64,000 bases of DNA from an uncultured cyanobacterium (GTDB lineage Bacteria; Cyanobacteriota; Cyanobacteriia; Pseudanabaenales; Pseudanabaenaceae), in assembly GCA_963703315.1 (NCBI GenBank), contig OY969811.1, positions 4,224,001 to 4,288,000 on the forward strand, given 5' to 3'. The translations under genes were made by a program, and so were the position numbers. Each line of letters opens with the position of its first letter. Within the stretch, counting starts at the first letter, position 1. Of this stretch, positions 1-64,000 are shown in pieces. The notes beneath the pieces are model-generated. The model worked only from the letters and a program-made list of their open reading frames with translations. It searched no databases and was not told the origin of the DNA.

Positions 1-687
1 ACCTCAAAAATTTTAGGGATTCTGATCGGCGTTGCTGGAGTTGGACTAGCAGCCTATTTGGCTACTAACTCTGTTGTGCCAATTTGGGGTGAAATTCAGT
101 CTGGACAGCAAAATATTGATAAAAAGAAATCTGGTATTGCGGCTCTAGAAGGGCAAGTGGCAAGTAAAGCTAACATTGCACAAAGAATTGAAGAAGCTAA
201 TCAGCAAAATAAGTTTGTTCTCTCACTTTTGCCAAATGTAGACAACATTGATACGCTGATCCGTGATATTCAGGAGCAAATACCCAAGACTATTGTGATT
301 GCTCTACCTCCTAATTTTTCCTATGAATTAGTAGGCACTTTACGAAACTTCCAGCCTAAAGACCGTGTTGAAAGTCCAAGTAAGCAATATTATATTTACT
401 CTTTTACAATTGGTTTTGATGGCAAGTTTGAAGATGTACTCACTACACTTCAAAAAATTGAGCGTCTGAAGCCACTGTTAGCAGTTAAAGATTTAAAGTT
501 AACTAAAAAGGCACTACCTATTACTAACTTCAAGTTCTCGGTGCCGATCGCTCCTGGTAAAGAAAAAGAGATTTTGGATATCTTGCCGCCGCTAATTGGT
601 GCGGATTTCACCTTGGAGGCTTTTGTGCCTAAGACAGAAGAGGAGCTTAAGGCTGCTGCTGCCGCCGCCCCACCACCGAAGAAATAA
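1..687 (+). CDS. pilO: Type IV pilus assembly protein PilO (5' partial; frame open to window edge)
   Basis: TM segment followed by coiled coil, then LLPNVDNIDTLIRDI and GKFEDVLTTLQKIERLKPLL motifs; lies directly upstream of the pilQ secretin, as in cyanobacterial pilMNOQ. Confidence 0.8.
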   Translation, partial: TSKILGILIGVAGVGLAAYLATNSVVPIWGEIQSGQQNIDKKKSGIAALEGQVASKANIAQRIEEANQQNKFVLSLLPNVDNIDTLIRDIQEQIPKTIVIALPPNFSYELVGTLRNFQPKDRVESPSKQYYIYSFTIGFDGKFEDVLTTLQKIERLKPLLAVKDLKLTKKALPITNFKFSVPIAPGKEKEILDILPPLIGADFTLEAFVPKTEEELKAAAAAAPPPKK

Positions 688-820
688 ATGAAAAGACAAA
701 AACTGACCATCCATCTCAGATTTGATTTACTGAGCAAGATTCAAACAGGGATCAAGGTCAAATAATTTGGGTTGAATAAACAATCCTATTATTTTTTTTT
801 GATTTAAAATTGACAAAGTA

Positions 821-829
821 TGGTATAAT
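821..829 (+). promoter_or_regulatory. Putative extended -10 promoter (TGnTATAAT) for pilQ
   Basis: TGGTATAAT 130 nt upstream of the pilQ start; GAGGAG RBS just before ATG 961. Confidence 0.4.
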
Positions 830-960
830 CTCGCACCATAATCGCGTCAATTCTGTCTTGGTTATGTCGTTCCCTTAGTTAGGGCATATTCAAGTTTCTA
901 CAGATCTATTGCAAAGATTAAGTGTATTGAGTTCCGTTATGGAACAAGAGGAGTGTAATT

Positions 961-3291
961 ATGAATGTTAAGTTGAATGATCGGTTGAATGCGAAATTGA
1001 ATGGTAAGTCTTTGGCTTGCTGGTTTTTGATTGCCGCAAGTTGCCCACAGGTGTTGGCGATCCAAGCTCAAAATGCAACCCAAAATCCTGTTTCAATCAA
1101 CTCAACTACTGATGTGGTTGCGGTGGCTAGTCGGATTACGGATATCAATACGAGTGTGGCAGGCGATCGCCTAAATCTCACGTTGAATTTTGCCAGTAGC
1201 GATCGCCCTCAGGTTACCTATACGAAGCAGGGTAAGTCATGGGTGGCAGTACTAAATGGCGCACAGTTGCAGTTAGGCAATGGCAATGCTAGTTATACAA
1301 GGGCAAATCCGATCCCTGGCATTACTTCGGTGGAGGCGACCCAGTACGCTGCGAATAAAGTGCGGATTCGGGTCACGGCTAACGATCCAGAAAAGTTTAA
1401 AGATTTGATTAATCGTCAAGACACTGGCGATAGTTTGGTATTTAGTTTAGAGATGCAGCCCTCCACAAATCAGGCTAGTTCGATCTCATCAGCGAATGCC
1501 CCTGAATCTGGAGTGGTAAGCAATCAAAGTTCTTCTGAACCTAATAAAGTTTTGACTGCTCAAAATACTATTACTGATAATTCTTCCGTAGGAAAACCGT
1601 TATTTGAGCCAAAGGTGACAATTACTGCACCTGATGGTAAAACTCGCGTGGCTCAAAGCACTGCACCCAACTCAACACCGCCGCCTGTGGCTAATCCTGT
1701 GACTCCACAATTACAAGGTCGTATTCCAGGAGTTGTACCGCCTTTCCGCCAAATCAAGACTCCTCCTGTTGGTGATATTGCGACAACAACATCTAAACTC
1801 CGTCCTGATATTATCGATTTGGGTACGGCTGAGCGTGTACCGAGAATCACTTTACGGGAAGCCCCTGCGATCGAGGTTTTGACCTTAATCGGTCGTGTTG
1901 CTGGACTGAGTGTTGTCTCGGCTGAAGCTCCATCAACTACTGGTACTGGCACTACACCAACTGCTACTACTGCTACTTCTCGGACTGGATTAAAGCAGCC
2001 CGTCAGTCTCGACATTGAGAATGAACCTGCTCAAGATGTATTCAATAACATCTTGAGAATTTCTGGTCTAGAAGCAAATCGTATTGGCAATACAGTTTTT
2101 GTGGCAACTAAGCTACCTGTAACTTTGAAAAATCTAATTACAAAGAGTTATCGTCTCAATCAAATTACAACTGGTGAGGCATCAGCATACTTGATTGGCT
2201 TAGGTGCTTCTCGTGTTGTCAGTCGTCAAAGACCTATTCCTGGTGTTCAAACGGCAACACTTGGAACTGCGGCTCAGGCGATCGTAAACGTCACTACTGA
2301 AGCTGTACCAACCCTAGAAACTGTGACAGTCACTCCTGAGTCTGGAGCAACCCCATTACTAAGAGGTTTGCAAGTAATTGCAGAAGAACGTTCCAACTCT
2401 CTAACGCTGATTGGTTCACCCAAACAAGTGGAGTATGCTGAAGCACAAATTGCACGACTAGATTTGCGTAAACGTCAAGTTACGGTTAATGTTCGCGTTC
2501 TTGAAGTTGCTGTTAATAATGGACAGACTGTTGGCGGTGGTTTGACTACAGTTGGAGGCAATCCTACTATTACCCAAGGTCTTAGCGTTGATAGTAATAA
2601 TACACTTGGAATTTCTCTAATTAGTAGTAGTCCTATAACGCTACCAACATCACTTATTGCTTCTCTTACAGCATCAATTAGAAATGGGAATGCCAAAGTA
2701 CTGACAGATCCTAATCTAACTGTTCAAGAGGGCGAGACCGCTACAATCGCATTGACAGATCAGGTTATCAATAACATTACTTCTACCGTTACTCCTTCTA
2801 CTACTGTTGTCGGTCAGAATACCACTACGACTACAGCAACTTTTGCTCAGGTTGGTCTAACTCTAGCAATTCAAATTGAAAGAATTGATGACAATGGATT
2901 TATCAATTTGTCAGTTTCTCCAAGAATTGCAACACCTTTAGATGCGGTTCCGCTTACTTCTTCTTCTGGCACTAACTTTGTCGTCCCAATTTCTGAGAGA
3001 GTCTTAAACTCTGGTAGAATTCGCTTGCGTGATGCTCAAACATTGATTCTTTCGGGAGTTATTCGTGATTCTGACTCAGAATCAGTTGATAAAATTCCTC
3101 TTCTTGGAGACTTACCAATTATTGGTGCTTTATTCAGAAGAACGATTACAAGCAATAGACGTAGTGAGGTAGTTATTATTGTTACACCTCGAATTGTTGA
3201 TGACAGCCAAAATGCAACTTGGGGCTATACCTATCAGCCAGGACCAGAAGTTCAGAAGGTGATTGATAGCAATCAACGCAAGGTTCAATAA
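961..3291 (+). CDS. pilQ: Type IV pilus secretin PilQ (AMIN domain + secretin)
   Basis: Secretin C-terminal signature VDKIPLLGDLPIIGALFRR...SEVVIIVTPRIV; N-terminal AMIN-like domain. Confidence 0.92.
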   Translation: MNVKLNDRLNAKLNGKSLACWFLIAASCPQVLAIQAQNATQNPVSINSTTDVVAVASRITDINTSVAGDRLNLTLNFASSDRPQVTYTKQGKSWVAVLNGAQLQLGNGNASYTRANPIPGITSVEATQYAANKVRIRVTANDPEKFKDLINRQDTGDSLVFSLEMQPSTNQASSISSANAPESGVVSNQSSSEPNKVLTAQNTITDNSSVGKPLFEPKVTITAPDGKTRVAQSTAPNSTPPPVANPVTPQLQGRIPGVVPPFRQIKTPPVGDIATTTSKLRPDIIDLGTAERVPRITLREAPAIEVLTLIGRVAGLSVVSAEAPSTTGTGTTPTATTATSRTGLKQPVSLDIENEPAQDVFNNILRISGLEANRIGNTVFVATKLPVTLKNLITKSYRLNQITTGEASAYLIGLGASRVVSRQRPIPGVQTATLGTAAQAIVNVTTEAVPTLETVTVTPESGATPLLRGLQVIAEERSNSLTLIGSPKQVEYAEAQIARLDLRKRQVTVNVRVLEVAVNNGQTVGGGLTTVGGNPTITQGLSVDSNNTLGISLISSSPITLPTSLIASLTASIRNGNAKVLTDPNLTVQEGETATIALTDQVINNITSTVTPSTTVVGQNTTTTTATFAQVGLTLAIQIERIDDNGFINLSVSPRIATPLDAVPLTSSSGTNFVVPISERVLNSGRIRLRDAQTLILSGVIRDSDSESVDKIPLLGDLPIIGALFRRTITSNRRSEVVIIVTPRIVDDSQNATWGYTYQPGPEVQKVIDSNQRKVQ

Positions 3292-3332
3292 ACTTTCACA
3301 ATTTCTTTTTTCATTTACACTCCCTCTTATTT

Positions 3333-3365
3333 ACAGTCTTGGTAATATTACCAAGACTGTTTTTT
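3333..3365 (+). terminator. Rho-independent terminator after pilQ
   Basis: ACAGTCTTGGTAAT/ATTACCAAGACTGT inverted repeat followed by a T run. Confidence 0.7.
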
Positions 3366-3428
3366 ATGTGAGTTCGTCTGATATTCTGAAATTTAAGCGA
3401 TCGCCACAATAGCAAAGGAGAAACATAA

Positions 3429-3884
3429 ATGACACAAGCAATTGTTCATAAATCTCTATACGAGTCCGATTTCTTGCTATGGACTCAAGACACCGTAGCC
3501 AAACTCAAGGCTAAAGATTTTGAGCATCTGGACTTAGAAAACTTAATAGAGGAGATCGACAGTTTGGGTAGGTCAGACAAAAAGGAGATTAAAAGTCGTC
3601 TCACAACATTGCTTGCACATTTGCTCAAGCGTATATATGTCAATATGCCTGACTGTTTTAATGGTTGGGAAAATACAATTGTTGAGCAACGAACTGAGAT
3701 CGAGTATACCTTGACCGATTCACCTAGTCTCAAAGCTTTGTGGAGCGATACTTTTGACATTGCATTTCGTAACGCATTGCGAAATGTAAAAAAGGAATAC
3801 TCCAAAAAAGGCTATCAAATTCCTGATACATGGCAGTTTGGGCGCGACATTGACACAATGCTAAATGTTGACTTCTGGGAATAG
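3429..3884 (+). CDS. DUF29 family protein (copy 1)
   Basis: LYESDFLLWTQDT...LDLENLIEEIDSLGRS...LLAHLLKR, typical DUF29 pattern. Confidence 0.9.
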   Translation: MTQAIVHKSLYESDFLLWTQDTVAKLKAKDFEHLDLENLIEEIDSLGRSDKKEIKSRLTTLLAHLLKRIYVNMPDCFNGWENTIVEQRTEIEYTLTDSPSLKALWSDTFDIAFRNALRNVKKEYSKKGYQIPDTWQFGRDIDTMLNVDFWE

Positions 3885-4008
3885 CGATCGCCTTCGTTCT
3901 TACTCTTGCTGTGCCGTGACGACTCCCATCACTGAGAGCCTCTAAACAGGATTCGGCATGATATTTTAAAATTTAAGCGATCGCCCCACTAGCAAAGGAG
4001 AAACATAA

Positions 4009-4464
4009 ATGACACAAGCAATTGTTCATAAATCTCTATACGATTCCGATTTCTTGCTATGGACTCAAGACACTGTAGCCAAACTCAAGGCTAAAGATTT
4101 TGACCATTTAGACTTAGAAAACTTAATAGAGGAGATCGACAGTTTGGGTAGTTCCTACCGTGATGAGTTGGAAAGTCGTTTAGAAACCTTGTTGGCTCAT
4201 TGCCTCAAACGGCTTTATGTAAATATGCCTTACTGCTTCAATGGTTGGCAGAACACAATTAAGGAGCAACGCAGACGGATTGCTCTAAGACTAAGAAAAA
4301 TCCCTAGTCTTAGAGCAGCTTGGGATGAAATTTTTGATGATGCTTGGGAACTGGCTTTAGGCTCAGTTCGCGACCATTACGAGCCTAAAGGCTATCAATT
4401 CCCTGATACATGGCAGTTTGGGCGTGATATTGACACAATGCTAAATGTTGATTTTTGGGAGTAG
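4009..4464 (+). CDS. DUF29 family protein (copy 2)
   Basis: Same motifs; tandem paralogue of 3429-3884 at a 580-bp period. Confidence 0.9.
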   Translation: MTQAIVHKSLYDSDFLLWTQDTVAKLKAKDFDHLDLENLIEEIDSLGSSYRDELESRLETLLAHCLKRLYVNMPYCFNGWQNTIKEQRRRIALRLRKIPSLRAAWDEIFDDAWELALGSVRDHYEPKGYQFPDTWQFGRDIDTMLNVDFWE

Positions 4465-4555
4465 AGATCGCCTTGTTACACAAAAGCATTATTCCCTTCT
4501 CAAGAATAGGCATTATTAAGGTAAATCATTAGAGGGCGCGGCTCCGCCGCGCCCT

Positions 4556-5719
4556 CTAATGATTTACTGGTAAGTGATTAGCACATTTTTGTGAATAGGT
4601 ACTAACATTAATTCTTGGCAAACGATGCTTAAATCCACAGAGAATTTCCCAAGAAATTGTACCTAGCAAATTTGCCCAGTCATCGGCAGTATTTTCCGAA
4701 TCACCACCCAAAAATGTGACCTCATCGCCCACATTCACATTGGGAACATGGGTAACATCGATCGCACATTGATCCATTGTAATTGTTCCGATCTGCGCCA
4801 CCTTTTGCCCATTGACCGATACCCGAATCCGATTGGATAGACCGCGAGGAATGCCATCAGCATAACCGATCGCTACGGTTGCCATCGTCATATCCTGTGG
4901 GGCAATGAATGACCTTCCGTAACTCACACTTGTCCCTGTGGTGATGGTCTTAACTTGCGTAATCCGAGCTTTGACCGTAAGCGCAGGCATCAAATCCACA
5001 ATATTTTTGAGATGGGGCGCAGGATAAAGCCCGTAAATACCCAAACCAGTGCGGACAATATCGTAATGAATCTGGCGATCGCCTAACATCGCAGCAGTAT
5101 TACAAATATGAAGACGTGGTGGATAGATACCGTCAGCTTTGAGAGAGGTAATTACTTGCTCAAATCGCTGAGCTTGTAAATTCATGAAGGTTCGATCGCT
5201 GTCATCGGCAGTGGCAAAATGCGAGTACACACTCATGATTTCTAAATTAGGTAAATGCTGCACTAACTGCACAAAGGCGATCGCCTCTTGCCAATTCACA
5301 CCTAATCGCGACATCCCCGTATCGATTTTTAAATGCACGGTCACTCGTTCGTCAGTTTGTGAAAGCACTTCGTGGTAGATTAACGCTTGCTTTGCATTAG
5401 AAATTGTCGGTTGTAAACGATATTCCGCGATCGCCTTGATCTCATCAATGCCATTGGTCGCACCTAAAACCACAATGGTCGCCGTGATTCCTGCACGACG
5501 TAACTGAATGCCTTCAGGGATTGTGGCGACACCCAACCAAGTTGCACCAGCCTCGATCGCCGTTTGACTGACATCGATTGCCCCATGTCCATAGGCATCT
5601 GCCTTGACAATTGCCATTAATTCCGTAGGCGCGGTTAGCAAAGACTTTAACTGCTGCACATTATGTTTAATAGCTGAGAGATCGACTTCTACCCATGCTC
5701 GGTGGTTTTGCTTGAGCAT
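4556..5719 (-). CDS. alr: Alanine racemase
   Basis: AIVKADAYGHG PLP-lysine motif; HLKIDTGMSRLG; GYADG. Confidence 0.96.
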   Translation of the reverse strand: MLKQNHRAWVEVDLSAIKHNVQQLKSLLTAPTELMAIVKADAYGHGAIDVSQTAIEAGATWLGVATIPEGIQLRRAGITATIVVLGATNGIDEIKAIAEYRLQPTISNAKQALIYHEVLSQTDERVTVHLKIDTGMSRLGVNWQEAIAFVQLVQHLPNLEIMSVYSHFATADDSDRTFMNLQAQRFEQVITSLKADGIYPPRLHICNTAAMLGDRQIHYDIVRTGLGIYGLYPAPHLKNIVDLMPALTVKARITQVKTITTGTSVSYGRSFIAPQDMTMATVAIGYADGIPRGLSNRIRVSVNGQKVAQIGTITMDQCAIDVTHVPNVNVGDEVTFLGGDSENTADDWANLLGTISWEILCGFKHRLPRINVSTYSQKCANHLPVNH

Positions 5720-5861
5720 TACAGCGCACTCCTGATGCGATAAGCTGAAAACATGAAAATATATGATTCTTCGGCAAAAATACGCTTGCTGTTATACCAA
5801 GTTTCGTAACAAACTCAAAGTAACATCTCCGCTTTTCATCCTAATTTGCAGATAATAACCT

Positions 5862-7214
5862 ATGCGACTCATGCAACTTATCCAAAGTTTCATGCCTCAA
5901 GGCTGGCAGAACTATAGTCTTAGACAGAGCTTTAGGCAACTGTTGCGATCTCGCAAACGTTTTTTGTCATTTCTTTTTGTCGTTACTTTTGCCATCACGC
6001 TAATTTTACATAGCCTTATCCCTGCATTTCTAGTGAATGATCAGGCGATCGCGCAGATAAAACCACAGATAAAACTACTAGTCCCACAACTAAAGCAACC
6101 TGTTATTCCACCCAGTCCACCAATCAACCAACCCATAGACAAGCGCCAAGAGATTCGTGGCGTATGGCTGACTAGTAATGACTTTGCTATGTTTAGCGAT
6201 CGCAAGCAGCTTGGAGAATCTCTAAAACAACTAAAGCAACTAAACTTCAATACGATTTATCCAGTAGTTTGGAACTCTGGCTATGTGATGTATCCCAGTG
6301 CTGTGGCGACTGAGGCAGGTATTCAGCCCTTTGTCTATCGTGGTAATGAGGGACAGGATCTGATCGCCGACATCATCGCACAGGGACATCAAAATAATTT
6401 ATTAGTGATGCCTTGGTTTGAGTTTGGCTTCATGGCTCCTCCTACCTCAGAACTAGCGATCGCCCATCCCGATTGGCTTACCAAAGAACGCGATGGCGAT
6501 AATACTTCTGAGACTGCCGCAGGAGAAGTGGCATGGCTCAATCCTTTCCATCCTGAAGTCCAGAAGTTCTTAACAGAATTAGTCTTAGAAGCAGTCTCTA
6601 ACTACGATCTAGATGGGATTCAATTTGACGATCATACTAGTCTCCCGAAGACCTTTGGCTACGATCGCTATACTCTCAATCTCTATCGTCAAGAAATGAA
6701 GAGAGAGGCTCCCTCTGATGTGAATGATCCTGATTGGGTGCGCTGGCGAGCCAACAAGATCTCGGCGTTTATGTCAAAACTAAGTAAAGCCGTAAAGCAA
6801 AGAAAGCCTAACGCAATTTTCTCGGTATCTCCAAATTATTACGACTTTGCCTATAAGCAGCAGTTGCAAGACTGGCTAGGCTGGGTACGTCAAGGCTTTG
6901 TCGATGAATTGCTAGTACAGGTATATCGTTCTGACCTAGATGATTTTCGCTCTCAAGTCAGTCGTCCTGAAATTGTTGAAGTCCAAAATAAAATCTCTAC
7001 AGGTATCGGTATTTTATCGGGACTTCGCAATAGTAATGTGCCTATGTCTAGAGTTTATGCCCAAGTGATTACTGCTCAAGAGCGAGGCTTAGGGATTTCT
7101 TTCTTTTATTACAAGAGTCTCTGGGGCTATGGACCTGAACCAGAAAGCGATCGGCAAAAAGAAATTCAATATCTATTCCGTAATCCTGTCCCAAGGCTTG
7201 CGAATAGGAATTAA
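5862..7214 (+). CDS. Glycoside hydrolase-like 10 (DUF187/GHL10) protein
   Basis: EIRGVWLT, LNFNTIYPVVWNSG, WLNPFHPEVQ, YDLDGIQFDDH motifs. Confidence 0.88.
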   Translation: MRLMQLIQSFMPQGWQNYSLRQSFRQLLRSRKRFLSFLFVVTFAITLILHSLIPAFLVNDQAIAQIKPQIKLLVPQLKQPVIPPSPPINQPIDKRQEIRGVWLTSNDFAMFSDRKQLGESLKQLKQLNFNTIYPVVWNSGYVMYPSAVATEAGIQPFVYRGNEGQDLIADIIAQGHQNNLLVMPWFEFGFMAPPTSELAIAHPDWLTKERDGDNTSETAAGEVAWLNPFHPEVQKFLTELVLEAVSNYDLDGIQFDDHTSLPKTFGYDRYTLNLYRQEMKREAPSDVNDPDWVRWRANKISAFMSKLSKAVKQRKPNAIFSVSPNYYDFAYKQQLQDWLGWVRQGFVDELLVQVYRSDLDDFRSQVSRPEIVEVQNKISTGIGILSGLRNSNVPMSRVYAQVITAQERGLGISFFYYKSLWGYGPEPESDRQKEIQYLFRNPVPRLANRN

Positions 7215-7221
7215 TAATTTA

Positions 7222-7578
7222 TTAAGCTTGCCAGATACTAAGAATTGCGGCGGCGATTTTCTTAACGGGATCGATGAGGTTGGCGGCTTTGCTAATTACG
7301 CCTGTGAAGGCATCTAGCAGAATTGGGAGCATTCCCTTTTTCTGTGATGGGTCTTTGGCTGACATCGCGCCAATTTGGTTGAGATATTCGAGAGCTTTTT
7401 GTTTTTCGGGTTCACCAAGTTCTGAGGAGCTTTCGACGGCTTTTTGGAGTTGTTCGAGGAGGTCAGATAGTTGTGGTGCTTCGGGTTGGTTGGTTTCGCG
7501 GAGTTGTTGGACAGTGCCGCTAATGTCGCGACCAGCTATACCTTGTTGATCTTTGCCGCTAACGCCTAAGTTATGGAG
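7222..7578 (-). pseudogene. Start-less 118-codon gene remnant: G/Q-rich motif followed by a helical domain
   Basis: Manual translation LHNLGVSGKDQQGIAGRDISGTVQQLRETNQPEAPQLSDLLEQLQKAVESSSELGEPEKQKALEYLNQIGAMS...ILSIWQA*; in-frame stop at 7579-7581 and no start codon before the conserved-looking part. Confidence 0.6.
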
Positions 7579-7665
7579 TTAATATATTTGGCACACCAAG
7601 CCTAATTTTTTAGGCTTTTTTCATAAATGAAGCTAGGTTTGAAATGATTGTAAATCTGTAAAAAC

Positions 7666-8130
7666 TTAATTTGTACTCGACAAACTTGGACGTATAACCC
7701 AGTTACATTTATCCCTAATTTGTTTCTTCTTGCTCTCAGTTTTCTTGCAAACCACTTGAGCGTGATTAGAGTGCTGAGATTCTCCTGTACGGCTTGGATG
7801 AGGATCATGTATTATCTCAAATCCCAACTCAATCATCAAACTTGCAGAAATTGATACAACACCCACGAACTTACTATTGTTAGCAAGAACTTCTGCAATA
7901 TCAATTTCTGGAAAATTAGGAGAATCAACATAAACTGACAAACCATAATTATCAAAGTCAGAAGGAGTTGGCTTATTTGTATTAGTGTCTATCTTGTTCT
8001 GCATCACAAGCCTATATAAAATAGCTTGACTATCAATTACAAGTGGTTGCCAGCCATTATCAACAAATATCTTATGCCTTGCTTCTATTTCTGCTAAGAC
8101 CTCATCACATGACTTAGGATAGCGCCCCAC
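7666..8130 (-). CDS. Hypothetical protein, possible ADP-ribosyltransferase/RES-like fold; third gene of the TIGR04255 cassette
   Basis: GTG start 1 nt after the upstream stop; ILYRL...GLSVY...HAQV motif order. Confidence 0.6.
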   Translation of the reverse strand: MGRYPKSCDEVLAEIEARHKIFVDNGWQPLVIDSQAILYRLVMQNKIDTNTNKPTPSDFDNYGLSVYVDSPNFPEIDIAEVLANNSKFVGVVSISASLMIELGFEIIHDPHPSRTGESQHSNHAQVVCKKTESKKKQIRDKCNWVIRPSLSSTN

Positions 8131-8131
8131 A

Positions 8132-8749
8132 CTACATCTCCATGTATTTTCTAATGACCTTACACAAATTTGCTATAGATACTGATACCCCTTCTATCTC
8201 TTCATATTCGTTGCTAAGAAGCCACTCACAGAGAAAAGTGCTGTTATCAATCAAAGAAACTTCTAGCTCTTTTTGAGGATAAGATTGAGTCCAACTAAAA
8301 GCAACTGAGCCATTAGCAGTTGGATGAGTTACAGGCAAATTTTTCCTATTCTTAATAATTTTCTTTATTTCATTCCATATCTGATTTGCTCTTAATAATA
8401 CCTCTTTAGATAATGGTTCAGCACCATAGCCATCCCATCCGATTTCAAGACTTTGCAATGGGAATATAGGCGAAGAATTTGGAATAATATCAACAGCAAA
8501 ATACCTTAGTTCATTAGTCATAGAAGCTGGCTTCGCCTCTGACATTAATGGCGTAACAAGAGTATTCCTTACATTATAAAATTTTAGACTTTCATCTACT
8601 ATAAGTAACTCTTGTTTCTTTTGTAACTTTCTTATAGGTGTAGGAAGAAAATTACGTCCATTAAGTTGTCTAGATTTTATAGTTGAATCATCAAAGGAAC
8701 TTTGATTAAAAAAATCAAAATTAGAGGGAGCATAGGCAAGTGTAGACAT
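8132..8749 (-). CDS. Hypothetical protein with LxxLxxGWDGYGAEP motif; middle gene of the TIGR04255 cassette
   Basis: 205-aa ORF tightly coupled to both neighbours; LQSLEIGWDGYGAEPLS motif. Confidence 0.7.
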   Translation of the reverse strand: MSTLAYAPSNFDFFNQSSFDDSTIKSRQLNGRNFLPTPIRKLQKKQELLIVDESLKFYNVRNTLVTPLMSEAKPASMTNELRYFAVDIIPNSSPIFPLQSLEIGWDGYGAEPLSKEVLLRANQIWNEIKKIIKNRKNLPVTHPTANGSVAFSWTQSYPQKELEVSLIDNSTFLCEWLLSNEYEEIEGVSVSIANLCKVIRKYMEM

Positions 8750-8752
8750 AAA

Positions 8753-9547
8753 CTAACTCCTTTTTTCCCATAAAGCTTGCATTTTATCTGTGGTCAAACT
8801 CAAAAAAGTTTTTACTGCCATATCTCTACAAAAATCAAATGAAGTAAGTACATAAGCTATTTCAGATGAGATCGGTTTCTGAAAACAAGTAATTCTAAGC
8901 TGAATTATTTCTAGATTTCCATTATTAACCGTTGCAGGCTGAACCTCAATAACTACCTTTGCATTATTATCTGGCAATGTATAAGAAGTTTGGATTGCTA
9001 TCAAATCAGGTTCTGGAAGAAAATCATTGGAAAACCCAGACCAACAATTAAGGACATCTGGCAAGTCAGACAAATTATTCCACTCCTTCCCCCTTACAAA
9101 ATGATCAACATAAGTAACATCACACTGTTTGATACTTGGTAAGTCTATTTGATGAGTCTCTAGAAAACTACAGAACTTGAGCCACTCAGCCTCAAACTCA
9201 GGACGAATTATGTCGTAATGAGGATAAGAGTCATAATTGGCTGGACTTTGCCAGTTATAGATAAACCTATCATGTTGAATCTGTAGTAGCTTAGTCTCAG
9301 ATTTATGCTTAAACCAACACCGAACGGAAGGCAAAGTTTCTAACTCAAGAATTCCTTCTTGTACATTTCTTGAAAAGATAGCTGGTTTTATCTCAAATTC
9401 AGGGTAAGTATCTTTAATTTGTTGCCAATATACTCCAAAGTAAGGTATATCCCATTGTGCCAAGCGCTCAAATTCAAGCCCCATTACCTTTTCAACAATA
9501 GGCGGTTTATTGAAAACAGGTTTAAGCTGCTCGATAGTGGTGGACAT
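8753..9547 (-). CDS. TIGR04255 family protein
   Basis: FNKPPIVEKVMGLEF N-terminus, RCWF...LLQIQHDRFIYNW, YPHY, VTYVDHF, C-terminal FLSLTTDKMQALWE. Confidence 0.8.
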   Translation of the reverse strand: MSTTIEQLKPVFNKPPIVEKVMGLEFERLAQWDIPYFGVYWQQIKDTYPEFEIKPAIFSRNVQEGILELETLPSVRCWFKHKSETKLLQIQHDRFIYNWQSPANYDSYPHYDIIRPEFEAEWLKFCSFLETHQIDLPSIKQCDVTYVDHFVRGKEWNNLSDLPDVLNCWSGFSNDFLPEPDLIAIQTSYTLPDNNAKVVIEVQPATVNNGNLEIIQLRITCFQKPISSEIAYVLTSFDFCRDMAVKTFLSLTTDKMQALWEKRS

Positions 9548-9692
9548 ACATACTTACTGAAATATATTACTAAATTGATTTTGATATACAATGACGTATT
9601 TTGCACTACGTATTTCCCGTATTAAGTAGTTTTAGTTGCATTTCTTTATTCAGACTGGCGATAAGTGCAAAATTAATTATTCAAATTCAAAA

Positions 9693-10586
9693 CTAATAAA
9701 CCCTATTTCCTACAGGCATATATTCTTGAATGAGGTTACGCTGACTGACCCGATCGCCTTCTGCTAATAGGCGATCGCCTGCCTCTTTGAGAGTTCTCAA
9801 ATCAAAACTAGGTGGACGAAATTCTGGTAGAGACTCGGTGCTATTCACCAACCGTAAGGACAAACGCTCTAAACCGATTTCATAGACAAACTTCCGCACT
9901 TGCTCGTCATATAAACTCGATCGCAGTGAACCAAAGAAATCAATCGAGCGATCGGGATACATATCCACAAGTCTTTCAATTTCCCATTGCGGAATATTAT
10001 CGGGCGCAAAAATACCGCTCACAATGCCAATGCGATCGTTGCGATCGGGTTGCCAATAAAACTTTTCCATGCGTCCATCACGTACTAACGGCGCATATAA
10101 AGTCGAAAAATCATTCCCCGTCACAATAATTGGCACGCGCCTAATCGGATTGCTGTCATAGCTCCCCGGAAGCTGCACATTCGTTGGGTTATCAGCAATA
10201 TTCATCAATGTGGCATTTACCAACTGCGTATTGACTGTATATTGCGTTGTGCTATCAACTCGTCCTGCACCTGCATCTAAGTCATTAATCAAGAGAGCGC
10301 ATATTTTGCCCCGCACCTTCACCAACTCCGATGCCTCACGATAGCGCATCCTAATCAATCGCGCAGGATCACCCGCATCAGGACTTTCTAGTTCACCACC
10401 CGACATTCTAATGGGATCAATCCCTAGTTTCTGGAAAGCTAACTCACATTGAAACGACTTACCTTCCCCTTTGCCACCGTGAATACCTAAAATTAGCGGC
10501 ACATTTACATTGGGCAACTTCATGAAATTCTTAGCCAGATGTACAGCCAATTTATCCAAAAAGCGTGGTGAAATGTAATAAGACAT
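9693..10586 (-). CDS. rca: Rubisco activase-like AAA+ protein without a C-terminal RbcS-like domain
   Basis: PLILGIHGGKGEGKSFQCEL, INDLDAGAGR, TGNDFSTLYAPLVRDGRMEKFYW. Confidence 0.9.
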   Translation of the reverse strand: MSYYISPRFLDKLAVHLAKNFMKLPNVNVPLILGIHGGKGEGKSFQCELAFQKLGIDPIRMSGGELESPDAGDPARLIRMRYREASELVKVRGKICALLINDLDAGAGRVDSTTQYTVNTQLVNATLMNIADNPTNVQLPGSYDSNPIRRVPIIVTGNDFSTLYAPLVRDGRMEKFYWQPDRNDRIGIVSGIFAPDNIPQWEIERLVDMYPDRSIDFFGSLRSSLYDEQVRKFVYEIGLERLSLRLVNSTESLPEFRPPSFDLRTLKEAGDRLLAEGDRVSQRNLIQEYMPVGNRVY

Positions 10587-10683
10587 ACAGATTAATTTTG
10601 ACGACTAATAGCAATTTACCTTACAGTGCTACCTAATAAAAATCTCAAGGTGACGGCTTTGCCGTCACCTTGAGATTTTTAAA

Positions 10684-10716
10684 AATAAAAAAGCCCGCCT
10701 AAGCGGGCTTTTTTAT
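10684..10716 (-). terminator. Terminator after psbT; a second hairpin lies at 10637-10681
   Basis: AAAAAAGCCCGC-CTAA-GCGGGCTTTTTT. Confidence 0.75.
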
Positions 10717-10824
10717 TTACTTCTTATCTTTGGAGATAACCTTAGGAGGTTCACGGAAGAAGATTGCAAAGAAGAACAAACCAATCAAACAAGCGAAAAT
10801 TAGAGTGTAAGTGATAGCTTCCAT
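10717..10824 (-). CDS. psbT: Photosystem II reaction centre protein T (not in the ORF track)
   Basis: Manual translation [35 protein letters not shown], directly after psbB. Confidence 0.95.
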
Positions 10825-10830
10825 TGGATC

Positions 10831-12360
10831 TTATGCCTCAACAGCGCGAGTAGTTTTGTCGCCAACTTTTTGGAATGCGCCCCATTCAACTTGCTCTTCG
10901 CTAAGTTCTGGGTCAACACCAGCAAATACGTCGCGGAACAAGGTACGAGCACCATGCCAAATATGACCAAAGAAGAAGAACAGTGCAAATACTGCATGAC
11001 CAAAGGTAAACCAACCACGAGGGCTAGTACGGAATACACCATCAGAGTGATTCTTTTCTTGATCAAATTCAAAGATTTCGCCTAGCTGAGCTTGACGGGC
11101 ATACTTCTTAACGGTAGGAGCATCAGTAAAAGATTTACCATTTAGCTGACCACCAACGAAGGAGACAGTTACGCCAGTTTGCTCAACGCTGTACTTCGAT
11201 TCAGCACGACGGAAAGGAATGTCAGCACGTACAACACCATCTTGGTCTTGAAGAACCACAGGGAAAGTTTCAAAGAAGTTAGGCAAACGACGAACACTAA
11301 GTTCACGACCTTCACCATCTTTGAAAATGGGATGTCCTTGCCAAGCTTGAGCAATACCATCACCATTGTTCATCGGACCAACGCGGAACAAACCACCTTT
11401 AGCAGGGCTGTTACCAACGTAGTCATAGAAAGCGAGTTTATCGGGAATCTTTGCCCAAGCTTCTTCAGCACTCAAACCAGCATTCAAGCCAGTTTGGACA
11501 CGACGAGAAATTTCTTGTTGGAAAGAGTTGTTATCCCATTGATAACGGGTAGGACCAAACAATTCGATCGGGGTAGCGGCGGAGCCGTACCACATGGTTC
11601 CAGCAACAACGAAAGCTGCAAAGAAAACAGCCGCAATACTGCTAGAAAGTACGGTTTCGATGTTACCCATACGCAGAGCTTTGTACAAACGTTCTGGTGG
11701 ACGCACGGTCAAGTGAAATAGACCAGCGATGATCCCAACGATACCAGCAGCAATATGGTGAGCGGCAATACCACCCGCATTAAAGGGGTTAAAGCCGTTA
11801 GGTCCCCATTCAGGTGCAACGGGTCCAACATGACCAGTCAAACCATAGGCATCAGAAACCCACATACCAGGTCCAAATAGACCAGTTTGGTGGAATGCAC
11901 CGAAACCAAAGCAAAGTAACCCAGACAAAAATAGGTGAATACCAAACATCTTCGGCAAGTCCAAAGCTGGCTCACCTGTGCGAGGATCTCTAAATAGCTC
12001 TAGATCCCAGTTAACCCAATGCCAAATTGCAGCGAGGAAGAGTAAACCAGAGAGTACGATGTGTGCAAGTGCAACACCTTCAAAAGACCAGAAACCGGGG
12101 TCAGCAACTTGTTCGCCAGTGATTGTCCAGCCGCTCCAAGAGTTAGTAATGCCAAGGCGAGCCATGAAGGGCATTACATACATACCTTGTCGCCACATGG
12201 GGTTGAGGACAGGGTCACTGGGGTCAAAAATTGCTAGCTCATAAAGTGCCATCGAGCCTGCCCACCCTGCTACGAGAGCAGTGTGCATCAGGTGCGTGGC
12301 AATCAGTCTTCCTGGATCGTTCAGGAGAACTGTATGCACTCGATACCAGGGTAATCCCAT
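10831..12360 (-). CDS. psbB: Photosystem II CP47 chlorophyll-binding protein
   Basis: [21 protein letters not shown] start; full-length CP47 sequence. Confidence 0.99.
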
Positions 12361-12589
12361 TGCAAATGTTCCTTAATCTATGTAGTGAGTAAGATCTTAA
12401 CGATTCTTAATTTTAATTTATGATAATTGATCCTGAGTTAGGTAGCTACTCAAAATACTTAAGGTAATGTGAGCAAGTATCATTTGCAGGATCGTTAAAT
12501 CAGTCGAGTTATTTTATTTGTAACATCATAATAAACTATTCCTTCCGATTGATTGCGATAAAACCCAAAAACTAGGGGCAGCACTTCGT

Positions 12590-12646
12590 AAAAAGCGCAT
12601 TGATAGAGTTGCGGTGCTTCGCGCCGCAACTCTATCAATGCGCTTT
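12590..12646. repeat. Long REP-like palindrome
   Basis: AAAAGCGCATTGATAGAGTTGCGG...CCGCAACTCTATCAATGCGCTTTT; core shared with the MITEs at 31944 and 43612. Confidence 0.75.
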
Positions 12647-13782
12647 TAGCTATAAATCCTTGTTGGTATGTGCGATCGCGAGATTTCCACAATCAGATCT
12701 ACAGATGCGCGATCGCTATTTACCTGACTAGTAATTGGCGCACCTAAGAGGCGATCGGCACGATTAATCATGCGACTCAAAAACAATTCAGGATGTAATG
12801 CTTTCCAGAAATATTCGACAAATTGGATGATTTCCTCATCTTTCATGCCTGTTTTGCCCGAATCAATGAGTTTGTGTTCTGCCTCAATTCGCCATTGCAG
12901 ACTGTAGGTGTAATCTTCAGGGACAAGGACTATCAAGCTATCGAGATATGCCCAGAGTGGCAGGTAGTCATATAGATTGGCGTTACAGTCGAGGGCAAAT
13001 TGGCGATCGCTTTCTGACAAAATTGGCGGGATAAAATTGCGAAAGGCAGAAATTGGTAAGGGGCGCATCCCCACAAACCAGCCTTCAAATAGGACGATAT
13101 CAGCACCGTAAGAAATTTCGGGATTAGTGCGATCGCCTGCGCCATTATGTAGAGATTTATCAAAGCGGGGAATAGCGATCGGTTGAGGATGATCTGGATT
13201 GCGATCGCGTAATTGCTGCAAAACCTGAATACCCAAATCAATATTGTGGGTGCTAGGAGGTCCACGCCAAATTAATTCAGGACGGTGATCGCGCAATTTT
13301 TGGCGCTCAGTATATGTTTTATATAAATCATCAAGGGAAATGCTTAAAAAGGTTTTGCCAAGATGTCTCAATAAAATATTTAGAACTATGCCCAATGTGG
13401 TTTTGCCAGTCCCTTGTCCGCCCAATAAACCTTGAATAAAGGTGCGTCCGATTTTTTCTTGCTGATCAACTAGGCTTTGAGCGAGGGGTAGCCAATAATG
13501 CCAGAGCAGGGACAGTGTTGCTGATGGCGGATCGATTTGGACATTATGCAGAGCTAGAGTTTCTAAAATTTCTGGATAAACTAATCGTAGAAGTTGCGAT
13601 CGCTGCTCAACTTGATCAACTATTTTGTTAATTGCTTTTAAGCTTGAAGTATCTGGATCTAAACCACAAAAATAGTCATTGCTTTTTCTTGATTCACTCA
13701 CTAATAAATCATGGTCTGGGCTGGATAGGCGATCGCCTTGAATTATTAGTTCAAAAATTCTTATAGGTATATTTTTAATCAT
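12646..13782 (-). CDS. D-glycerate 3-kinase (plant/cyanobacterial GLYK type)
   Basis: GLLGGQGTGKTT Walker A, SISLDDLY, WRGPP, IPRFDKSL, FEGWFVG. Confidence 0.8.
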   Translation of the reverse strand: MIKNIPIRIFELIIQGDRLSSPDHDLLVSESRKSNDYFCGLDPDTSSLKAINKIVDQVEQRSQLLRLVYPEILETLALHNVQIDPPSATLSLLWHYWLPLAQSLVDQQEKIGRTFIQGLLGGQGTGKTTLGIVLNILLRHLGKTFLSISLDDLYKTYTERQKLRDHRPELIWRGPPSTHNIDLGIQVLQQLRDRNPDHPQPIAIPRFDKSLHNGAGDRTNPEISYGADIVLFEGWFVGMRPLPISAFRNFIPPILSESDRQFALDCNANLYDYLPLWAYLDSLIVLVPEDYTYSLQWRIEAEHKLIDSGKTGMKDEEIIQFVEYFWKALHPELFLSRMINRADRLLGAPITSQVNSDRASVDLIVEISRSHIPTRIYS

Positions 13783-13994
13783 TTCCTTATTCCATAAAGC
13801 TTTTGCATGATTAAGTCCATAAGTCAGCTATACAGATTACAAATTTACAAAAATTAAGTTATTAATTAACAATTATTTAACATAGAATAATTAGCGTGAG
13901 TAATTATACGCAGGCTCCTCCACAAAAACTACATATAATTACTGACAATTACATCAGTTAGATCCACTACCTAAAAACAGAAAAAATTACAACT

Positions 13995-14405
13995 ATGAAC
14001 TTGAAAGCTCTTTTAATCGTTGCAAGCCTTGGTTTATCTGCTGGTCTAGCTTCTTGCGCTTCTGAGACTCCTGCGCCTACAGCTACACCCGCAGCTACAT
14101 CTGCTCCTGCTAAAACTGAAGCTAAACCTGCTGACAAGCCTAAGACCGATGCGGCTAAGACCGATGCTAAGCCTGATGCAGCTAAGACCGATGCTAAGCC
14201 TGGTGATGCAATGGCTAAGCCTGATGCAGCTAAGACCGATGCTAAGCCTAAGACCGATGCTAAGCCTGGCGATGCAATGGCTAAGCCTGATGCAGCTAAG
14301 ACCGATGCTAAGCCTGGTGATGCAATGGCTAAGCCTGATGCAGCTAAGACCGATGCTAAGCCTGGTGATGCAATGGCTAAGCCTGAGGAACCCAAAAAGC
14401 CTTAG
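13995..14405 (+). CDS. Low-complexity repeat lipoprotein with Met-containing repeats
   Basis: Signal peptide with lipobox LASC; four GDAMAK-containing repeats (PDAAKTDAKPGDAMAK). Confidence 0.8.
   Translation: MNLKALLIVASLGLSAGLASCASETPAPTATPAATSAPAKTEAKPADKPKTDAAKTDAKPDAAKTDAKPGDAMAKPDAAKTDAKPKTDAKPGDAMAKPDAAKTDAKPGDAMAKPDAAKTDAKPGDAMAKPEEPKKP
14140..14385 (+). repeat. Coding tandem repeat, 48-nt unit with 15-nt subunits
   Basis: CCTGATGCAGCTAAGACCGATGCTAAGCCTGGTGATGCAATGGCTAAG repeated near-identically. Confidence 0.9.
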
Positions 14406-14508
14406 TCTTTGATTTTTAAGTAGGTTAGTGAAAAAGGGTGCATAGCGCCCTTTTTCGTGTTTTATAGACCTATGACAAAGTAGTTGTCGCTACATTAAGT
14501 GAAGAATT

Positions 14509-15105
14509 ATGAGAGCGCCTGTAATCCCTACTCAAGCTTTAGCTGCCAAGATTTTTCATTGGGTAAGTTTAACCAGTTTATTTTTAATGATGACTAGCGG
14601 TTTACAGATTTATAACGCAAATCCAGTATTCGGTGGTCGCGCAGGTATTCACATTCCGCCAATTTTTGGTTTAGGGGGATGGCTTGCAGGTGGTAGACAT
14701 TGGCACTTTGCCATGATGTGGATATTCAGCCTAAACTTATTGTGGTATGGCGTTTATGTTTTGCTGACGAGACGGTGGCTGCATCGGTATATGAGCGGCA
14801 AAGATGTCAAAGCATTACTGACTAGTCAAAATATCAGGCGTAAAAACTATGCTTGGCATCGGTTAGTTTATACTTTGCTGATCCCCATTTTGTTTCTATC
14901 GATTTTTACGGGCATCGGTATGTACAAGCCTGCCCAGTTCTATTGGATTGTTGATAGTTTCGGCGGTTGGGATGCGTTACGCATCACGCACTTTATGGCA
15001 GTGCCAATCACGCTGATCTTAGGTTTTATCCATTCACAATTGGGGCGCAAGGTTGGGGGCGATCGCTTACTTGATTCAATGTTTTGGACGGACTCAAACC
15101 CATAA
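14509..15105 (+). CDS. Cytochrome b/b6 domain membrane protein
   Basis: KIFHW...SGLQIYNA, GGWLAGGRHWHFAMMW, YKPAQF, LRITHF haem-ligand His motifs. Confidence 0.85.
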   Translation: MRAPVIPTQALAAKIFHWVSLTSLFLMMTSGLQIYNANPVFGGRAGIHIPPIFGLGGWLAGGRHWHFAMMWIFSLNLLWYGVYVLLTRRWLHRYMSGKDVKALLTSQNIRRKNYAWHRLVYTLLIPILFLSIFTGIGMYKPAQFYWIVDSFGGWDALRITHFMAVPITLILGFIHSQLGRKVGGDRLLDSMFWTDSNP

Positions 15106-15160
15106 AGCACACCGCAGGGGCGCTTTATGGGTTTTGGTAATTTATTTAGTACAAATATTT

Positions 15161-15904
15161 ATGTCACAAGAATTTAATCAAAACAAATCAGATGCTGATC
15201 TAGAGCTTGAAGATGAGGATATTGTGCCGCGTCGTCGCTTTTTGACCTTAGCGGGGGCAGGCTTACTCACGGTTGGCTTTGGTAGTCTTGCAGAAAGTTT
15301 TGTGGGCAAAATATCGGAGCCATTAAATCAGCAAGTCGAGTCACTAATTTTTCAGCCCCAGAAACCAGTACCAGAGTTTCCGATTACGGCGATCGAGCCA
15401 AATAAGCTAATTGTGAATAGCTTTCGCGGTACACCCGTGATTAATCCGCTTGCGTATCGACTTACCATTGACGGCGCTGTGAATAATCCTTTAAGTCTCA
15501 GTATGGGTGATTTACAAAAGTTGCCATTTACGAGCATGGTGATTCGCCATGTATGTGTTGAAGGATGGGCAGCGATCGTGCAATGGGGGGGCGTGAGACT
15601 AAGAGATTTATTGGCGATCGCCCAGCCATTGCCCCAAGTTAAGTACGCCTATTTCTATTCAGCAGATGGCTATTACGAAAGCTGGGATATTGACTCAGTG
15701 CTGCACCCTCAAACCTTGATGGCATCTCAAAAAAACGGACAGACTTTAGCCCCAGAGAATGGTGCGCCGCTACGGCTTGCCTCACCTGTAAAGCTCGGCT
15801 ATAAACTCAGTAAATGGGTGACGAGAATTGAACTTACTAGTGAATTGGTTGCCAAACGTGGCTACTGGGAAGATCTTGGCTATGAGTGGTATGCAGGGCT
15901 ATAG
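15161..15904 (+). CDS. Molybdopterin-dependent oxidoreductase (sulfite oxidase/MsrP-like) with Tat signal
   Basis: PRRRFLTLAG Tat motif; RHVCVEGW; NGAPLRLASPVKLGYKLSKWV; start taken as ATG 15161. Confidence 0.85.
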   Translation: MSQEFNQNKSDADLELEDEDIVPRRRFLTLAGAGLLTVGFGSLAESFVGKISEPLNQQVESLIFQPQKPVPEFPITAIEPNKLIVNSFRGTPVINPLAYRLTIDGAVNNPLSLSMGDLQKLPFTSMVIRHVCVEGWAAIVQWGGVRLRDLLAIAQPLPQVKYAYFYSADGYYESWDIDSVLHPQTLMASQKNGQTLAPENGAPLRLASPVKLGYKLSKWVTRIELTSELVAKRGYWEDLGYEWYAGL

Positions 15905-15989
15905 CAATAGATGAGGGCGGCGCGAAGCGCCGCCCTCATCTATTGCAAAAACATTAAAAGAGTCAGCACTTAGTGCTGACTCTTTTAAT
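15905..15989. terminator. Two hairpins between convergent genes
   Basis: GCAATAGATGAGGGCGGCGC...GCGCCGCCCTCATCTATTGC and ATTAAAAGAGTCAGCAC...GTGCTGACTCTTTTAAT. Confidence 0.6.
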
Positions 15990-16014
15990 ATGGCTAGTAG
16001 TGCTTTGAGAAAAT

Positions 16015-16380
<366 letters not shown>

Positions 16381-16409
16381 TTAATACACTTGAATCGCTA
16401 CCCAAATTT

Positions 16410-16423
16410 GTAGCCTAGCATAC
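16410..16423 (-). promoter_or_regulatory. Putative NtcA box upstream of glnB
   Basis: GTA-GCCTAGCA-TAC (GTA-N8-TAC); glnB is a known NtcA target in cyanobacteria. Confidence 0.5.
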
Positions 16424-16450
16424 TTTTTAGGATTGTGATTGAGATTGGGC

Positions 16451-19249
16451 TTAGGATTGACGTTGCCACAGCCACCAACGAATTACCAATTTCTCCAATT
16501 CTATCCAAACAAACATCAAGGCGCTAAACCCAAAGCAGACTGCTAGCTCGGTTGGCGTGATGAGATATGTGCCAAAGAAAACACGAAACGGTTCTACATA
16601 AATCAGCACTAGTTGCAAAACCGTAGTCATAATCACCGATCCCCATACAAAAGGATTGGTCATGGGGTTAAGCTCAATCGTTAGTTGGGTGTTAGAACGA
16701 ATAGCGATCGCATGACCCATTTGAGCGATACAAAGGGTGGTAAATACCATTGTCTCCCAACGCTTGGGTGAGTAAGTGTCCCCAAATGTATGGGTGGTTG
16801 TATAGCCATGTGACCAGACCATGAGGGCGATCGTGATAATCGCCAAAACTATCCCAATTCTAACCATGTACATACCCATACCTCTGGCGAAGATATTTTC
16901 ACGAGGGTCAACAGGTGGTCGTTTCATCACATTTGGCTCAGCTGGCTCAACGGCAAGGGCAAGCGCAGGTAAGCCATCAGTGACTAGATTCATCCATAAA
17001 ATCTGTAGAGGAATCATAGGAACATTCAGGTTAGGGATCATAGAAGCTGCCGCGATCGTGATTACTTCGCCGATGTTACTACCCAGAATGTATTTGATAA
17101 AGCGGCGAATATTCGTATAAACGACACGACCTTCTTCAGTAGCGGCAACAATAGTTGCAAAGTTATCATCTAGCAAGATCATGTCACTGGCTTCTTTGGA
17201 CACGTCAGTGCCAGTAATTCCCATCGCGATACCAATATCTGCTTGCTTGAGTGCGGGAGCATCATTTACGCCATCTCCTGTCATCGCCACAAAGTGATGT
17301 TGTTTTTGGAGAGCTTGGACAATTTTCAATTTATGCTCAGGGGAGACACGGGCATAAACGCTGACCTGATTAACTTGCTGCTCTAGGTCAGATTGACTCA
17401 TATTCTCTAGTTCTCGCCCTGTGATTACCCGATCGCCTTTTTTGGCAATTCCTAAGTCTTCCGCGATCGCTTTAGCTGTGAGTTGGTGATCGCCCGTAAT
17501 CATCACAGGACGAATTCCCGCATCACGACATCGCTGTACAGCTTCACGCACTTCTGGACGTGGGGCATCGAGCATTCCGACTAAGCCTACCCAAACTAAG
17601 TTACTCTCGTCTTTTTCGGTGAGGCCACCTTCAGGTAGTTCGGCAAAGTTGCGATAGGCAAAGCCCAAGACACGTAAACCACGACTAGCGAGTTCGTTGT
17701 TTTGATCAAGAGCCTGTTGACGCTGATGACCAGCGATCTCATGAATTTGATCGCCAATTTGAATATGGGTACAACATTCTAAGGTTAATTCTGGTGAGCC
17801 TTTGCAAAATAGAACATTGCCCCCCTGTTCACCCTGCACCAGTACACTCATCCGCTTACGTTCTGAGGAGAAGGGAACTTCAAATATACGGGGCATTCGA
17901 TGTTGCCATTCTGAAAAATCACAACTACCTTTACTCGCGAGTACTAATAATGCACCCTCGGTAGGATCGCCAATGATTATCCATTCCCCATTTTTTTGTT
18001 GCAGAATTGAATCATTACAGAAGACACAAGCCATTAAAAGCTGCTGAACTTCAGGCAGATTTTGAACTTGAAAACTAGAATCTGCGGAAAAATCACCTAA
18101 ATGGCTAAAGTCACCAATGGGCGCATATCCATCCCCTGATACTTGCAGTGAATGTTGTCCTGTACGGATACCCTGTACTACCATTTTATTTTGGGTGAGT
18201 GTACCTGTCTTGTCAGAGCAAATCGTGGTGACAGAACCAAGGGTTTCGACGGCGGGTAAGCGACGGATCAGCGCATTTCTTCTGACCATGCGTTGAGTTC
18301 CCAAAGCAAGGGTAACCGTAACCACAGCAGGTAAACCTTCAGGAACTACGGCAACTGCCATACTGAGGGAGGTTTCGAGGAGTTCTCCAAAAGCGCCCCA
18401 CCCCTTGTTTAATACACCAACGAGGACAACAAGAGCGACCAATACCAAGGAGCCAGTGACTAATACATTTCCCAACTGGCTCATTCGTTGTTGTAGAGGT
18501 GTATCTTCAGTTTCTACATCTTGCAGTAGGGTGGCAATTTTCCCTAACTCAGTTTGCATCCCCGTTTTCGTGACTAAGACCTTTGCCCGCCCCTGTACAA
18601 CTTCAGTTCCTTGATAAACACAATTTAGGCGATCGCCCAAACTCGCGTCGGCTTCTAGAATTAAATTCGCTTGCTTGTTAACAGCCTCAGCTTCCCCCGT
18701 CAATGCTGATTCACGGACTTGGAGATTTTGCTCCTCTAGTAACCGACCATCGGCAGCAATTTGAACACCTGCCTCTAGGAGCATAATGTCGCCAGGTACA
18801 AGTTCTTTGCCATTAATTTCAAAGATTTCCCCGTTACGAATCACCCGAACTTTAGGTGAAGATAGCCTCTTGAGAGCAGCCAGAGCTTTTTCGGCATTAA
18901 TTTCTTGCATATAGCCCAGAATGCCATTGAGGAGAACAATCGAGAAGATGGCAACTGCATCCTTCGGAAATTCGGGTGTGGGTTTATTCAGGGCTAAAAA
19001 TGCTGAGACTACAGCCACAGCCATCAACATGATCAGCATGATATTCGTGAACTGATCGATGAAAATTTTGAATGGCGATCGCCCGACTTTTTCGACTAGT
19101 TCATTGGAGCCGTAGCGCTCAAATTTGACGGCAATTTCTTGACTGGTAAGCCCTTGTACGGGATCGCTTTGGAGTCGTTCTAGGGATTCTTCAGCCGTAA
19201 AGGTATGCCAAAGAGGGGCAGGAGTAAGATTTGGGGTCTCAAGTGCCAT
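16451..19249 (-). CDS. Cation-translocating P-type ATPase (type IIA, Ca2+-like, PacL-like)
   Basis: [21 protein letters not shown] phosphorylation site, [13 protein letters not shown]. Confidence 0.92.
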
Positions 19250-19326
19250 CGTTTTTATCGGTAAACAGTTATGACCATAGTACTAAAAAATAGTACTAGT
19301 TGTTTTGAATGCTATACAATTACCAA

Positions 19327-20427
19327 ATGATTACCAATCCATTTCTGCCCCAGAGACTAGTGGGCAGACAAACAGAGCTAGAACGGATTAGTCAGATTTT
19401 GCAAGCAGATGGCGACTTGCTGATTGCTGGTGTCGCAGGAAGTGGACGCAGAACGCTAGTGAAATGGGCTGCCCAGCAAGTAGGGGCAAAGGTAATTACA
19501 TTGGATTGTTTACGGGCAACCGATGGCGATCGCTTTTTGAAGCTTTTAGCGAAGGGTTTACTGAATGCTTTTGATCGTCCTGAAGAAATATGCAAATTGC
19601 AGGAATTGCTTAAAGAACAACCGATTAGTTTTGAACTGACAGAACCATCGAAACCTAGAATCACTTGGAAACTCTCGACTTCAGGAATTTGGAACCTATT
19701 TGAAAATCTCTTAAGCATTCCGCAACAGATGGCAGAATGGCTGGATTGTCGAGTGGCGATCGTCTTGCATAACTTCACACATATTCGATCATGGGATCGC
19801 AAAGGTACATGGGAAGAATATTTGCGGCGTGAAATTCAACTCCAAAGTCGGGTGAGTTATGCCTTAATTGCCACTGTTCCCGAACCTTGGATGCATAAAC
19901 TGAGTATTCATGTTGTGGAATTGCCCCCCCTGAGCAATACTGAGCTTTGTGAATGGTTGGAACCAACGATGCAAGACAAGGGATTGAAGTTTGATAATTC
20001 TGATGCTTTGCAGCTATTTTTAGGCTACATTCAGGGCAATCTTAGTGATGCGATCGCTTTAACTAGAAGAATTTGGCAAGATTATCTTACAAAGACTCAT
20101 CCTCAAGACCATATACAATTTCTGATTCAGACGCACCATGTCCACCAGAATATGTTGATGTTGATTGAAGATCTTGCTCCTACCTTTGAATCTTTGATAA
20201 TGCTCTTACCGCCAACGCAAGTACGAGTATTAGAGAGCTTAGCGATCGATCCTACGGTCAGTCCTCATAGTCGCGAATATATTCAAAAACATCAGCTTTC
20301 GCGAGGCGGCAGTTTGCAAGGAGCGCTGGATAGTTTAGAACAGAAGGGACTGGTTTATGGTGCAAAATATGGTTATCGGATTGCGTTACCCACTTTGCAA
20401 TTTTGGCTGAAGCAACGTTTAGGATAA
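19327..20427 (+). CDS. P-loop/AAA ATP-binding protein with C-terminal winged helix
   Basis: LVGRQTEL, GVAGSGRRT degenerate Walker A; alternative start at 19309. Confidence 0.7.
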   Translation: MITNPFLPQRLVGRQTELERISQILQADGDLLIAGVAGSGRRTLVKWAAQQVGAKVITLDCLRATDGDRFLKLLAKGLLNAFDRPEEICKLQELLKEQPISFELTEPSKPRITWKLSTSGIWNLFENLLSIPQQMAEWLDCRVAIVLHNFTHIRSWDRKGTWEEYLRREIQLQSRVSYALIATVPEPWMHKLSIHVVELPPLSNTELCEWLEPTMQDKGLKFDNSDALQLFLGYIQGNLSDAIALTRRIWQDYLTKTHPQDHIQFLIQTHHVHQNMLMLIEDLAPTFESLIMLLPPTQVRVLESLAIDPTVSPHSREYIQKHQLSRGGSLQGALDSLEQKGLVYGAKYGYRIALPTLQFWLKQRLG

Positions 20428-20478
20428 TCTCATTGAAAAAAATTGCGAAGCAAGTTTTTTCAATCCAAGTTAAGTTTT

Positions 20479-22137
20479 ATGCAAAATATCCACACTCTTC
20501 CACTAGAAGTTGTTCATCTCATTGCCGCAGGTGAGGTGATTGATTCGTTGGCGGCGGTGGTGAGAGAACTTGCCGAAAATGCGATCGATGCTAATGCAAC
20601 CAGAATCGTGATTTCGATTTGGACAGATTCTCTTTCGGTGCAGGTGAGTGATAATGGCACTGGCATGGCGATCGCTGATTTATCTCAAGCTGCAACACCG
20701 CATACAACCAGTAAAATCAATAATGCCAAAGATTTACAACAAATTCATAGTTTAGGATTTCGGGGTGAAGCACTGTATAGTTTGGCGCAACTTGCCGATT
20801 TAAGTATTTGCAGCCGCCCAATTTTAGAGCCTGTAGGTTATCAAGCTAATTATGACGAGCATGGCAATTTACAGTCACTACCGAAAGTAACGGCGATCGC
20901 TACAGGTACAATCGTCACAGTTCGGAATCTCTTTTCCCGATATCCCAATCGCTTGCAATCCTTGCCCAGTAATTCACAGCAGATTCGCAAGGTGCAGTTA
21001 CAAATTCAGAATATGGCGATCGCTAATCCCCATATTAACTGGCAAGTAAACTTAGATAATCGCGAATGGCTCACCATCTGGTCAGGAGAGAATGCTAGTG
21101 AAATCTTGCCGCAAATCATAAATTCGATTCAGCCCTATGATTTAGTATATAAAGAGTTTGCCCCCAGCCCCTCTCCCAATCAGGGAGAGGGAAGCAAGAA
21201 TATCTCCATCACTCTTGGTTTACCCGATCACTTATCGCGCCGCCGTCCTGATTGGGTAAAAGTGATTCTCAATGGTCGAGTAGTAAATTTCCCTGAATTA
21301 GAACAAATAATTCTCTCTAGCCTAGAGCGAACTTTGCCTCGCAATCGATTTCCTGTATGTATTGTGAATTTGAAGTTATCCTGCGATCGCATTGACTGGA
21401 ATCGCCATCCTGCCAAAGCTGAAGCTTATATTCAGAACTTAGGAGACATTCAATCTCAGTTAAAGGAATCTATTAGCGAAACTCTCAAATCTCCGCAATC
21501 AACTTCTCAAATTAGTTACACTAGTGCCACTAATGATTTATTGCGAACTGCTGAACGTAAAACTTCTTATCTCATTCCTGCTAAAAAAGAAAACTTTAAT
21601 CAGATAAATTCCTCGTTAAAGGCGATCGCCCAAGTTCTCGACACTTACATTTTGGCGGAACATTCGGGTGGTTTATGGTTAGTGGAACAGCACGTCGCCC
21701 ATGAGCGAATTCTATTTGAACGTATCGAAACTCAATGGCAAATTGTAGCGATCGAGGAGCCAATTTTATTAAAGCAATTATCTGATGATGGAATAGAACG
21801 TTTACAAGCATTGGGATTAGAAATAGAAACTTTTGGTAATCACCTCTGGGCGGTGCGATCGCTACCAGAAATTCTGATCGGACATCAAGACTGCGCTATT
21901 ATTTTGCAAGAAATGGCTCAACAAGATGACCCCACAATGGCAAGAGCAACGGCGGCTTGTCGTAGTGCAATTCGCAACGGCACAAAGCTAGATCTAACGA
22001 CTATGCGCGATCTCCTATCCCAATGGCAACAAACTCGTAATCCTCATACCTGCCCTCATGGTCGCCCGATATGTTTAGCGATCGATGAGTCAGATTTAGC
22101 CAGATTTTTTCGCCGTAATTGGATTATCTCGAAATGA
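20479..22137 (+). CDS. mutL: DNA mismatch repair endonuclease MutL
   Basis: IAAGEVI, ELAENAIDA, LGFRGEAL, EQHVAHER, ACRSAI, CPHGRP. Confidence 0.95.
   Translation: MQNIHTLPLEVVHLIAAGEVIDSLAAVVRELAENAIDANATRIVISIWTDSLSVQVSDNGTGMAIADLSQAATPHTTSKINNAKDLQQIHSLGFRGEALYSLAQLADLSICSRPILEPVGYQANYDEHGNLQSLPKVTAIATGTIVTVRNLFSRYPNRLQSLPSNSQQIRKVQLQIQNMAIANPHINWQVNLDNREWLTIWSGENASEILPQIINSIQPYDLVYKEFAPSPSPNQGEGSKNISITLGLPDHLSRRRPDWVKVILNGRVVNFPELEQIILSSLERTLPRNRFPVCIVNLKLSCDRIDWNRHPAKAEAYIQNLGDIQSQLKESISETLKSPQSTSQISYTSATNDLLRTAERKTSYLIPAKKENFNQINSSLKAIAQVLDTYILAEHSGGLWLVEQHVAHERILFERIETQWQIVAIEEPILLKQLSDDGIERLQALGLEIETFGNHLWAVRSLPEILIGHQDCAIILQEMAQQDDPTMARATAACRSAIRNGTKLDLTTMRDLLSQWQQTRNPHTCPHGRPICLAIDESDLARFFRRNWIISK
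21161..21196 (+). repeat. Small cyanobacterial hairpin repeat embedded in-frame in mutL
   Basis: CCCCCAGCCCCTCTCCC-AATCA-GGGAGAGGGAAGCA encoding PSPSPNQGEGS. Confidence 0.6.
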
Positions 22138-22141
22138 TTAT

Positions 22142-22615
22142 TCAATGGTTTGTTGCTACTTCTATAGGTTCTGTTGTTGTAATTTTTTTGGGACGACCAC
22201 CTTTCTTGCCATTATTACGAGATGATTCGGCTTTAGCGGGAGAAGTAGTTTGTCCACCTTTACGTCCTAGATGTGACATCCAAGCCTTCGTACCGAAAAT
22301 ACCTGCAACTAGTCCAGTAATATTAAAATCTGCATCTAAACGCTCCCAATGAACACTGCTGCCTGATGCGTCAATCCATACATCATCAAGATCGTCGGGA
22401 GTGGCTTCCCCTAGTCCTTGCACCAAGTTAGGTGGAAAGCTGAAGAAAGCTCCATTTTTAAGAGAAATTACGATTAACCCAGAAGACTTATCAAAACTAA
22501 CAGATGTAGCCCTCGGTTCTGTTGCATCTGCTTCTTGTGCGGCAGCTTTAGCGCTTACGATTTGAGCGTCTAGCTCTTCCTCGCTGATTAGATTGTTCCA
22601 GTTTTTGAACGCCAT
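22142..22615 (-). CDS. DUF2442 family antitoxin-like protein with basic C-terminal tail
   Basis: EPRATSVSFD...VQGL...SVHWERLDADF...GIFGTKAWM...GRKGG...NGKKGGRPKK. Confidence 0.8.
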   Translation of the reverse strand: MAFKNWNNLISEEELDAQIVSAKAAAQEADATEPRATSVSFDKSSGLIVISLKNGAFFSFPPNLVQGLGEATPDDLDDVWIDASGSSVHWERLDADFNITGLVAGIFGTKAWMSHLGRKGGQTTSPAKAESSRNNGKKGGRPKKITTTEPIEVATNH

Positions 22616-22874
22616 GTATTTCGTTCCATTTTTTCAATAAAGTTTCTTGATTATCAGCTACTAACCGCCAAGCTGCCTTGATATCAACATTTCGCATATC
22701 CAGATCAGCTTTTACTATTGAGGGCGGCTCATCTTCATTCCCAATATTTATTTTGACGTTGTGCCTATTCCCATCATTCTTTCTTCCTTTGAACACATGA
22801 ACATGAGCAGGAGTATGGTCGTCAGTGTAGATGTATAAGTATAAGTTTTGACTTTCGTCTGTAAGAACCTTCAC
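22548..22874 (-). CDS. DUF4160 family toxin-like protein
   Basis: IYTDDHTPAHVHVF...LLKKWNEIHG; paired with DUF2442. Confidence 0.8.
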   Translation of the reverse strand: MKVLTDESQNLYLYIYTDDHTPAHVHVFKGRKNDGNRHNVKINIGNEDEPPSIVKADLDMRNVDIKAAWRLVADNQETLLKKWNEIHGVQKLEQSNQRGRARRSNRKR

Positions 22875-22929
22875 AATACAAGAGTCCTAGTTGCATATTT
22901 TTATTGATTCTTAAGGGTTACAAATAATA

Positions 22930-22950
22930 ATAACCTAACGTTTAGGTTAT
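22930..22950. promoter_or_regulatory. Perfect inverted repeat upstream of DUF4160/DUF2442 (candidate autorepression operator)
   Basis: ATAACCTAA-CGT-TTAGGTTAT. Confidence 0.45.
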
Positions 22951-22987
22951 GTCAAAACTTGGCTTGGTATAATTAACTTCAGTTGCT

Positions 22988-23173
22988 TGGCAAAGTCCGC
23001 GTTTAGGGATTCGCTTTGAACTTACTGATGAGAGTTTAAATATTTTTAATCCTGATGGCACTAAGTTTTTGACCTATCTTGAACAGGTCGAACAAAAAGA
23101 ACAAGCTCTAGATGCAATGTCTAAATATGCGGCGAAGTTGCGTGAAATGGGCATTGATCCTGATTTACTTTAG
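22988..23173 (+). pseudogene. C-terminal remnant of a Uma2-family endonuclease
   Basis: Manual translation WQSPRLGIRFELTDESLNIFNPDGTKFLTYLEQ...AAKLREMGIDPDLL*; no 5' part. Confidence 0.75.
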
Positions 23174-23237
23174 GGTTACAGAGCTTTGTCCTGATATATT
23201 TAGCTATAGGTCTCGCTAAATTTAAGGTTAGGTTAAA

Positions 23238-25001
23238 ATGATTGATTCGCAAAAATTGGATCGCAAATCAGACAATATTTCTAATAGCCAATTTACTTAT
23301 CGAATATCAATTCCTGAACCAGAAAATCATTTACTTCATGTTGAATTAGCGATCGCTGATTGGCAAGCAGAATTTATTGATCTCAAATTACCAGTCTGGA
23401 CACCGGGATCTTATCTAGTCCGTGAATATGCTAAAAATTTGCAAGATTTTAACGCGATATCTGAGAATGGGAAGCCGCTCTCATGGCAAAAAATCAGTAA
23501 AAATCACTGGCGCGTGAATTGTGGTGATTGCTCTCAAATTAAAGTTCAATATCGCATCTTCTGTAATGAGTTAACTGTGCGTACCAATCATATTGATAGT
23601 ACCCATGCCTTTTTTACAGGTGCAGCCGTATTTCTCTATATTTCTGAACATCAACATCAATCTCACAATGTTGAGATTGATACTCCTAAAGAGAACTGGC
23701 AAATTGCTACTGCTCTACCAAATGTTGCCAATAGTTCAAATGTCTTCTATGCCAAGGATTTCGATACTTTAGTGGATAGTCCCTTTGAAATTGGCATTCA
23801 GGAACAGCATCAATTTACCGTACTTGATAAGTCACATCGCTTGATTATTTGGGGACAACATAATGCCGATGTGCAGCGCATGGTCAGAGATATTGCTGAG
23901 ATCGTAGCCGTAGAAGCCGAAATGTTTGGTGGGTTGCCCTACGATCGCTATGACTTTATTCTCCATGCGAGTAATGGATTTGGTGGATTAGAGCATAAAA
24001 ATAGTACGGTACTCCTCTATAACCGCTTAGGATTTCGTAAAGAAGAAAGTTATTTACAATTCATCAATCTTGTTGCTCACGAATTTTTCCATACATGGAA
24101 TGTGAAACGAATTCGTCCTCAAGCTTTAGAAAACTTTGACTATGAGCAGGAGAATTACACAGGTTCTCTTTGGTTTAGTGAAGGAACTACTAGCTATTAT
24201 GATCAAATTTTTCCGCTTCGTACCAAGCTTTATGATGCCAAGCACTATCTTAAACTTGTTAACAAGAGCATTACCCGTCTCCAAACTACCTTTGGGCGCA
24301 ATGTACAGTCGCTCTATGAATCTAGTTTTGATACATGGATTAAGCTCTATCGTCCCGATGCTAATTCTCATAACAACCAAATTTCTTACTATCTCAAGGG
24401 TGAATTGGTTTCCATGTTATTGGATTTGCTGATTCGGGATAAAAGCAATAATTTGCGATCGCTTGATCGGGTACTCCAAATTATGTGGGAACGTTTTGGT
24501 AAAGAGGAAATCGGCTTTACTGAAGCTGAACTTCATGAAGTAATTGAATCAGTTGCGGGTGTTGATCTTACAAACTTCTGGAATGATTATCTCTATGGCA
24601 CTAAAGAGTTAGATTATAACTATTATCTAGAACCCTTCGGTATTGAGTTGCGAACTGCCAAACAAGATGTTCCCTTTACTGGTTTAACTGTCAAATCTAA
24701 AAATGGGGTTGCGGAAGTAGAGAAAGTGGAATTTGGTTCACCTGCCCAAAAAGCAGGAATTAGTACAGGTGATATATTACTAGCGATCGCAGGTATTCGG
24801 GTGACGGCTGAGAGTTTTAGCGATCGCCTGCGTGATTTCGCATCTGGAGAGGCGATCGCGGTAACCATCTTCCAGCAAGACTTACTGAAAACTGTAGAAG
24901 TGCTTTTACAAGAACCAATGACTAATCATTTTGAGCTTGTCCAAATTCCAAATGCTTCTCCAAATCAAGAAGTAAATTTAAGATTATGGTTAAATATCTA
25001 G
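23238..25001 (+). CDS. M61 family metallopeptidase with PDZ domain
   Basis: PVWTPGSYLVREY, GGLEHKNS, AHEFFHTWNVKRIRP, GSPAQKAGI. Confidence 0.92.
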   Translation: MIDSQKLDRKSDNISNSQFTYRISIPEPENHLLHVELAIADWQAEFIDLKLPVWTPGSYLVREYAKNLQDFNAISENGKPLSWQKISKNHWRVNCGDCSQIKVQYRIFCNELTVRTNHIDSTHAFFTGAAVFLYISEHQHQSHNVEIDTPKENWQIATALPNVANSSNVFYAKDFDTLVDSPFEIGIQEQHQFTVLDKSHRLIIWGQHNADVQRMVRDIAEIVAVEAEMFGGLPYDRYDFILHASNGFGGLEHKNSTVLLYNRLGFRKEESYLQFINLVAHEFFHTWNVKRIRPQALENFDYEQENYTGSLWFSEGTTSYYDQIFPLRTKLYDAKHYLKLVNKSITRLQTTFGRNVQSLYESSFDTWIKLYRPDANSHNNQISYYLKGELVSMLLDLLIRDKSNNLRSLDRVLQIMWERFGKEEIGFTEAELHEVIESVAGVDLTNFWNDYLYGTKELDYNYYLEPFGIELRTAKQDVPFTGLTVKSKNGVAEVEKVEFGSPAQKAGISTGDILLAIAGIRVTAESFSDRLRDFASGEAIAVTIFQQDLLKTVEVLLQEPMTNHFELVQIPNASPNQEVNLRLWLNI

Positions 25002-25002
25002 C

Positions 25003-25088
25003 ATAAGTAGCTCAGCATAGTTAAAACCCAAAACCAGAGCTTGTGCCGCCCGCTACGTGGGCGGCACAAGTTTCTAGGTTTAAGTTTA
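25003..25088. repeat. Truncated copy of the MITE-like element at 43734-43837
   Basis: ATAAGTAGCTCAGCAT...AGAGCTTGTGCCGCCCGC..GGGCGGCACAAG..TCTAGGTTTTAAGTTTA shared with 43734-43837. Confidence 0.75.
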
Positions 25089-25114
25089 TTAATAGAGAGT
25101 TGCACCGCAACTCT

Positions 25115-27286
25115 CTATTGAGGTTTTGTATTAGGTTTAGTCACTCCTTGCGCTCTGAGCAAAGTCTCAACATCCTCGGCGGGCAAAGCTTTATAGAAGA
25201 AATGACCTTGAACGCGATCGCAACCTAATGACTTTAAAAAATCAACTTGCTCTTTCGTTTCTGCACCTTCAGCAATTACAGTTAAGTTAAGACTATGAGA
25301 TAGGTTAATAATTGAAGCAACGATCGCTTGATCCTGCTCATTATGGGTAATATTCTCAATAAATATACGATCAATTTTTAATGTATCGATTGGCAAATTT
25401 TTGAGATAACTGAGGGCTGAGTAACCAGTACCAAAATCATCGATTGATAACTGAATCCCCATCTCGCGGAATTGGTTTAACAAGATGATTTTTTCTTCAA
25501 CATTTTCCATCATGATCCCCTCAGTAATCTCTAACTCTAAGTAGTGGGGATCAATATTAGTTTCTTCGATAATTTGCTGGAGAAAAGGTAAAAAATCTTT
25601 TTGTTGAAGTTGCTTAATTGATAAATTTACACCAATTTGAATCGGTGTTAGCCCCTTATTTTGCCATGCGATCGCCTGTAAACAAGTTTGCTTTAATACC
25701 CAAGACCCAATTGCTATGATTAAGCCTGTTTCCTCAGCAAGGGGAATAAATTTGCTGGGTGGAATAGATCCTAAAGCTACGTGCTTCCATCGCAATAAAA
25801 CCTCTAGACCAACGATTTTACCTGTGTTTAAATCAATCTGTGGTTGATAGTATGTTTCTAACTCTTCATTTTCTAATGCTCTTCTCAGATTGTTTTCCAT
25901 AGATAATCTCTGGAAGCTCTGTTCTTGCATATTCGGAATATAAAACTGGAAGCTATTTTGTCCTTCTTCCTTAGCTCGATACATCGCCATATCAGCATTA
26001 TGAATTAATCCTTCCACATCAGTATTATGATCTGGATAAATACTCGCGCCAATGCACGTCGTAATATGTAACTCATGTCCACCACAGTTAAAAGGTGATG
26101 ACAAAGCCTGAATCATTGTCTCGCCAATTTGAGCAACTACATCGATCGAATCAACTGCCTTAGCCACGATCGCAAATTCATCCGCGCCCCAACGCACTAG
26201 TAAATCATCTTCTTTTAATAAGTCTTTTAAGCGATCGCCTACAGCTTGAAGTAACAAATCCCCCATACTATGCCCTAGAGAATCATTAATCAATTTAAAA
26301 CGATCAATGTCCAGTAATAAAACTGCAAATCTTTGTTGTTTATCTTCTAAGTTCTCAACAACTTTGACTAAATATTCATACAAATACTTGCGATTAGGTA
26401 GACCTGTTAGCGAATCATGATGAATTTGATAAGAGATGATCGCTTCAGCCCGTTTCTGTTTCGTAACATCATATATATGAATCCGAATTACTTCATTCCA
26501 AGGCATAAAATGAATGATTTCTTCAAATACTTTGCCATTGAACTCTATCTCACGCATAAAAAAGTTGCGAACAGGATTAACCAGTGGTATCAATTGACTG
26601 AGTAATTCCTGAAGTAAAGGATGACTAGTTCCAATATCTTCAAGATCAGGAAATTGATACAAAACCGCAGGATTAAGATATAGAATTCTTCCTACTAAGT
26701 TTAGATCAATAATTGGTTGGGGATTTAGTTCTGGAGAAGCAATAAATTGATTAATAGTTTCATGGATATGCACAGATAAATCTTGCTCTGAAATAGATTG
26801 CAAAGAAGCAAGTTGAAAAGATACAATTTCACTCAAAGGATTACTCTTTCTGGTTGTGGTTCCGCTTTGAGCAATATTCACTTGAGAGTTCCTATTTGTG
26901 GGTATATTAGAGATCACGCTGATCACTTGATATACCGCTTTAGTATCTTTACTAAATAAAATCTCATCCCCATGAGACAAGATGTGAGAGAATCGTCTCC
27001 TCCCATTAATTAAGATTCCATTTGTACTGCGAATACCATCTACACTACCGTCAATTATTCGGAAGAAACATGAAGAAGAAGATTTGTGTGAGGCTACGGC
27101 TAGTAGTGTGGCGTGTTGCCGTGATACGAGGTTAGAACGCAGAATAATCGAATTTCCTAAACTCCTGCCTAAGGAATAAGTCATATTGTGTAAAAGAAAA
27201 TTGCGAAATCCTTGAGGATCTTCAACCGTAAGTACGTGATGAAGCATCTCTTTATTCTCAAGAGTGGATGACTCTTCTGATCTCAC
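25115..27286 (-). CDS. FHA-PAS-like-GGDEF-EAL c-di-GMP signalling protein
   Basis: LGRS...VSRQHA...STNG FHA; HDSLTGLPNR; RWGADEF; EVLLRW; DDFGTGYS. Confidence 0.9.
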   Translation of the reverse strand: MRSEESSTLENKEMLHHVLTVEDPQGFRNFLLHNMTYSLGRSLGNSIILRSNLVSRQHATLLAVASHKSSSSCFFRIIDGSVDGIRSTNGILINGRRRFSHILSHGDEILFSKDTKAVYQVISVISNIPTNRNSQVNIAQSGTTTRKSNPLSEIVSFQLASLQSISEQDLSVHIHETINQFIASPELNPQPIIDLNLVGRILYLNPAVLYQFPDLEDIGTSHPLLQELLSQLIPLVNPVRNFFMREIEFNGKVFEEIIHFMPWNEVIRIHIYDVTKQKRAEAIISYQIHHDSLTGLPNRKYLYEYLVKVVENLEDKQQRFAVLLLDIDRFKLINDSLGHSMGDLLLQAVGDRLKDLLKEDDLLVRWGADEFAIVAKAVDSIDVVAQIGETMIQALSSPFNCGGHELHITTCIGASIYPDHNTDVEGLIHNADMAMYRAKEEGQNSFQFYIPNMQEQSFQRLSMENNLRRALENEELETYYQPQIDLNTGKIVGLEVLLRWKHVALGSIPPSKFIPLAEETGLIIAIGSWVLKQTCLQAIAWQNKGLTPIQIGVNLSIKQLQQKDFLPFLQQIIEETNIDPHYLELEITEGIMMENVEEKIILLNQFREMGIQLSIDDFGTGYSALSYLKNLPIDTLKIDRIFIENITHNEQDQAIVASIINLSHSLNLTVIAEGAETKEQVDFLKSLGCDRVQGHFFYKALPAEDVETLLRAQGVTKPNTKPQ

Positions 27287-27668
27287 CTGAATAATTTCCC
27301 TTTACAACGAACTTTAGAAGGATCGACAATGATATTAAGCTACTAGGTTTTTGAAAGCAGAGTAAGTTATTACTTTTAACAGAAGTTTATGCTTAATTCC
27401 AGAGTTAAAAAAGTTAGTAGTAACTAACCGCTAGTCTAGGAATTTTTTTAATTCTCAAAAACTTTGAGAATTACTAGTCGAATACCGTGAATTGAGATAT
27501 ATAAATTTTTTATTCAATTATTATACAAATATTATACAAGAGTAGTTATGTACCTACGGTTATACAACTATATCTAGCGTTTGTTAAGTCAATCCGATTA
27601 GATTTATTGTCATTTAGGTCATTATTCGGAAATTACACGCCTAAAATACCTGTATTAACGAGTCATTA

Positions 27669-29120
27669 ATGCCAATGTCAGAAATATTTCGAGAATGGAC
27701 AGCAATTCAACAGAAATTTCAGCAGATTTGGGGATATGAAGATTTACGTCCGTCTCAGCGTGAGGTCGTGACCAGCTTATTGCAAGGACAAGATAGTTTG
27801 GCAATTATGGCTACAGGTGGTGGTAAGTCTATTTGTTTTCAGTTGCCCGCAATCCTGAATGAAGGTTTGACCTTGGTAATTTCTCCTTTACTGGCGCTGA
27901 TGGAAGATCAGGTGAGGGACTTACGATCGCGAAATCTTCCTGCCGCTTGTTTGCATAGCAACTTGTCGCAAATAGAACGTCGTGAAGTATTACGAAATTT
28001 ACCAAACACGCGCTTACTGTATATTTCGCCTGAAACCCTCTTGAGCCAGCCTGTCTGGGAAAAACTCAGCGATCGCCAATTAAAAATTACAGGTTTAATG
28101 CTAGATGAAGCGCATTGTTTGGTGCAGTGGGGGGATTCGTTTCGCCCCAGCTATCGGCGGCTAGGGGCAGTGCGATCGGCTTTGATGCAACAAAAGCCTG
28201 ACGATCATCCCAGAATTTCGTTGGCAGCATTTACGGCAACTGCCGATCGCGAAACAACGGCGGAGTTACAGGCTTGCTTGCAAATGCAAAATCCGAAAAT
28301 CGTCAGAACGAGTCCCTATCGTCCCCATCTGAGTCTGAAGGTAGAAATCGCATGGACTCCCGCAGGGCGCAAATCACGAACCCTGAAATTTATTCGCGAT
28401 CGCAAGGGACAGTCTGGCTTAATCTATGTTCGTAGCCGCAACGATGCCGAAACCTTAGCCACTTGGTTACAATCAAATTCTTTTAAAACTGCGGCTTACC
28501 ATGCAGGTTTACCACCCCAAGAGCGTCGTCAGATCGAGCAGCAATGGCTCACTAATCAATATCCCTTTGTGATCTGCACTTCCGCGTTTGGACTCGGCAT
28601 TAATAAGCCCGATACTCGTTGGGTACTGCATTTTCATCCACCCCTAACCCTTTCAGAATATATTCAAGAAATTGGGAGAGCAGGGCGTGACGACAAACCT
28701 GCGGAGGCTTTAATGCTGGTCAGTGAGCCAACGGGGTTACTCGATGATAGCGATCGCCAGAGGGTAAATTTTTTCATGCAGCAACAACAGAAAATCCAAC
28801 AACAGGCTCAGGCACTTTTACCCAAATTGCCGCACCAAGGAAATTTTAATGAGGTGTCAAAATTACATCCTGATGCGGCGATCGCTTTAGGTTTATTGCA
28901 TTGTTCAGGAAATTTGATCTGGCATACGCCTTTTAGCTACGAAATCCGTAACTTGCCCAAAAATCAACTAAAACAATCGACGGAAGATAAACTGGGGGAT
29001 CAAAGAGCGATCGCGCAAATGCAAGCTTATATCCATGTAAAAGGCAATCGTTGGGCTTTTTTACTGGATAACTTTGGATTTGAGCAAGAATCCAAGTTAC
29101 TGCTAAAATCAGAACGCTAA
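27669..29120 (+). CDS. recQ: RecQ-family ATP-dependent DNA helicase (short form)
   Basis: ATGGGKSICFQ, DEAHC, FTATA, YHAGL, QEIGRAGRD. Confidence 0.88.
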   Translation: MPMSEIFREWTAIQQKFQQIWGYEDLRPSQREVVTSLLQGQDSLAIMATGGGKSICFQLPAILNEGLTLVISPLLALMEDQVRDLRSRNLPAACLHSNLSQIERREVLRNLPNTRLLYISPETLLSQPVWEKLSDRQLKITGLMLDEAHCLVQWGDSFRPSYRRLGAVRSALMQQKPDDHPRISLAAFTATADRETTAELQACLQMQNPKIVRTSPYRPHLSLKVEIAWTPAGRKSRTLKFIRDRKGQSGLIYVRSRNDAETLATWLQSNSFKTAAYHAGLPPQERRQIEQQWLTNQYPFVICTSAFGLGINKPDTRWVLHFHPPLTLSEYIQEIGRAGRDDKPAEALMLVSEPTGLLDDSDRQRVNFFMQQQQKIQQQAQALLPKLPHQGNFNEVSKLHPDAAIALGLLHCSGNLIWHTPFSYEIRNLPKNQLKQSTEDKLGDQRAIAQMQAYIHVKGNRWAFLLDNFGFEQESKLLLKSER

Positions 29121-29151
29121 CTTAATTTTTCTTTACAACAGGGAAATATAC

Positions 29152-30228
29152 GTGTCGTCTACGACTATCCATCGGATTAATCTCGAAAACCCGCTTACCG
29201 ATGCCTCTTCTACATCACAAACTGAACTTCCGTTTACTTTTCAAGATGTAAAAAGCGCTATTCCTGCTGAATGTTTTGCTCCGAATGTATGGCGATCGCT
29301 CGCCTATTTTTTTGCGGATACGGCAATAATTGTCGGTCTATATGCTGCTGCTGTCTATATCGATGCATGGTGGTTTTATCCGATTTTTTGGTTCGCAACG
29401 GGGACAATGTTTTGGGCGTTTTTCGTCGTCGGTCATGACTGCGGACATGGTTCTTTCTCCCGCATCAAGTGGCTCAATAACTTGATCGGACATCTCACCC
29501 ACATTCCGATCCTTGTGCCATATCACGGCTGGCGGATCAGTCATCGGACTCACCACCAAAATACAGGCAATATCGACACCGATGAGAGTTGGTATCCTGT
29601 TACTGAAAGTCAGTACAAAGCAATGGATTGGTTGGGGAAATTCATTCGCTTTGATGCTTTGCTACTCGCTTATCCTCTCTATCTATTTAAGCGATCGCCT
29701 GCTCGTACCACAGCTTCCCATTTCATTCCTAATAACGATCTATTTCGTGAATCAGAAACCACTGATATCATCACCAGCACCACTCTTTGGGTAGCAATGG
29801 TAGGTTTTCTAACTTGGTTAGGTTTCAGTTATGGTTTCTTATTTCTATTCAAATTCTATATCGTTCCCTATCTTGTTTTCGTGGTATGGCTTGACCTAGT
29901 TACCTATCTGCACCACAGTGAAGCTGATATTCCTTGGTATCGCGGTAAAGATTGGTACTTCCTTAAGGGAGCGCTCTCTACGATTGATCGTGACTACGGC
30001 ATCTTTAACAATATCCATCACAATATTGGTACTCATGTTGCCCATCACATTTTTATTGGGATTCCTCACTATCATCTCAAAACTGCCACTGAAGCAATCA
30101 AACCAGTCCTAGGGAATTATTATCGAATTTCCCAAGTACCGATTTGGAAGTCTTTCTTCACTTCTCAAAAAGCCTGTCAGTTTGTCCCTGACTCAGGTGG
30201 TCAAGTGTACTACCAAACTCAAGACTAA
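29152..30228 (+). CDS. desB: Omega-3 (delta-15) fatty acid desaturase
   Basis: His boxes GHDCGHGSF, WRISHRTHH, HVAHH. Confidence 0.9.
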   Translation: MSSTTIHRINLENPLTDASSTSQTELPFTFQDVKSAIPAECFAPNVWRSLAYFFADTAIIVGLYAAAVYIDAWWFYPIFWFATGTMFWAFFVVGHDCGHGSFSRIKWLNNLIGHLTHIPILVPYHGWRISHRTHHQNTGNIDTDESWYPVTESQYKAMDWLGKFIRFDALLLAYPLYLFKRSPARTTASHFIPNNDLFRESETTDIITSTTLWVAMVGFLTWLGFSYGFLFLFKFYIVPYLVFVVWLDLVTYLHHSEADIPWYRGKDWYFLKGALSTIDRDYGIFNNIHHNIGTHVAHHIFIGIPHYHLKTATEAIKPVLGNYYRISQVPIWKSFFTSQKACQFVPDSGGQVYYQTQD

Positions 30229-30264
30229 AAAGAGAAGGGATGCTTTGCATCCCTTCTCTTTTTT
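30227..30264 (+). terminator. Terminator after desB
   Basis: AAAAAGAGAAGGGATGC-TTT-GCATCCCTTCTCTTTTT. Confidence 0.7.
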
Positions 30265-30502
30265 ATGATTAGGCTTATGCAATTTGTTGATAATTAAGTA
30301 ATCGTCCCGCTTCACATTTTTTGAGTTCATACCTATAATATGTATAGGCGTGCTGAGTATTATTACTTTCTTAGCTTTGTCGTGAAAGCATTAGATTAAA
30401 TCGTGTCCTATCCACATCGCAATATACGCAAACACTTTAATCGCTCTTGATACGCCAAACTTATATTTTCATAAATTAACCCTTAGTGGAGGCAACCCTA
30501 AT

Positions 30503-30784
30503 ATGTCTACCGAAACCATTACTCGTCCCGCAACCATACGCAAAATTGCACCAAGATATCGAGTTTTGTTACATAACGACGACTACAACTCGATGGAATA
30601 TGTCGTCCAAACCTTAATGCAAGTAGTAAATGGTCTTACACAGCCTCAGGCAGTGGATATCATGATGGCGGCTCATGCGAGTGGTTGCGCCTTAGTAATT
30701 ACCTGTGTACAGGAACACGCCGAATTTTATTGTGAAGGTCTACAAAGTAAAGGCTTAACTAGCACGATCGAGCCAGAGGAATGA
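30503..30784 (+). CDS. clpS: ATP-dependent Clp protease adaptor ClpS
   Basis: YRVLLHNDDYNSMEYVV...AH..G...EHAEFYCEGL. Confidence 0.93.
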   Translation: MSTETITRPATIRKIAPRYRVLLHNDDYNSMEYVVQTLMQVVNGLTQPQAVDIMMAAHASGCALVITCVQEHAEFYCEGLQSKGLTSTIEPEE

Positions 30785-31638
30785 ATTGCGATCGCCTCAA
30801 CTCTTACAAAGCACCAATCCGCATCATCCTTTTTTTGCTGACCTTGCTGGCGATCTGGCTACCGATCGCCGCACCAATGTATCTAATTTGGGGCGAGCCA
30901 GTGGGACTTGCCCTAACAATTTTTCTATACGTTGAATTTTTAGGATTGATCTGGTGGTGGGGCAGGAAGATTGCTAAATATTCCTATCCCTATTGCTATT
31001 ACGGCTTAACATTTACTGCTCAAAACGGACGCAATTTTTTATTTGGATTGGGCTTAGGCGTTACGACCCTAATTATTTTCTTTTGCTTACAAGTGAGTCT
31101 CGGCTGGTTAACTGTGCAAACCGTTGATTGGCAGAACCCATTACCAGCGAGATTATTGCCAATGCTTGGTGTGTATTTTGTCGATTGGCAAGGCGCGATC
31201 GCCCCAGGGCTATTAACCTCAGTTGGCGTGGGATTTGCCGAAGAATTGTTATTTCGGGGTTGGATCTTGTCGGAACTAGAGCGCGATTACTCCAAAAATA
31301 CAGCTTTAATTGCCTGTAGCTTTGTATTTGCAATTTTGCACTTCATTAAGCCCCTGTCCGTGATTCTGGAAACTTGGAGCCAATTTATCGGTTTATTAAT
31401 TCTCAGCATGGCTCTAGGACTAGCAAGGCGAAGATGTGACGGCAGATTGGGCGTGGCGATCGGCTTACATGGGGGCTTGGTGTGGTGTTACTACATTGTG
31501 AATACTACCCATTGGCTCAAACCTTCGGGCGCAGTACCTGAGTGGGTGACAGGCATTAATGGCAATCCGATCGCGGGAATTGTCGGCATTATTTTCTTAA
31601 GTGCGATCGCCCTTGGATTTAGCTATTTCAAGAAGTGA
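30781..31638 (+). CDS. CPBP (CAAX/Abi) intramembrane metalloprotease
   Basis: FAEELLFRGW, FAILHF, AIGLHGG. Confidence 0.88.
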   Translation: MNCDRLNSYKAPIRIILFLLTLLAIWLPIAAPMYLIWGEPVGLALTIFLYVEFLGLIWWWGRKIAKYSYPYCYYGLTFTAQNGRNFLFGLGLGVTTLIIFFCLQVSLGWLTVQTVDWQNPLPARLLPMLGVYFVDWQGAIAPGLLTSVGVGFAEELLFRGWILSELERDYSKNTALIACSFVFAILHFIKPLSVILETWSQFIGLLILSMALGLARRRCDGRLGVAIGLHGGLVWCYYIVNTTHWLKPSGAVPEWVTGINGNPIAGIVGIIFLSAIALGFSYFKK

Positions 31639-31758
31639 GGTTCTACGCTTGGCGCAGAACCTCACTTCTTGAGAGCTTTTGGACTTTTTTAAAATAACTC
31701 TTGCCAGTAGTGCAATAAGTGTATATGATTAGATTCGCTTGGAAAACAACTAAGCAAA

Positions 31759-31840
31759 GGGTCGATGCCCGAGTGGTTAATGGGGGCGGACTGTAAATCC
31801 GCTGGCTACGCCTACGCTGGTTCAAATCCAGCTCGGCCCA
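31759..31840 (+). tRNA. tRNA-Tyr (GTA)
   Basis: GGGTCGA/TCGGCCC acceptor stem, GCGGA-CTGTAAA-TCCGC anticodon arm, long variable arm, GTTCAAATC T-loop. Confidence 0.97.
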
Positions 31841-31943
31841 TCTAAATAAATTAACGGTTGGTATGCTGGTTAATGTTGGTCAATGATCATCGATAACCAT
31901 CTTTACCGCCGTTTTTTTAAGACAAATTTTAAGAATCCAGTTG

Positions 31944-32058
31944 TATAGCTGTAGTCAGTTATGTTAGGACAAAACCAAAACCCAAAAGAGAGTTGCGGCG
32001 CTTCGCGCCGCAACTCTCTTTTGGGTTTTATGTCTTAACTTGCTTAGCTATGGCTATA
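31944..32058. mobile_element. 115-bp MITE-like element (copy A)
   Basis: TATAGC...GCTATA inverted ends and central hairpin GAGAGTTGCGGCGC-TTC-GCGCCGCAACTCTC; 114/115 identical to 43612-43726. Confidence 0.8.
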
Positions 32059-32263
32059 CGTTCTACCCAACACAGCGACAGCAAACCATTGCGGCTATAT
32101 ACAACGACCTCGCCTTTTCGATTTGCTGTACCCATTTTGTACCCAAACCGTACCGAGTCATAACGATTTATACCCCGTTACGACACCATAACGGGTTTCT
32201 TTGCAGACAAAAGCCGTTTAACCAAACGGCTAAACGGCTTGCTGTATATATGCTTGAGTGGTA

Positions 32264-32335
32264 AGCCCTCAACGGGATTTGAACCCGTGACCTTTCCCTT
32301 ACCAAGGGAATGCTCTACCCCTGAGCCATGAGGGC
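32264..32335 (-). tRNA. tRNA-Thr (GGT)
   Basis: Reverse complement GCCCTCATGGCTCAGGGGTAGAGCATTCCC-TTGGTAA-GGGAAAGGTCACGGGTTCAAATCCCGTTGAGGGCT. Confidence 0.96.
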
Positions 32336-32504
32336 GTTTTTTAACGCTTTGTAATTATGACATAGTGATGTACATTTTTGGCAAGCTCTGTAAAAAAAAA
32401 TTTGAGTCCCTAGTAATTAGGCATAATGCGATCTAGTTATCAACTATCAGCGATAGGCGATCGCTATCCTGTAAAATTCATTAAATCCACATGCCGAGCT
32501 ACTC

Positions 32505-32786
32505 ATGCAATACGTTTTGATTATCCATGAAGTCGCAGATTATCTTGCTTGGAAGAAAGTTTTTGATGAGGCGGCTGATATTCGTAGAGAAGCAGGTGAG
32601 CGATCGTATCAGGTCTTAAAATATGAGAATGATCCAAATAAAATTGTGCATTTCTCGGCATGGACTGCGATCGCTGATGCCAAAACGTTTTTTGAGTCAC
32701 CTCAACTAGTCAAAATCAGAGCCGAAGCTGGCGTTAAATCTCCAGAATTTATCTATTTAGAGCAACTTGAATCTGGCACACTCTAA
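32505..32786 (+). CDS. Small ABM-like (dimeric alpha-beta barrel) protein
   Basis: LIIHEVADYLAWKKVFD...FFESPQLVKIRAEAGV pattern. Confidence 0.7.
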   Translation: MQYVLIIHEVADYLAWKKVFDEAADIRREAGERSYQVLKYENDPNKIVHFSAWTAIADAKTFFESPQLVKIRAEAGVKSPEFIYLEQLESGTL

Positions 32787-32811
32787 TTACGGAGAAAATA
32801 TTACAATCGTG

Positions 32812-33675
32812 CTAAATATTATTTTTTAAAACTCTAAACGGTAGATTGACACTTTCCCATTGACGAATAGACAGGTAAATTTGAGTTTTATAAAAATAGG
32901 CTTCTTCATAGGCAAGTCGTAAACTACGCTCAAGAACACTCGGTTCTACATCAGAAGGTTTAGCAGAACCAATTGCCTTACACAAACCAAAGGACAGAAT
33001 TTGTACCAAATGATGACCACAACATACTTGATATGGATCGTGGTCGTTTCTTTTTTGGTTAGCAATATGTTGTTGTAATATTTCATCTTTTAGTCTGTGG
33101 GCTTCAGATTTATTTTTTACTTCTTGAATGAGGTTAATTTCATCTATTTGGAGAGTTTGCTCGTCAATGAATTTACTAAATTTAATGCCCGCAAAGGTTA
33201 AATCTAATCCGTGAATTTGTGAAATCCACAGAAGATAGCCAATAGGCTTTCCAGCTTGGAGCAACACAGATCTTATATCTTTACCAAATTTAGTTATTTT
33301 CTGTTCTGATCCAACCTCTACAAGCACCTTATCGAGGGCGGGAGATTGGATTAGCATTGTTTCTAGATCGTGAGTATCGGTAAGAATTAGATTAGGAATG
33401 TTTGGTAAACCTTCAAGACGATCAAAATCTGCATCAATAACTGCTAAAATCCCTTGAAAATCTTCTTTGTCCAGAATCCCCAAAATCTCAATGGCTCTCT
33501 GCTTGCTAGATGGTTTGCCCGAAGTAGTAACGACTTGACAAGCAACTTTGTCAATAAAACGCTCATAAAAAGTCTTGTCTGTACCACCTTCGACCAATAA
33601 AAACGAGCCAGAGAAACTAGTGCGCCGAAGTCTAATCGCAGCAACTTCTCGATCGACTGTAATAAAGTCTCTCAT
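32812..33675 (-). CDS. DUF4435 (TOPRIM-like) protein, AriB-like
   Basis: Start MRDF at 33675 overlaps the upstream stop (ATGA); FLLVEGGTD, IDADFD, TDTHDLE, VCCGHHL. Confidence 0.8.
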   Translation of the reverse strand: MRDFITVDREVAAIRLRRTSFSGSFLLVEGGTDKTFYERFIDKVACQVVTTSGKPSSKQRAIEILGILDKEDFQGILAVIDADFDRLEGLPNIPNLILTDTHDLETMLIQSPALDKVLVEVGSEQKITKFGKDIRSVLLQAGKPIGYLLWISQIHGLDLTFAGIKFSKFIDEQTLQIDEINLIQEVKNKSEAHRLKDEILQQHIANQKRNDHDPYQVCCGHHLVQILSFGLCKAIGSAKPSDVEPSVLERSLRLAYEEAYFYKTQIYLSIRQWESVNLPFRVLKNNI

Positions 33676-34867
33676 CCTTCTTTCCCTTTCAATTCCACTG
33701 TTAAATCCCAGCGATCTTGAATAATATCTGGTGAATGAGTAGCCATTAAAATATCTAGATCTGCAAGCTTGGTGATTTCGAGTAATTCCTGTAAAAATTG
33801 GGACTGCCATCCCACATGAAGGGATATTTCTGGTTCGTCAATCAAAATTAATGAACCTGCTTCTGCCTTGAATAAAAGCTCATACAACATAATTAGTTCA
33901 TGTTGCTCGCCAGAGGAAAGATCTCTTGGAGACAAGCGATCGCCATTATCAGTTACAAAGAAAAATCCTTCTTTTTTATCAATTTCTAGCTTTTTATACT
34001 TAAACCAATTATTAATAATTCTCTTAAAGACGACAATCCTATCCGCTATATTACTTAAAACATCAAGCTTCTTTTCTGTATCCTCTATGTAAACTGCGAG
34101 GATTCCTTTAGATTTTTATCAATTTCAGTCTGTATTTGGGGAGGTGACTCTTCTGTATCGTCAAGCAATCCAATATCAATAAGACGTTCACGGGATTTTT
34201 CTAGTTCTTCAAATTTATCTCTAAGATAATTGTTTGTGAAATCAGAAGGTGATTTTCGACTAATCATTCTCACTGGAAATGTTCTATCTAATGCTTGAGA
34301 AATAGAAGCATATTGCGCTAGATTTGTATCGATTTTCCTTGCTAATTCTTTCGCTAATTCTTCAACAGCAAGAAATTCACCATAACCAGAGTATACACTG
34401 TCAATATTTAGTAATCTTTGAGATTCCACCAAATAAATAGGGATTTGATCTGTAACATTTTTTTTCGCAAGGATATTTACTTCTAAATCCTTTTTCTTAA
34501 TAATGGGCGGTAAATATTCATTTGCAAATTTGGAATTTTCTTCTTGGGTGTTGTCACTACTAAAAGAAAAATGCTCTTGATTGCCATTACCACTAAAACA
34601 AAATGATAAAGTTGGGTTTGAATCATTTAGAGTTTTTTCTACCTTTAGACAACTATCATCATCAAAAATCACTGAAAAAGTTTTATATGGAGTCTTATAA
34701 AAATAGCCATCTCTTGAACTAAAGAGTGCATTGATGAGTTTAAGAACTGTTGTTTTTCCATAACCATTAGGACTATGAATGATTGTGATTCTTTCATTCA
34801 TGTTCAATGGTATTACATGATTAAAAATTCCAAATAAACCTTCAATAGATATTTCTTTGATTTTCAT
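33672..34867 (-). pseudogene. ABC/AAA_21-type ATPase (AriA-like) split by a 1-nt frameshift near 34113-34117
   Basis: N-half has Walker A SPNGYGKTT; the -1 frame continues SKGILAVYIEDTEKKL...LSSGEQHE...ILIDEPEISLH...ATHSP. Confidence 0.85.
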
Positions 34868-34888
34868 AGTTTTTTGCCATGCTTGATG

Positions 34889-35113
34889 CTAAAGCTCAGT
34901 TTGTTGTTCAGCTTGTAAAGCTAATTTGGGAAATAGAATTACGAAAAATCCCATCCATGCAGTTATGGGAATTGCGACCAGAATCGATACCCAAACTAGT
35001 TTGAATAATAGCCAGCTACCACTAATAATCGAGAATCCAGTCAAGATGATTGACCAAGGCTGACACCACCAAGGTTTATGATTCCAAACGCTATCAGGTT
35101 GTTCTAAAGTCAT
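34889..35113 (-). CDS. Small conserved cyanobacterial membrane protein (DUF6737-like)
   Basis: VWNHKPWWCQPWSIILTG motif and two TM segments. Confidence 0.75.
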   Translation of the reverse strand: MTLEQPDSVWNHKPWWCQPWSIILTGFSIISGSWLLFKLVWVSILVAIPITAWMGFFVILFPKLALQAEQQTEL

Positions 35114-35164
35114 TTTGATTTCCTTTATTTGCCAAGAGGTCGTGCGAAGCACGACCTCTTTATT

Positions 35165-36922
35165 TTACATACGTTCTAAAACACGAATACCGAGGAGATT
35201 TAATCCTAGCTTGAGGGTTTTGGCGGTGATGTCACAGAGACTCAATCGCGAGATTCTTTCGGACTCTTCTGCTTGCAATACTGGGCATTGCTCGAAGAAT
35301 TGATTGAACTTTTGGCTGAGTTCAAAGAGATATTGACAGAGACGATTTGGGAATAACTCTTCCGAAACCGCTTCGATCGCTTCCGCAAATTGCAACAAAT
35401 GCTTAGCTAACACAATCTCTGGCTCTTGCGTGAGCTTGACTGCATCCACATTTAAACTGGCAAAATCAATCTCGCCTTTGCGACCAATCCCTTGCACGCG
35501 CACATAGGCATAGAGCATATAGGGTGCGGTGTTTCCTTGCAGAGCTAGCATTTTGTCAAAGCTGAAGATGTAGTTACTGGTGCGATTTTGCGAGAGGTCG
35601 GCGTACTTGACGGCTCCGAGTCCAACGGCTTCGGCGACATCTTGCTTAAACTCTTCTGAGGCTTCAGGATTGCGGGTTTCGATGTCGGCACGGGCGCGAG
35701 TAATTGCTTCTTCTAAGAGACTCTTGAGCGCGATCGTATCCCCCGATCGCGTTTTAAATTTCTTGCCATCGTCACCCATCACCAAACCAAAGGGAACGTG
35801 GGTAGTCTGCACAGTGTCAGGAATCCAATTAGCGCGTTTAGCAACTTGGAAGACTTGGGCAAAATGTCCCGACTGTCCGATATCGGTCACGTAAATAATG
35901 CGAGTGGCTTTGTCTGCACGAATGCGATAACGCAGAGCCGCGAGGTCGGTTGTAGCGTAGTTATAGCCACCATCGGTCTTTTGAACGATCAGGGGCAATG
36001 GTTGACCATCTTTATTTGTGAATCCTTCTAAGAAAACACATAACGCACCTTGATCTTCTTGTAATAAGCCAGTTTCACGTAAGTCGGTAACGACATCTGA
36101 CAAGAACTGATTGTAAAAAGATTCACCCCGTTCTTCTAAATGGATATTGAGAGCGTCATAAATCTTTTGGAACTCACGGCGAGACTGTTCGCAAAGTAAT
36201 TGCCATGCTAGTTTTGCCTCAGATCCTCCCGCTTGCAACTCCACTACTGCCGCACGAGAAGTTTCCTTAAAGGCTTCATCTTCATCAAAGCGTTTTTTGG
36301 CAGCGCGATAGAGTTCTACTAAGTCACCGATCGCGATCTCATCGGCTTTGGTTAGGGCCTCGGGATAAACTTCGCGCAAATAGGTAATCAACATCCCAAA
36401 CTGGGTTCCCCAATCACCAACATGATTGAGGCGTAGGACTTCATGCCCTTGAAATTCTAAAATCCGCGCAATGCTGTCACCGATAATTGTCGATCGCAAA
36501 TGTCCAACGTGCATTTCCTTAGCAATATTCGGACTAGAGAAATCGACAATTACGCGCTCTGGTTTATCGACTTTGGCGATCGCGAGGCGATCGCTTTTTT
36601 GCATTTTTGCTAATTGTGACTCTAAGTAACTAAGCTTGAGCTTTAAGTTAATAAAACCTGCCCCTGCGATCGTCGGAGGCTCAAATATTTCATTTACAGT
36701 TTTATCAGCTAGTAAATTTTCAATTATTTTCGCGGCAACATCTTGAGGCTTTTGTTTAAGCTTTTTAGTTAAGCCTAAAGCCGCATTACATTGATAATCG
36801 CCAAATTTAGCATCCTTAGAAGGCGCAACGGCGGGATCGTGGTTGGCATATTCTTCACCAAAAGCAGCAGCGATCGCCTTGGCAAAACGAATTTTTAAAT
36901 CGGATAAAACGGAGGTGGTCAT
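35165..36922 (-). CDS. argS: Arginine--tRNA ligase
   Basis: [48 protein letters not shown]. Confidence 0.98.
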
Positions 36923-37014
36923 GGGTTAGTAGCTGAGATCTCAGGCTAATCAATATAGCTTTTTTTATGCTCTACTCAATATTATGGGCGATAAGTAGGA
37001 ATGCTTAATTATTT

Positions 37015-37089
37015 GTAGGATGCGTTAGTGCAACGTAACGCATGAATTAGGCATTAATTATGGGTTACGCGATCGCTAACCCATCCTAC
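37015..37089. repeat. GTAG-type REP doublet (REPIN-like)
   Basis: GTAGGATGCGTTAG..CGTAACGCAT...ATGGGTTACGC..CTAACCCATCCTAC. Confidence 0.6.
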
Positions 37090-37154
37090 ATTTAACCTAC
37101 GCAGTCAAGGGAACTAGAAATGCAATATCAGCTTCTGAGTTTTATATAGGCAAA

Positions 37155-37730
37155 ATGCTTAGACTGGTCTACAGGAAAGACAAGAATATGAAAATTTTAA
37201 GAATGCAAACTTTCAAGCTACTTCTAAAGCGACTATCTTTAAGTGTTGGTACTTTAGCGATCGCGCAATTATCTCTATTCACAAATCCCAGTTTTGCAGC
37301 GCCAAACAATCTCACTCTGAGCGTTTGTCCTGCAAATTCTGGTGCTGCTTTTCCCATTTGTCCGACGGAGTTTAGCCTGACTCAAACACCACGTCCTTAT
37401 TATGAAGGTGGCTATACCATTGATGGCTCAGCGTCTCTCGGTTGGGTTGCCAGACCGTTTCAGATCGAAAAAAGCGATGATTTTAGTGTGACTTGGGTAG
37501 CAAAGCTGCAATTGAAATATCGCAATTGCAAAGCAACAGCCCGAATTACTCAAGTTAATGGCGATCGCTTTGAGGGACATTCCTATCTACGGGCGCGGTT
37601 TGTGAATGAGAATGTATATCTGATTTTAGATATGACGGGACTGAATGATGCGAATAGGCTAACGCCTGTAATTTTGCAAAAAAATGTCAAAAATGGTAAT
37701 CCTGTGTGGACTTGGGGCGGTACTGATTAA
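37155..37730 (+). CDS. Hypothetical secreted protein
   Basis: Signal-peptide-like N-terminus; ends WGGTD; exact start uncertain. Confidence 0.6.
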   Translation: MLRLVYRKDKNMKILRMQTFKLLLKRLSLSVGTLAIAQLSLFTNPSFAAPNNLTLSVCPANSGAAFPICPTEFSLTQTPRPYYEGGYTIDGSASLGWVARPFQIEKSDDFSVTWVAKLQLKYRNCKATARITQVNGDRFEGHSYLRARFVNENVYLILDMTGLNDANRLTPVILQKNVKNGNPVWTWGGTD

Positions 37731-37836
37731 AGATTTTTACCGAGGCGATCGCTACTACTTTTTGTCGCCAGATTATCCCTAAACAGGCTAGGATACGAAT
37801 ACACCAAGTAATACATCAAGTAATTAGGAATTAACA

Positions 37837-38133
37837 ATGGTAGAACGTCCTATCAAAAAAGCGGATCGTCAACCTACGCCAGAGGGTAACGAAAATACTA
37901 GCGCTAAACGGTCTGATGACTCCGACAAAAAGCGTTCTAGCCGTGATGGTGGTAAAGGGAAGAGAGATAAAAGAGGGGGAAGGGATGAGGAAGTCAAGGC
38001 TCCCGTAAATCTTGCGTTAATCAGAGGACCAAAGCCAACTAAACCACAACCCGTCATCGAAGAAGTTGTTGCCGAAGAAGTTGTCACTGAAGAAGTTGCG
38101 GAAATAACCGAAGAAAGCACACCTGAAGCATAA
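37837..38133 (+). CDS. Small disordered conserved cyanobacterial protein
   Basis: MVERPIKKADR...PVNLALIRGPKP, acidic tail; AGGA RBS. Confidence 0.7.
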   Translation: MVERPIKKADRQPTPEGNENTSAKRSDDSDKKRSSRDGGKGKRDKRGGRDEEVKAPVNLALIRGPKPTKPQPVIEEVVAEEVVTEEVAEITEESTPEA

Positions 38134-38197
38134 AAGACAATGGCGGCGCGATGCGCCGCCATTGTCTAAAAAATAAAAGAGGCGCATCGCGCCTCTT

Positions 38198-39040
38198 TTA
38201 TTTTTTAGACGTTAACAATCCTTGACTGGGACTGAAAGCTAGCGTTAATAAAAATAAAAGTAGTACCGATAGGACGATCGCAGGACCAGAGGGTAAATTC
38301 AAATAGTAACTGGCATATAACCCGATCGCACTTGCCATAACCCCTAAACCTGCTCCCACAAAAATCATCTGATGCAATTCTTTCACTAATAAATAAGCCG
38401 TAATCGCAGGTCCTACTAATAGCGACACCACCAACACCACGCCCATTGTTTGCATACTGGCAATGATCGTCAAAGTTACCCCTGCCATTAAGCCCAAATA
38501 GATCAGATTTACAGGTAATCCTAGCGCTTGCGCCCCAATCCGATCAAAGGTGTAAAAAAGTAATTGCTTGTAAAACATGGCGATCGCTGCCAACACGATC
38601 ACCGTAATAATTCCTGCGCGAATTGTGTCGGTTTGGGAAACGCTGAGAATATCGCCAAACAAAAATCCATGTAGATCGATTTTGATTTTCAGCAAGGAAA
38701 TCAACAAAATACCGATCGCAAAAAAACTTGATGAAGTCAAAGCCATCGCTGCATCAACTTTGACGCGAGTTTGCGATCGCAACCATGCAATCAAAAAAGC
38801 ACTGCCAATACCTGAAATAAATGCCCCAATCGCCACATCGATTTTATAAAAAAAGGCGATCGCCATCCCCGGCATGACGGTATGGGTCATCACATCCCCT
38901 AGCAATGCCATCCGTTGCACAATCAAAAAGCACCCGATCGCTGGACAAATAATTCCTGCTAAACCACCTGCAATCAAGGCATTTCGCATGAATTCCAGCG
39001 CAAGCGGCTCACTGAGCCATTGCCAGATTTGATTAGCCAT
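38198..39040 (-). CDS. Mn/Zn ABC transporter permease
   Basis: FMRNAL, QRMALLGD..H..MPG, FLFGDILSV, PSGPAIVL. Confidence 0.88.
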   Translation of the reverse strand: MANQIWQWLSEPLALEFMRNALIAGGLAGIICPAIGCFLIVQRMALLGDVMTHTVMPGMAIAFFYKIDVAIGAFISGIGSAFLIAWLRSQTRVKVDAAMALTSSSFFAIGILLISLLKIKIDLHGFLFGDILSVSQTDTIRAGIITVIVLAAIAMFYKQLLFYTFDRIGAQALGLPVNLIYLGLMAGVTLTIIASMQTMGVVLVVSLLVGPAITAYLLVKELHQMIFVGAGLGVMASAIGLYASYYLNLPSGPAIVLSVLLLFLLTLAFSPSQGLLTSKK

Positions 39041-39047
39041 AAATTTA

Positions 39048-39554
39048 TTAATCCTTTGCTGAGCCAAAAGCAGCGATCCATTTGTGTTGAATTGCGGTTT
39101 CGAGAATACTTTGGACGATCGCTAACCATGCAATATTTTCAAGTAACAGGATGGCGATCGCTAAAGCTAGTTGGACTAAAGGCAAGAGTGTAAGTGTTGG
39201 TAAATCGCGATCAATTGCGCCAAAGCTACGGATACAGGCAAAGGCTAATATTGCGCCTGATTTGAGATGGGAGTTGCGATCGCGCCGCACAATATAGCGA
39301 TAGGTGACGGCAAACAAAAAACCTGAAAAGCCAATCATGCCTAGCTTGATCAGCAAAATGAAGGAGTTGCCAAGCTCAAAGCTGCTGATTAGTTGCCCAG
39401 TCAGAAAATTCTGTAAAAAGTGATGTAGTAGGGCGATCGCAAAAAATGCGAAAACACTAGCGATCGCGCCGAGAAAGCCAGCTTTAAAAGATTCAAGGCG
39501 ATCGGCTATAGATAAATGCTCTGATTCGGTCGAAATAGGATGAGAAGATTGCAC
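39048..39554 (-). CDS. Hypothetical membrane protein
   Basis: RLESFKAG, LFAVTYRYIVRRDRNSHLKSGA; several TM segments. Confidence 0.7.
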   Translation of the reverse strand: MQSSHPISTESEHLSIADRLESFKAGFLGAIASVFAFFAIALLHHFLQNFLTGQLISSFELGNSFILLIKLGMIGFSGFLFAVTYRYIVRRDRNSHLKSGAILAFACIRSFGAIDRDLPTLTLLPLVQLALAIAILLLENIAWLAIVQSILETAIQHKWIAAFGSAKD

Positions 39555-39608
39555 GCTCGTTAACTATTTTTAAAGTGTTATTTCTTGGGTTGGTAGTAGC
39601 TCATCTGT

Positions 39609-39643
39609 CTACGCCTACGCTGGTTCAAATCCAGATCGTCTCA
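39609..39643 (+). repeat. Duplicate of the tRNA-Tyr 3' end (att-like scar)
   Basis: CTACGCCTACGCTGGTTCAAATCCAG identical to 31806-31831; 32/35 over the whole 3' end. Confidence 0.8.
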
Positions 39644-39688
39644 TATTTACAAGGAGAGAAAACGAAGTTTTCTCTCCTTGTTGTTTGA

Positions 39689-40609
39689 CTAGGCAAAAAT
39701 TTGACTTAGGGCTGTATCAATATTGGGATATTTAAACGCAAATTTACTAATTTCGGCTTTATGTGGCACAACGCGCTGACCATCTAATAACACCGTTGCA
39801 CCTTCGCCAAAAACTAGCACCAACGCCGCCGCAGGAACTGGTAAAAAAGCGGGACGTTTGATTGCTTTGGCAAAGGCAACTGTAAAATCTTCATTAGTCA
39901 CAGGTTGAGGAGCCGTAGCATTTAAAGCACCTGACACCTGCTCATTTTTCAAGGCATAGATGATTAGCTCTACAAGATCATCACGATGAATCCATGAAAA
40001 CCATTGTTTACCAGAGCCAATCTTACCGCCGCCGCCAACTTGGAAAATCGGTAACATCTTGGCGATCGCCCCACCCAATCCTAAGACAATGCCAGTTCTG
40101 AGCTTGACTAGTCTCACACCTAAATTGGACACTGCATCGGCGGCAGCTTCCCACTCTTTGCAAATATTTGCCAGAAAGTCATTACCTGCATCACTATATT
40201 CATCAAAGGTTTTGTCTAGACTCGTGCCGTAATAACCGATCGCGGAGCCACTAATTAATACTTTGGGCTTCACCTCAGCTTGGGCGATCGCCTCTACCAA
40301 GACCTTTGTGGTTAAAATCCGACTATCGCGGATCTCCTGCTTCCGTTTGTCAGTCCAGCGCACACCAGCGAGGGGTTCACCAGCGAGGTTAATCACGGCA
40401 TCACTGCCAGAGATGGCACTAGCCCAATCATTTAACTCAAAAGGTGTATAGCCAATAATTTCCACATTGGGGAAACTTTCTTTAGGAAACTGGCGGATTG
40501 CTTTGGAAGAATCGCGAGCAAGGATAATCAGGCGATCGCCTAAACTATGCAAACGCTCAACTAATTTTACGCCGACGAACCCTGTAGCACCCGTTATTAC
40601 AATTTTCAT
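39689..40609 (-). CDS. TIGR01777 family NAD-dependent epimerase (YfcH/ThyD-like)
   Basis: ITGATGFVG, NLAGEP, GSAIGYYG, QWFSWIHRDD. Confidence 0.9.
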   Translation of the reverse strand: MKIVITGATGFVGVKLVERLHSLGDRLIILARDSSKAIRQFPKESFPNVEIIGYTPFELNDWASAISGSDAVINLAGEPLAGVRWTDKRKQEIRDSRILTTKVLVEAIAQAEVKPKVLISGSAIGYYGTSLDKTFDEYSDAGNDFLANICKEWEAAADAVSNLGVRLVKLRTGIVLGLGGAIAKMLPIFQVGGGGKIGSGKQWFSWIHRDDLVELIIYALKNEQVSGALNATAPQPVTNEDFTVAFAKAIKRPAFLPVPAAALVLVFGEGATVLLDGQRVVPHKAEISKFAFKYPNIDTALSQIFA

Positions 40610-40662
40610 AATTTATTTCTGGTTAAATTGCTGTTGAATAGTCTAACTTTGCGCCTCTCTTT

Positions 40663-43548
40663 ATGGATAGCTTAACCAAAACCAAATTACTGATTGTTGA
40701 TGATGAAGTAAATAATTTAGAATTACTACATCGTATTTTTAATCGTGAGTATCAAATTTTCCAAGCTGAAAATGGATTTACAGCTTTAGAAATTTTAAAA
40801 CAGGAACCAGATATTGCGGTGATCATTGCCGATCAACGGATGCCAATGATGTCGGGTACTGAGCTTTTAAGTCAAGTTGCTGAGATCTATCCTGACACTT
40901 TACGAATTATCTTAACTGCCCATACCGATGTCCGTGATTTAGTTGAAGCCATTAATCACTCTAAAGTTTTTAAATATATTACTAAGCCCTATCAAGTTAA
41001 AGACTTAGTAGAAGTGGTGCATCAGGCTGTAGACATCTATCAATTATTAAAACTAAGAACTTCTAAACTCCGTAATGAGTTAGAAAGTGCAGAAGCTAAG
41101 TATCAAGGTATTTTTGAGAATGCGATCGAGGGGATTTTTCAGACAACCCTTGATGGGCGTTATTTAATTGCCAACCCTATGCTTGCCAAAATATATGGCT
41201 ATAAGTCACCTGACCAATTAGTCAATGGCTTAACTGATATCACCAATCAGCTTTATATCAATCCTCACCGTCGTCAAGAATTTATTGACATGATGCGAAC
41301 TCATGATACTGTCAGCAATTTTGAGTCGCAGGTACGTCGTCGCGATGGTACAAGGATTTGGATTTCGGAAAATGTTAGAGCTATGCGCGATCGCTACGGA
41401 GTTCTAATTGGTTTTGAAGGAACTGTTCAAGATATTACCCAACGCAAACGTGCTGAAGAAGAATCCCAACTATTGCAAAGCTTGACCTTAGAAATCAGTG
41501 CCGCTAACGACTTCCAATCCGCATTAGAAGTTGCCCTCTGTAAGATTTGTCAGTTTACAGGATGGGACTATGGTGAAGCATGGATACCATCAGGCGATAG
41601 TCAAGTGTTGGTATGTAGCCCTGCATGGTATGTCAGCACTGAAGGATTGGCAGATTTTCGTAAATATAGTGAAAGAATCTCTTTTCCCTCAGACATTGGC
41701 TTTCCGGGAAGAGTATGGGGACACCAACGTCCAGAATGGATTTGGGATATCTCTTTAGAATCAGAAGCTAATTTCCTCCGCAAATACCCTGCATTAGAAT
41801 GTGGCTTAAAATCTGGCTTAGCGATTCCTGTAAGTGCCGATAAAAACGTTGTCGCGATTATGGCTTTCTTTACGATGTCTCCCAATGATCGAGATCAGCA
41901 GCTAGTGGGCTTAATTGGGGCGATCGCGATGCAGTTAGGAGTATTGATGCGGCGGAAACGGGATGAAGAAGCGCTGCGATTAATGAATGAAGAACTTGCC
42001 TTAGCACGCGATCGCGCCCTAGAAGCAAATCGGACTAAAAGTACTTTTGTGGCAAATATGAGTCACGAATTACGCACACCCCTCAATGCCATCATCGGCT
42101 ATAGCGAGATGTTGCAAGAAGATGCAAGTTTATTAGGCTTAGATGATTTCGTGAATGATCTTCAAAAGATCTATCAATCTGGTAGACATCTACTAAATTT
42201 GATTAATGACATTCTAGATATGACCAAAATAGAAGCAGGTAAATTGGAAATTCATTGTGACTACTTTAATGTGCCGACGCTGGTATGGGATGCTAGCACA
42301 ACGATTCAACCATTGCTGCTCAAAAACAATAACCACCTCCATATCGATTGTGATTACCAATTAGGAGCTATTTGTGCAGATATGACCCGCGTGAGGCAAA
42401 TTCTCTTAAATATTTTAAGTAATGCTTGTAAATTCACAAAATCTGGAGAAATTAGCGTCAAGGTGAACCGTCAGCATTCGCCACAAGGAGAATATTTCTA
42501 TTTTAAAATCAGTGATACAGGGATCGGGATTAGTTCAGAGAATCTTCAAAGATTATTTCAACCATTTAATCAAGCTGATAGTTCCACAACTCGACAGTAC
42601 GGAGGTACGGGTCTAGGGCTAGCGATTAGTCATCGTCTTTGTCAAATGATGGGTGGTGATATTACAGTCCAAAGTGAATTGGGGAAAGGATCTACTTTTA
42701 CTGTTGGGTTGCCTATTAATTGTGAGAGAACTCAGCCCAATCTCAATTTGTCTCCATCACTATTGACGAACAATCTAACTCAAAAAACTCCAGATTCTCC
42801 AAGACTCTATCCATCGATTTTATTGATTACTGAAGAGCCTCTCGTACATCAAACTGCTCATTCATCTCTTAGTCATCTGGGAATTAGGATTTATTCATCA
42901 TTCAATGCCATTGATGGTATTGAATTAGCGCATCAAATTTTACCCAATGCTATTGTCTTGGATGTCCAAATACCTTCAATGAGTGGCTGGGATGTTCTCA
43001 AACAGTTAAAGCTTCAGCCTTTGACCTCTGGAATTCCAGTTATTTTACTAACAATTGATGATGAGCAACATCTAAGCGCTCAAATCGGAGCGAATGATTA
43101 CTTGTTTAAACCCATCGATCGCGATCGCTTAATTACGACAATTGAGAAATATCGCCCTGAGTTACAGTCACAGCTATCAGTGTTAGTCATCGAAGATGAT
43201 ATCAATGTGCGATCGATGCTCAAACGGATGCTGGAGAAAGAAAACTGTGTGATTTTCGAGGCGCAGGATGGACATGAAGCGTTAGAAATAATGACAGCAG
43301 AGTTGCCCCAATTGATTTTGCTAGATCTGATGATGCCAAATATCAATGGTTTTGAATTTATGCATTTACTCCGTTTACAACAAGATCTGCCATCAATTCC
43401 GATTATCATCATCACCGCGAGAGATTTGAACGAAGAAGATTGCATTCATCTAAATGGATCAGTGCAGAAAATTTTGCAAAAAACAAATTCTAGCTACACA
43501 CAAATATTTGAAGAAGTTGAGCAAAGGCTCTATAAACTTGGCATATAG
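40663..43548 (+). CDS. Hybrid sensor histidine kinase (REC-PAS-GAF-HisKA-HATPase-REC-REC)
   Basis: LIVDDE/ADQRMP; IFENAIEGIFQT; FVANMSHELRTPLN; GGTGLGLAI; two C-terminal REC domains. Confidence 0.92.
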   Translation: MDSLTKTKLLIVDDEVNNLELLHRIFNREYQIFQAENGFTALEILKQEPDIAVIIADQRMPMMSGTELLSQVAEIYPDTLRIILTAHTDVRDLVEAINHSKVFKYITKPYQVKDLVEVVHQAVDIYQLLKLRTSKLRNELESAEAKYQGIFENAIEGIFQTTLDGRYLIANPMLAKIYGYKSPDQLVNGLTDITNQLYINPHRRQEFIDMMRTHDTVSNFESQVRRRDGTRIWISENVRAMRDRYGVLIGFEGTVQDITQRKRAEEESQLLQSLTLEISAANDFQSALEVALCKICQFTGWDYGEAWIPSGDSQVLVCSPAWYVSTEGLADFRKYSERISFPSDIGFPGRVWGHQRPEWIWDISLESEANFLRKYPALECGLKSGLAIPVSADKNVVAIMAFFTMSPNDRDQQLVGLIGAIAMQLGVLMRRKRDEEALRLMNEELALARDRALEANRTKSTFVANMSHELRTPLNAIIGYSEMLQEDASLLGLDDFVNDLQKIYQSGRHLLNLINDILDMTKIEAGKLEIHCDYFNVPTLVWDASTTIQPLLLKNNNHLHIDCDYQLGAICADMTRVRQILLNILSNACKFTKSGEISVKVNRQHSPQGEYFYFKISDTGIGISSENLQRLFQPFNQADSSTTRQYGGTGLGLAISHRLCQMMGGDITVQSELGKGSTFTVGLPINCERTQPNLNLSPSLLTNNLTQKTPDSPRLYPSILLITEEPLVHQTAHSSLSHLGIRIYSSFNAIDGIELAHQILPNAIVLDVQIPSMSGWDVLKQLKLQPLTSGIPVILLTIDDEQHLSAQIGANDYLFKPIDRDRLITTIEKYRPELQSQLSVLVIEDDINVRSMLKRMLEKENCVIFEAQDGHEALEIMTAELPQLILLDLMMPNINGFEFMHLLRLQQDLPSIPIIIITARDLNEEDCIHLNGSVQKILQKTNSSYTQIFEEVEQRLYKLGI

Positions 43549-43735
43549 CGATTTATAGAGGATTGTTTCCCTGCCTTCGGCAGGGAAACAATCTCGTACT
43601 TCACTAGACTGTATAGCTGTAGTCAGTTATGTTAGGACAAAACCAAAACCCAAAAGAGAGTTGCGGCGCTTCGCGCCGCAACTCTCTTTTGGGTTTTATG
43701 TCTTAACTTGCTTGGCTATGGCTATAAAACGCTAT
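43545..43735. mobile_element. Outer MITE-like element interrupted by the 115-bp MITE
   Basis: Ends ATAGCGATTTATAG and CTG[TA]AAACGCTAT; internal hairpin GATTGTTTCCCTGCC-TTC-GGCAGGGAAACAATC. Confidence 0.6.
43612..43726. mobile_element. 115-bp MITE-like element (copy B)
   Basis: One mismatch versus 31944-32058. Confidence 0.8.
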
Positions 43736-43837
43736 AAGTAGCTCAGCATATAAAACCCAAACCCAGAGCTTGTGCCGCCCGCGTAGCGGGCGGCACAAGC
43801 TTCTAGGTTTTAAGTTTACTTATGCCTAGCTACTTAT
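43734..43837. mobile_element. Third MITE-like family element
   Basis: ATAAGTAGCT...AGCTACTTAT terminal inverted repeats; central GC hairpin; partial copy at 25003. Confidence 0.7.
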
Positions 43838-43913
43838 TAACTTTAGGGCTTACGAAATTCCTGTAAGATATTGCTATTTTTGAACGCTCCAGACTGTTAT
43901 TTCAATTATTTCA

Positions 43914-44744
43914 ATGCCAAATATCAATATTACAATTCATCCTCGTGCCATCGTTCACCCTAATGCCAAAATTGGTGAAGGTACTTCCATCGGAGCCGAT
44001 GCCATTGTTGACGAGTTTGTGGAAATCGGCGATCGCTGCGAGATTCGCGCTAGGGCGATCGTTACAGGACATACGAAGATTGGCAATGACAACCAAATTG
44101 GCTATGGGGCGATTATTGGTTCAGAGCCGCAGGATACCTCCTACAAAGGGGCAATTAGTTTTGTGGAAATTGGCGATCGCAATGTGTTACGCGAATATGT
44201 CACCGTCAATCGCGGTACTAAGGAAGGCTCCAGCACCAAAATCGGTAATGACAATTTGTTGTTTACAGGTGTTCATGTTGCCCATAACTGTGCGATCAGC
44301 GATCGCGTAATTTTAGTAAATAACGTGTTGTTAGCTGGCTATGTGGAAGTCCATGATCATGCCTTTATGGGTGGTGACTCGGTGGTGCATCAGTTTACGC
44401 GCATCGGTGCATACTCGATGACGCGCGGACAAACGCGCATCGGTATGGATGTCCCACCCTATTGCATGGCAGTGGACACAAATATGGTGTTTGGACTAAA
44501 TCGGCTAGGATTGCGTCGCAATGGTTTCAGTCATGAGCGCCGCCGTACTATTCTTGCTGCCTACGAAGTTCTTTATAAGTCCGATCGCAATCGCACTCAG
44601 GCGATCGAGTTTCTAGAGTCCGATCCTAATTTTGCAGGTAATCCTGATATTCAAAGGTTTTGTGACTTTCTCAAAGGTTGTCGGCGCGGATTCTGCAAGC
44701 TCTACGAAAAAGGCGCAAGTCGCATTGAAGAAGATCGTGACTAA
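43914..44744 (+). CDS. lpxA: Acyl-ACP--UDP-N-acetylglucosamine O-acyltransferase
   Basis: Hexapeptide repeats, GSEPQD, REYVTVNRGT, HVAHNC, VHQFTRIG, GLNRLGLRR. Confidence 0.9.
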   Translation: MPNINITIHPRAIVHPNAKIGEGTSIGADAIVDEFVEIGDRCEIRARAIVTGHTKIGNDNQIGYGAIIGSEPQDTSYKGAISFVEIGDRNVLREYVTVNRGTKEGSSTKIGNDNLLFTGVHVAHNCAISDRVILVNNVLLAGYVEVHDHAFMGGDSVVHQFTRIGAYSMTRGQTRIGMDVPPYCMAVDTNMVFGLNRLGLRRNGFSHERRRTILAAYEVLYKSDRNRTQAIEFLESDPNFAGNPDIQRFCDFLKGCRRGFCKLYEKGASRIEEDRD

Positions 44745-44838
44745 AAAATTTTGTTCAGGCATAGCCTGAGCAAAATTTTTAATCGCGATAAAATGCGAAA
44801 CTAATCCTTGGTGAATTGCAAACATTTGAGCTACGAGT

Positions 44839-46617
44839 TTGAAACAAGAATCTTTAGGGCAATCTTCGGGAAAATCTGCAAAGCGATCTTCCTACTGGCA
44901 GATGCGAGATTACGTCTATCCCCAACGTTTTCTGATTGCTAAAGCATTTTTATGCACCTTAGTTTTTATCGGCACGATGCCCCTACTCGCGGAATTGCTA
45001 GGACGGGTTGCACAGGCTTTGGGTAAAGGCGATGTCACTGCCATTGTGCAGATAGCGGCATTTACGGTAGTTATGTTTGTATTTCGGGGATTGGGGCAGT
45101 ATGGGCAGGACTCAATGATGGCGCAAGCGGCGTTAAATGCTGCAAGGGATTTGCGCGTTGATGTGTACTCCCATTTGCAAACTCTGGATCTCGACTATTT
45201 TGCAGAATCCCGTACTGGTGATTTGTCCTATCGTTTGACTGAAGATATCGATCGCATTGGCGAGGTGATTGGCAAATTCTTCCATCAATTTGTGCCGTCA
45301 GTATTGCAATTGATTTTTGTACTGGCGTACATGATCTATTTGAATTGGATTTTGACCCTGACGACCTTAGCCGTTGCGCCCTTGATTGCCCTGTTAATTG
45401 CATGGTTTGGCGATCGGATGTTGCGCCTCAGCCGCCGTAGTCAAGATCAAGTCTCGAACCTTGCTGCATTACTATCAGAAACCTTTAGCGGTATTCGCCT
45501 AGTCCGAGCCTTTGCCACCGAGTCCTATGAGATTGACAGATTCAAACAGGAATCCGAACAAAATAGCCGCCGTAAATATGCCGCCGATCGCGTCAAAGCG
45601 ATTCAATATCCTGTGATTGGCTTGTTAGAAGCGATCGGCATTTGCTTTTTGTTTTTGCTAGGTGGTTGGTTGATTGCTAATAACTGGCTGAAGCCCGAAC
45701 AGTTTGTTGCTTTTGGTGCAGGTGTTGCTCTGTTGATTGACCCGATTTCCCTGACTACGAATAGCTACAACGAACTCAAGCAAGCAGAAGCTTCGGTTGA
45801 TCGCATTTTTGAGATTTTCCAAATTCAGCCTGTAGTTACTGAAAAGCCCAACGCGATCGCTCTTCCTGAAGTCACAGGCAAAGTCGAATATATTAATGTT
45901 GGCTTCCATTATCAAAGCGATCGCTCAGTTCTCACGGATATTAATTTAGTGGCGAATAAGGGAGAGGCGATCGCCCTAGTTGGTGCATCAGGAGCAGGTA
46001 AATCCACTTTGATGAATCTGTTAATGCGCTTCCATGATGTCAAGTCTGGACAAATCCTGATCGACGGCTATGACATTCGCGATGTCCAAATCACTAGCCT
46101 TCGTAATCAACTTGCTCTCGTTCCCCAAGAAAATATTCTCTTCTCTGGAACCGTTGCTTCTAACATTGCCTTTGGACAAAAGGATTACGACACGCAAGCA
46201 GTGGAGAATGCTGCCAAAATTGCTAATGCCCATGATTTTATTATGGAACTTCCTCAAGGCTACGATACATGGGTGGGAGAGCGTGGTGTCAATCTGTCAG
46301 GTGGTCAGCGTCAACGGATTTCGATTGCTAGAGCCGTTCTCCATAATCCCAAAATCCTTATTCTCGATGAAGCAACTTCGGCTCTGGATACAGAATCGGA
46401 AAGCCTTGTTCAAGAAGCCTTACAGCGTTTAATGCAGGGTCGTACAGTATTTATCATCGCCCACCGTTTAGCCACAATTAGAAATAGCGATCGCATTATT
46501 GTTTTAGAACAAGGTCAAATTGTTGAATCAGGAACCCATGATGAACTCTTGCAAAAGGCAGGACGCTATGCTCAATTGCATTCTCGCCAGTTTGATACAA
46601 TAGCCTCAAACCTTTAG
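44839..46617 (+). CDS. ABC transporter permease/ATP-binding protein (MsbA-like exporter)
   Basis: TM domain + GASGAGKST, LSGGQRQR, ILDEATSALD, IAHRL. Confidence 0.9.
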   Translation: MKQESLGQSSGKSAKRSSYWQMRDYVYPQRFLIAKAFLCTLVFIGTMPLLAELLGRVAQALGKGDVTAIVQIAAFTVVMFVFRGLGQYGQDSMMAQAALNAARDLRVDVYSHLQTLDLDYFAESRTGDLSYRLTEDIDRIGEVIGKFFHQFVPSVLQLIFVLAYMIYLNWILTLTTLAVAPLIALLIAWFGDRMLRLSRRSQDQVSNLAALLSETFSGIRLVRAFATESYEIDRFKQESEQNSRRKYAADRVKAIQYPVIGLLEAIGICFLFLLGGWLIANNWLKPEQFVAFGAGVALLIDPISLTTNSYNELKQAEASVDRIFEIFQIQPVVTEKPNAIALPEVTGKVEYINVGFHYQSDRSVLTDINLVANKGEAIALVGASGAGKSTLMNLLMRFHDVKSGQILIDGYDIRDVQITSLRNQLALVPQENILFSGTVASNIAFGQKDYDTQAVENAAKIANAHDFIMELPQGYDTWVGERGVNLSGGQRQRISIARAVLHNPKILILDEATSALDTESESLVQEALQRLMQGRTVFIIAHRLATIRNSDRIIVLEQGQIVESGTHDELLQKAGRYAQLHSRQFDTIASNL

Positions 46618-46683
46618 CGTAGTATGATGAAGGCCTTATGATTTCGTCTTATCGTTAACAAAAATTTTAAGTAACTTTTTAGA

Positions 46684-47898
46684 ATGTCTCAAAGCTCAAC
46701 TCAAACAAATCTATCAACCCTACTAGAACGCGGTGTTGTTGAAATATTTCCTAATAGCGAATCTGACAACTTGCGCGATCGCATTCAAAAGACTGATCGC
46801 CCTCTCCGCATTAAACTAGGCATCGATCCCACCCGTCCCGACTTGCACCTCGGACATACTGTGGCTTTGCGGAAATTGCGCCAGTTCCAAGATGCAGGAC
46901 ACAAAGCTGTCTTAATTATTGGTGACTTTACTGCTCAAATTGGTGATCCCACAGGACGTTCGGAAGCACGCCCTCGACTTACACCTGAAGAAGTTGCCTA
47001 CAATGCCGAAACTTATCTCGATCAGGCAAAGAAAATTCTTGATTTCTCTAGCGATCGCTTTGATTTATGCCGCAATGGTGAATGGTTGAATAAACTTGAT
47101 TTGCAGCAGATTATCACCCTGCAAGCGAGTATGACTGTTGGGCAGATGTTGGCTAAAGAAGGATTTAGCGATCGCTACGACAAGGGGAATCCAATTTACT
47201 TGCATGAGTTTTTGTACCCACTTTTGCAAGGCTATGACTCCGTAGCGATCGACTCCGATGTGGAACTAGGCGGCACTGACCAAAAATTTAATATTCTGGT
47301 TGGTCGTGATTTGCAACTCAAAGACTCCAACCGTCAAGGCAAACCCGCACAATTTGGACTATTGCTACCTTTGCTAGTGGGCTTAGATGGTGTGCAGAAA
47401 ATGTCAAAATCCCTCGGCAACTATGTGGGGCTGACCGATGAGCCATTGAGTATGTATTCCAAACTGGAAAAAGTGCCTGATGCTTTAGTTAATACTTATT
47501 TTGAGTTGCTTACGGATATTGACATTGCCACGCTTCCCGAAAATCCTCGCGAAAAGCAAAAACAACTAGCTGTAGCGATCGTCAGTCAATATCACAGTCC
47601 TGAAGCTGCTTTGCAAGCACAACAGGATGCTGAAAAAATTGTGCTAGCAGGTAATACTACCGATCTTGGTGACATTCCTGAATTTGATCTTGCCCAAATT
47701 AATTTCCCTGCGCCTTTGCATTATCTAGTCAAGGCTTCGGGACTTTGCAAAAGTAACAGTGAAGCTCAAAGTCAAATCAAAAATGGTGCGGTGAAACTTG
47801 ATGGTGAAAAATTAGGCGATCGCACATTTGCGACTGTGGATGAACTATCAGGCAAAGTCTTACAGGTTGGTAAGAAAAAATTCTTGCGCTTGATTTGA
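46684..47898 (+). CDS. tyrS: Tyrosine--tRNA ligase
   Basis: [31 protein letters not shown]4 tail QVGKKKF. Confidence 0.98.
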
Positions 47899-47961
47899 CA
47901 ATTTCAAATCACTGTTTTGAGTTTTGCTTGAAGTAAAATAGCTGAAAAGCTGAATTTCTCA

Positions 47962-50900
47962 ATGGTTGCTGAGATTTGTTTTGATGGTTATTTAAGGGCG
48001 ATTGTAAACACTCACCAAAAATGGCAGGAGTGGTATACGCCAACGGATGCGACAGGAAAGGATTCATCGCAAGTTGAGCGCGATCGCCCTGCTTTTTTTG
48101 ATTTTGGTTTGATGGTGCAGACGGTAGAGCCGCCAAAGGCTGAGCAGGAAAGAGAATTAGAGCAGGATCGCGAAAAGAAGGAAAAAATCGAGCGGTTGCC
48201 TGTGTTGGAGGGGATTTGTAAGTATGCGGCGGATCATGTGTTGCTGGTGGGTAGACCAGGATCGGGGAAGTCTACGGCTTTGGCGCGGTTGTTGTTGCAG
48301 GAGGCGGAAAATGCGTTAAAGGATCAGCAAGCGAAAATTCCTGTGTTGGTGGAGTTGCGGTATTTGCCCTCGGAGGCGAATGAGTCGTCTGTATGCGATC
48401 GCATTCTTGCCTTTATGCACAAACACGATCCTGCTTTGGATATTGATGAGGCGGGGATTAAGCAGCTATTGCGTCAGGGGCGGTTGTTGCTGTTAGTGGA
48501 TGGGGTGAATGAGTTGCCATCGGATCGCGGTCGCGTCATGGTAAATCAATTTCGGGAGCTTTATCAAAAAACTTGCCCAATGATCTTTACGACGCGGGAG
48601 TTGAGTGCGGGTGGGGATTTGGGGATTACCAAGCGGTTAGAGATGCAGCCTTTGACGGAGCCTCAGATGCAGCAGTTTGTGATGGCGTATTTGCCGACGC
48701 AGGGAGAGAGGTTGTTGCGGCAGTTGTCGGGAAGGTTGCGAGAGTTTGGGCAAACGCCTTTGTTGTTATGGATGCTTTGTTCGTTGTTTCAGCAGTCTGA
48801 GCAGATTCCACCAAATTTAGGTATGGTGTTTCGGGCCTTTACGGTGGGCTATGGGGACAGGATTAAGCAGAATGTGACGCTATCGAAGGATTCGCGGGCA
48901 TGGTGGGGGCGGTTGTTGCAGTATCTAGCGTTTAAGATGACCTGTGGCGAAAGTCTGACGGAATTGCAGGTGGCAATTTCGCGGCGGAAGGCGGAGCAGT
49001 TTTTGGTGGAGTTTCTGCGGGGGAAGGTGGAGTTTGCGGACGATCTTGCGGTGCGGTGGTTGGAGGATTTGCTGAAGCATCATTTGATTCAGATTAGCAA
49101 TGACCGCATTGAGTTTCGGCATCAGTTAATTCAGGAATATTATGCGGCGGAGTGGTTGTTGGGACTGTTGCCGAGTCCGAGTTTGAGTGATGCGCGGTTA
49201 CGGCAGGGCTATCTTAATTATTTGAAATGGACGGAACCTTTGGCGTTGATGTTGGAGTTGGTGGAGAGTGAGGAGCAGGCGGTGCGGGTGGTGAGGCTGG
49301 CGCTGGAGGTGGATTTGCGGTTGGGGGCGAGGTTGGCTGGGGCGGTGAAGTATGGGTTTCAGGAGAAGACAGTTGGGTTGTTGTTGAGGGAAATAGAAGA
49401 ACAGAAAATTCCGAAGTTATATGCGATCGAACTTTTTGGGGAAACGGGATCTAATGTTTCTATTACTACTCTAACTCAATCTCTTAAAGATGAAGATTCT
49501 GATGTACGTGAAAATGCTGCAAAAGCATTAGGTCAGATAGCTAGTGACAAAGCGGTCGAAGAACTTATTCAAGCCCTTAATGATACTAGTTCTTGTGTAA
49601 GTGGCAATGCAGCAGAAGCCTTAGGTCGGATTGGTAGTGACAAAGCAGTTGAGCCTCTTATTCAATCTCTTAAAGACACGAATCTTACTGTTGGTAGGAA
49701 TGCAGCAGAAGCCTTAGGTCGGATTGGTAGTGACAAAGCAGTTGAGCCTCTCATTAAAGCCCTCAAAGATACACCTTATACAGATTCTGAAGTACGTAGG
49801 AATGTAAAAAAGGCATTAGGTAAGATTAGTAGCGATAAGTCAGTCAAATCACTTATTCAAGCTCTCAAAGACAAAGATTTTTATGTGCGTTGGGATGCAA
49901 CAGAAGCATTAGGTCAGATAGACTGTGACAAAGCAGTTGAGCCTCTCATTCAAGCTCTTCAAGATACAGATTCTGAGGTACGTGAAAATGTAGCAAAAGC
50001 ATTAGGTCAGATAGGTAGTGGCAAAGCAGTTGAGTCTCTCATTCAAGCTCTTCAAGATACAGATCCTAATGTGCGTAAAAATGCAACAGAAGCATTAGGT
50101 CGGATTGGTAGTGACAAAGCAGTTGAGCCTCTCATTCAAGCTCTTCAAGATACAGATTCTAATGTGCGTAAAAATGCAACAGAAGCATTAGGTCAGATTG
50201 GCAGTGACAAAGCAGTTGAGCCTCTCATTCAAGCTCTTCAAAATACGAGTTTTACTGTTGGTAGGAATGCAGCAAAAGCATTAGGTCGGATTGGCAGTGA
50301 TAAGGCAGTTGAGCCTCTCATTCAAGCTCTTCAAAATACAAAAGTGCATGAAAAGGCAGCAAAGGCATTAGGTCAGATAGGTGGTGATAAAACAGTTGAT
50401 CTTCTCATCCAAGTTCTTCAGGATACAAATTATAAAATGCGTTATTGTGTAGCACAAGTATTAGGTCAGATTGGCAGTTACAAAGCAGTTGAGCCTCTCA
50501 TTCAAGCTCTTCAAGATACAGATTTTTTTGTGCGTTGGAATGCAACAGAAGCATTAGGTCAGATTGGCGATGACAAAGCAGTTGAGCCTCTCATTCAAGC
50601 CCTTCAAGATACAAATTATAAAATGCGTTATTATGTAGCAAAAGCATTAGGTCAGATTGGCAGTGATAAAGCAGTTGAGCCTCTCATTCAAGCTCTTCAA
50701 GATAAATATTTTGATGTGCGTATGTTTGCAGCAGAAGCATTAGGTCAGATTGGCAGCGATAAAGCAGTTGAGCCTCTCATTCAAGCTCTTCAAGATAAAT
50801 ATGTTGATGTATCTATGTTTGCAGCAGAAGCATTAGGGGAAATCAATATTAGTGGAAAGATTAGCATCGTGTCTTTTGCATTACTAGAAGTATTAGAAAA

Positions 50901-51321
50901 TAATAACGAGTTATTATGTACGCCAGCGATTAAAGCTTTGGGTAAAATAGGTGGAGAAATGGCAGTTCGAGGACTAATACCATTACTACAAGATAGCGAT
51001 TTCTTAGTGAGGCAATCTGCTCGCGAATCTCTAAGCAAAATTGCCTCTCCTAAGACTATTAGTTACCTCTACAAGCTAATTCCAACAACCTACGGGCTTA
51101 ATGAAATTCACCTCGTAATCTCTAATATCCAAGCCCGATGTAAATACTACAACTACGACATAGCCCAAACACCCTTACCCCCCGAAGATAACCCCAACCC
51201 CACCACAGGCAACACCTACATCTTCAACAAAGAAGTAGGACAAGTAGTTGGTGGAAATCTAATAGTTCAGGGTGATAATATTGCCACACAAAACAACCAA
51301 AAGACAGCACCTGAATCCTAA
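47962..51321 (+). CDS. NACHT NTPase + HEAT-repeat (NLR-like) protein with C-terminal low-complexity motif
   Basis: GRPGSGKST Walker A, LLLVDGVNE Walker B, FTTR, TPLLL, FRHQLIQEYYAA; about 17 HEAT repeats. Confidence 0.9.
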   Translation: MVAEICFDGYLRAIVNTHQKWQEWYTPTDATGKDSSQVERDRPAFFDFGLMVQTVEPPKAEQERELEQDREKKEKIERLPVLEGICKYAADHVLLVGRPGSGKSTALARLLLQEAENALKDQQAKIPVLVELRYLPSEANESSVCDRILAFMHKHDPALDIDEAGIKQLLRQGRLLLLVDGVNELPSDRGRVMVNQFRELYQKTCPMIFTTRELSAGGDLGITKRLEMQPLTEPQMQQFVMAYLPTQGERLLRQLSGRLREFGQTPLLLWMLCSLFQQSEQIPPNLGMVFRAFTVGYGDRIKQNVTLSKDSRAWWGRLLQYLAFKMTCGESLTELQVAISRRKAEQFLVEFLRGKVEFADDLAVRWLEDLLKHHLIQISNDRIEFRHQLIQEYYAAEWLLGLLPSPSLSDARLRQGYLNYLKWTEPLALMLELVESEEQAVRVVRLALEVDLRLGARLAGAVKYGFQEKTVGLLLREIEEQKIPKLYAIELFGETGSNVSITTLTQSLKDEDSDVRENAAKALGQIASDKAVEELIQALNDTSSCVSGNAAEALGRIGSDKAVEPLIQSLKDTNLTVGRNAAEALGRIGSDKAVEPLIKALKDTPYTDSEVRRNVKKALGKISSDKSVKSLIQALKDKDFYVRWDATEALGQIDCDKAVEPLIQALQDTDSEVRENVAKALGQIGSGKAVESLIQALQDTDPNVRKNATEALGRIGSDKAVEPLIQALQDTDSNVRKNATEALGQIGSDKAVEPLIQALQNTSFTVGRNAAKALGRIGSDKAVEPLIQALQNTKVHEKAAKALGQIGGDKTVDLLIQVLQDTNYKMRYCVAQVLGQIGSYKAVEPLIQALQDTDFFVRWNATEALGQIGDDKAVEPLIQALQDTNYKMRYYVAKALGQIGSDKAVEPLIQALQDKYFDVRMFAAEALGQIGSDKAVEPLIQALQDKYVDVSMFAAEALGEINISGKISIVSFALLEVLENNNELLCTPAIKALGKIGGEMAVRGLIPLLQDSDFLVRQSARESLSKIASPKTISYLYKLIPTTYGLNEIHLVISNIQARCKYYNYDIAQTPLPPEDNPNPTTGNTYIFNKEVGQVVGGNLIVQGDNIATQNNQKTAPES
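49462..51057 (+). repeat. Array of 93-nt HEAT-repeat units (15 well conserved + 2 degenerate)
   Basis: GACAAAGCAGTTGAGCCTCTCATTCAAGCTCTTCAAGAT...GCATTAGGTCAGATTGG recurring; VEPLIQALQD-x-VR-x-A-EALGQIGSDKA. Confidence 0.9.
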
Positions 51322-51353
51322 CCAACCACTAAACATTACCCAGTGAGAAAAAC

Positions 51354-51728
51354 ATGACCTTTAACTTCCACGCCCCCGTAGGACAAGTCATCGCAGGCGA
51401 TCAAACCGTCACAGGCGACAACATCGGCACACAAAACAACTACTACGGCACAGACGACCCCAACACACAACAACTAGCCAACGAACTAGTTGAAATCCTG
51501 CAAGGAATCGTCCCCCAAATCTCCGATCCCACCAGCGAAGCAGGCAAAGAAATCATCACCGCCGCCGCAATGGAAGAGATAGAAAACAAACCAACCCTTA
51601 AAGATCGTCTAGTTGCTGCATTTAAAGCAGGTGCATTTGAAGCCATCAAAAAAATTGCCAAAAATGACTTTGTGGAAGTCTTCCTTACCGCCTTCAAAGC
51701 AGGACTTGAAGCCAAACCTAAAAAGTGA
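51354..51728 (+). CDS. Small protein: N-terminal motif matching the NACHT C-terminus + helical domain (candidate effector)
   Basis: MTFNFHAPVGQVIAGDQTVTGDNIGTQNN followed by amphipathic helices (PTLKDRLVAAFKAGAFEAIKKI...FVEVFLTAFKAGL). Confidence 0.75.
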   Translation: MTFNFHAPVGQVIAGDQTVTGDNIGTQNNYYGTDDPNTQQLANELVEILQGIVPQISDPTSEAGKEIITAAAMEEIENKPTLKDRLVAAFKAGAFEAIKKIAKNDFVEVFLTAFKAGLEAKPKK

Positions 51729-51795
51729 AATTACTGTTCCACATATCAGCAACATCACAGAGCAAAACTGATGACAGTTTAGAGAGCAAAACCAC

Positions 51796-52089
51796 ATGAA
51801 AACAGCAACCATCTCCCGCCATGTCACCCGCAACCCTGAAGTCCTCTCAGGCGAACCAATTATCGATGGAACCAGAACACCCGTTAGAGCGATCGTCGAA
51901 AATTGGCGCTTAGGAGTTAGACCAGAAGAAATTCCATTACATTTACCCCACCTCAATCTCGCGCAAATCTTTGATGCCCTTAGCTTTTACCTAGACAATC
52001 AAGCAGAAATCAACGAATACATCGAACGCAACCACGTTCCCGATGAGCTAGTACATCCACTTATCAAAGCTAGACTAAATCAAAGATGA
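51796..52089 (+). CDS. DUF433 family antitoxin
   Basis: RNPEVLSGEPIIDGTRTPVRAIV...LAQIFDALSFY. Confidence 0.88.
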   Translation: MKTATISRHVTRNPEVLSGEPIIDGTRTPVRAIVENWRLGVRPEEIPLHLPHLNLAQIFDALSFYLDNQAEINEYIERNHVPDELVHPLIKARLNQR

Positions 52090-52430
52090 CTATTTTTGCT
52101 CAAGTTTATATTGATGAAGATGTGGATATTCTAGTTGCCACCCTACTCATCGCTAGAGGATTGGACGCAACCACAGCAAGACAGCAGAGAACCTTAGGCG
52201 AACTCGATCCCCAACAACTAGCTTTTGCAGCATCAATGGGGCGTTGTATGCTGACCCACAACCGACTCGATTTTGAGAAACTACATACGAGTTATGTCTT
52301 GAATAACCAGACACACGCAGGAATCATAATCGCAAAACGGAGAAATCCCTATGAAATTGCCGAAAGGGTTGCCATGCTTCTTGATACCTTGACAGCCGAT
52401 GAAATTGCGAATCAATTGCTTTACATTTAA
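52086..52430 (+). CDS. DUF5615 (PIN/Mut7-C-like) toxin
   Basis: YIDEDV...D.QQLAFAA..GRCMLTHNRLDF...HAGIII; ATGA overlap with DUF433. Confidence 0.85.
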   Translation: MTIFAQVYIDEDVDILVATLLIARGLDATTARQQRTLGELDPQQLAFAASMGRCMLTHNRLDFEKLHTSYVLNNQTHAGIIIAKRRNPYEIAERVAMLLDTLTADEIANQLLYI

Positions 52431-52492
52431 GGCGATCGCCACATCAATATATAAATCCAACACTATACTGTAAAGATTAATCAGGAGGACTG

Positions 52493-52816
52493 ATGAACTT
52501 AACCGAATCAGCAAATACTTCCATGAAAACGTTTTCTCTACAAGTACAAAAAGAAGGACAAATTAACATTCCTCAAGATGTGCTAAACACCCTGCAAACC
52601 CACGAAGGACAAACCCTCATCCTGCTCCAAATCGGTGAATTTGCCGTAATTGTCCCCAGAATCCCCCAAGTTACAACACTGACAGAAAACTTTGTATCCT
52701 TAATGAATGCAAGTAATGTCACCGTCGATGAACTGTTAGAAGGGCTACAAGAAGAACGTCAAGCAATTTGGCAAGAGCAACAAGAAATTCGCTCAATTCT
52801 TACCCAAGAACTTTAA
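52493..52816 (+). CDS. AbrB/MazE-like antitoxin, apparently orphan
   Basis: LQVQKEGQINIPQDV...EGQTL swapped-hairpin pattern; no cognate toxin follows. Confidence 0.55.
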   Translation: MNLTESANTSMKTFSLQVQKEGQINIPQDVLNTLQTHEGQTLILLQIGEFAVIVPRIPQVTTLTENFVSLMNASNVTVDELLEGLQEERQAIWQEQQEIRSILTQEL

Positions 52817-52824
52817 AATTAAAC

Positions 52825-53517
52825 ATGACAAATGCAGCCCAACTTCAAAACCTTCCAGCCTATACAGTAGCCGATGCCGCTCGTTACCTGCGGATTCCAT
52901 CGGGTACATTACAAGCTTGGCTACATGGGCGTACCTACAACACCAAAGACGGACAACAATTTTCCGCACCCCTCATCCAGCGCCCTAGCACCGAATTTTC
53001 ACAACTCTCATTTATCAACCTCGTAGAAGCCCATGTATTACGAGTGATTCGCCAAGACCACAATATCCGCCTAGACAAAGTTCGCACCGCCCTTGACTAC
53101 ATCGAACGTGAATTTGCTACCCCACATCCCCTCGCAAGCATCGACTTCCAGACCGATGGCGTAAACCTCTTTGTCGAATCTGTAGGAAAACTGATTAACG
53201 CCTCCGAAAATGGACAGTTAGCCATGCGTCAAACCCTTAACCAACTCCTCAAACGCATCGAATACGATCGCCAAGTTGCCATTCGCCTATTCCCCAACCT
53301 GCGCCCCAATCAATCTGATAGCCCAAAAATTCTCGTCTTCGATCCCGCCGTATCCTTTGGGCGTTTAGCGATCGCTGATACAGGCATTCCCACATCCATC
53401 GTTGTCGAACGCTATCGAGCAGGAGATTCAATCGATTTACTTGCTGAAGACTACGGCTGCACAAGACTCCAAATCGAAGAAGCGATCCGCTACGAACTCC
53501 CTCCTCAAATTGCGTGA
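52825..53517 (+). CDS. HTH + DUF433 antitoxin (VapB45-like)
   Basis: PAYTVADAARYLRIPSGTLQAW, LSFINLVEAHV, DPAVSFGR...GDSIDLLAEDY. Confidence 0.82.
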   Translation: MTNAAQLQNLPAYTVADAARYLRIPSGTLQAWLHGRTYNTKDGQQFSAPLIQRPSTEFSQLSFINLVEAHVLRVIRQDHNIRLDKVRTALDYIEREFATPHPLASIDFQTDGVNLFVESVGKLINASENGQLAMRQTLNQLLKRIEYDRQVAIRLFPNLRPNQSDSPKILVFDPAVSFGRLAIADTGIPTSIVVERYRAGDSIDLLAEDYGCTRLQIEEAIRYELPPQIA

Positions 53518-53957
53518 ACAAGAAAAATACCGATAAGCCGATCTTTTTTGTAGATAGAGCCTTAGGCAAAAATCTAGTCAAAATCTTACGGAACTCAGGC
53601 GCAAATGCCGAAGCGCATATCAAGCATTTTGCCCCCAATTCTCCAGATGTCGAATGGTTGCCCGAAGTCAGCCTCAGAGGATGGATTGTCTTGACTAAAG
53701 ATGCCAATCTGGGACGTACACCCTCTGAGCAAATAGCGATCGCCAGTTCTAATGCAAGAGTTTTTGTTTTAGCGATCGGTGATGCCAGTGGTGAAGAAAT
53801 GGCACAAACTTTTATTCAGGCTTTAGACAGCATCGAGAGATTCATCAAGGGAAATCAATCCCCTTTCATCGCAAAAGTTTATCAAAACAGCAGAGTTTCA
53901 ATCTGGCAAAACCACACAAAACTTTTGAAGATGCTACAACGATCTAATGAGTTGTAA
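53514..53957 (+). CDS. PIN-like toxin (VapC45-like)
   Basis: FFVDRALGK...SPDVEWLPEV..RGWIVLTKD; GTGA overlap with the antitoxin. Confidence 0.82.
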   Translation: MNKKNTDKPIFFVDRALGKNLVKILRNSGANAEAHIKHFAPNSPDVEWLPEVSLRGWIVLTKDANLGRTPSEQIAIASSNARVFVLAIGDASGEEMAQTFIQALDSIERFIKGNQSPFIAKVYQNSRVSIWQNHTKLLKMLQRSNEL

Positions 53958-54009
53958 AGATATAACGAGAACTTCCCAGTGCCTTTGACAGCCGATGAAA
54001 TTGCTAATC

Positions 54010-54135
54010 AAAACTCAAGACGATGTAGAGAATGAGTTAATTTTTGACACTGTGCGCGATCGCTATCAACTAATGCGTATTGGCTGGAAAGGCTTGAAGC
54101 AGGTCGTTCTGCATTTTGATATAACCAGCAGATAA
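54010..54135 (+). pseudogene. XisI-family remnant
   Basis: Manual translation KTQDDVENELIFDTVRDRYQLMRIGWKGLKQVVLHFDITSR*. Confidence 0.7.
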
Positions 54136-54161
54136 TGTCGGTGCAAAGCACCGACATTATC

Positions 54162-54635
54162 CTACTTGGATCTTTGAGATCTGAGAAAGCCACTGATTGT
54201 TAGAAAAGTCTTGTTATTACCAAGAAACTCTTTCTTTTCGTCATCATCGACCGTACCCACAAGACTGTTAAACGCACCAATCGCAGCATTAAACTTATCT
54301 ATATCAATAGAAACTGAACCCTGTTGAATCGATGGTCTACCATTAGCATCAAGAGGAATTAAGGCGATGACTTGATCAACTAAGTTCGCTAATAGTTGTT
54401 CATTGATACCTGCACCTTTTAATGAATTAAGCACATTATCTCTAGAACCTAGTTCTATTAAAGCATTGAGTTCAGCTAGGGAAATGTTGAGTAGAGTAGT
54501 TTTGATAGAACCAGAACCAAAGGGACTATTAGATGTTGAGGTTCCGGGACTAATCGGAGTTGTCCCAGCCATAGCAGGTAAAACACTGCTAAAGCTAAGG
54601 AATGAGGCGAATACAACTGATAATGTCTTTCTCAT
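54162..54635 (-). CDS. Hypothetical secreted protein
   Basis: Signal peptide ending PAMA; IDKFNAAIGAFNSLV helix. Confidence 0.6.
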   Translation of the reverse strand: MRKTLSVVFASFLSFSSVLPAMAGTTPISPGTSTSNSPFGSGSIKTTLLNISLAELNALIELGSRDNVLNSLKGAGINEQLLANLVDQVIALIPLDANGRPSIQQGSVSIDIDKFNAAIGAFNSLVGTVDDDEKKEFLGNNKTFLTISGFLRSQRSK

Positions 54636-54702
54636 AGAAAATGACCTATAGACCTATATTGTTTCAATCGTGGAAGATAAATCTCTTATATTTATCTGCT
54701 CT

Positions 54703-55812
54703 TTATCTGCGCCCAAGATAATTAAATCCATAGGTAACGCCTAAAATAACCTGAGTGCCAGCATCACTGTTGTTAGTGATATCGGAGTAGGTCAAATTAA
54801 TATTTAGTGGTAATGAGCGATCGGGTAGGAATCCAACAGAAAAATTGAGTCCTTGTCCAGACCAAGCAGTACTGACACCCCACTGTGGATCTACTAGATA
54901 GCCAAGACTGCCGAAAACACCTAAACCACCATTGCTGTCTGATCTGCGATAGGTTCCGCCACCGACACCAGCCGAAAAAATCAAAGGCTTAGGATTATCT
55001 TTATCTTCAGGATTGGTGATCCGTGAAAGTGTCGCCACTCCATAGACCGAGGATGGAGTACCACCTGCATTACTGCCATAGTTTGCGAAGTTTGTCCAAC
55101 CGACAGCAAGCCCAACTTGGTTCTCTGTATCTCCATAAATCACTTTATGAACCTTCAGATCGAACGAACCATTTTCGGCAAATCTACGGATACTGTTGAT
55201 GTTAAATACACCTTCAACTGCAAAATACTGATTTGCATCACCTAAACCAGTACCTAGAGAAATACTGCCATCAACATTATCTCTCAGTCTACCTGCGGTT
55301 GCTCCAAAAACACCGATAAACCCATCACCAGTTTCTAAACCAAATCCACTAGGTGTCCCTGCATTTAATCCAGGAAGGTATGAAGGCTTAACAGAAATCG
55401 GTGTGATCTTCAGAAATGGCGAAATAGATGTGGGTGACGCTTGAGTGAGTCTGATATTGTTTTGAGCAGATTCCATTAGATCACTGTTGGGCTGAGCAGA
55501 AATCGTAATAGAAGAACTAGTCTTAAAGTCGAGATGAGAAGGAGCTTTCAGATCCTTTGCAGAATCAGGAAGTCTATTACTTAGAGGGGGTTTGGTAGTA
55601 TTCTTTGCCGTGCTTTTAGCAGTGCTGGTATTAGAACCCTTCTTATTTGGCATTTGGGTATTGCCAGATTGTTTGGTAGTAGAGTTGACTACCTTTTTAT
55701 TAGTAATTTTGGGCTGTGCGGAGACATTGTTTTGAGCGATCGCGCTCATGCCAATGATTGCTCCTGCAAAGGTCAGCATCAATTTATTGATTGTCAAGAT
55801 TCCCTTCGACAT
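54703..55812 (-). CDS. Hypothetical outer-membrane beta-barrel-like protein
   Basis: Signal peptide, disordered linker, Gly/aromatic-rich beta strands, C-terminal GVTYGFNY. Confidence 0.6.
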   Translation of the reverse strand: MSKGILTINKLMLTFAGAIIGMSAIAQNNVSAQPKITNKKVVNSTTKQSGNTQMPNKKGSNTSTAKSTAKNTTKPPLSNRLPDSAKDLKAPSHLDFKTSSSITISAQPNSDLMESAQNNIRLTQASPTSISPFLKITPISVKPSYLPGLNAGTPSGFGLETGDGFIGVFGATAGRLRDNVDGSISLGTGLGDANQYFAVEGVFNINSIRRFAENGSFDLKVHKVIYGDTENQVGLAVGWTNFANYGSNAGGTPSSVYGVATLSRITNPEDKDNPKPLIFSAGVGGGTYRRSDSNGGLGVFGSLGYLVDPQWGVSTAWSGQGLNFSVGFLPDRSLPLNINLTYSDITNNSDAGTQVILGVTYGFNYLGRR

Positions 55813-56217
55813 TTATACATTCCTCATCCATAAGATATAGCGAATTGAGAATGAGTATGTACGCATTCTCAAACCAAAAAATTAATTACAGTGTCGGTTG
55901 TGGGATTTTCATGTTGTCGTAAACAACATGAAAGTCGCGATAACTTGGCTGAATTTATGGAAATCGTGCAATCTTAGGCTTCAATCACTCACTCTCAAAA
56001 AGCGATCGCTTTTTTTAACAACAACACAAAAATAAAACTTTTTTAAGATTTCAGCACGAATTCTTTTGCCATAGAGGTTTTCAATGATACATGATCATCT
56101 TGTAAATAGTTGTTTTTTCCGTAACTTTCAAAAGTTTAATATAAGGAATCAGACTTTTTGTAGCGTGGTTTTGCCGCGCTACAAAAAGTGTAAATCGCAG
56201 AACCCTAACGGTATTTC

Positions 56218-56895
56218 ATGTCTGAACTTAAACCTGAAGCAATCAGCAAGACGATCGCCGATCGCATTCATCAACTTCGCGCTAATATTCCTGCCCATGT
56301 CAAACTCGTCGCTGTTAGCAAATACACCACTACTGAAGCGATTCGGGTTGCTTACGATGCAGGAATTAGAGACTTTGGTGAATCGCGGGTACAGGAGTCC
56401 AAACTTAAGCAAGCAGAATTGGCAGATTTAACCGATATCACTTGGCACATGATCGGTAGTTTACAAAGCAATAAGGCAAAACAAGCGATCGCCCAATTTG
56501 ATTGGATTCATTCCATCGATCGCCTCAGTCTTGCCGAACAATGCGATCGCCTCATTCCTGAACTTGGCAAATCTCCAAAGCTATTGTTGCAAGTTAAGCT
56601 AGCCGACGATCCTACTAAATCTGGTTGGTCAGCATCAGAACTATTAGCTGATTTACCCCAATTAACCAAATTACAAAATCTCAACATCGTGGGGCTGATG
56701 ACCATTTTGCCTCTGGGCTTAAATGATGAGCAAGCTTACCAAGTTTTTCATAGTGCGGCTAATTTGACCGAGAAACTGCGATCGCTTGGTTGGAGTAATA
56801 TCCATGAACTCTCGATGGGAATGTCGGCGGACTATGCGATCGCTATCAAAGCTGGCGCAACTATGATTAGGGTCGGCAGCCAAATTTTCAAATAA
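56218..56895 (+). CDS. pipY: YggS-family PLP homeostasis protein (PipY)
   Basis: LVAVSKY, FGESRVQE, WHMIGSLQSNK, LSMGMSADY, GATMIRVG. Confidence 0.9.
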   Translation: MSELKPEAISKTIADRIHQLRANIPAHVKLVAVSKYTTTEAIRVAYDAGIRDFGESRVQESKLKQAELADLTDITWHMIGSLQSNKAKQAIAQFDWIHSIDRLSLAEQCDRLIPELGKSPKLLLQVKLADDPTKSGWSASELLADLPQLTKLQNLNIVGLMTILPLGLNDEQAYQVFHSAANLTEKLRSLGWSNIHELSMGMSADYAIAIKAGATMIRVGSQIFK

Positions 56896-56925
56896 ATAAG
56901 CCGCCTTACGGCGGCTTATTTATTT
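56890..56925. terminator. Bidirectional terminator
   Basis: AAATAAATAAGCCGCC-TTAC-GGCGGCTTATTTATTT between convergent genes. Confidence 0.7.
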
Positions 56926-57351
56926 GAAAATATAGACTTTGCTAAATCCGTAGGTCACTACTGAGGCAATTAGTGAGGCAATCACAAAGGCGATCGTATC
57001 TCGAAATTGGGCTAGTATCGTGAAAGGGAATAGTAAATAACGAATTAAGAGGGAAGAAGCGATCGTTACTCCCATCCCCACTAACTGTACTAATGTGTAG
57101 TAAGTGAATTTATACTTAAATGAACGGAGTTGCTTTTTTCGAGTTTGAAATGTAAAGCGACTCTGCAAAAAGTAACTCAGACCAAGACCAATTACATAGA
57201 CGATCGCCACTGACATTACATACTCACCAGTTGAACCCTCTAAAAATCTGCCAATCACATCGCGCAGCACAATTGATACCAACGTCACAAAGCCCCCAAC
57301 CACAAAGTAGACGGGATATCGAGAGAATATATTCAAAAATTTACGCTTCAT
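56920..57351 (-). CDS. GtrA-family membrane protein
   Basis: YFVVGGFVTLV...SYFLQSRFTF...YGFSKVYIFK, four TM segments. Confidence 0.75.
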   Translation of the reverse strand: MKRKFLNIFSRYPVYFVVGGFVTLVSIVLRDVIGRFLEGSTGEYVMSVAIVYVIGLGLSYFLQSRFTFQTRKKQLRSFKYKFTYYTLVQLVGMGVTIASSLLIRYLLFPFTILAQFRDTIAFVIASLIASVVTYGFSKVYIFK

Positions 57352-58131
57352 TATTTATTTCTAGGGTTGCCAGATATCCTCAAACCTGATATAAGTTTTA
57401 GCGTTCGCACTTAGCAGTAAGCTTCTATATGCAGCGCTAGAGTCTAGTTGCAAATCTTACAAGGTCTGCTTACAAGTCAAATAAACCTTAAGAAATGCAT
57501 TGCTTGACAACTGTTTTTGTAGCCTAGAATACTCTAATCACAAATAAAAATAGTAATGCGATTCAGATCGTCAATTATGTGATAGATGACTACTCAATTT
57601 AATGTTGCTATTGCAATAATTACCGACGAATAGTGATTAGTCGGTTTGGTAAACTATGCCTTTAACTAAGTTTTGATTTTGATATCACATATTCAATCAC
57701 CATCATTTAGACTCACATAGACGCTCTTAATGAGCATCTATTGAAATTAGTAAAAACCTCATTAGTAGGCGAGTTTGCCTAATTATAAAAAACTTGTTAA
57801 GCCTTAAAAAGCTATCTGCATAGGTAATTAGTTTGCCGAAGTAGTTAAGTCCTAGATATGGCAAGGCTTTGTCAAATAAAAGTCGTATTTTGTCGTATTA
57901 AAAAAAATTAACAAGTGTATCTAGCTTTTTTTCCTGTTATCGGTTACAGTCTGCGAGTAAATATTTTGTCAATACTGTTTTGGACTGTAGAGACAATTCA
58001 ACATAACTAGACAAAGTAATCTTTTGCTTGATTAGATTGCTTTATTAGAGCGCACTCCTCATCTAGTCTAGAAGTATGATGTTTCGGTTTACAAGCCAAA
58101 ACTGAGGAGCAAACACTAGGAGTTAATTACG

Positions 58132-58719
58132 ATGGGAATTTTTACAAAGCTCAAGGATTTCGTTGGTTTGACTGAAGCTCAAGAGTATGAATATGAGTAC
58201 GATGAAGCCTCCAGTAATGAATACCAAGGACTTTATCAAGAAGAAAATGGCGCGATTGCTCAAGAACCTGAAGAGCCACAAGCTCGCCGTACCCGTGAGC
58301 GCCCTACTACATCTTTAAGATCTAATTCTGATGGTTTGAGCAATGTAATCGGTATGCCTGGCGCTGCAAATGGTTTGTCCCAAGTGATGGTGATGGAGCC
58401 TCGCAGCTTTGAAGAAATGCCCCAAGCAATCCAAGCATTGCGCGAACGTAAATCAGTAGTTCTCAACCTCACCATGATGGACCCTGATCAAGCGCAACGT
58501 GCAGTTGACTTCGTTGCTGGTGGTACTTATGCCCTTGATGGACATCAAGAACGGATTGGCGACAGCATTTTCTTGTTCGCTCCTTCTTGTGTTCAAGTCA
58601 CATCCCAGTCTTCTGTGCTAAATGATGCACCTATGCCTCAGCCTCGCGTAGTCCGTCCTACCGCAGCACCCGCTCCTGCATGGGCATCAGAAGCATCCGT
58701 GAGCCGTTTTGCTCAATAA
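58132..58719 (+). CDS. sepF: Cell division protein SepF
   Basis: [25 protein letters not shown]...[23 protein letters not shown]. Confidence 0.95.
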
Positions 58720-58829
58720 CAGGATCACCAACTAACTATCGCCGTTATGTCTAAGAACAATCTCAACCCAGAATGTAGATGCGCGGCGCTTAGCGCTGCA
58801 TCTGCATTATTCTGGGTTTGTTGTAGTTA

Positions 58830-59639
58830 GTGATTGGTGAATTCTTGAAAGCTCAACTTGGTATTGTCGGCGGTGGTGTCATGGGTGAGGCAATTTTGTC
58901 TCGTCTTGTCACTAGTGGCGTTTATCTAGCAACCGATATCTGTGTCAGTGATCCGATGCCAGAGCGTCGTGATCTCTTAGCAAAAAAATATGGCGTGCAA
59001 GTTACGCCAAACAATTTAGTGGCGGCGGAAGCAGAGGTGATGCTTTTAGCCGTTAAGCCGCAATCATTGAATATCGCGGCGATTGGTTTAGCAGATGCTC
59101 CTGCGCCTTGTATTGTGTCGATTTTGGCTGGGGTAACCTTGGCACAACTAGAGGTGATGTTTCCCTCGAAGTCGATTATTCGAGCGATGCCCAATACACC
59201 AGCACAGGTAGGTGCGGGAGTAACTGCGATCGCTGCTAATGCATCAGTCACCCCAGCCCAACTAGTGGCTGGTAAAAAAATTTTTGAGGCGGTTGGCACA
59301 GTGGTCGAAGTGTCTGAATCGCTGATGAATGCCGTCACAGGACTATCGGGTTCGGGACCTGCCTATGTGGCGGTGATGATTGAAGCAATGGCAGATGGTG
59401 GTGTTGCCGCAGGTTTGCCCAGAGCGATCGCCTTTCAACTTGCCACCCAAACGGTTTTAGGGACAGCGCAATTATTAACCGAAACTAAGCTCCATCCTGC
59501 TCAGCTAAAGGATCAAGTTACTAGTCCAGCAGGGACGACTATTGCCGCGATCGCTCAGTTAGAAAAAGCAGGCTTGCGTTCCGCTATGATAGAAGCTGTA
59601 CTTGCTGCAACCCGTCGTGCGGAAGAATTAGGCAAGTAG
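58830..59639 (+). CDS. proC: Pyrroline-5-carboxylate reductase
   Basis: GGGVMGEA, LAVKPQ, RAMPNTP, TGLSGSGPAY, VTSPAGTT. Confidence 0.96.
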   Translation: MIGEFLKAQLGIVGGGVMGEAILSRLVTSGVYLATDICVSDPMPERRDLLAKKYGVQVTPNNLVAAEAEVMLLAVKPQSLNIAAIGLADAPAPCIVSILAGVTLAQLEVMFPSKSIIRAMPNTPAQVGAGVTAIAANASVTPAQLVAGKKIFEAVGTVVEVSESLMNAVTGLSGSGPAYVAVMIEAMADGGVAAGLPRAIAFQLATQTVLGTAQLLTETKLHPAQLKDQVTSPAGTTIAAIAQLEKAGLRSAMIEAVLAATRRAEELGK

Positions 59640-59704
59640 TAAATATTTTTCAGAGTATTGCTCAGCAATGCTCTGAAGGCTGATCAAATTGGGAGTTAGA
59701 GGTT

Positions 59705-60742
59705 TTGGATTATCGTCAAGCGGGTGTAGACATCGAAGCAGGTCGTACCTTCGTTGAAAAAATTCGCGATTCTGTAGCGAGAACCCATCGTCTAGGCGTA
59801 TTAGGCGATCTTGGTGGGTTTGGCGGTTGCTTTGAACTGCCCACAGGCTATCGACAACCCGTACTCGTTTCAGGTACAGACGGCGTTGGTACAAAGCTAA
59901 AAATTGCTCAGGCAGCCAATAAACACGACACGATCGGCATTGATCTAGTCGCCATGTGTGTCAACGATGTGCTGACCTCTGGAGCAGAACCATTATTTTT
60001 CTTAGATTATTTAGCAACTGGTAAGCTGGAACCCGATCAACTGGCGGAAGTAGTGAAGGGCATCGCCGATGGTTGTCAAATGGCAGGTTGTGCGCTCCTC
60101 GGTGGTGAAACGGCGGAAATGCCCGGCTTTTATGGTGTCGGTGAGTATGACGCGGCGGGCTTTTGTGTGGCGATCGCTGAAAAGTCAGAAATGCTCAATG
60201 GTACGCAGGTCAACATTGGCGATGTGGTGATTGGTCTAGCAAGTTCGGGCATTCATAGCAATGGTTATAGCCTTGTTCGCAAGATTATTGAGACTAAACA
60301 TTATAGCTGGGGCGCGAAGTTAGAAATTCCCATCTCGCCTGAAACTCAAGATTTAACTTTAGCCGAGATTTTTCTGACCCCAACTCAAATTTATGTAAAG
60401 CCAGTTTTAGCGGCGTTAAAGGCTAATTTAGGTATTCACGGACTTGCCCATATTACGGGTGGTGGCTTGCCTGAAAACTTGCCTCGTTGCCTCGGTGATG
60501 GTCAAGCCGTCCAAATCTTCCGTAATAGTTGGCAAATTCCCGCCCTCTTCCAATGGCTTCAGTCTGAGGGAGAAGTTCCTGAAACAGATATGTTCAATAC
60601 TTTCAATATGGGCATCGGTTTAGCTGTGGTGGTTGATCCCCAGAAAGTTGATGAGGCGATCGCCTATTTTCAAGCTCAAGGATTTACAACTAATCGCATC
60701 GGTGAAGTCATCGCAGGATCGCGATCGCTAATATTCGTGTAA
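59705..60742 (+). CDS. purM: Phosphoribosylformylglycinamidine cyclo-ligase
   Basis: [46 protein letters not shown]. Confidence 0.97.
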
Positions 60743-60773
60743 AAAAAAGGGGGCGCGTTTCGCCCCCTTTTTT
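60741..60773 (+). terminator. Terminator after purM
   Basis: AAAAAAGGGGGCG-CGTTT-CGCCCCCTTTTTT. Confidence 0.7.
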
Positions 60774-60851
60774 ATGTGTAGGATAGTAGTCAAGATTGCT
60801 AATTGTATTGAGGAAATCTTCATGCTCGAAGTGCAGTTAGAACAAAATTAA

Positions 60852-61001
60852 CTAGATGAAGCGGTTCAAAAAGGTTTTCGACAAGGAATTAATTTGGTTT
60901 TACGAGAAACACCCTTGGATATTGATGATTTGCCGAAAGAATGTCCCTATGCGATCGGGCAAATCCTCGACCCCCAGTTTCCTTTTGAGTCCTCAACATG
61001 A
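60852..61001 (+). pseudogene. C-terminal remnant of a DUF29 protein
   Basis: LDEAVQKGFRQGINLVLRETPLDIDDLPKECPYAIGQILDPQFPFESST*; preceded by an in-frame stop. Confidence 0.7.
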
Positions 61002-61156
61002 AAGGGTTTTTAGCGCTCTCACATGATTAAATAACTGGCTGGATGGTCAGTATATAATTGAATATCTTCTTCTATTTTTAGATGTTCTGCTGAATTCCAT
61101 TTGTAAAATAAAGTTTTTATAACAGCTATAATGAGTTTAATGAAATTCAAGAGGGT

Positions 61157-61513
61157 ATGGTTATGAGTACTCCAGTTTTAGAAGCAGATCTAACTGTTAG
61201 CTCGGTAGTAAAATCAGCAGTAAATGTGTTTATAAAAAGTGAGGCTAATGGCAAGGTTAGTGCTATGGTCTTGGGCTTGCCAGAGTATCGTGTAGAAAGT
61301 CGCGATCGCCAATCTGCTCTTGCTGATTTACAAAAACTAGTTACAGCGAAGCTTATAGATGCTGAAGTTGTTTCATTAGAAATCGAAATCCCTCAACCTG
61401 AAAATCCTTGGCTCCGTTTTGCAGGCATTTTTAAGGATGATCAGTCTTTTGATCGAATGCAAGAAGATATAGCTGAGTATCGTCGCGAAAAGGATGCTGA
61501 GTTAGAGAATTAG
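61157..61513 (+). CDS. Antitoxin-like protein (HicB-like N-terminus, NPWLRFAGIFKDD tail)
   Basis: Motif typical of cyanobacterial antitoxins that precede VapC; a VapC remnant follows directly. Confidence 0.65.
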   Translation: MVMSTPVLEADLTVSSVVKSAVNVFIKSEANGKVSAMVLGLPEYRVESRDRQSALADLQKLVTAKLIDAEVVSLEIEIPQPENPWLRFAGIFKDDQSFDRMQEDIAEYRREKDAELEN

Positions 61514-61654
61514 ATACGTCAAAAGTTGCGAGTTGGAACTCAAGATTTACGCATTGCGGCGATCGCTTTGTCTGTAAATGGGATAGTCGTAACTCGCAAT
61601 CAAAAGGATTTTGGTAAAGTGCCAAATCTACAAGTAGAAAATTGGGCAGTTTAA
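61514..61654 (+). pseudogene. VapC (PIN) toxin remnant, C-terminal third only
   Basis: [46 protein letters not shown]. Confidence 0.8.
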
Positions 61655-61727
61655 CAAATAAAAATAGAAACGCGATCGCCCCAATCTTGATCTCAGAAAA
61701 AAGCGATCGCCTTTTTCTCTATTACCC

Positions 61728-61787
61728 TTAACTCTTCCCATTTACGACAATTCGGGGGAATTGCTCATCGGTGTAGAGACGTGCCAT
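61728..61787 (-). pseudogene. DUF5615 toxin remnant (19 codons)
   Basis: MARLYTDEQFPRIVVNGKS* starting immediately after the DUF433 stop. Confidence 0.65.
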
Positions 61788-61788
61788 T

Positions 61789-62115
61789 TTAAGCTGCCTC
61801 TTGCCTATGAATTGATGCTTCTATCTCATCGATGTGAGTTTCGGCGTAGCGCCATGCGTTTGCTAGGTCTGTTGCGAAGAGGGTGGGATAGTCTTCGAGG
61901 ATGTAGGCTTCGCTTGCACCTTGGCGTTGGAGGCTCACTAGTAGCCATACGGGTATGCGGGTTTGACGGATGCAAGCATCACCGCCCATGACTCTGGGAT
62001 TTTTTTCGATTCCTTGCCATGTGTTGCTGAGGCTTTGGACTAGGATTTGGATTGCTTGAGTTTTTTCTTCGGGGGTTAGGGATAGTAGTTGTGGTTGTAG
62101 TTCTTTGAGTGTCAT
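61789..62115 (-). CDS. DUF433 family antitoxin
   Basis: GIEKNPRVMGGDACIRQTRIPVWLL...YPTL...LANAWRY. Confidence 0.88.
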   Translation of the reverse strand: MTLKELQPQLLSLTPEEKTQAIQILVQSLSNTWQGIEKNPRVMGGDACIRQTRIPVWLLVSLQRQGASEAYILEDYPTLFATDLANAWRYAETHIDEIEASIHRQEAA

Positions 62116-62177
62116 GTTATGTCTCCGTTTCTATCGGTAAGTCTCGCAAGTAATAAAAGCGATCGCCCTTTCATTCC

Positions 62178-64000
62178 TCAACCATTTTCCATTTCGGCAA
62201 AATGCTCCATCAGCGATCGATGGATAAATATATAGCCGCCACCAACTTTTTGGAGAAATAGTTTGTCGCTTGCCCAATCGAGAAACTTGGCATAATTACA
62301 AGGGATACGTCCTGTGACATATAGAATTAGGCGTAATACAAAGTGTTTAATACAAGTTAAACCACCAAAGAACAACCAGAAGAATAGTCCAAACATCAAT
62401 CCAAATGTTACAGACCCTCTTAAACCAGAAATTAGAATTTCATTAATACCAATAATAAATTCACCATTATTCCTAGCGAAAAAAGTATTTACTCCAGTAA
62501 GAATCCCAAAAATCAATCCAAAAATCAGAAAGCTTATAAGACCTAAGGTCATAGCGTTATTCGCTGATTGTTGAATGCCTTGATTTGGATAAGTTTTTAA
62601 TTTGACCTCAGATCTAGTCAGACCAACAATTAAGCTACCAATTAACCCCAAGCTTATTCCTATAATTAGTCCAGAAACTAGCCAAATAGATAGCATACTG
62701 ACTAACCCCAAAAATATTCCCGAAGGTATAGCAATACTTATCCCAGCAGGTAGTGCAATAAGAAACCCAGCAATTAGTCCAAAATTCAGCGCTCTCTTAA
62801 ATTCCTTTTTGCATTTTTCCCAAGAAAACCTTACAGATTCTACAGAATTTATTTGTAAAATTAATCCGCCTGTAATTGCGACAATTAGACCACCTATAAA
62901 TCCAAAACTTAAACCTAGATTTATACCAGTATTCAAACCACTTAATAATCCAAAAGTTATTCCAATACTTAATCCAAACATCAGGCTACCAGTTAACAAA
63001 GTTCCAATTTGGTAGAAGATAATTTTTTCTTTGTTCAGCCAATATGGTTGAGTTTTTTCAATCAGAAAAATAGTTTGAGAATACCAAATTATGTGCTTTG
63101 CAATCCAGACAAGCCAACGTGTTGCATCTTGTCGAGAATAATGATAATTCTCTTGAGATTTATAACTTGGATGATATGCTCTTAGCCTTGAGCCTTGAAA
63201 TATACGGTCAACATAGTCATCAAATAATTGTTTCTTGCAATTTGAAGCAATTGTACTTACAGGAATATCTGCAACTTCAATTCCCTGATAAGCAAACACC
63301 ATGATATTGAGTAACAAAGGAGATTGAGATAGCTCTTGCAGTGACTCATCCTCAATTAGCAATGTTTTTAATACAATCAGATTTGACTGAAGGCTATCCA
63401 GATAAGCTTGAATTTGCTCGGTAGTGAGAGGTTGCAGCGCAAGAGCAGATTGCAGTTTTAAGCGATCGCCTAACTCCTCATAATCCTTCATACGACAACA
63501 CACCACCATCTCTGTTGCTTGCTCCTGCTGAAAAGCATTCAACGCCGTCACGCAAGCATTGCGCTTTTCCAAATCCCGAATTTCATCCAAACCATCCAAC
63601 AACAGCAACAATTCCTGCTTCTCCACCCACTGCTGCCCAATCTTCCGAGGTACATCATACTTGCTACTCAGTTCCTCCACAATCCATTTCGCAATAGCCT
63701 GTTTTTCCGTCGCCCAAGAAGAAAGATTTAATACCACAGGAATACGACGATCTATCTCCGCTTCCGCACGAGCAATCAGATCTCTCGCTAATTGCAGCAA
63801 AGTAATCGTTTTCCCCGACCCTGGTTCTCCCAAAATTAGCAGCGTTCCACCTTCTCCCAACTTATCGAAGACATCAATTACAGGTGTACCTGTGGGCAAA
63901 GGTTGACAGGACTTGTCTGGATTAATGATATCCATATTCCAAGGAGAAGCAACCGCACTAGGAAGATTCTCTAATCCGAGAACAATGGGAATCTGCTCAT
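62178..64000 (-). CDS. NACHT NTPase with C-terminal multi-TM region (5' partial; frame open to window edge)
   Basis: LLILGEPGSGKT, LLLDGLDE, SPLLL, Gly/hydrophobic TM repeats, FLQKVGGGYIFIHRSLMEHFA. Confidence 0.88.
   Translation of the reverse strand, partial: EQIPIVLGLENLPSAVASPWNMDIINPDKSCQPLPTGTPVIDVFDKLGEGGTLLILGEPGSGKTITLLQLARDLIARAEAEIDRRIPVVLNLSSWATEKQAIAKWIVEELSSKYDVPRKIGQQWVEKQELLLLLDGLDEIRDLEKRNACVTALNAFQQEQATEMVVCCRMKDYEELGDRLKLQSALALQPLTTEQIQAYLDSLQSNLIVLKTLLIEDESLQELSQSPLLLNIMVFAYQGIEVADIPVSTIASNCKKQLFDDYVDRIFQGSRLRAYHPSYKSQENYHYSRQDATRWLVWIAKHIIWYSQTIFLIEKTQPYWLNKEKIIFYQIGTLLTGSLMFGLSIGITFGLLSGLNTGINLGLSFGFIGGLIVAITGGLILQINSVESVRFSWEKCKKEFKRALNFGLIAGFLIALPAGISIAIPSGIFLGLVSMLSIWLVSGLIIGISLGLIGSLIVGLTRSEVKLKTYPNQGIQQSANNAMTLGLISFLIFGLIFGILTGVNTFFARNNGEFIIGINEILISGLRGSVTFGLMFGLFFWLFFGGLTCIKHFVLRLILYVTGRIPCNYAKFLDWASDKLFLQKVGGGYIFIHRSLMEHFAEMENG

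Follow-up and report, generated by a model that had tools for sequence, protein, structure and literature searches.

The locus described here raises the question of how an NLR-type NTPase with no recognised effector domain could be coupled to an output, and whether a 28-residue sequence that it has in common with the product of the next gene might provide the coupling. The window is a stretch of 64,000 nucleotides from an uncultured cyanobacterium of the Pseudanabaenaceae (contig OY969811.1, positions 4,224,001 to 4,288,000). Two adjacent genes, P0001 and P0002, are collinear in it, and their features are as follows.

47962..51321, + strand: NACHT-HEAT STAND NTPase gene P0001, 1119 aa (ORF; Pfam NACHT, HEAT_2)
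48235..48696, + strand: NACHT domain, residues 92-245, with the Walker A motif GRPGSGKST (Pfam and sequence)
49429..51168, + strand: HEAT array with a capping helix, at whose end lies the conserved segment IQARCKYYNY (HEAT matches, AF2 model, alignment)
51169..51213, + strand: Pro-rich flexible linker (sequence; low pLDDT)
51214..51297, + strand: tag at the sensor tail, a 28-aa copy (sequence match, homologues, AF2)
51322..51353, no strand: intergenic spacer, 32 nt (sequence)
51354..51728, + strand: small gene P0002, 124 aa, tag and helical module (ORF; homologues; dN/dS)
51357..51440, + strand: leader copy of the tag, P0002 residues 2-29 (sequence match, pN/pS, pLDDT)
51459..51710, + strand: five-helix bundle, P0002 residues 36-119 (AF2; profile search)

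The tag common to the sensor and its neighbour

P0001 belongs with the NACHT-clade STAND NTPases, as its NACHT match (E 2.2e-15; 57.3 bits against a Pfam cut-off of 26.7) contains a Walker A motif and is followed by a repeat array (HEAT_2, E 1.1e-177, with HEAT matches from about residue 490). Within its first 90 residues Pfam finds no family, in agreement with the preliminary description, which had recognised no effector ahead of the NACHT domain, and P0001 would appear to be a sensor without a recognised N-terminal effector. An AF2 model of the region encoded by 50776-51318 is folded up to model residue 130 (pLDDT 85-94), and pLDDT falls below 50 from residue 131 on, over the linker and the tail. 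The cap residues are invariant in the Pseudanabaena and Nostoc homologues. Beyond them, the Pro-rich linker leads to TYIFNKEVGQVVGGNLIVQGDNIATQNN (51214-51297; residues 1085-1112 of 1119), and the protein closes with QKTAPES and a stop codon. This tail is present at the end of 27 of the 31 sensor homologues.

P0002, encoded on the same strand after a 32-nt gap, begins with M-TFNFHAPVGQVIAGDQTVTGDNIGTQNN (51357-51440). Tail and leader are identical at 16 of 28 positions without gaps, and no other ungapped pair of 28-mers from the whole of P0001 and the whole of P0002 matches better; this value was attained neither in 100 shuffles of P0002 nor when the motif was shuffled 20,000 times with its composition kept (maximum 11 in both cases). 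At the DNA level the copies are identical at 55 of 84 positions, and different codons are used for 7 of the 16 identical residues. The shared motif with its two ORFs and spacer, as well as the differing codons, had been described previously and were confirmed. RNA-library contigs of relatives bridge the spacer, although as evidence this is weak.

In the AF2 model of P0002 (53-row alignment), five helices occupy residues 36-119 (pLDDT about 85-90), which bears out the helical domain proposed to follow the leader, while residues 1-34 take up no structure in the model (pLDDT about 40); both copies of the tag are predicted to be disordered. The leader core, GDNIGTQNNY, is invariant among the homologues of P0002, of which there are 34, and lies 6-8 residues ahead of helix 1. 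P0002 has no family in Pfam, NCBIfam or PADLOC. Foldseek gives no match to the bundle at E<=0.001, and the best VIA hit (Z 5.7) is generically helical, with no informative fold match.

One explanation, close to that given in the preliminary description, is that the tags are true amyloid motifs: the tail of the activated sensor would nucleate a cross-beta fold, template the leader and make of the bundle an effector that damages membranes or kills in some other way, as in NWD2/HET-S with reversed polarity. Short, matched G/N/Q/V/I-rich motifs in adjacent genes are the signature by which HET-s and the BASS pairs were found. The disorder of both tags in the monomer models and the lack of another candidate effector domain on the sensor agree with such a mechanism, and the invariant core is close enough to helix 1 that the bundle might come under strain when the tag folds. 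An IGTQNN/IGTQIN-like stretch also occurs in a few Bell C-termini of a BASS data set, by string look-up only. On the other hand, a hydrophobic terminal helix is not evident in the bundle sequence, and neither Pfam nor fold search reveals any likeness to Bell or HeLo-type domains, although these negatives are weak. Taken with the observations on fused forms and on co-variation described below, we consider this explanation unlikely.

Free-standing and fused forms of the helical module

The tag and the bundle together make up a C-terminal module of about 125 residues without a Pfam family. A profile search for it yielded 1,708 cluster representatives, 1,012 of them at E<=1e-10, and the module is present in 179 of 401 sampled cyanobacterial genomes. 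Among 150 module matches listed, 148 end no more than 15 residues from the C-terminus and 40 are proteins of at most 160 aa. The 105 longer matches listed include 16 fusions to HEAT/NACHT, 19 to Roc/COR and 17 to pentapeptide proteins, with single cases of Peptidase_C14, TIR plus TRADD-N, REase, hydrolase, DUF4926, DUF6887 and others; the carriers of the module comprise NACHT-HEAT, LRR-Roc-COR, caspase, TIR, AbiTii, DUF4926 and pentapeptide proteins. The genome from which the window derives encodes it on an LRR-Roc-COR protein (970 aa), an AbiTii protein (329 aa) and a DUF4926 protein (230 aa), and links it to the sensor through the split gene P0002; in this genome the tag core is seen only in module contexts. 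At another locus (L032) a tag of the same type precedes a recognised adaptor, EAD9. Since the module resides on caspase, TIR, nuclease and immunity proteins, the bundle would fit the role of an adaptor better than that of a dedicated death effector. Its presence on proteins that are already effectors, and on an immunity protein, also speaks against the amyloid mechanism.

P0002 is a free-standing copy of the module that related NACHT-HEAT proteins carry fused. Three Nostoc proteins (L024, L027 and L030) combine NACHT and HEAT, the same cap, a linker, the tag and the bundle in one chain, and close relatives (P0039 and L013/L099; 1161 aa, NACHT and HEAT) carry a fused bundle that hardly differs from P0002. 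Because Nostoc homologues and some close relatives carry the module in this form, P0001 and P0002 are probably the two-gene form of one architecture, consisting of sensor, flexible tag and helical module. The fused relatives retain the start Met and the leader of the small protein inside their ORF, which suggests that their ancestor was split and that a deletion between the repeats fused the two genes. In one locus, L109, a single ORF has both copies of the tag in tandem. HET-s has two pseudo-repeats, and the tandem tags, which echo them, may be counted in favour of amyloid motifs.

The preliminary description had reasoned that a single fused ORF in relatives would speak against a signalling pair. 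Such relatives do exist; nevertheless, we argue that fusion supports the coupling of sensor and module rather than refuting it, as fusions in relatives imply that the two products work together. The fused forms do show that a covalent, constitutive link between sensor and module is tolerated. The tag is kept in these proteins, where templating between chains would not be needed, and this is a further point against the amyloid mechanism.

At 10 of 16 genome loci (window included) and 6 of 24 metagenome loci, the gene immediately ahead of an intact small gene encodes a sensor with the tail; these counts are limited by the lack of upstream DNA at most of the remaining loci. Small genes without an adjacent tail-bearing sensor were found (L013, L015, L104, L106, L115 and L116), as were small genes with half of the tag replaced (L016, L017, L117 and L118). 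In some assemblies the copies are broken (L019, and also L022, where the frame changes), and a Prochloron assembly contains a pair of tail and small gene broken by frame changes.

These observations raise the possibility that the locus is a relic of gene fission, in which a fused gene was broken by local duplication and a stop codon, so that the tail and the small ORF have no joint function. Fused forms in close and distant relatives and the broken copies L019 and L022 agree with such an origin, and so does the behaviour of the tail, which evolves about ten times faster than the leader at the protein level (pN 0.110 versus 0.010) and in several loci is one residue shorter, with Arg in place of the Gly of GDNI. 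However, the median dN/dS of the small gene is 0.13 (78 pairs, 13 loci), and the pN/pS values are 0.39 (tail tag) and 0.07-0.12 (leader tag). Purifying selection acts on both genes and maintains P0002 as well as the two tags, as had been supposed for the motif pair. Neither the relaxed selection nor the patchy retention of a non-functional split gene was found, given these values and the 27 of 31 homologues with a tail. The split form is also kept across many Pseudanabaena genomes, and in Prochloron despite its broken frame; the split layout with two tags recurs in independent protein classes; and the internal Met and leader of the fused relatives point to a split ancestor. The relic explanation is largely refuted by the selection figures, and we regard it as highly improbable.

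Matching of tails and leaders across cyanobacterial loci

An upstream tail matches the leader of the module in 23 of 54 other usable short-module loci, when a match is defined as at least 45 BLOSUM62 units over 18 aa in the last 60 residues of an upstream ORF on the same strand (the 95th percentile of cross-locus scores is 26); in the remaining 31 no matching upstream tail was found. For 21 matched loci the mean score is 66.0 within and 35.0 between loci, and the observed value was not attained in any of 5,000 permutations. The upstream partners are LRR-Roc-COR and NACHT-HEAT proteins, DUF6232 membrane proteins and one pentapeptide protein. The recurrence of such pairs in adjacent genes of many cyanobacteria, anticipated by the preliminary description, was therefore found, whereas locus-by-locus co-variation, the lack of which it had named as speaking against the pair, was absent, both within Pseudanabaena and within motif families. 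Identity in Pseudanabaena is 16.9/28 within as well as between loci, and in the Roc-COR motif family (n=9) the scores are 69.8 within and 68.2 between loci, the observed value being reached by 1,047 of 5,000 permutations. The match between tail and leader holds at the level of the motif family, not locus by locus.

This absence of co-variation argues against the amyloid mechanism, and it would agree with a different role, in which the tags serve only for self-association or spacing within the assemblies of each protein, for instance by stacking of tails in a sensor oligomer, and are shared by descent from a fused gene, with no binding of the sensor to P0002 through the tag. Conserved signatures specific to each side (ATQNN in sensor tails and GTQNN in small proteins across loci, with similar side-specific patterns in Roc-COR pairs) and the survival of the small gene without an adjacent tail-bearing sensor are in line with such a role. 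Self-association leaves unexplained, however, why partners as unrelated as Roc-COR, NACHT-HEAT, DUF6232 and pentapeptide proteins have tails of the motif family seen in the adjacent module gene (0 of 5,000 permutations), and why 27 of 31 homologues still hold the tail at the end of a long, flexible tether. We find it distinctly unlikely.

Proposed coupling and its relation to known systems

The explanation that we favour, at about even confidence, is a split architecture in which disordered tags pair so that the helical module, as an output resembling an adaptor, is recruited non-covalently by the sensor. Of the module, the sensor itself has only a copy of the tag, at its extreme end and on a Pro-rich tether. 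We infer that the disordered tail and leader would pair by beta-strand co-assembly, possibly stacking into a short beta-solenoid, and that this pairing would bring the module to the sensor without a covalent link. Oligomerisation of the NACHT domain would then cluster the tails with the bound modules, and the helical bundle could act as an adaptor-like output. Several findings speak against this explanation: tails and leaders do not match locus by locus, the tail evolves faster than the leader, small genes survive away from any tail-bearing sensor or with half of the tag exchanged, 31 of the 54 short-module loci have no matching tail upstream, the bundle resembles no EAD family in Pfam, and the Nostoc copies are at least as close to P0002 as its paralogues in the same genome.

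Such an arrangement resembles NWD2/HET-S in that a G/N/Q-rich motif of about 20-30 residues with alternating hydrophobic positions is common to an NLR-type NTPase and the product of its neighbour, and in that fused (integrated) and two-gene forms coexist among relatives. In NWD2/HET-S the NLR has the motif at its N-terminus and a HeLo-type killer has it at the C-terminus, whereas here it lies beyond the sensor repeat array at the C-terminus and is N-terminal on the partner, in whose bundle no HeLo likeness was detected; moreover, the fused forms here retain the tag. The BASS1-10 Bell-domain/NLR and BASS11 Bab/Agp pairs have the same polarity as NWD2/HET-S, and the polarity here, as noted in the preliminary description, is opposite to that of all these published amyloid-signalling pairs. 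The BASS pairs are bacterial, are enriched in filamentous cyanobacteria and actinobacteria, and consist of collinear adjacent genes with short gaps and matched motifs, as does the present pair; our tags also keep similar company, though some of their partners are Roc-COR GTPases or DUF6232 membrane proteins. The comparison of the tag with BASS1-11 was by string look-up only.

Effector-associated domains (EAD1-11/bDLDs; Kaur, Burroughs, Iyer, Aravind) are small, non-catalytic helical domains from the conflict systems of multicellular bacteria. Within one genome they occur on NTPase cores as well as on signalling or effector proteins, and homotypic contacts were proposed to couple the two. The module is likewise a small non-catalytic domain distributed over NTPase cores and effector or signalling proteins of its own genome, and caspase, TIR, TRADD-N, EAD7, Roc-COR and NACHT partners are common to both. 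EADs usually sit at the N-terminus of the NTPase, whereas the module is always C-terminal and is led by a tag duplicated on the neighbouring protein. The Pfam models EAD1-11 match neither P0002 nor, at E<=5, any of 53 module sequences. Identity to P0002 is 27-30% for own-genome copies and 33-35% for Nostoc copies; copies within one genome are not the more similar ones, as they would be for EADs.

A likeness to pentapeptide beta-helices should also be mentioned, as in part of the family the leader continues from pentapeptide repeats (17 of 105 partners; leader of L004), and short repeat units stacked from several chains would give a solenoid. Pfam pentapeptide models, however, match neither P0002 nor the tail, and the 28-residue tag, predicted to be disordered, is too short to fold alone. 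One homologue of P0002 is named a pentapeptide repeat protein in one database.

A broader proposal is that the tags form a new, large class of cross-beta (solenoid-stacking) motifs with reversed polarity, by which cyanobacterial NACHT and Roc-COR sensors and small membrane proteins would capture proteins with the helical module, itself hitherto undescribed. In Roc-COR loci the captured protein would be the DUF4926 protein that confers immunity to a DUF6883 RNase toxin, and activation would free the toxin by sequestering its antidote, a templated, aggregation-driven toxin-antitoxin trigger. We put this forward tentatively, as rather unlikely in its full extent.

In the literature searched we found no description of a C-terminal sensor tag combined with a tagged, detachable module. 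The loci compared here point to a widespread cyanobacterial wiring of immune-type sensors to outputs through matched tags. If the tags are amyloid-like, amyloid signalling would extend to the opposite polarity, to Roc-COR GTPases and to a toxin-immunity pair, and published motif screens, being limited to NLR N-termini, would have missed a large proportion of these systems. If they are plain docking strands, they would still represent a compact natural device for coupling proteins, available in several orthogonal families.

A tag shared by the sensor and the adjoining small protein

The NACHT-HEAT sensor and the small protein P0002, encoded by neighbouring genes, carry a common 28-residue tag, which forms the tail of the former and the leader of the latter:

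47962-51321, + strand: sensor gene; ORF of 1119 aa with a NACHT domain (residues 92-245) and an extended array of HEAT repeats (Pfam)
51214-51297, + strand: sensor tail tag; 28 residues, with a Pro-rich linker before it and seven residues between it and the end of the protein
51354-51728, + strand: small gene (P0002); ORF of 124 aa, starting 32 nt past the sensor gene
51357-51440, + strand: leader tag; residues 2-29 of P0002

As stated in the preliminary description, 16 of the 28 tag positions are identical in tail and leader. No other ungapped 28-mer alignment of the full-length proteins does better, and an equal match arose in none of 100 shuffles of P0002 (maximum 11) and in none of 20,000 sequences shuffled from the motif composition (maximum 11). 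The codons do differ, with a DNA identity of 55/84 over the tags and different codons at 7 of the 16 identical residues. The shared motif is therefore a real and significant observation. In a six-frame translation of the genome, a single 4.57-Mb contig, the tag core was found only in the sensor tail, in P0002 and in a COR-containing protein of 970 aa (L002), and a second tag type only in a COR/DUF4926 pair. Those homologues that bear a name suggest Pseudanabaena as the genus. The lack of a recognised N-terminal effector on the sensor was confirmed as well, the first 90 residues matching nothing in Pfam.

The proposed composition of the small protein, a tag followed by a helical domain, agrees with an AlphaFold2 model (53-row alignment), in which residues 36-119 form a five-helix bundle (pLDDT 85-90) and the first 34 residues, motif included, are unstructured (pLDDT about 40). 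A model of the sensor's 181 C-terminal residues (14 homologues) shows HEAT repeats and a capping helix as far as model residue 130 (pLDDT 85-94), with the linker and tail unstructured (pLDDT 35-46). Both tag copies are predicted to be free, flexible ends, which speaks against either being integral to a folded domain. Prediction of a complex between sensor residues 1045-1119 and P0002 gave a score of 0.00, a 'no answer' that is evidence neither way. Equally uninformative were a Foldseek comparison of the P0002 model with the PDB, without a match at E<=0.001, and a VIA-align wide search, whose best Z was 5.7 and whose matches were unspecific helical entries, for example TetR C-domains.

The small gene has a median dN/dS of 0.13 (13 loci, 78 pairs), and the pooled pN/pS for 13 loci is 0.07 in the leader tag and 0.16 in the rest of the gene. 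For the tail tag, pN/pS is 0.39 in the 10 loci with both genes, where pN amounts to 0.110 in the tail and 0.010 in the leader. These values indicate that both copies are constrained, the tail more loosely. Co-variation of the motifs within individual loci, proposed as a check, was not seen in Pseudanabaena: tail-leader identity is 16.9/28 within a locus and the between-locus mean is also 16.9, the power of this comparison being low because the leader hardly varies.

Contigs of relatives from three metatranscriptome runs reach without a break from the sensor end through the spacer into the small gene:

51127-51717: contig of run X4
51280-51535: contig of run X1
51144-51368: contig of run X3

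The run shares in this RNA evidence are small (0.13-0.21), and such bridging contigs cannot prove a single transcript, as RNA libraries can contain DNA.

The helical module in fused and split forms

The tag and the bundle constitute a module that stands alone in P0002. P0002 had no match above the cut-off in Pfam, NCBIfam or PADLOC, and no Pfam family was found to cover the module in scans of fused proteins and module sequences. With lenient Pfam thresholds, 53 module sequences showed no EAD or TCAD match and only scattered sub-threshold ones, most commonly PEP-utilisers_N and DUF4404 (7/53 each). A hint of TCAD2 from a protein atlas (rank 26, score 0.88) thus found no support in this lenient scan; otherwise the atlas returned only unnamed cyanobacterial clusters. 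Three further copies occur in the same genome:

L002, C-terminus: COR-containing GTPase-type protein of 970 aa; its homologue L020 (1141 aa) has LRR-Roc-COR domains in a scan
C-terminus of an AbiTii protein of 329 aa
C-terminus of a DUF4926 protein of 230 aa

A profile built from 12 module units and searched among 1.84 billion entries retrieved 1,708 cluster representatives, 1,012 of them at E<=1e-10. Among the 150 matches listed, the match ends at most 15 residues from the C-terminus in 148 (the exceptions being P0041 and P0134), and 40 proteins are no longer than 160 aa. Partner domains were scanned in 105 of the 112 longer matches, the last seven being left out. HEAT/NACHT was found in 16, Roc/COR in 19 and pentapeptide repeats in 17; caspase, TIR+TRADD-N, DpnII-type nuclease, alpha/beta hydrolase, dynamin, Clp_N, HTH, DUF4926, DUF6887, DUF2283 and others occurred singly, and about 38 proteins showed no partner family. 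The module is present in 23/121 genomes of a phylum-wide sample and in 179/401 genomes, or 83/167 genera, of a class-wide one. Its bundle is well conserved family-wide; the preceding segment is variable in length and sequence, and always rich in G, N, Q, D and beta-branched residues.

Sensor and module may also be joined in one ORF. Eleven Nostoc loci encode a single large protein with the sensor's capping segment, linker, one tag and the bundle, and the three scanned (L024, L027, L030) are NACHT-HEAT proteins. Fusions occur among close relatives too. In P0039 and in the 1161-aa NACHT-HEAT protein of L013/L099, a shortened tail continues directly into the small-protein sequence, which retains its own Met and leader. 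One ORF of the metagenome locus L109 contains both tag copies in tandem, and a variant module is fused in Tumidithrix L015 and in P0188. Among 16 genome loci (the window and L005-L019), ten have the split pair, a tail-bearing sensor immediately 5' of an intact small gene; two have a fused sensor with a separate small gene farther on (L013, L015), two have lost the sensor to replacement together with half the tag (L016, L017), one is frame-broken (L019) and one lacks upstream DNA (L008). The 24 metagenome loci comprise six split pairs, one tandem fusion, five with other genes upstream, two of truncated form and ten that are too short, partial or otherwise unplaced. Thus, the split form is commoner than the fused one among loci of this sensor type. 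A search with the sensor's C-terminal 120 residues found 31 homologues: 27 with the tail alone, 2 with a fused bundle and 2 partial. The 24 metagenome loci, retrieved when divergent small-protein loci of the P0027 type were sought, were all of P0002 type or partial. A Prochloron assembly (L022) has a sensor, a frame-shifted tail and a truncated small gene.

In L016, L017, L117 and L118, ORFs of 315 and 609 aa occupy the place of the sensor gene, and the junction lies inside the small gene's tag, of which only the invariant core is left; of the sensor N-terminus, 95 aa are retained in L016. Joining of both ORFs by programmed frameshift or read-through was ruled out, as the small frame's upstream stop lies 3' of the sensor stop in loci of the L005 type, and the extent of overlap varies from locus to locus.

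One architecture thus exists in fused and split forms, with both pieces conserved. That separate products work together is classically read from their fusion in relatives, and on this ground we infer it for the sensor and the small protein. The tag, as the sole element common to both products, probably couples them. That the match is a relic of a split or duplicated gene, to which fused ORFs might point, is very improbable beside the constraint on both copies. Recombination of orphan cassettes, which occurs in polymorphic toxin loci, was also considered as a possible source of such pairs; however, it would leave the purifying selection on the tail-only sensor unexplained.

Tail and leader pairs in other loci

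Sixty places where the module lies in an open frame of no more than about 260 aa were chosen, and 3-3.5 kb upstream was fetched for each. The bundle was located by an HMM of the helical domain, and up to 100 preceding residues were compared with tails, taken as the 60 C-terminal residues of each upstream ORF that lay on the same strand and had at least 80 aa; L038 and L059, in the input but missed by the HMM, were judged by hand. Adjacent tail/leader pairs do recur, 23 of 54 usable loci (window included) reaching at least 45 BLOSUM62 units over 18 residues; as L040, L042 and L044 are orthologues, the number of independent cases is below 23. In the other 31 the upstream tail had no match. Cross-locus scores had a 95th percentile of 26 and a 99th of 58, the latter raised by matches among loci that belong to one motif family.

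Upstream partners of stand-alone module genes
LRR-Roc-COR: L057, L060, L063, L064, L068, L072, L090
NACHT-HEAT: L093, L097
HEAT: L055, L059
DUF6232, two predicted membrane helices: L040, L053, L098
Pentapeptide protein: L094

The tags are sharply different between partner groups and alike within a locus: in several partner classes that are unrelated to one another, neighbouring genes carry tags of one family. Motif matching stood at this family level, with a within-locus mean of 66.0 against 35.0 between loci (21 matched loci; 0/5,000 permutations), but not inside a group, the Roc-COR loci (n=9) giving 69.8 against 68.2, a value reached by 1,047/5,000 permutations. Inside a group, tail side and leader side each have their own signature. 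Each protein might instead associate only with itself through its tag; beside the family-matched tags of adjacent genes, we hold such independent self-association to be quite doubtful.

In L040, L042, L044, L053 and L098 (more weakly in L043), the tag lies at the end of a DUF6232 protein of about 200 aa and corresponds to the leader of the adjoining stand-alone module protein; in sequence it is far from the NACHT and Roc-COR types.

The Roc-COR loci, L038 of the same genome among them, have the order Roc-COR with tail, DUF6883, DUF4926-tag-bundle. According to a 2026 preprint, DUF6883 proteins are BECR RNase toxins and DUF4926 is the likely immunity partner. Together, this order and assignment suggest that the tag could let the Roc-COR sensor seize the DUF4926 antidote. 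L038, the genome's second tag pair, lies outside the window (G000:C1:246248-249532, minus strand). Its COR-domain protein ends in a G/D-rich tag, matched at 12/18 positions by that of the DUF4926 protein; the COR frame, 321 aa from stop to stop against at least 815 aa in L057, may be truncated.

Two toxin-antitoxin-like pairs lie directly 3' of the small gene in the window:

51796-52430: DUF433 and DUF5615
52825-53957: HTH_66-DUF433 and PIN_10

Similar small pairs separate the sensor gene from the module gene in L013, L055 (ParE_toxin) and L104. Farther on, two ORFs with signal-peptide-like starts, 157 aa (54162-54635, - strand) and 369 aa (54703-55812, - strand), matched no Pfam family.

Coupling through the tag and known signalling pairs

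The likeliest explanation of these findings would be that the tag couples the sensor to the small protein, and we consider such tag-mediated coupling an even prospect. Most plausibly, the disordered, strand-prone tags would pair by beta co-assembly. The full model of the preliminary description, in which an amyloid-forming tag would activate a killer protein, is unlikely in our estimation. The company of sensors, effectors and an immunity protein suggests instead an adaptor-like role for the bundle, like that of effector-associated domains (EADs), whose adaptor concept is set out in PMC7159879 and PMC8195603. A relative's tag precedes a bona fide EAD9 beside an EAD9-nSTAND1-FGE protein, although the bundle itself belongs to no EAD family by sequence. 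This relative is Pseudanabaena minima (L032:5199-8797): about 25 kb from its copy of the sensor locus, a caspase (Peptidase_C14) frame enters, after a frame change, a tag of the same type and then EAD9; the next gene encodes EAD9-nSTAND1-FGE-sulfatase.

Amyloid signalling motifs are N-terminal on NLRs and C-terminal on helical effectors in the accessible parts of the preprint by Dyrka et al., of Ibarlosa et al., of PMC12261475 and of the 2026 review PMC13506858, and the bacterial motif screen of Dyrka et al., as described there, covered NLR N-termini and effector C-termini only. Relative to the pairs in these portions, the polarity is indeed inverted in the window, the motif being C-terminal on the sensor and N-terminal on its partner. 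In L052 (2956-3861), a NACHT gene lies 3', not 5', of the stand-alone module gene, and its product has a G/N/Q-rich N-terminus loosely like the module leader; this sensor-side layout is closer to the published polarity. Full-text searches of the literature for other layouts or for these DUFs turned up neither a pairing of a C-terminal sensor tag with an N-terminal module tag nor the helical module itself, and bioRxiv supplements may bear on both points.

The original interpretation is thus partly supported, by the split and fused forms and the family-matched tags and not by locus-by-locus co-variation. If the coupling is as proposed, the pair would represent a new form of motif-coupled NLR signalling, with a widespread and apparently undescribed module.
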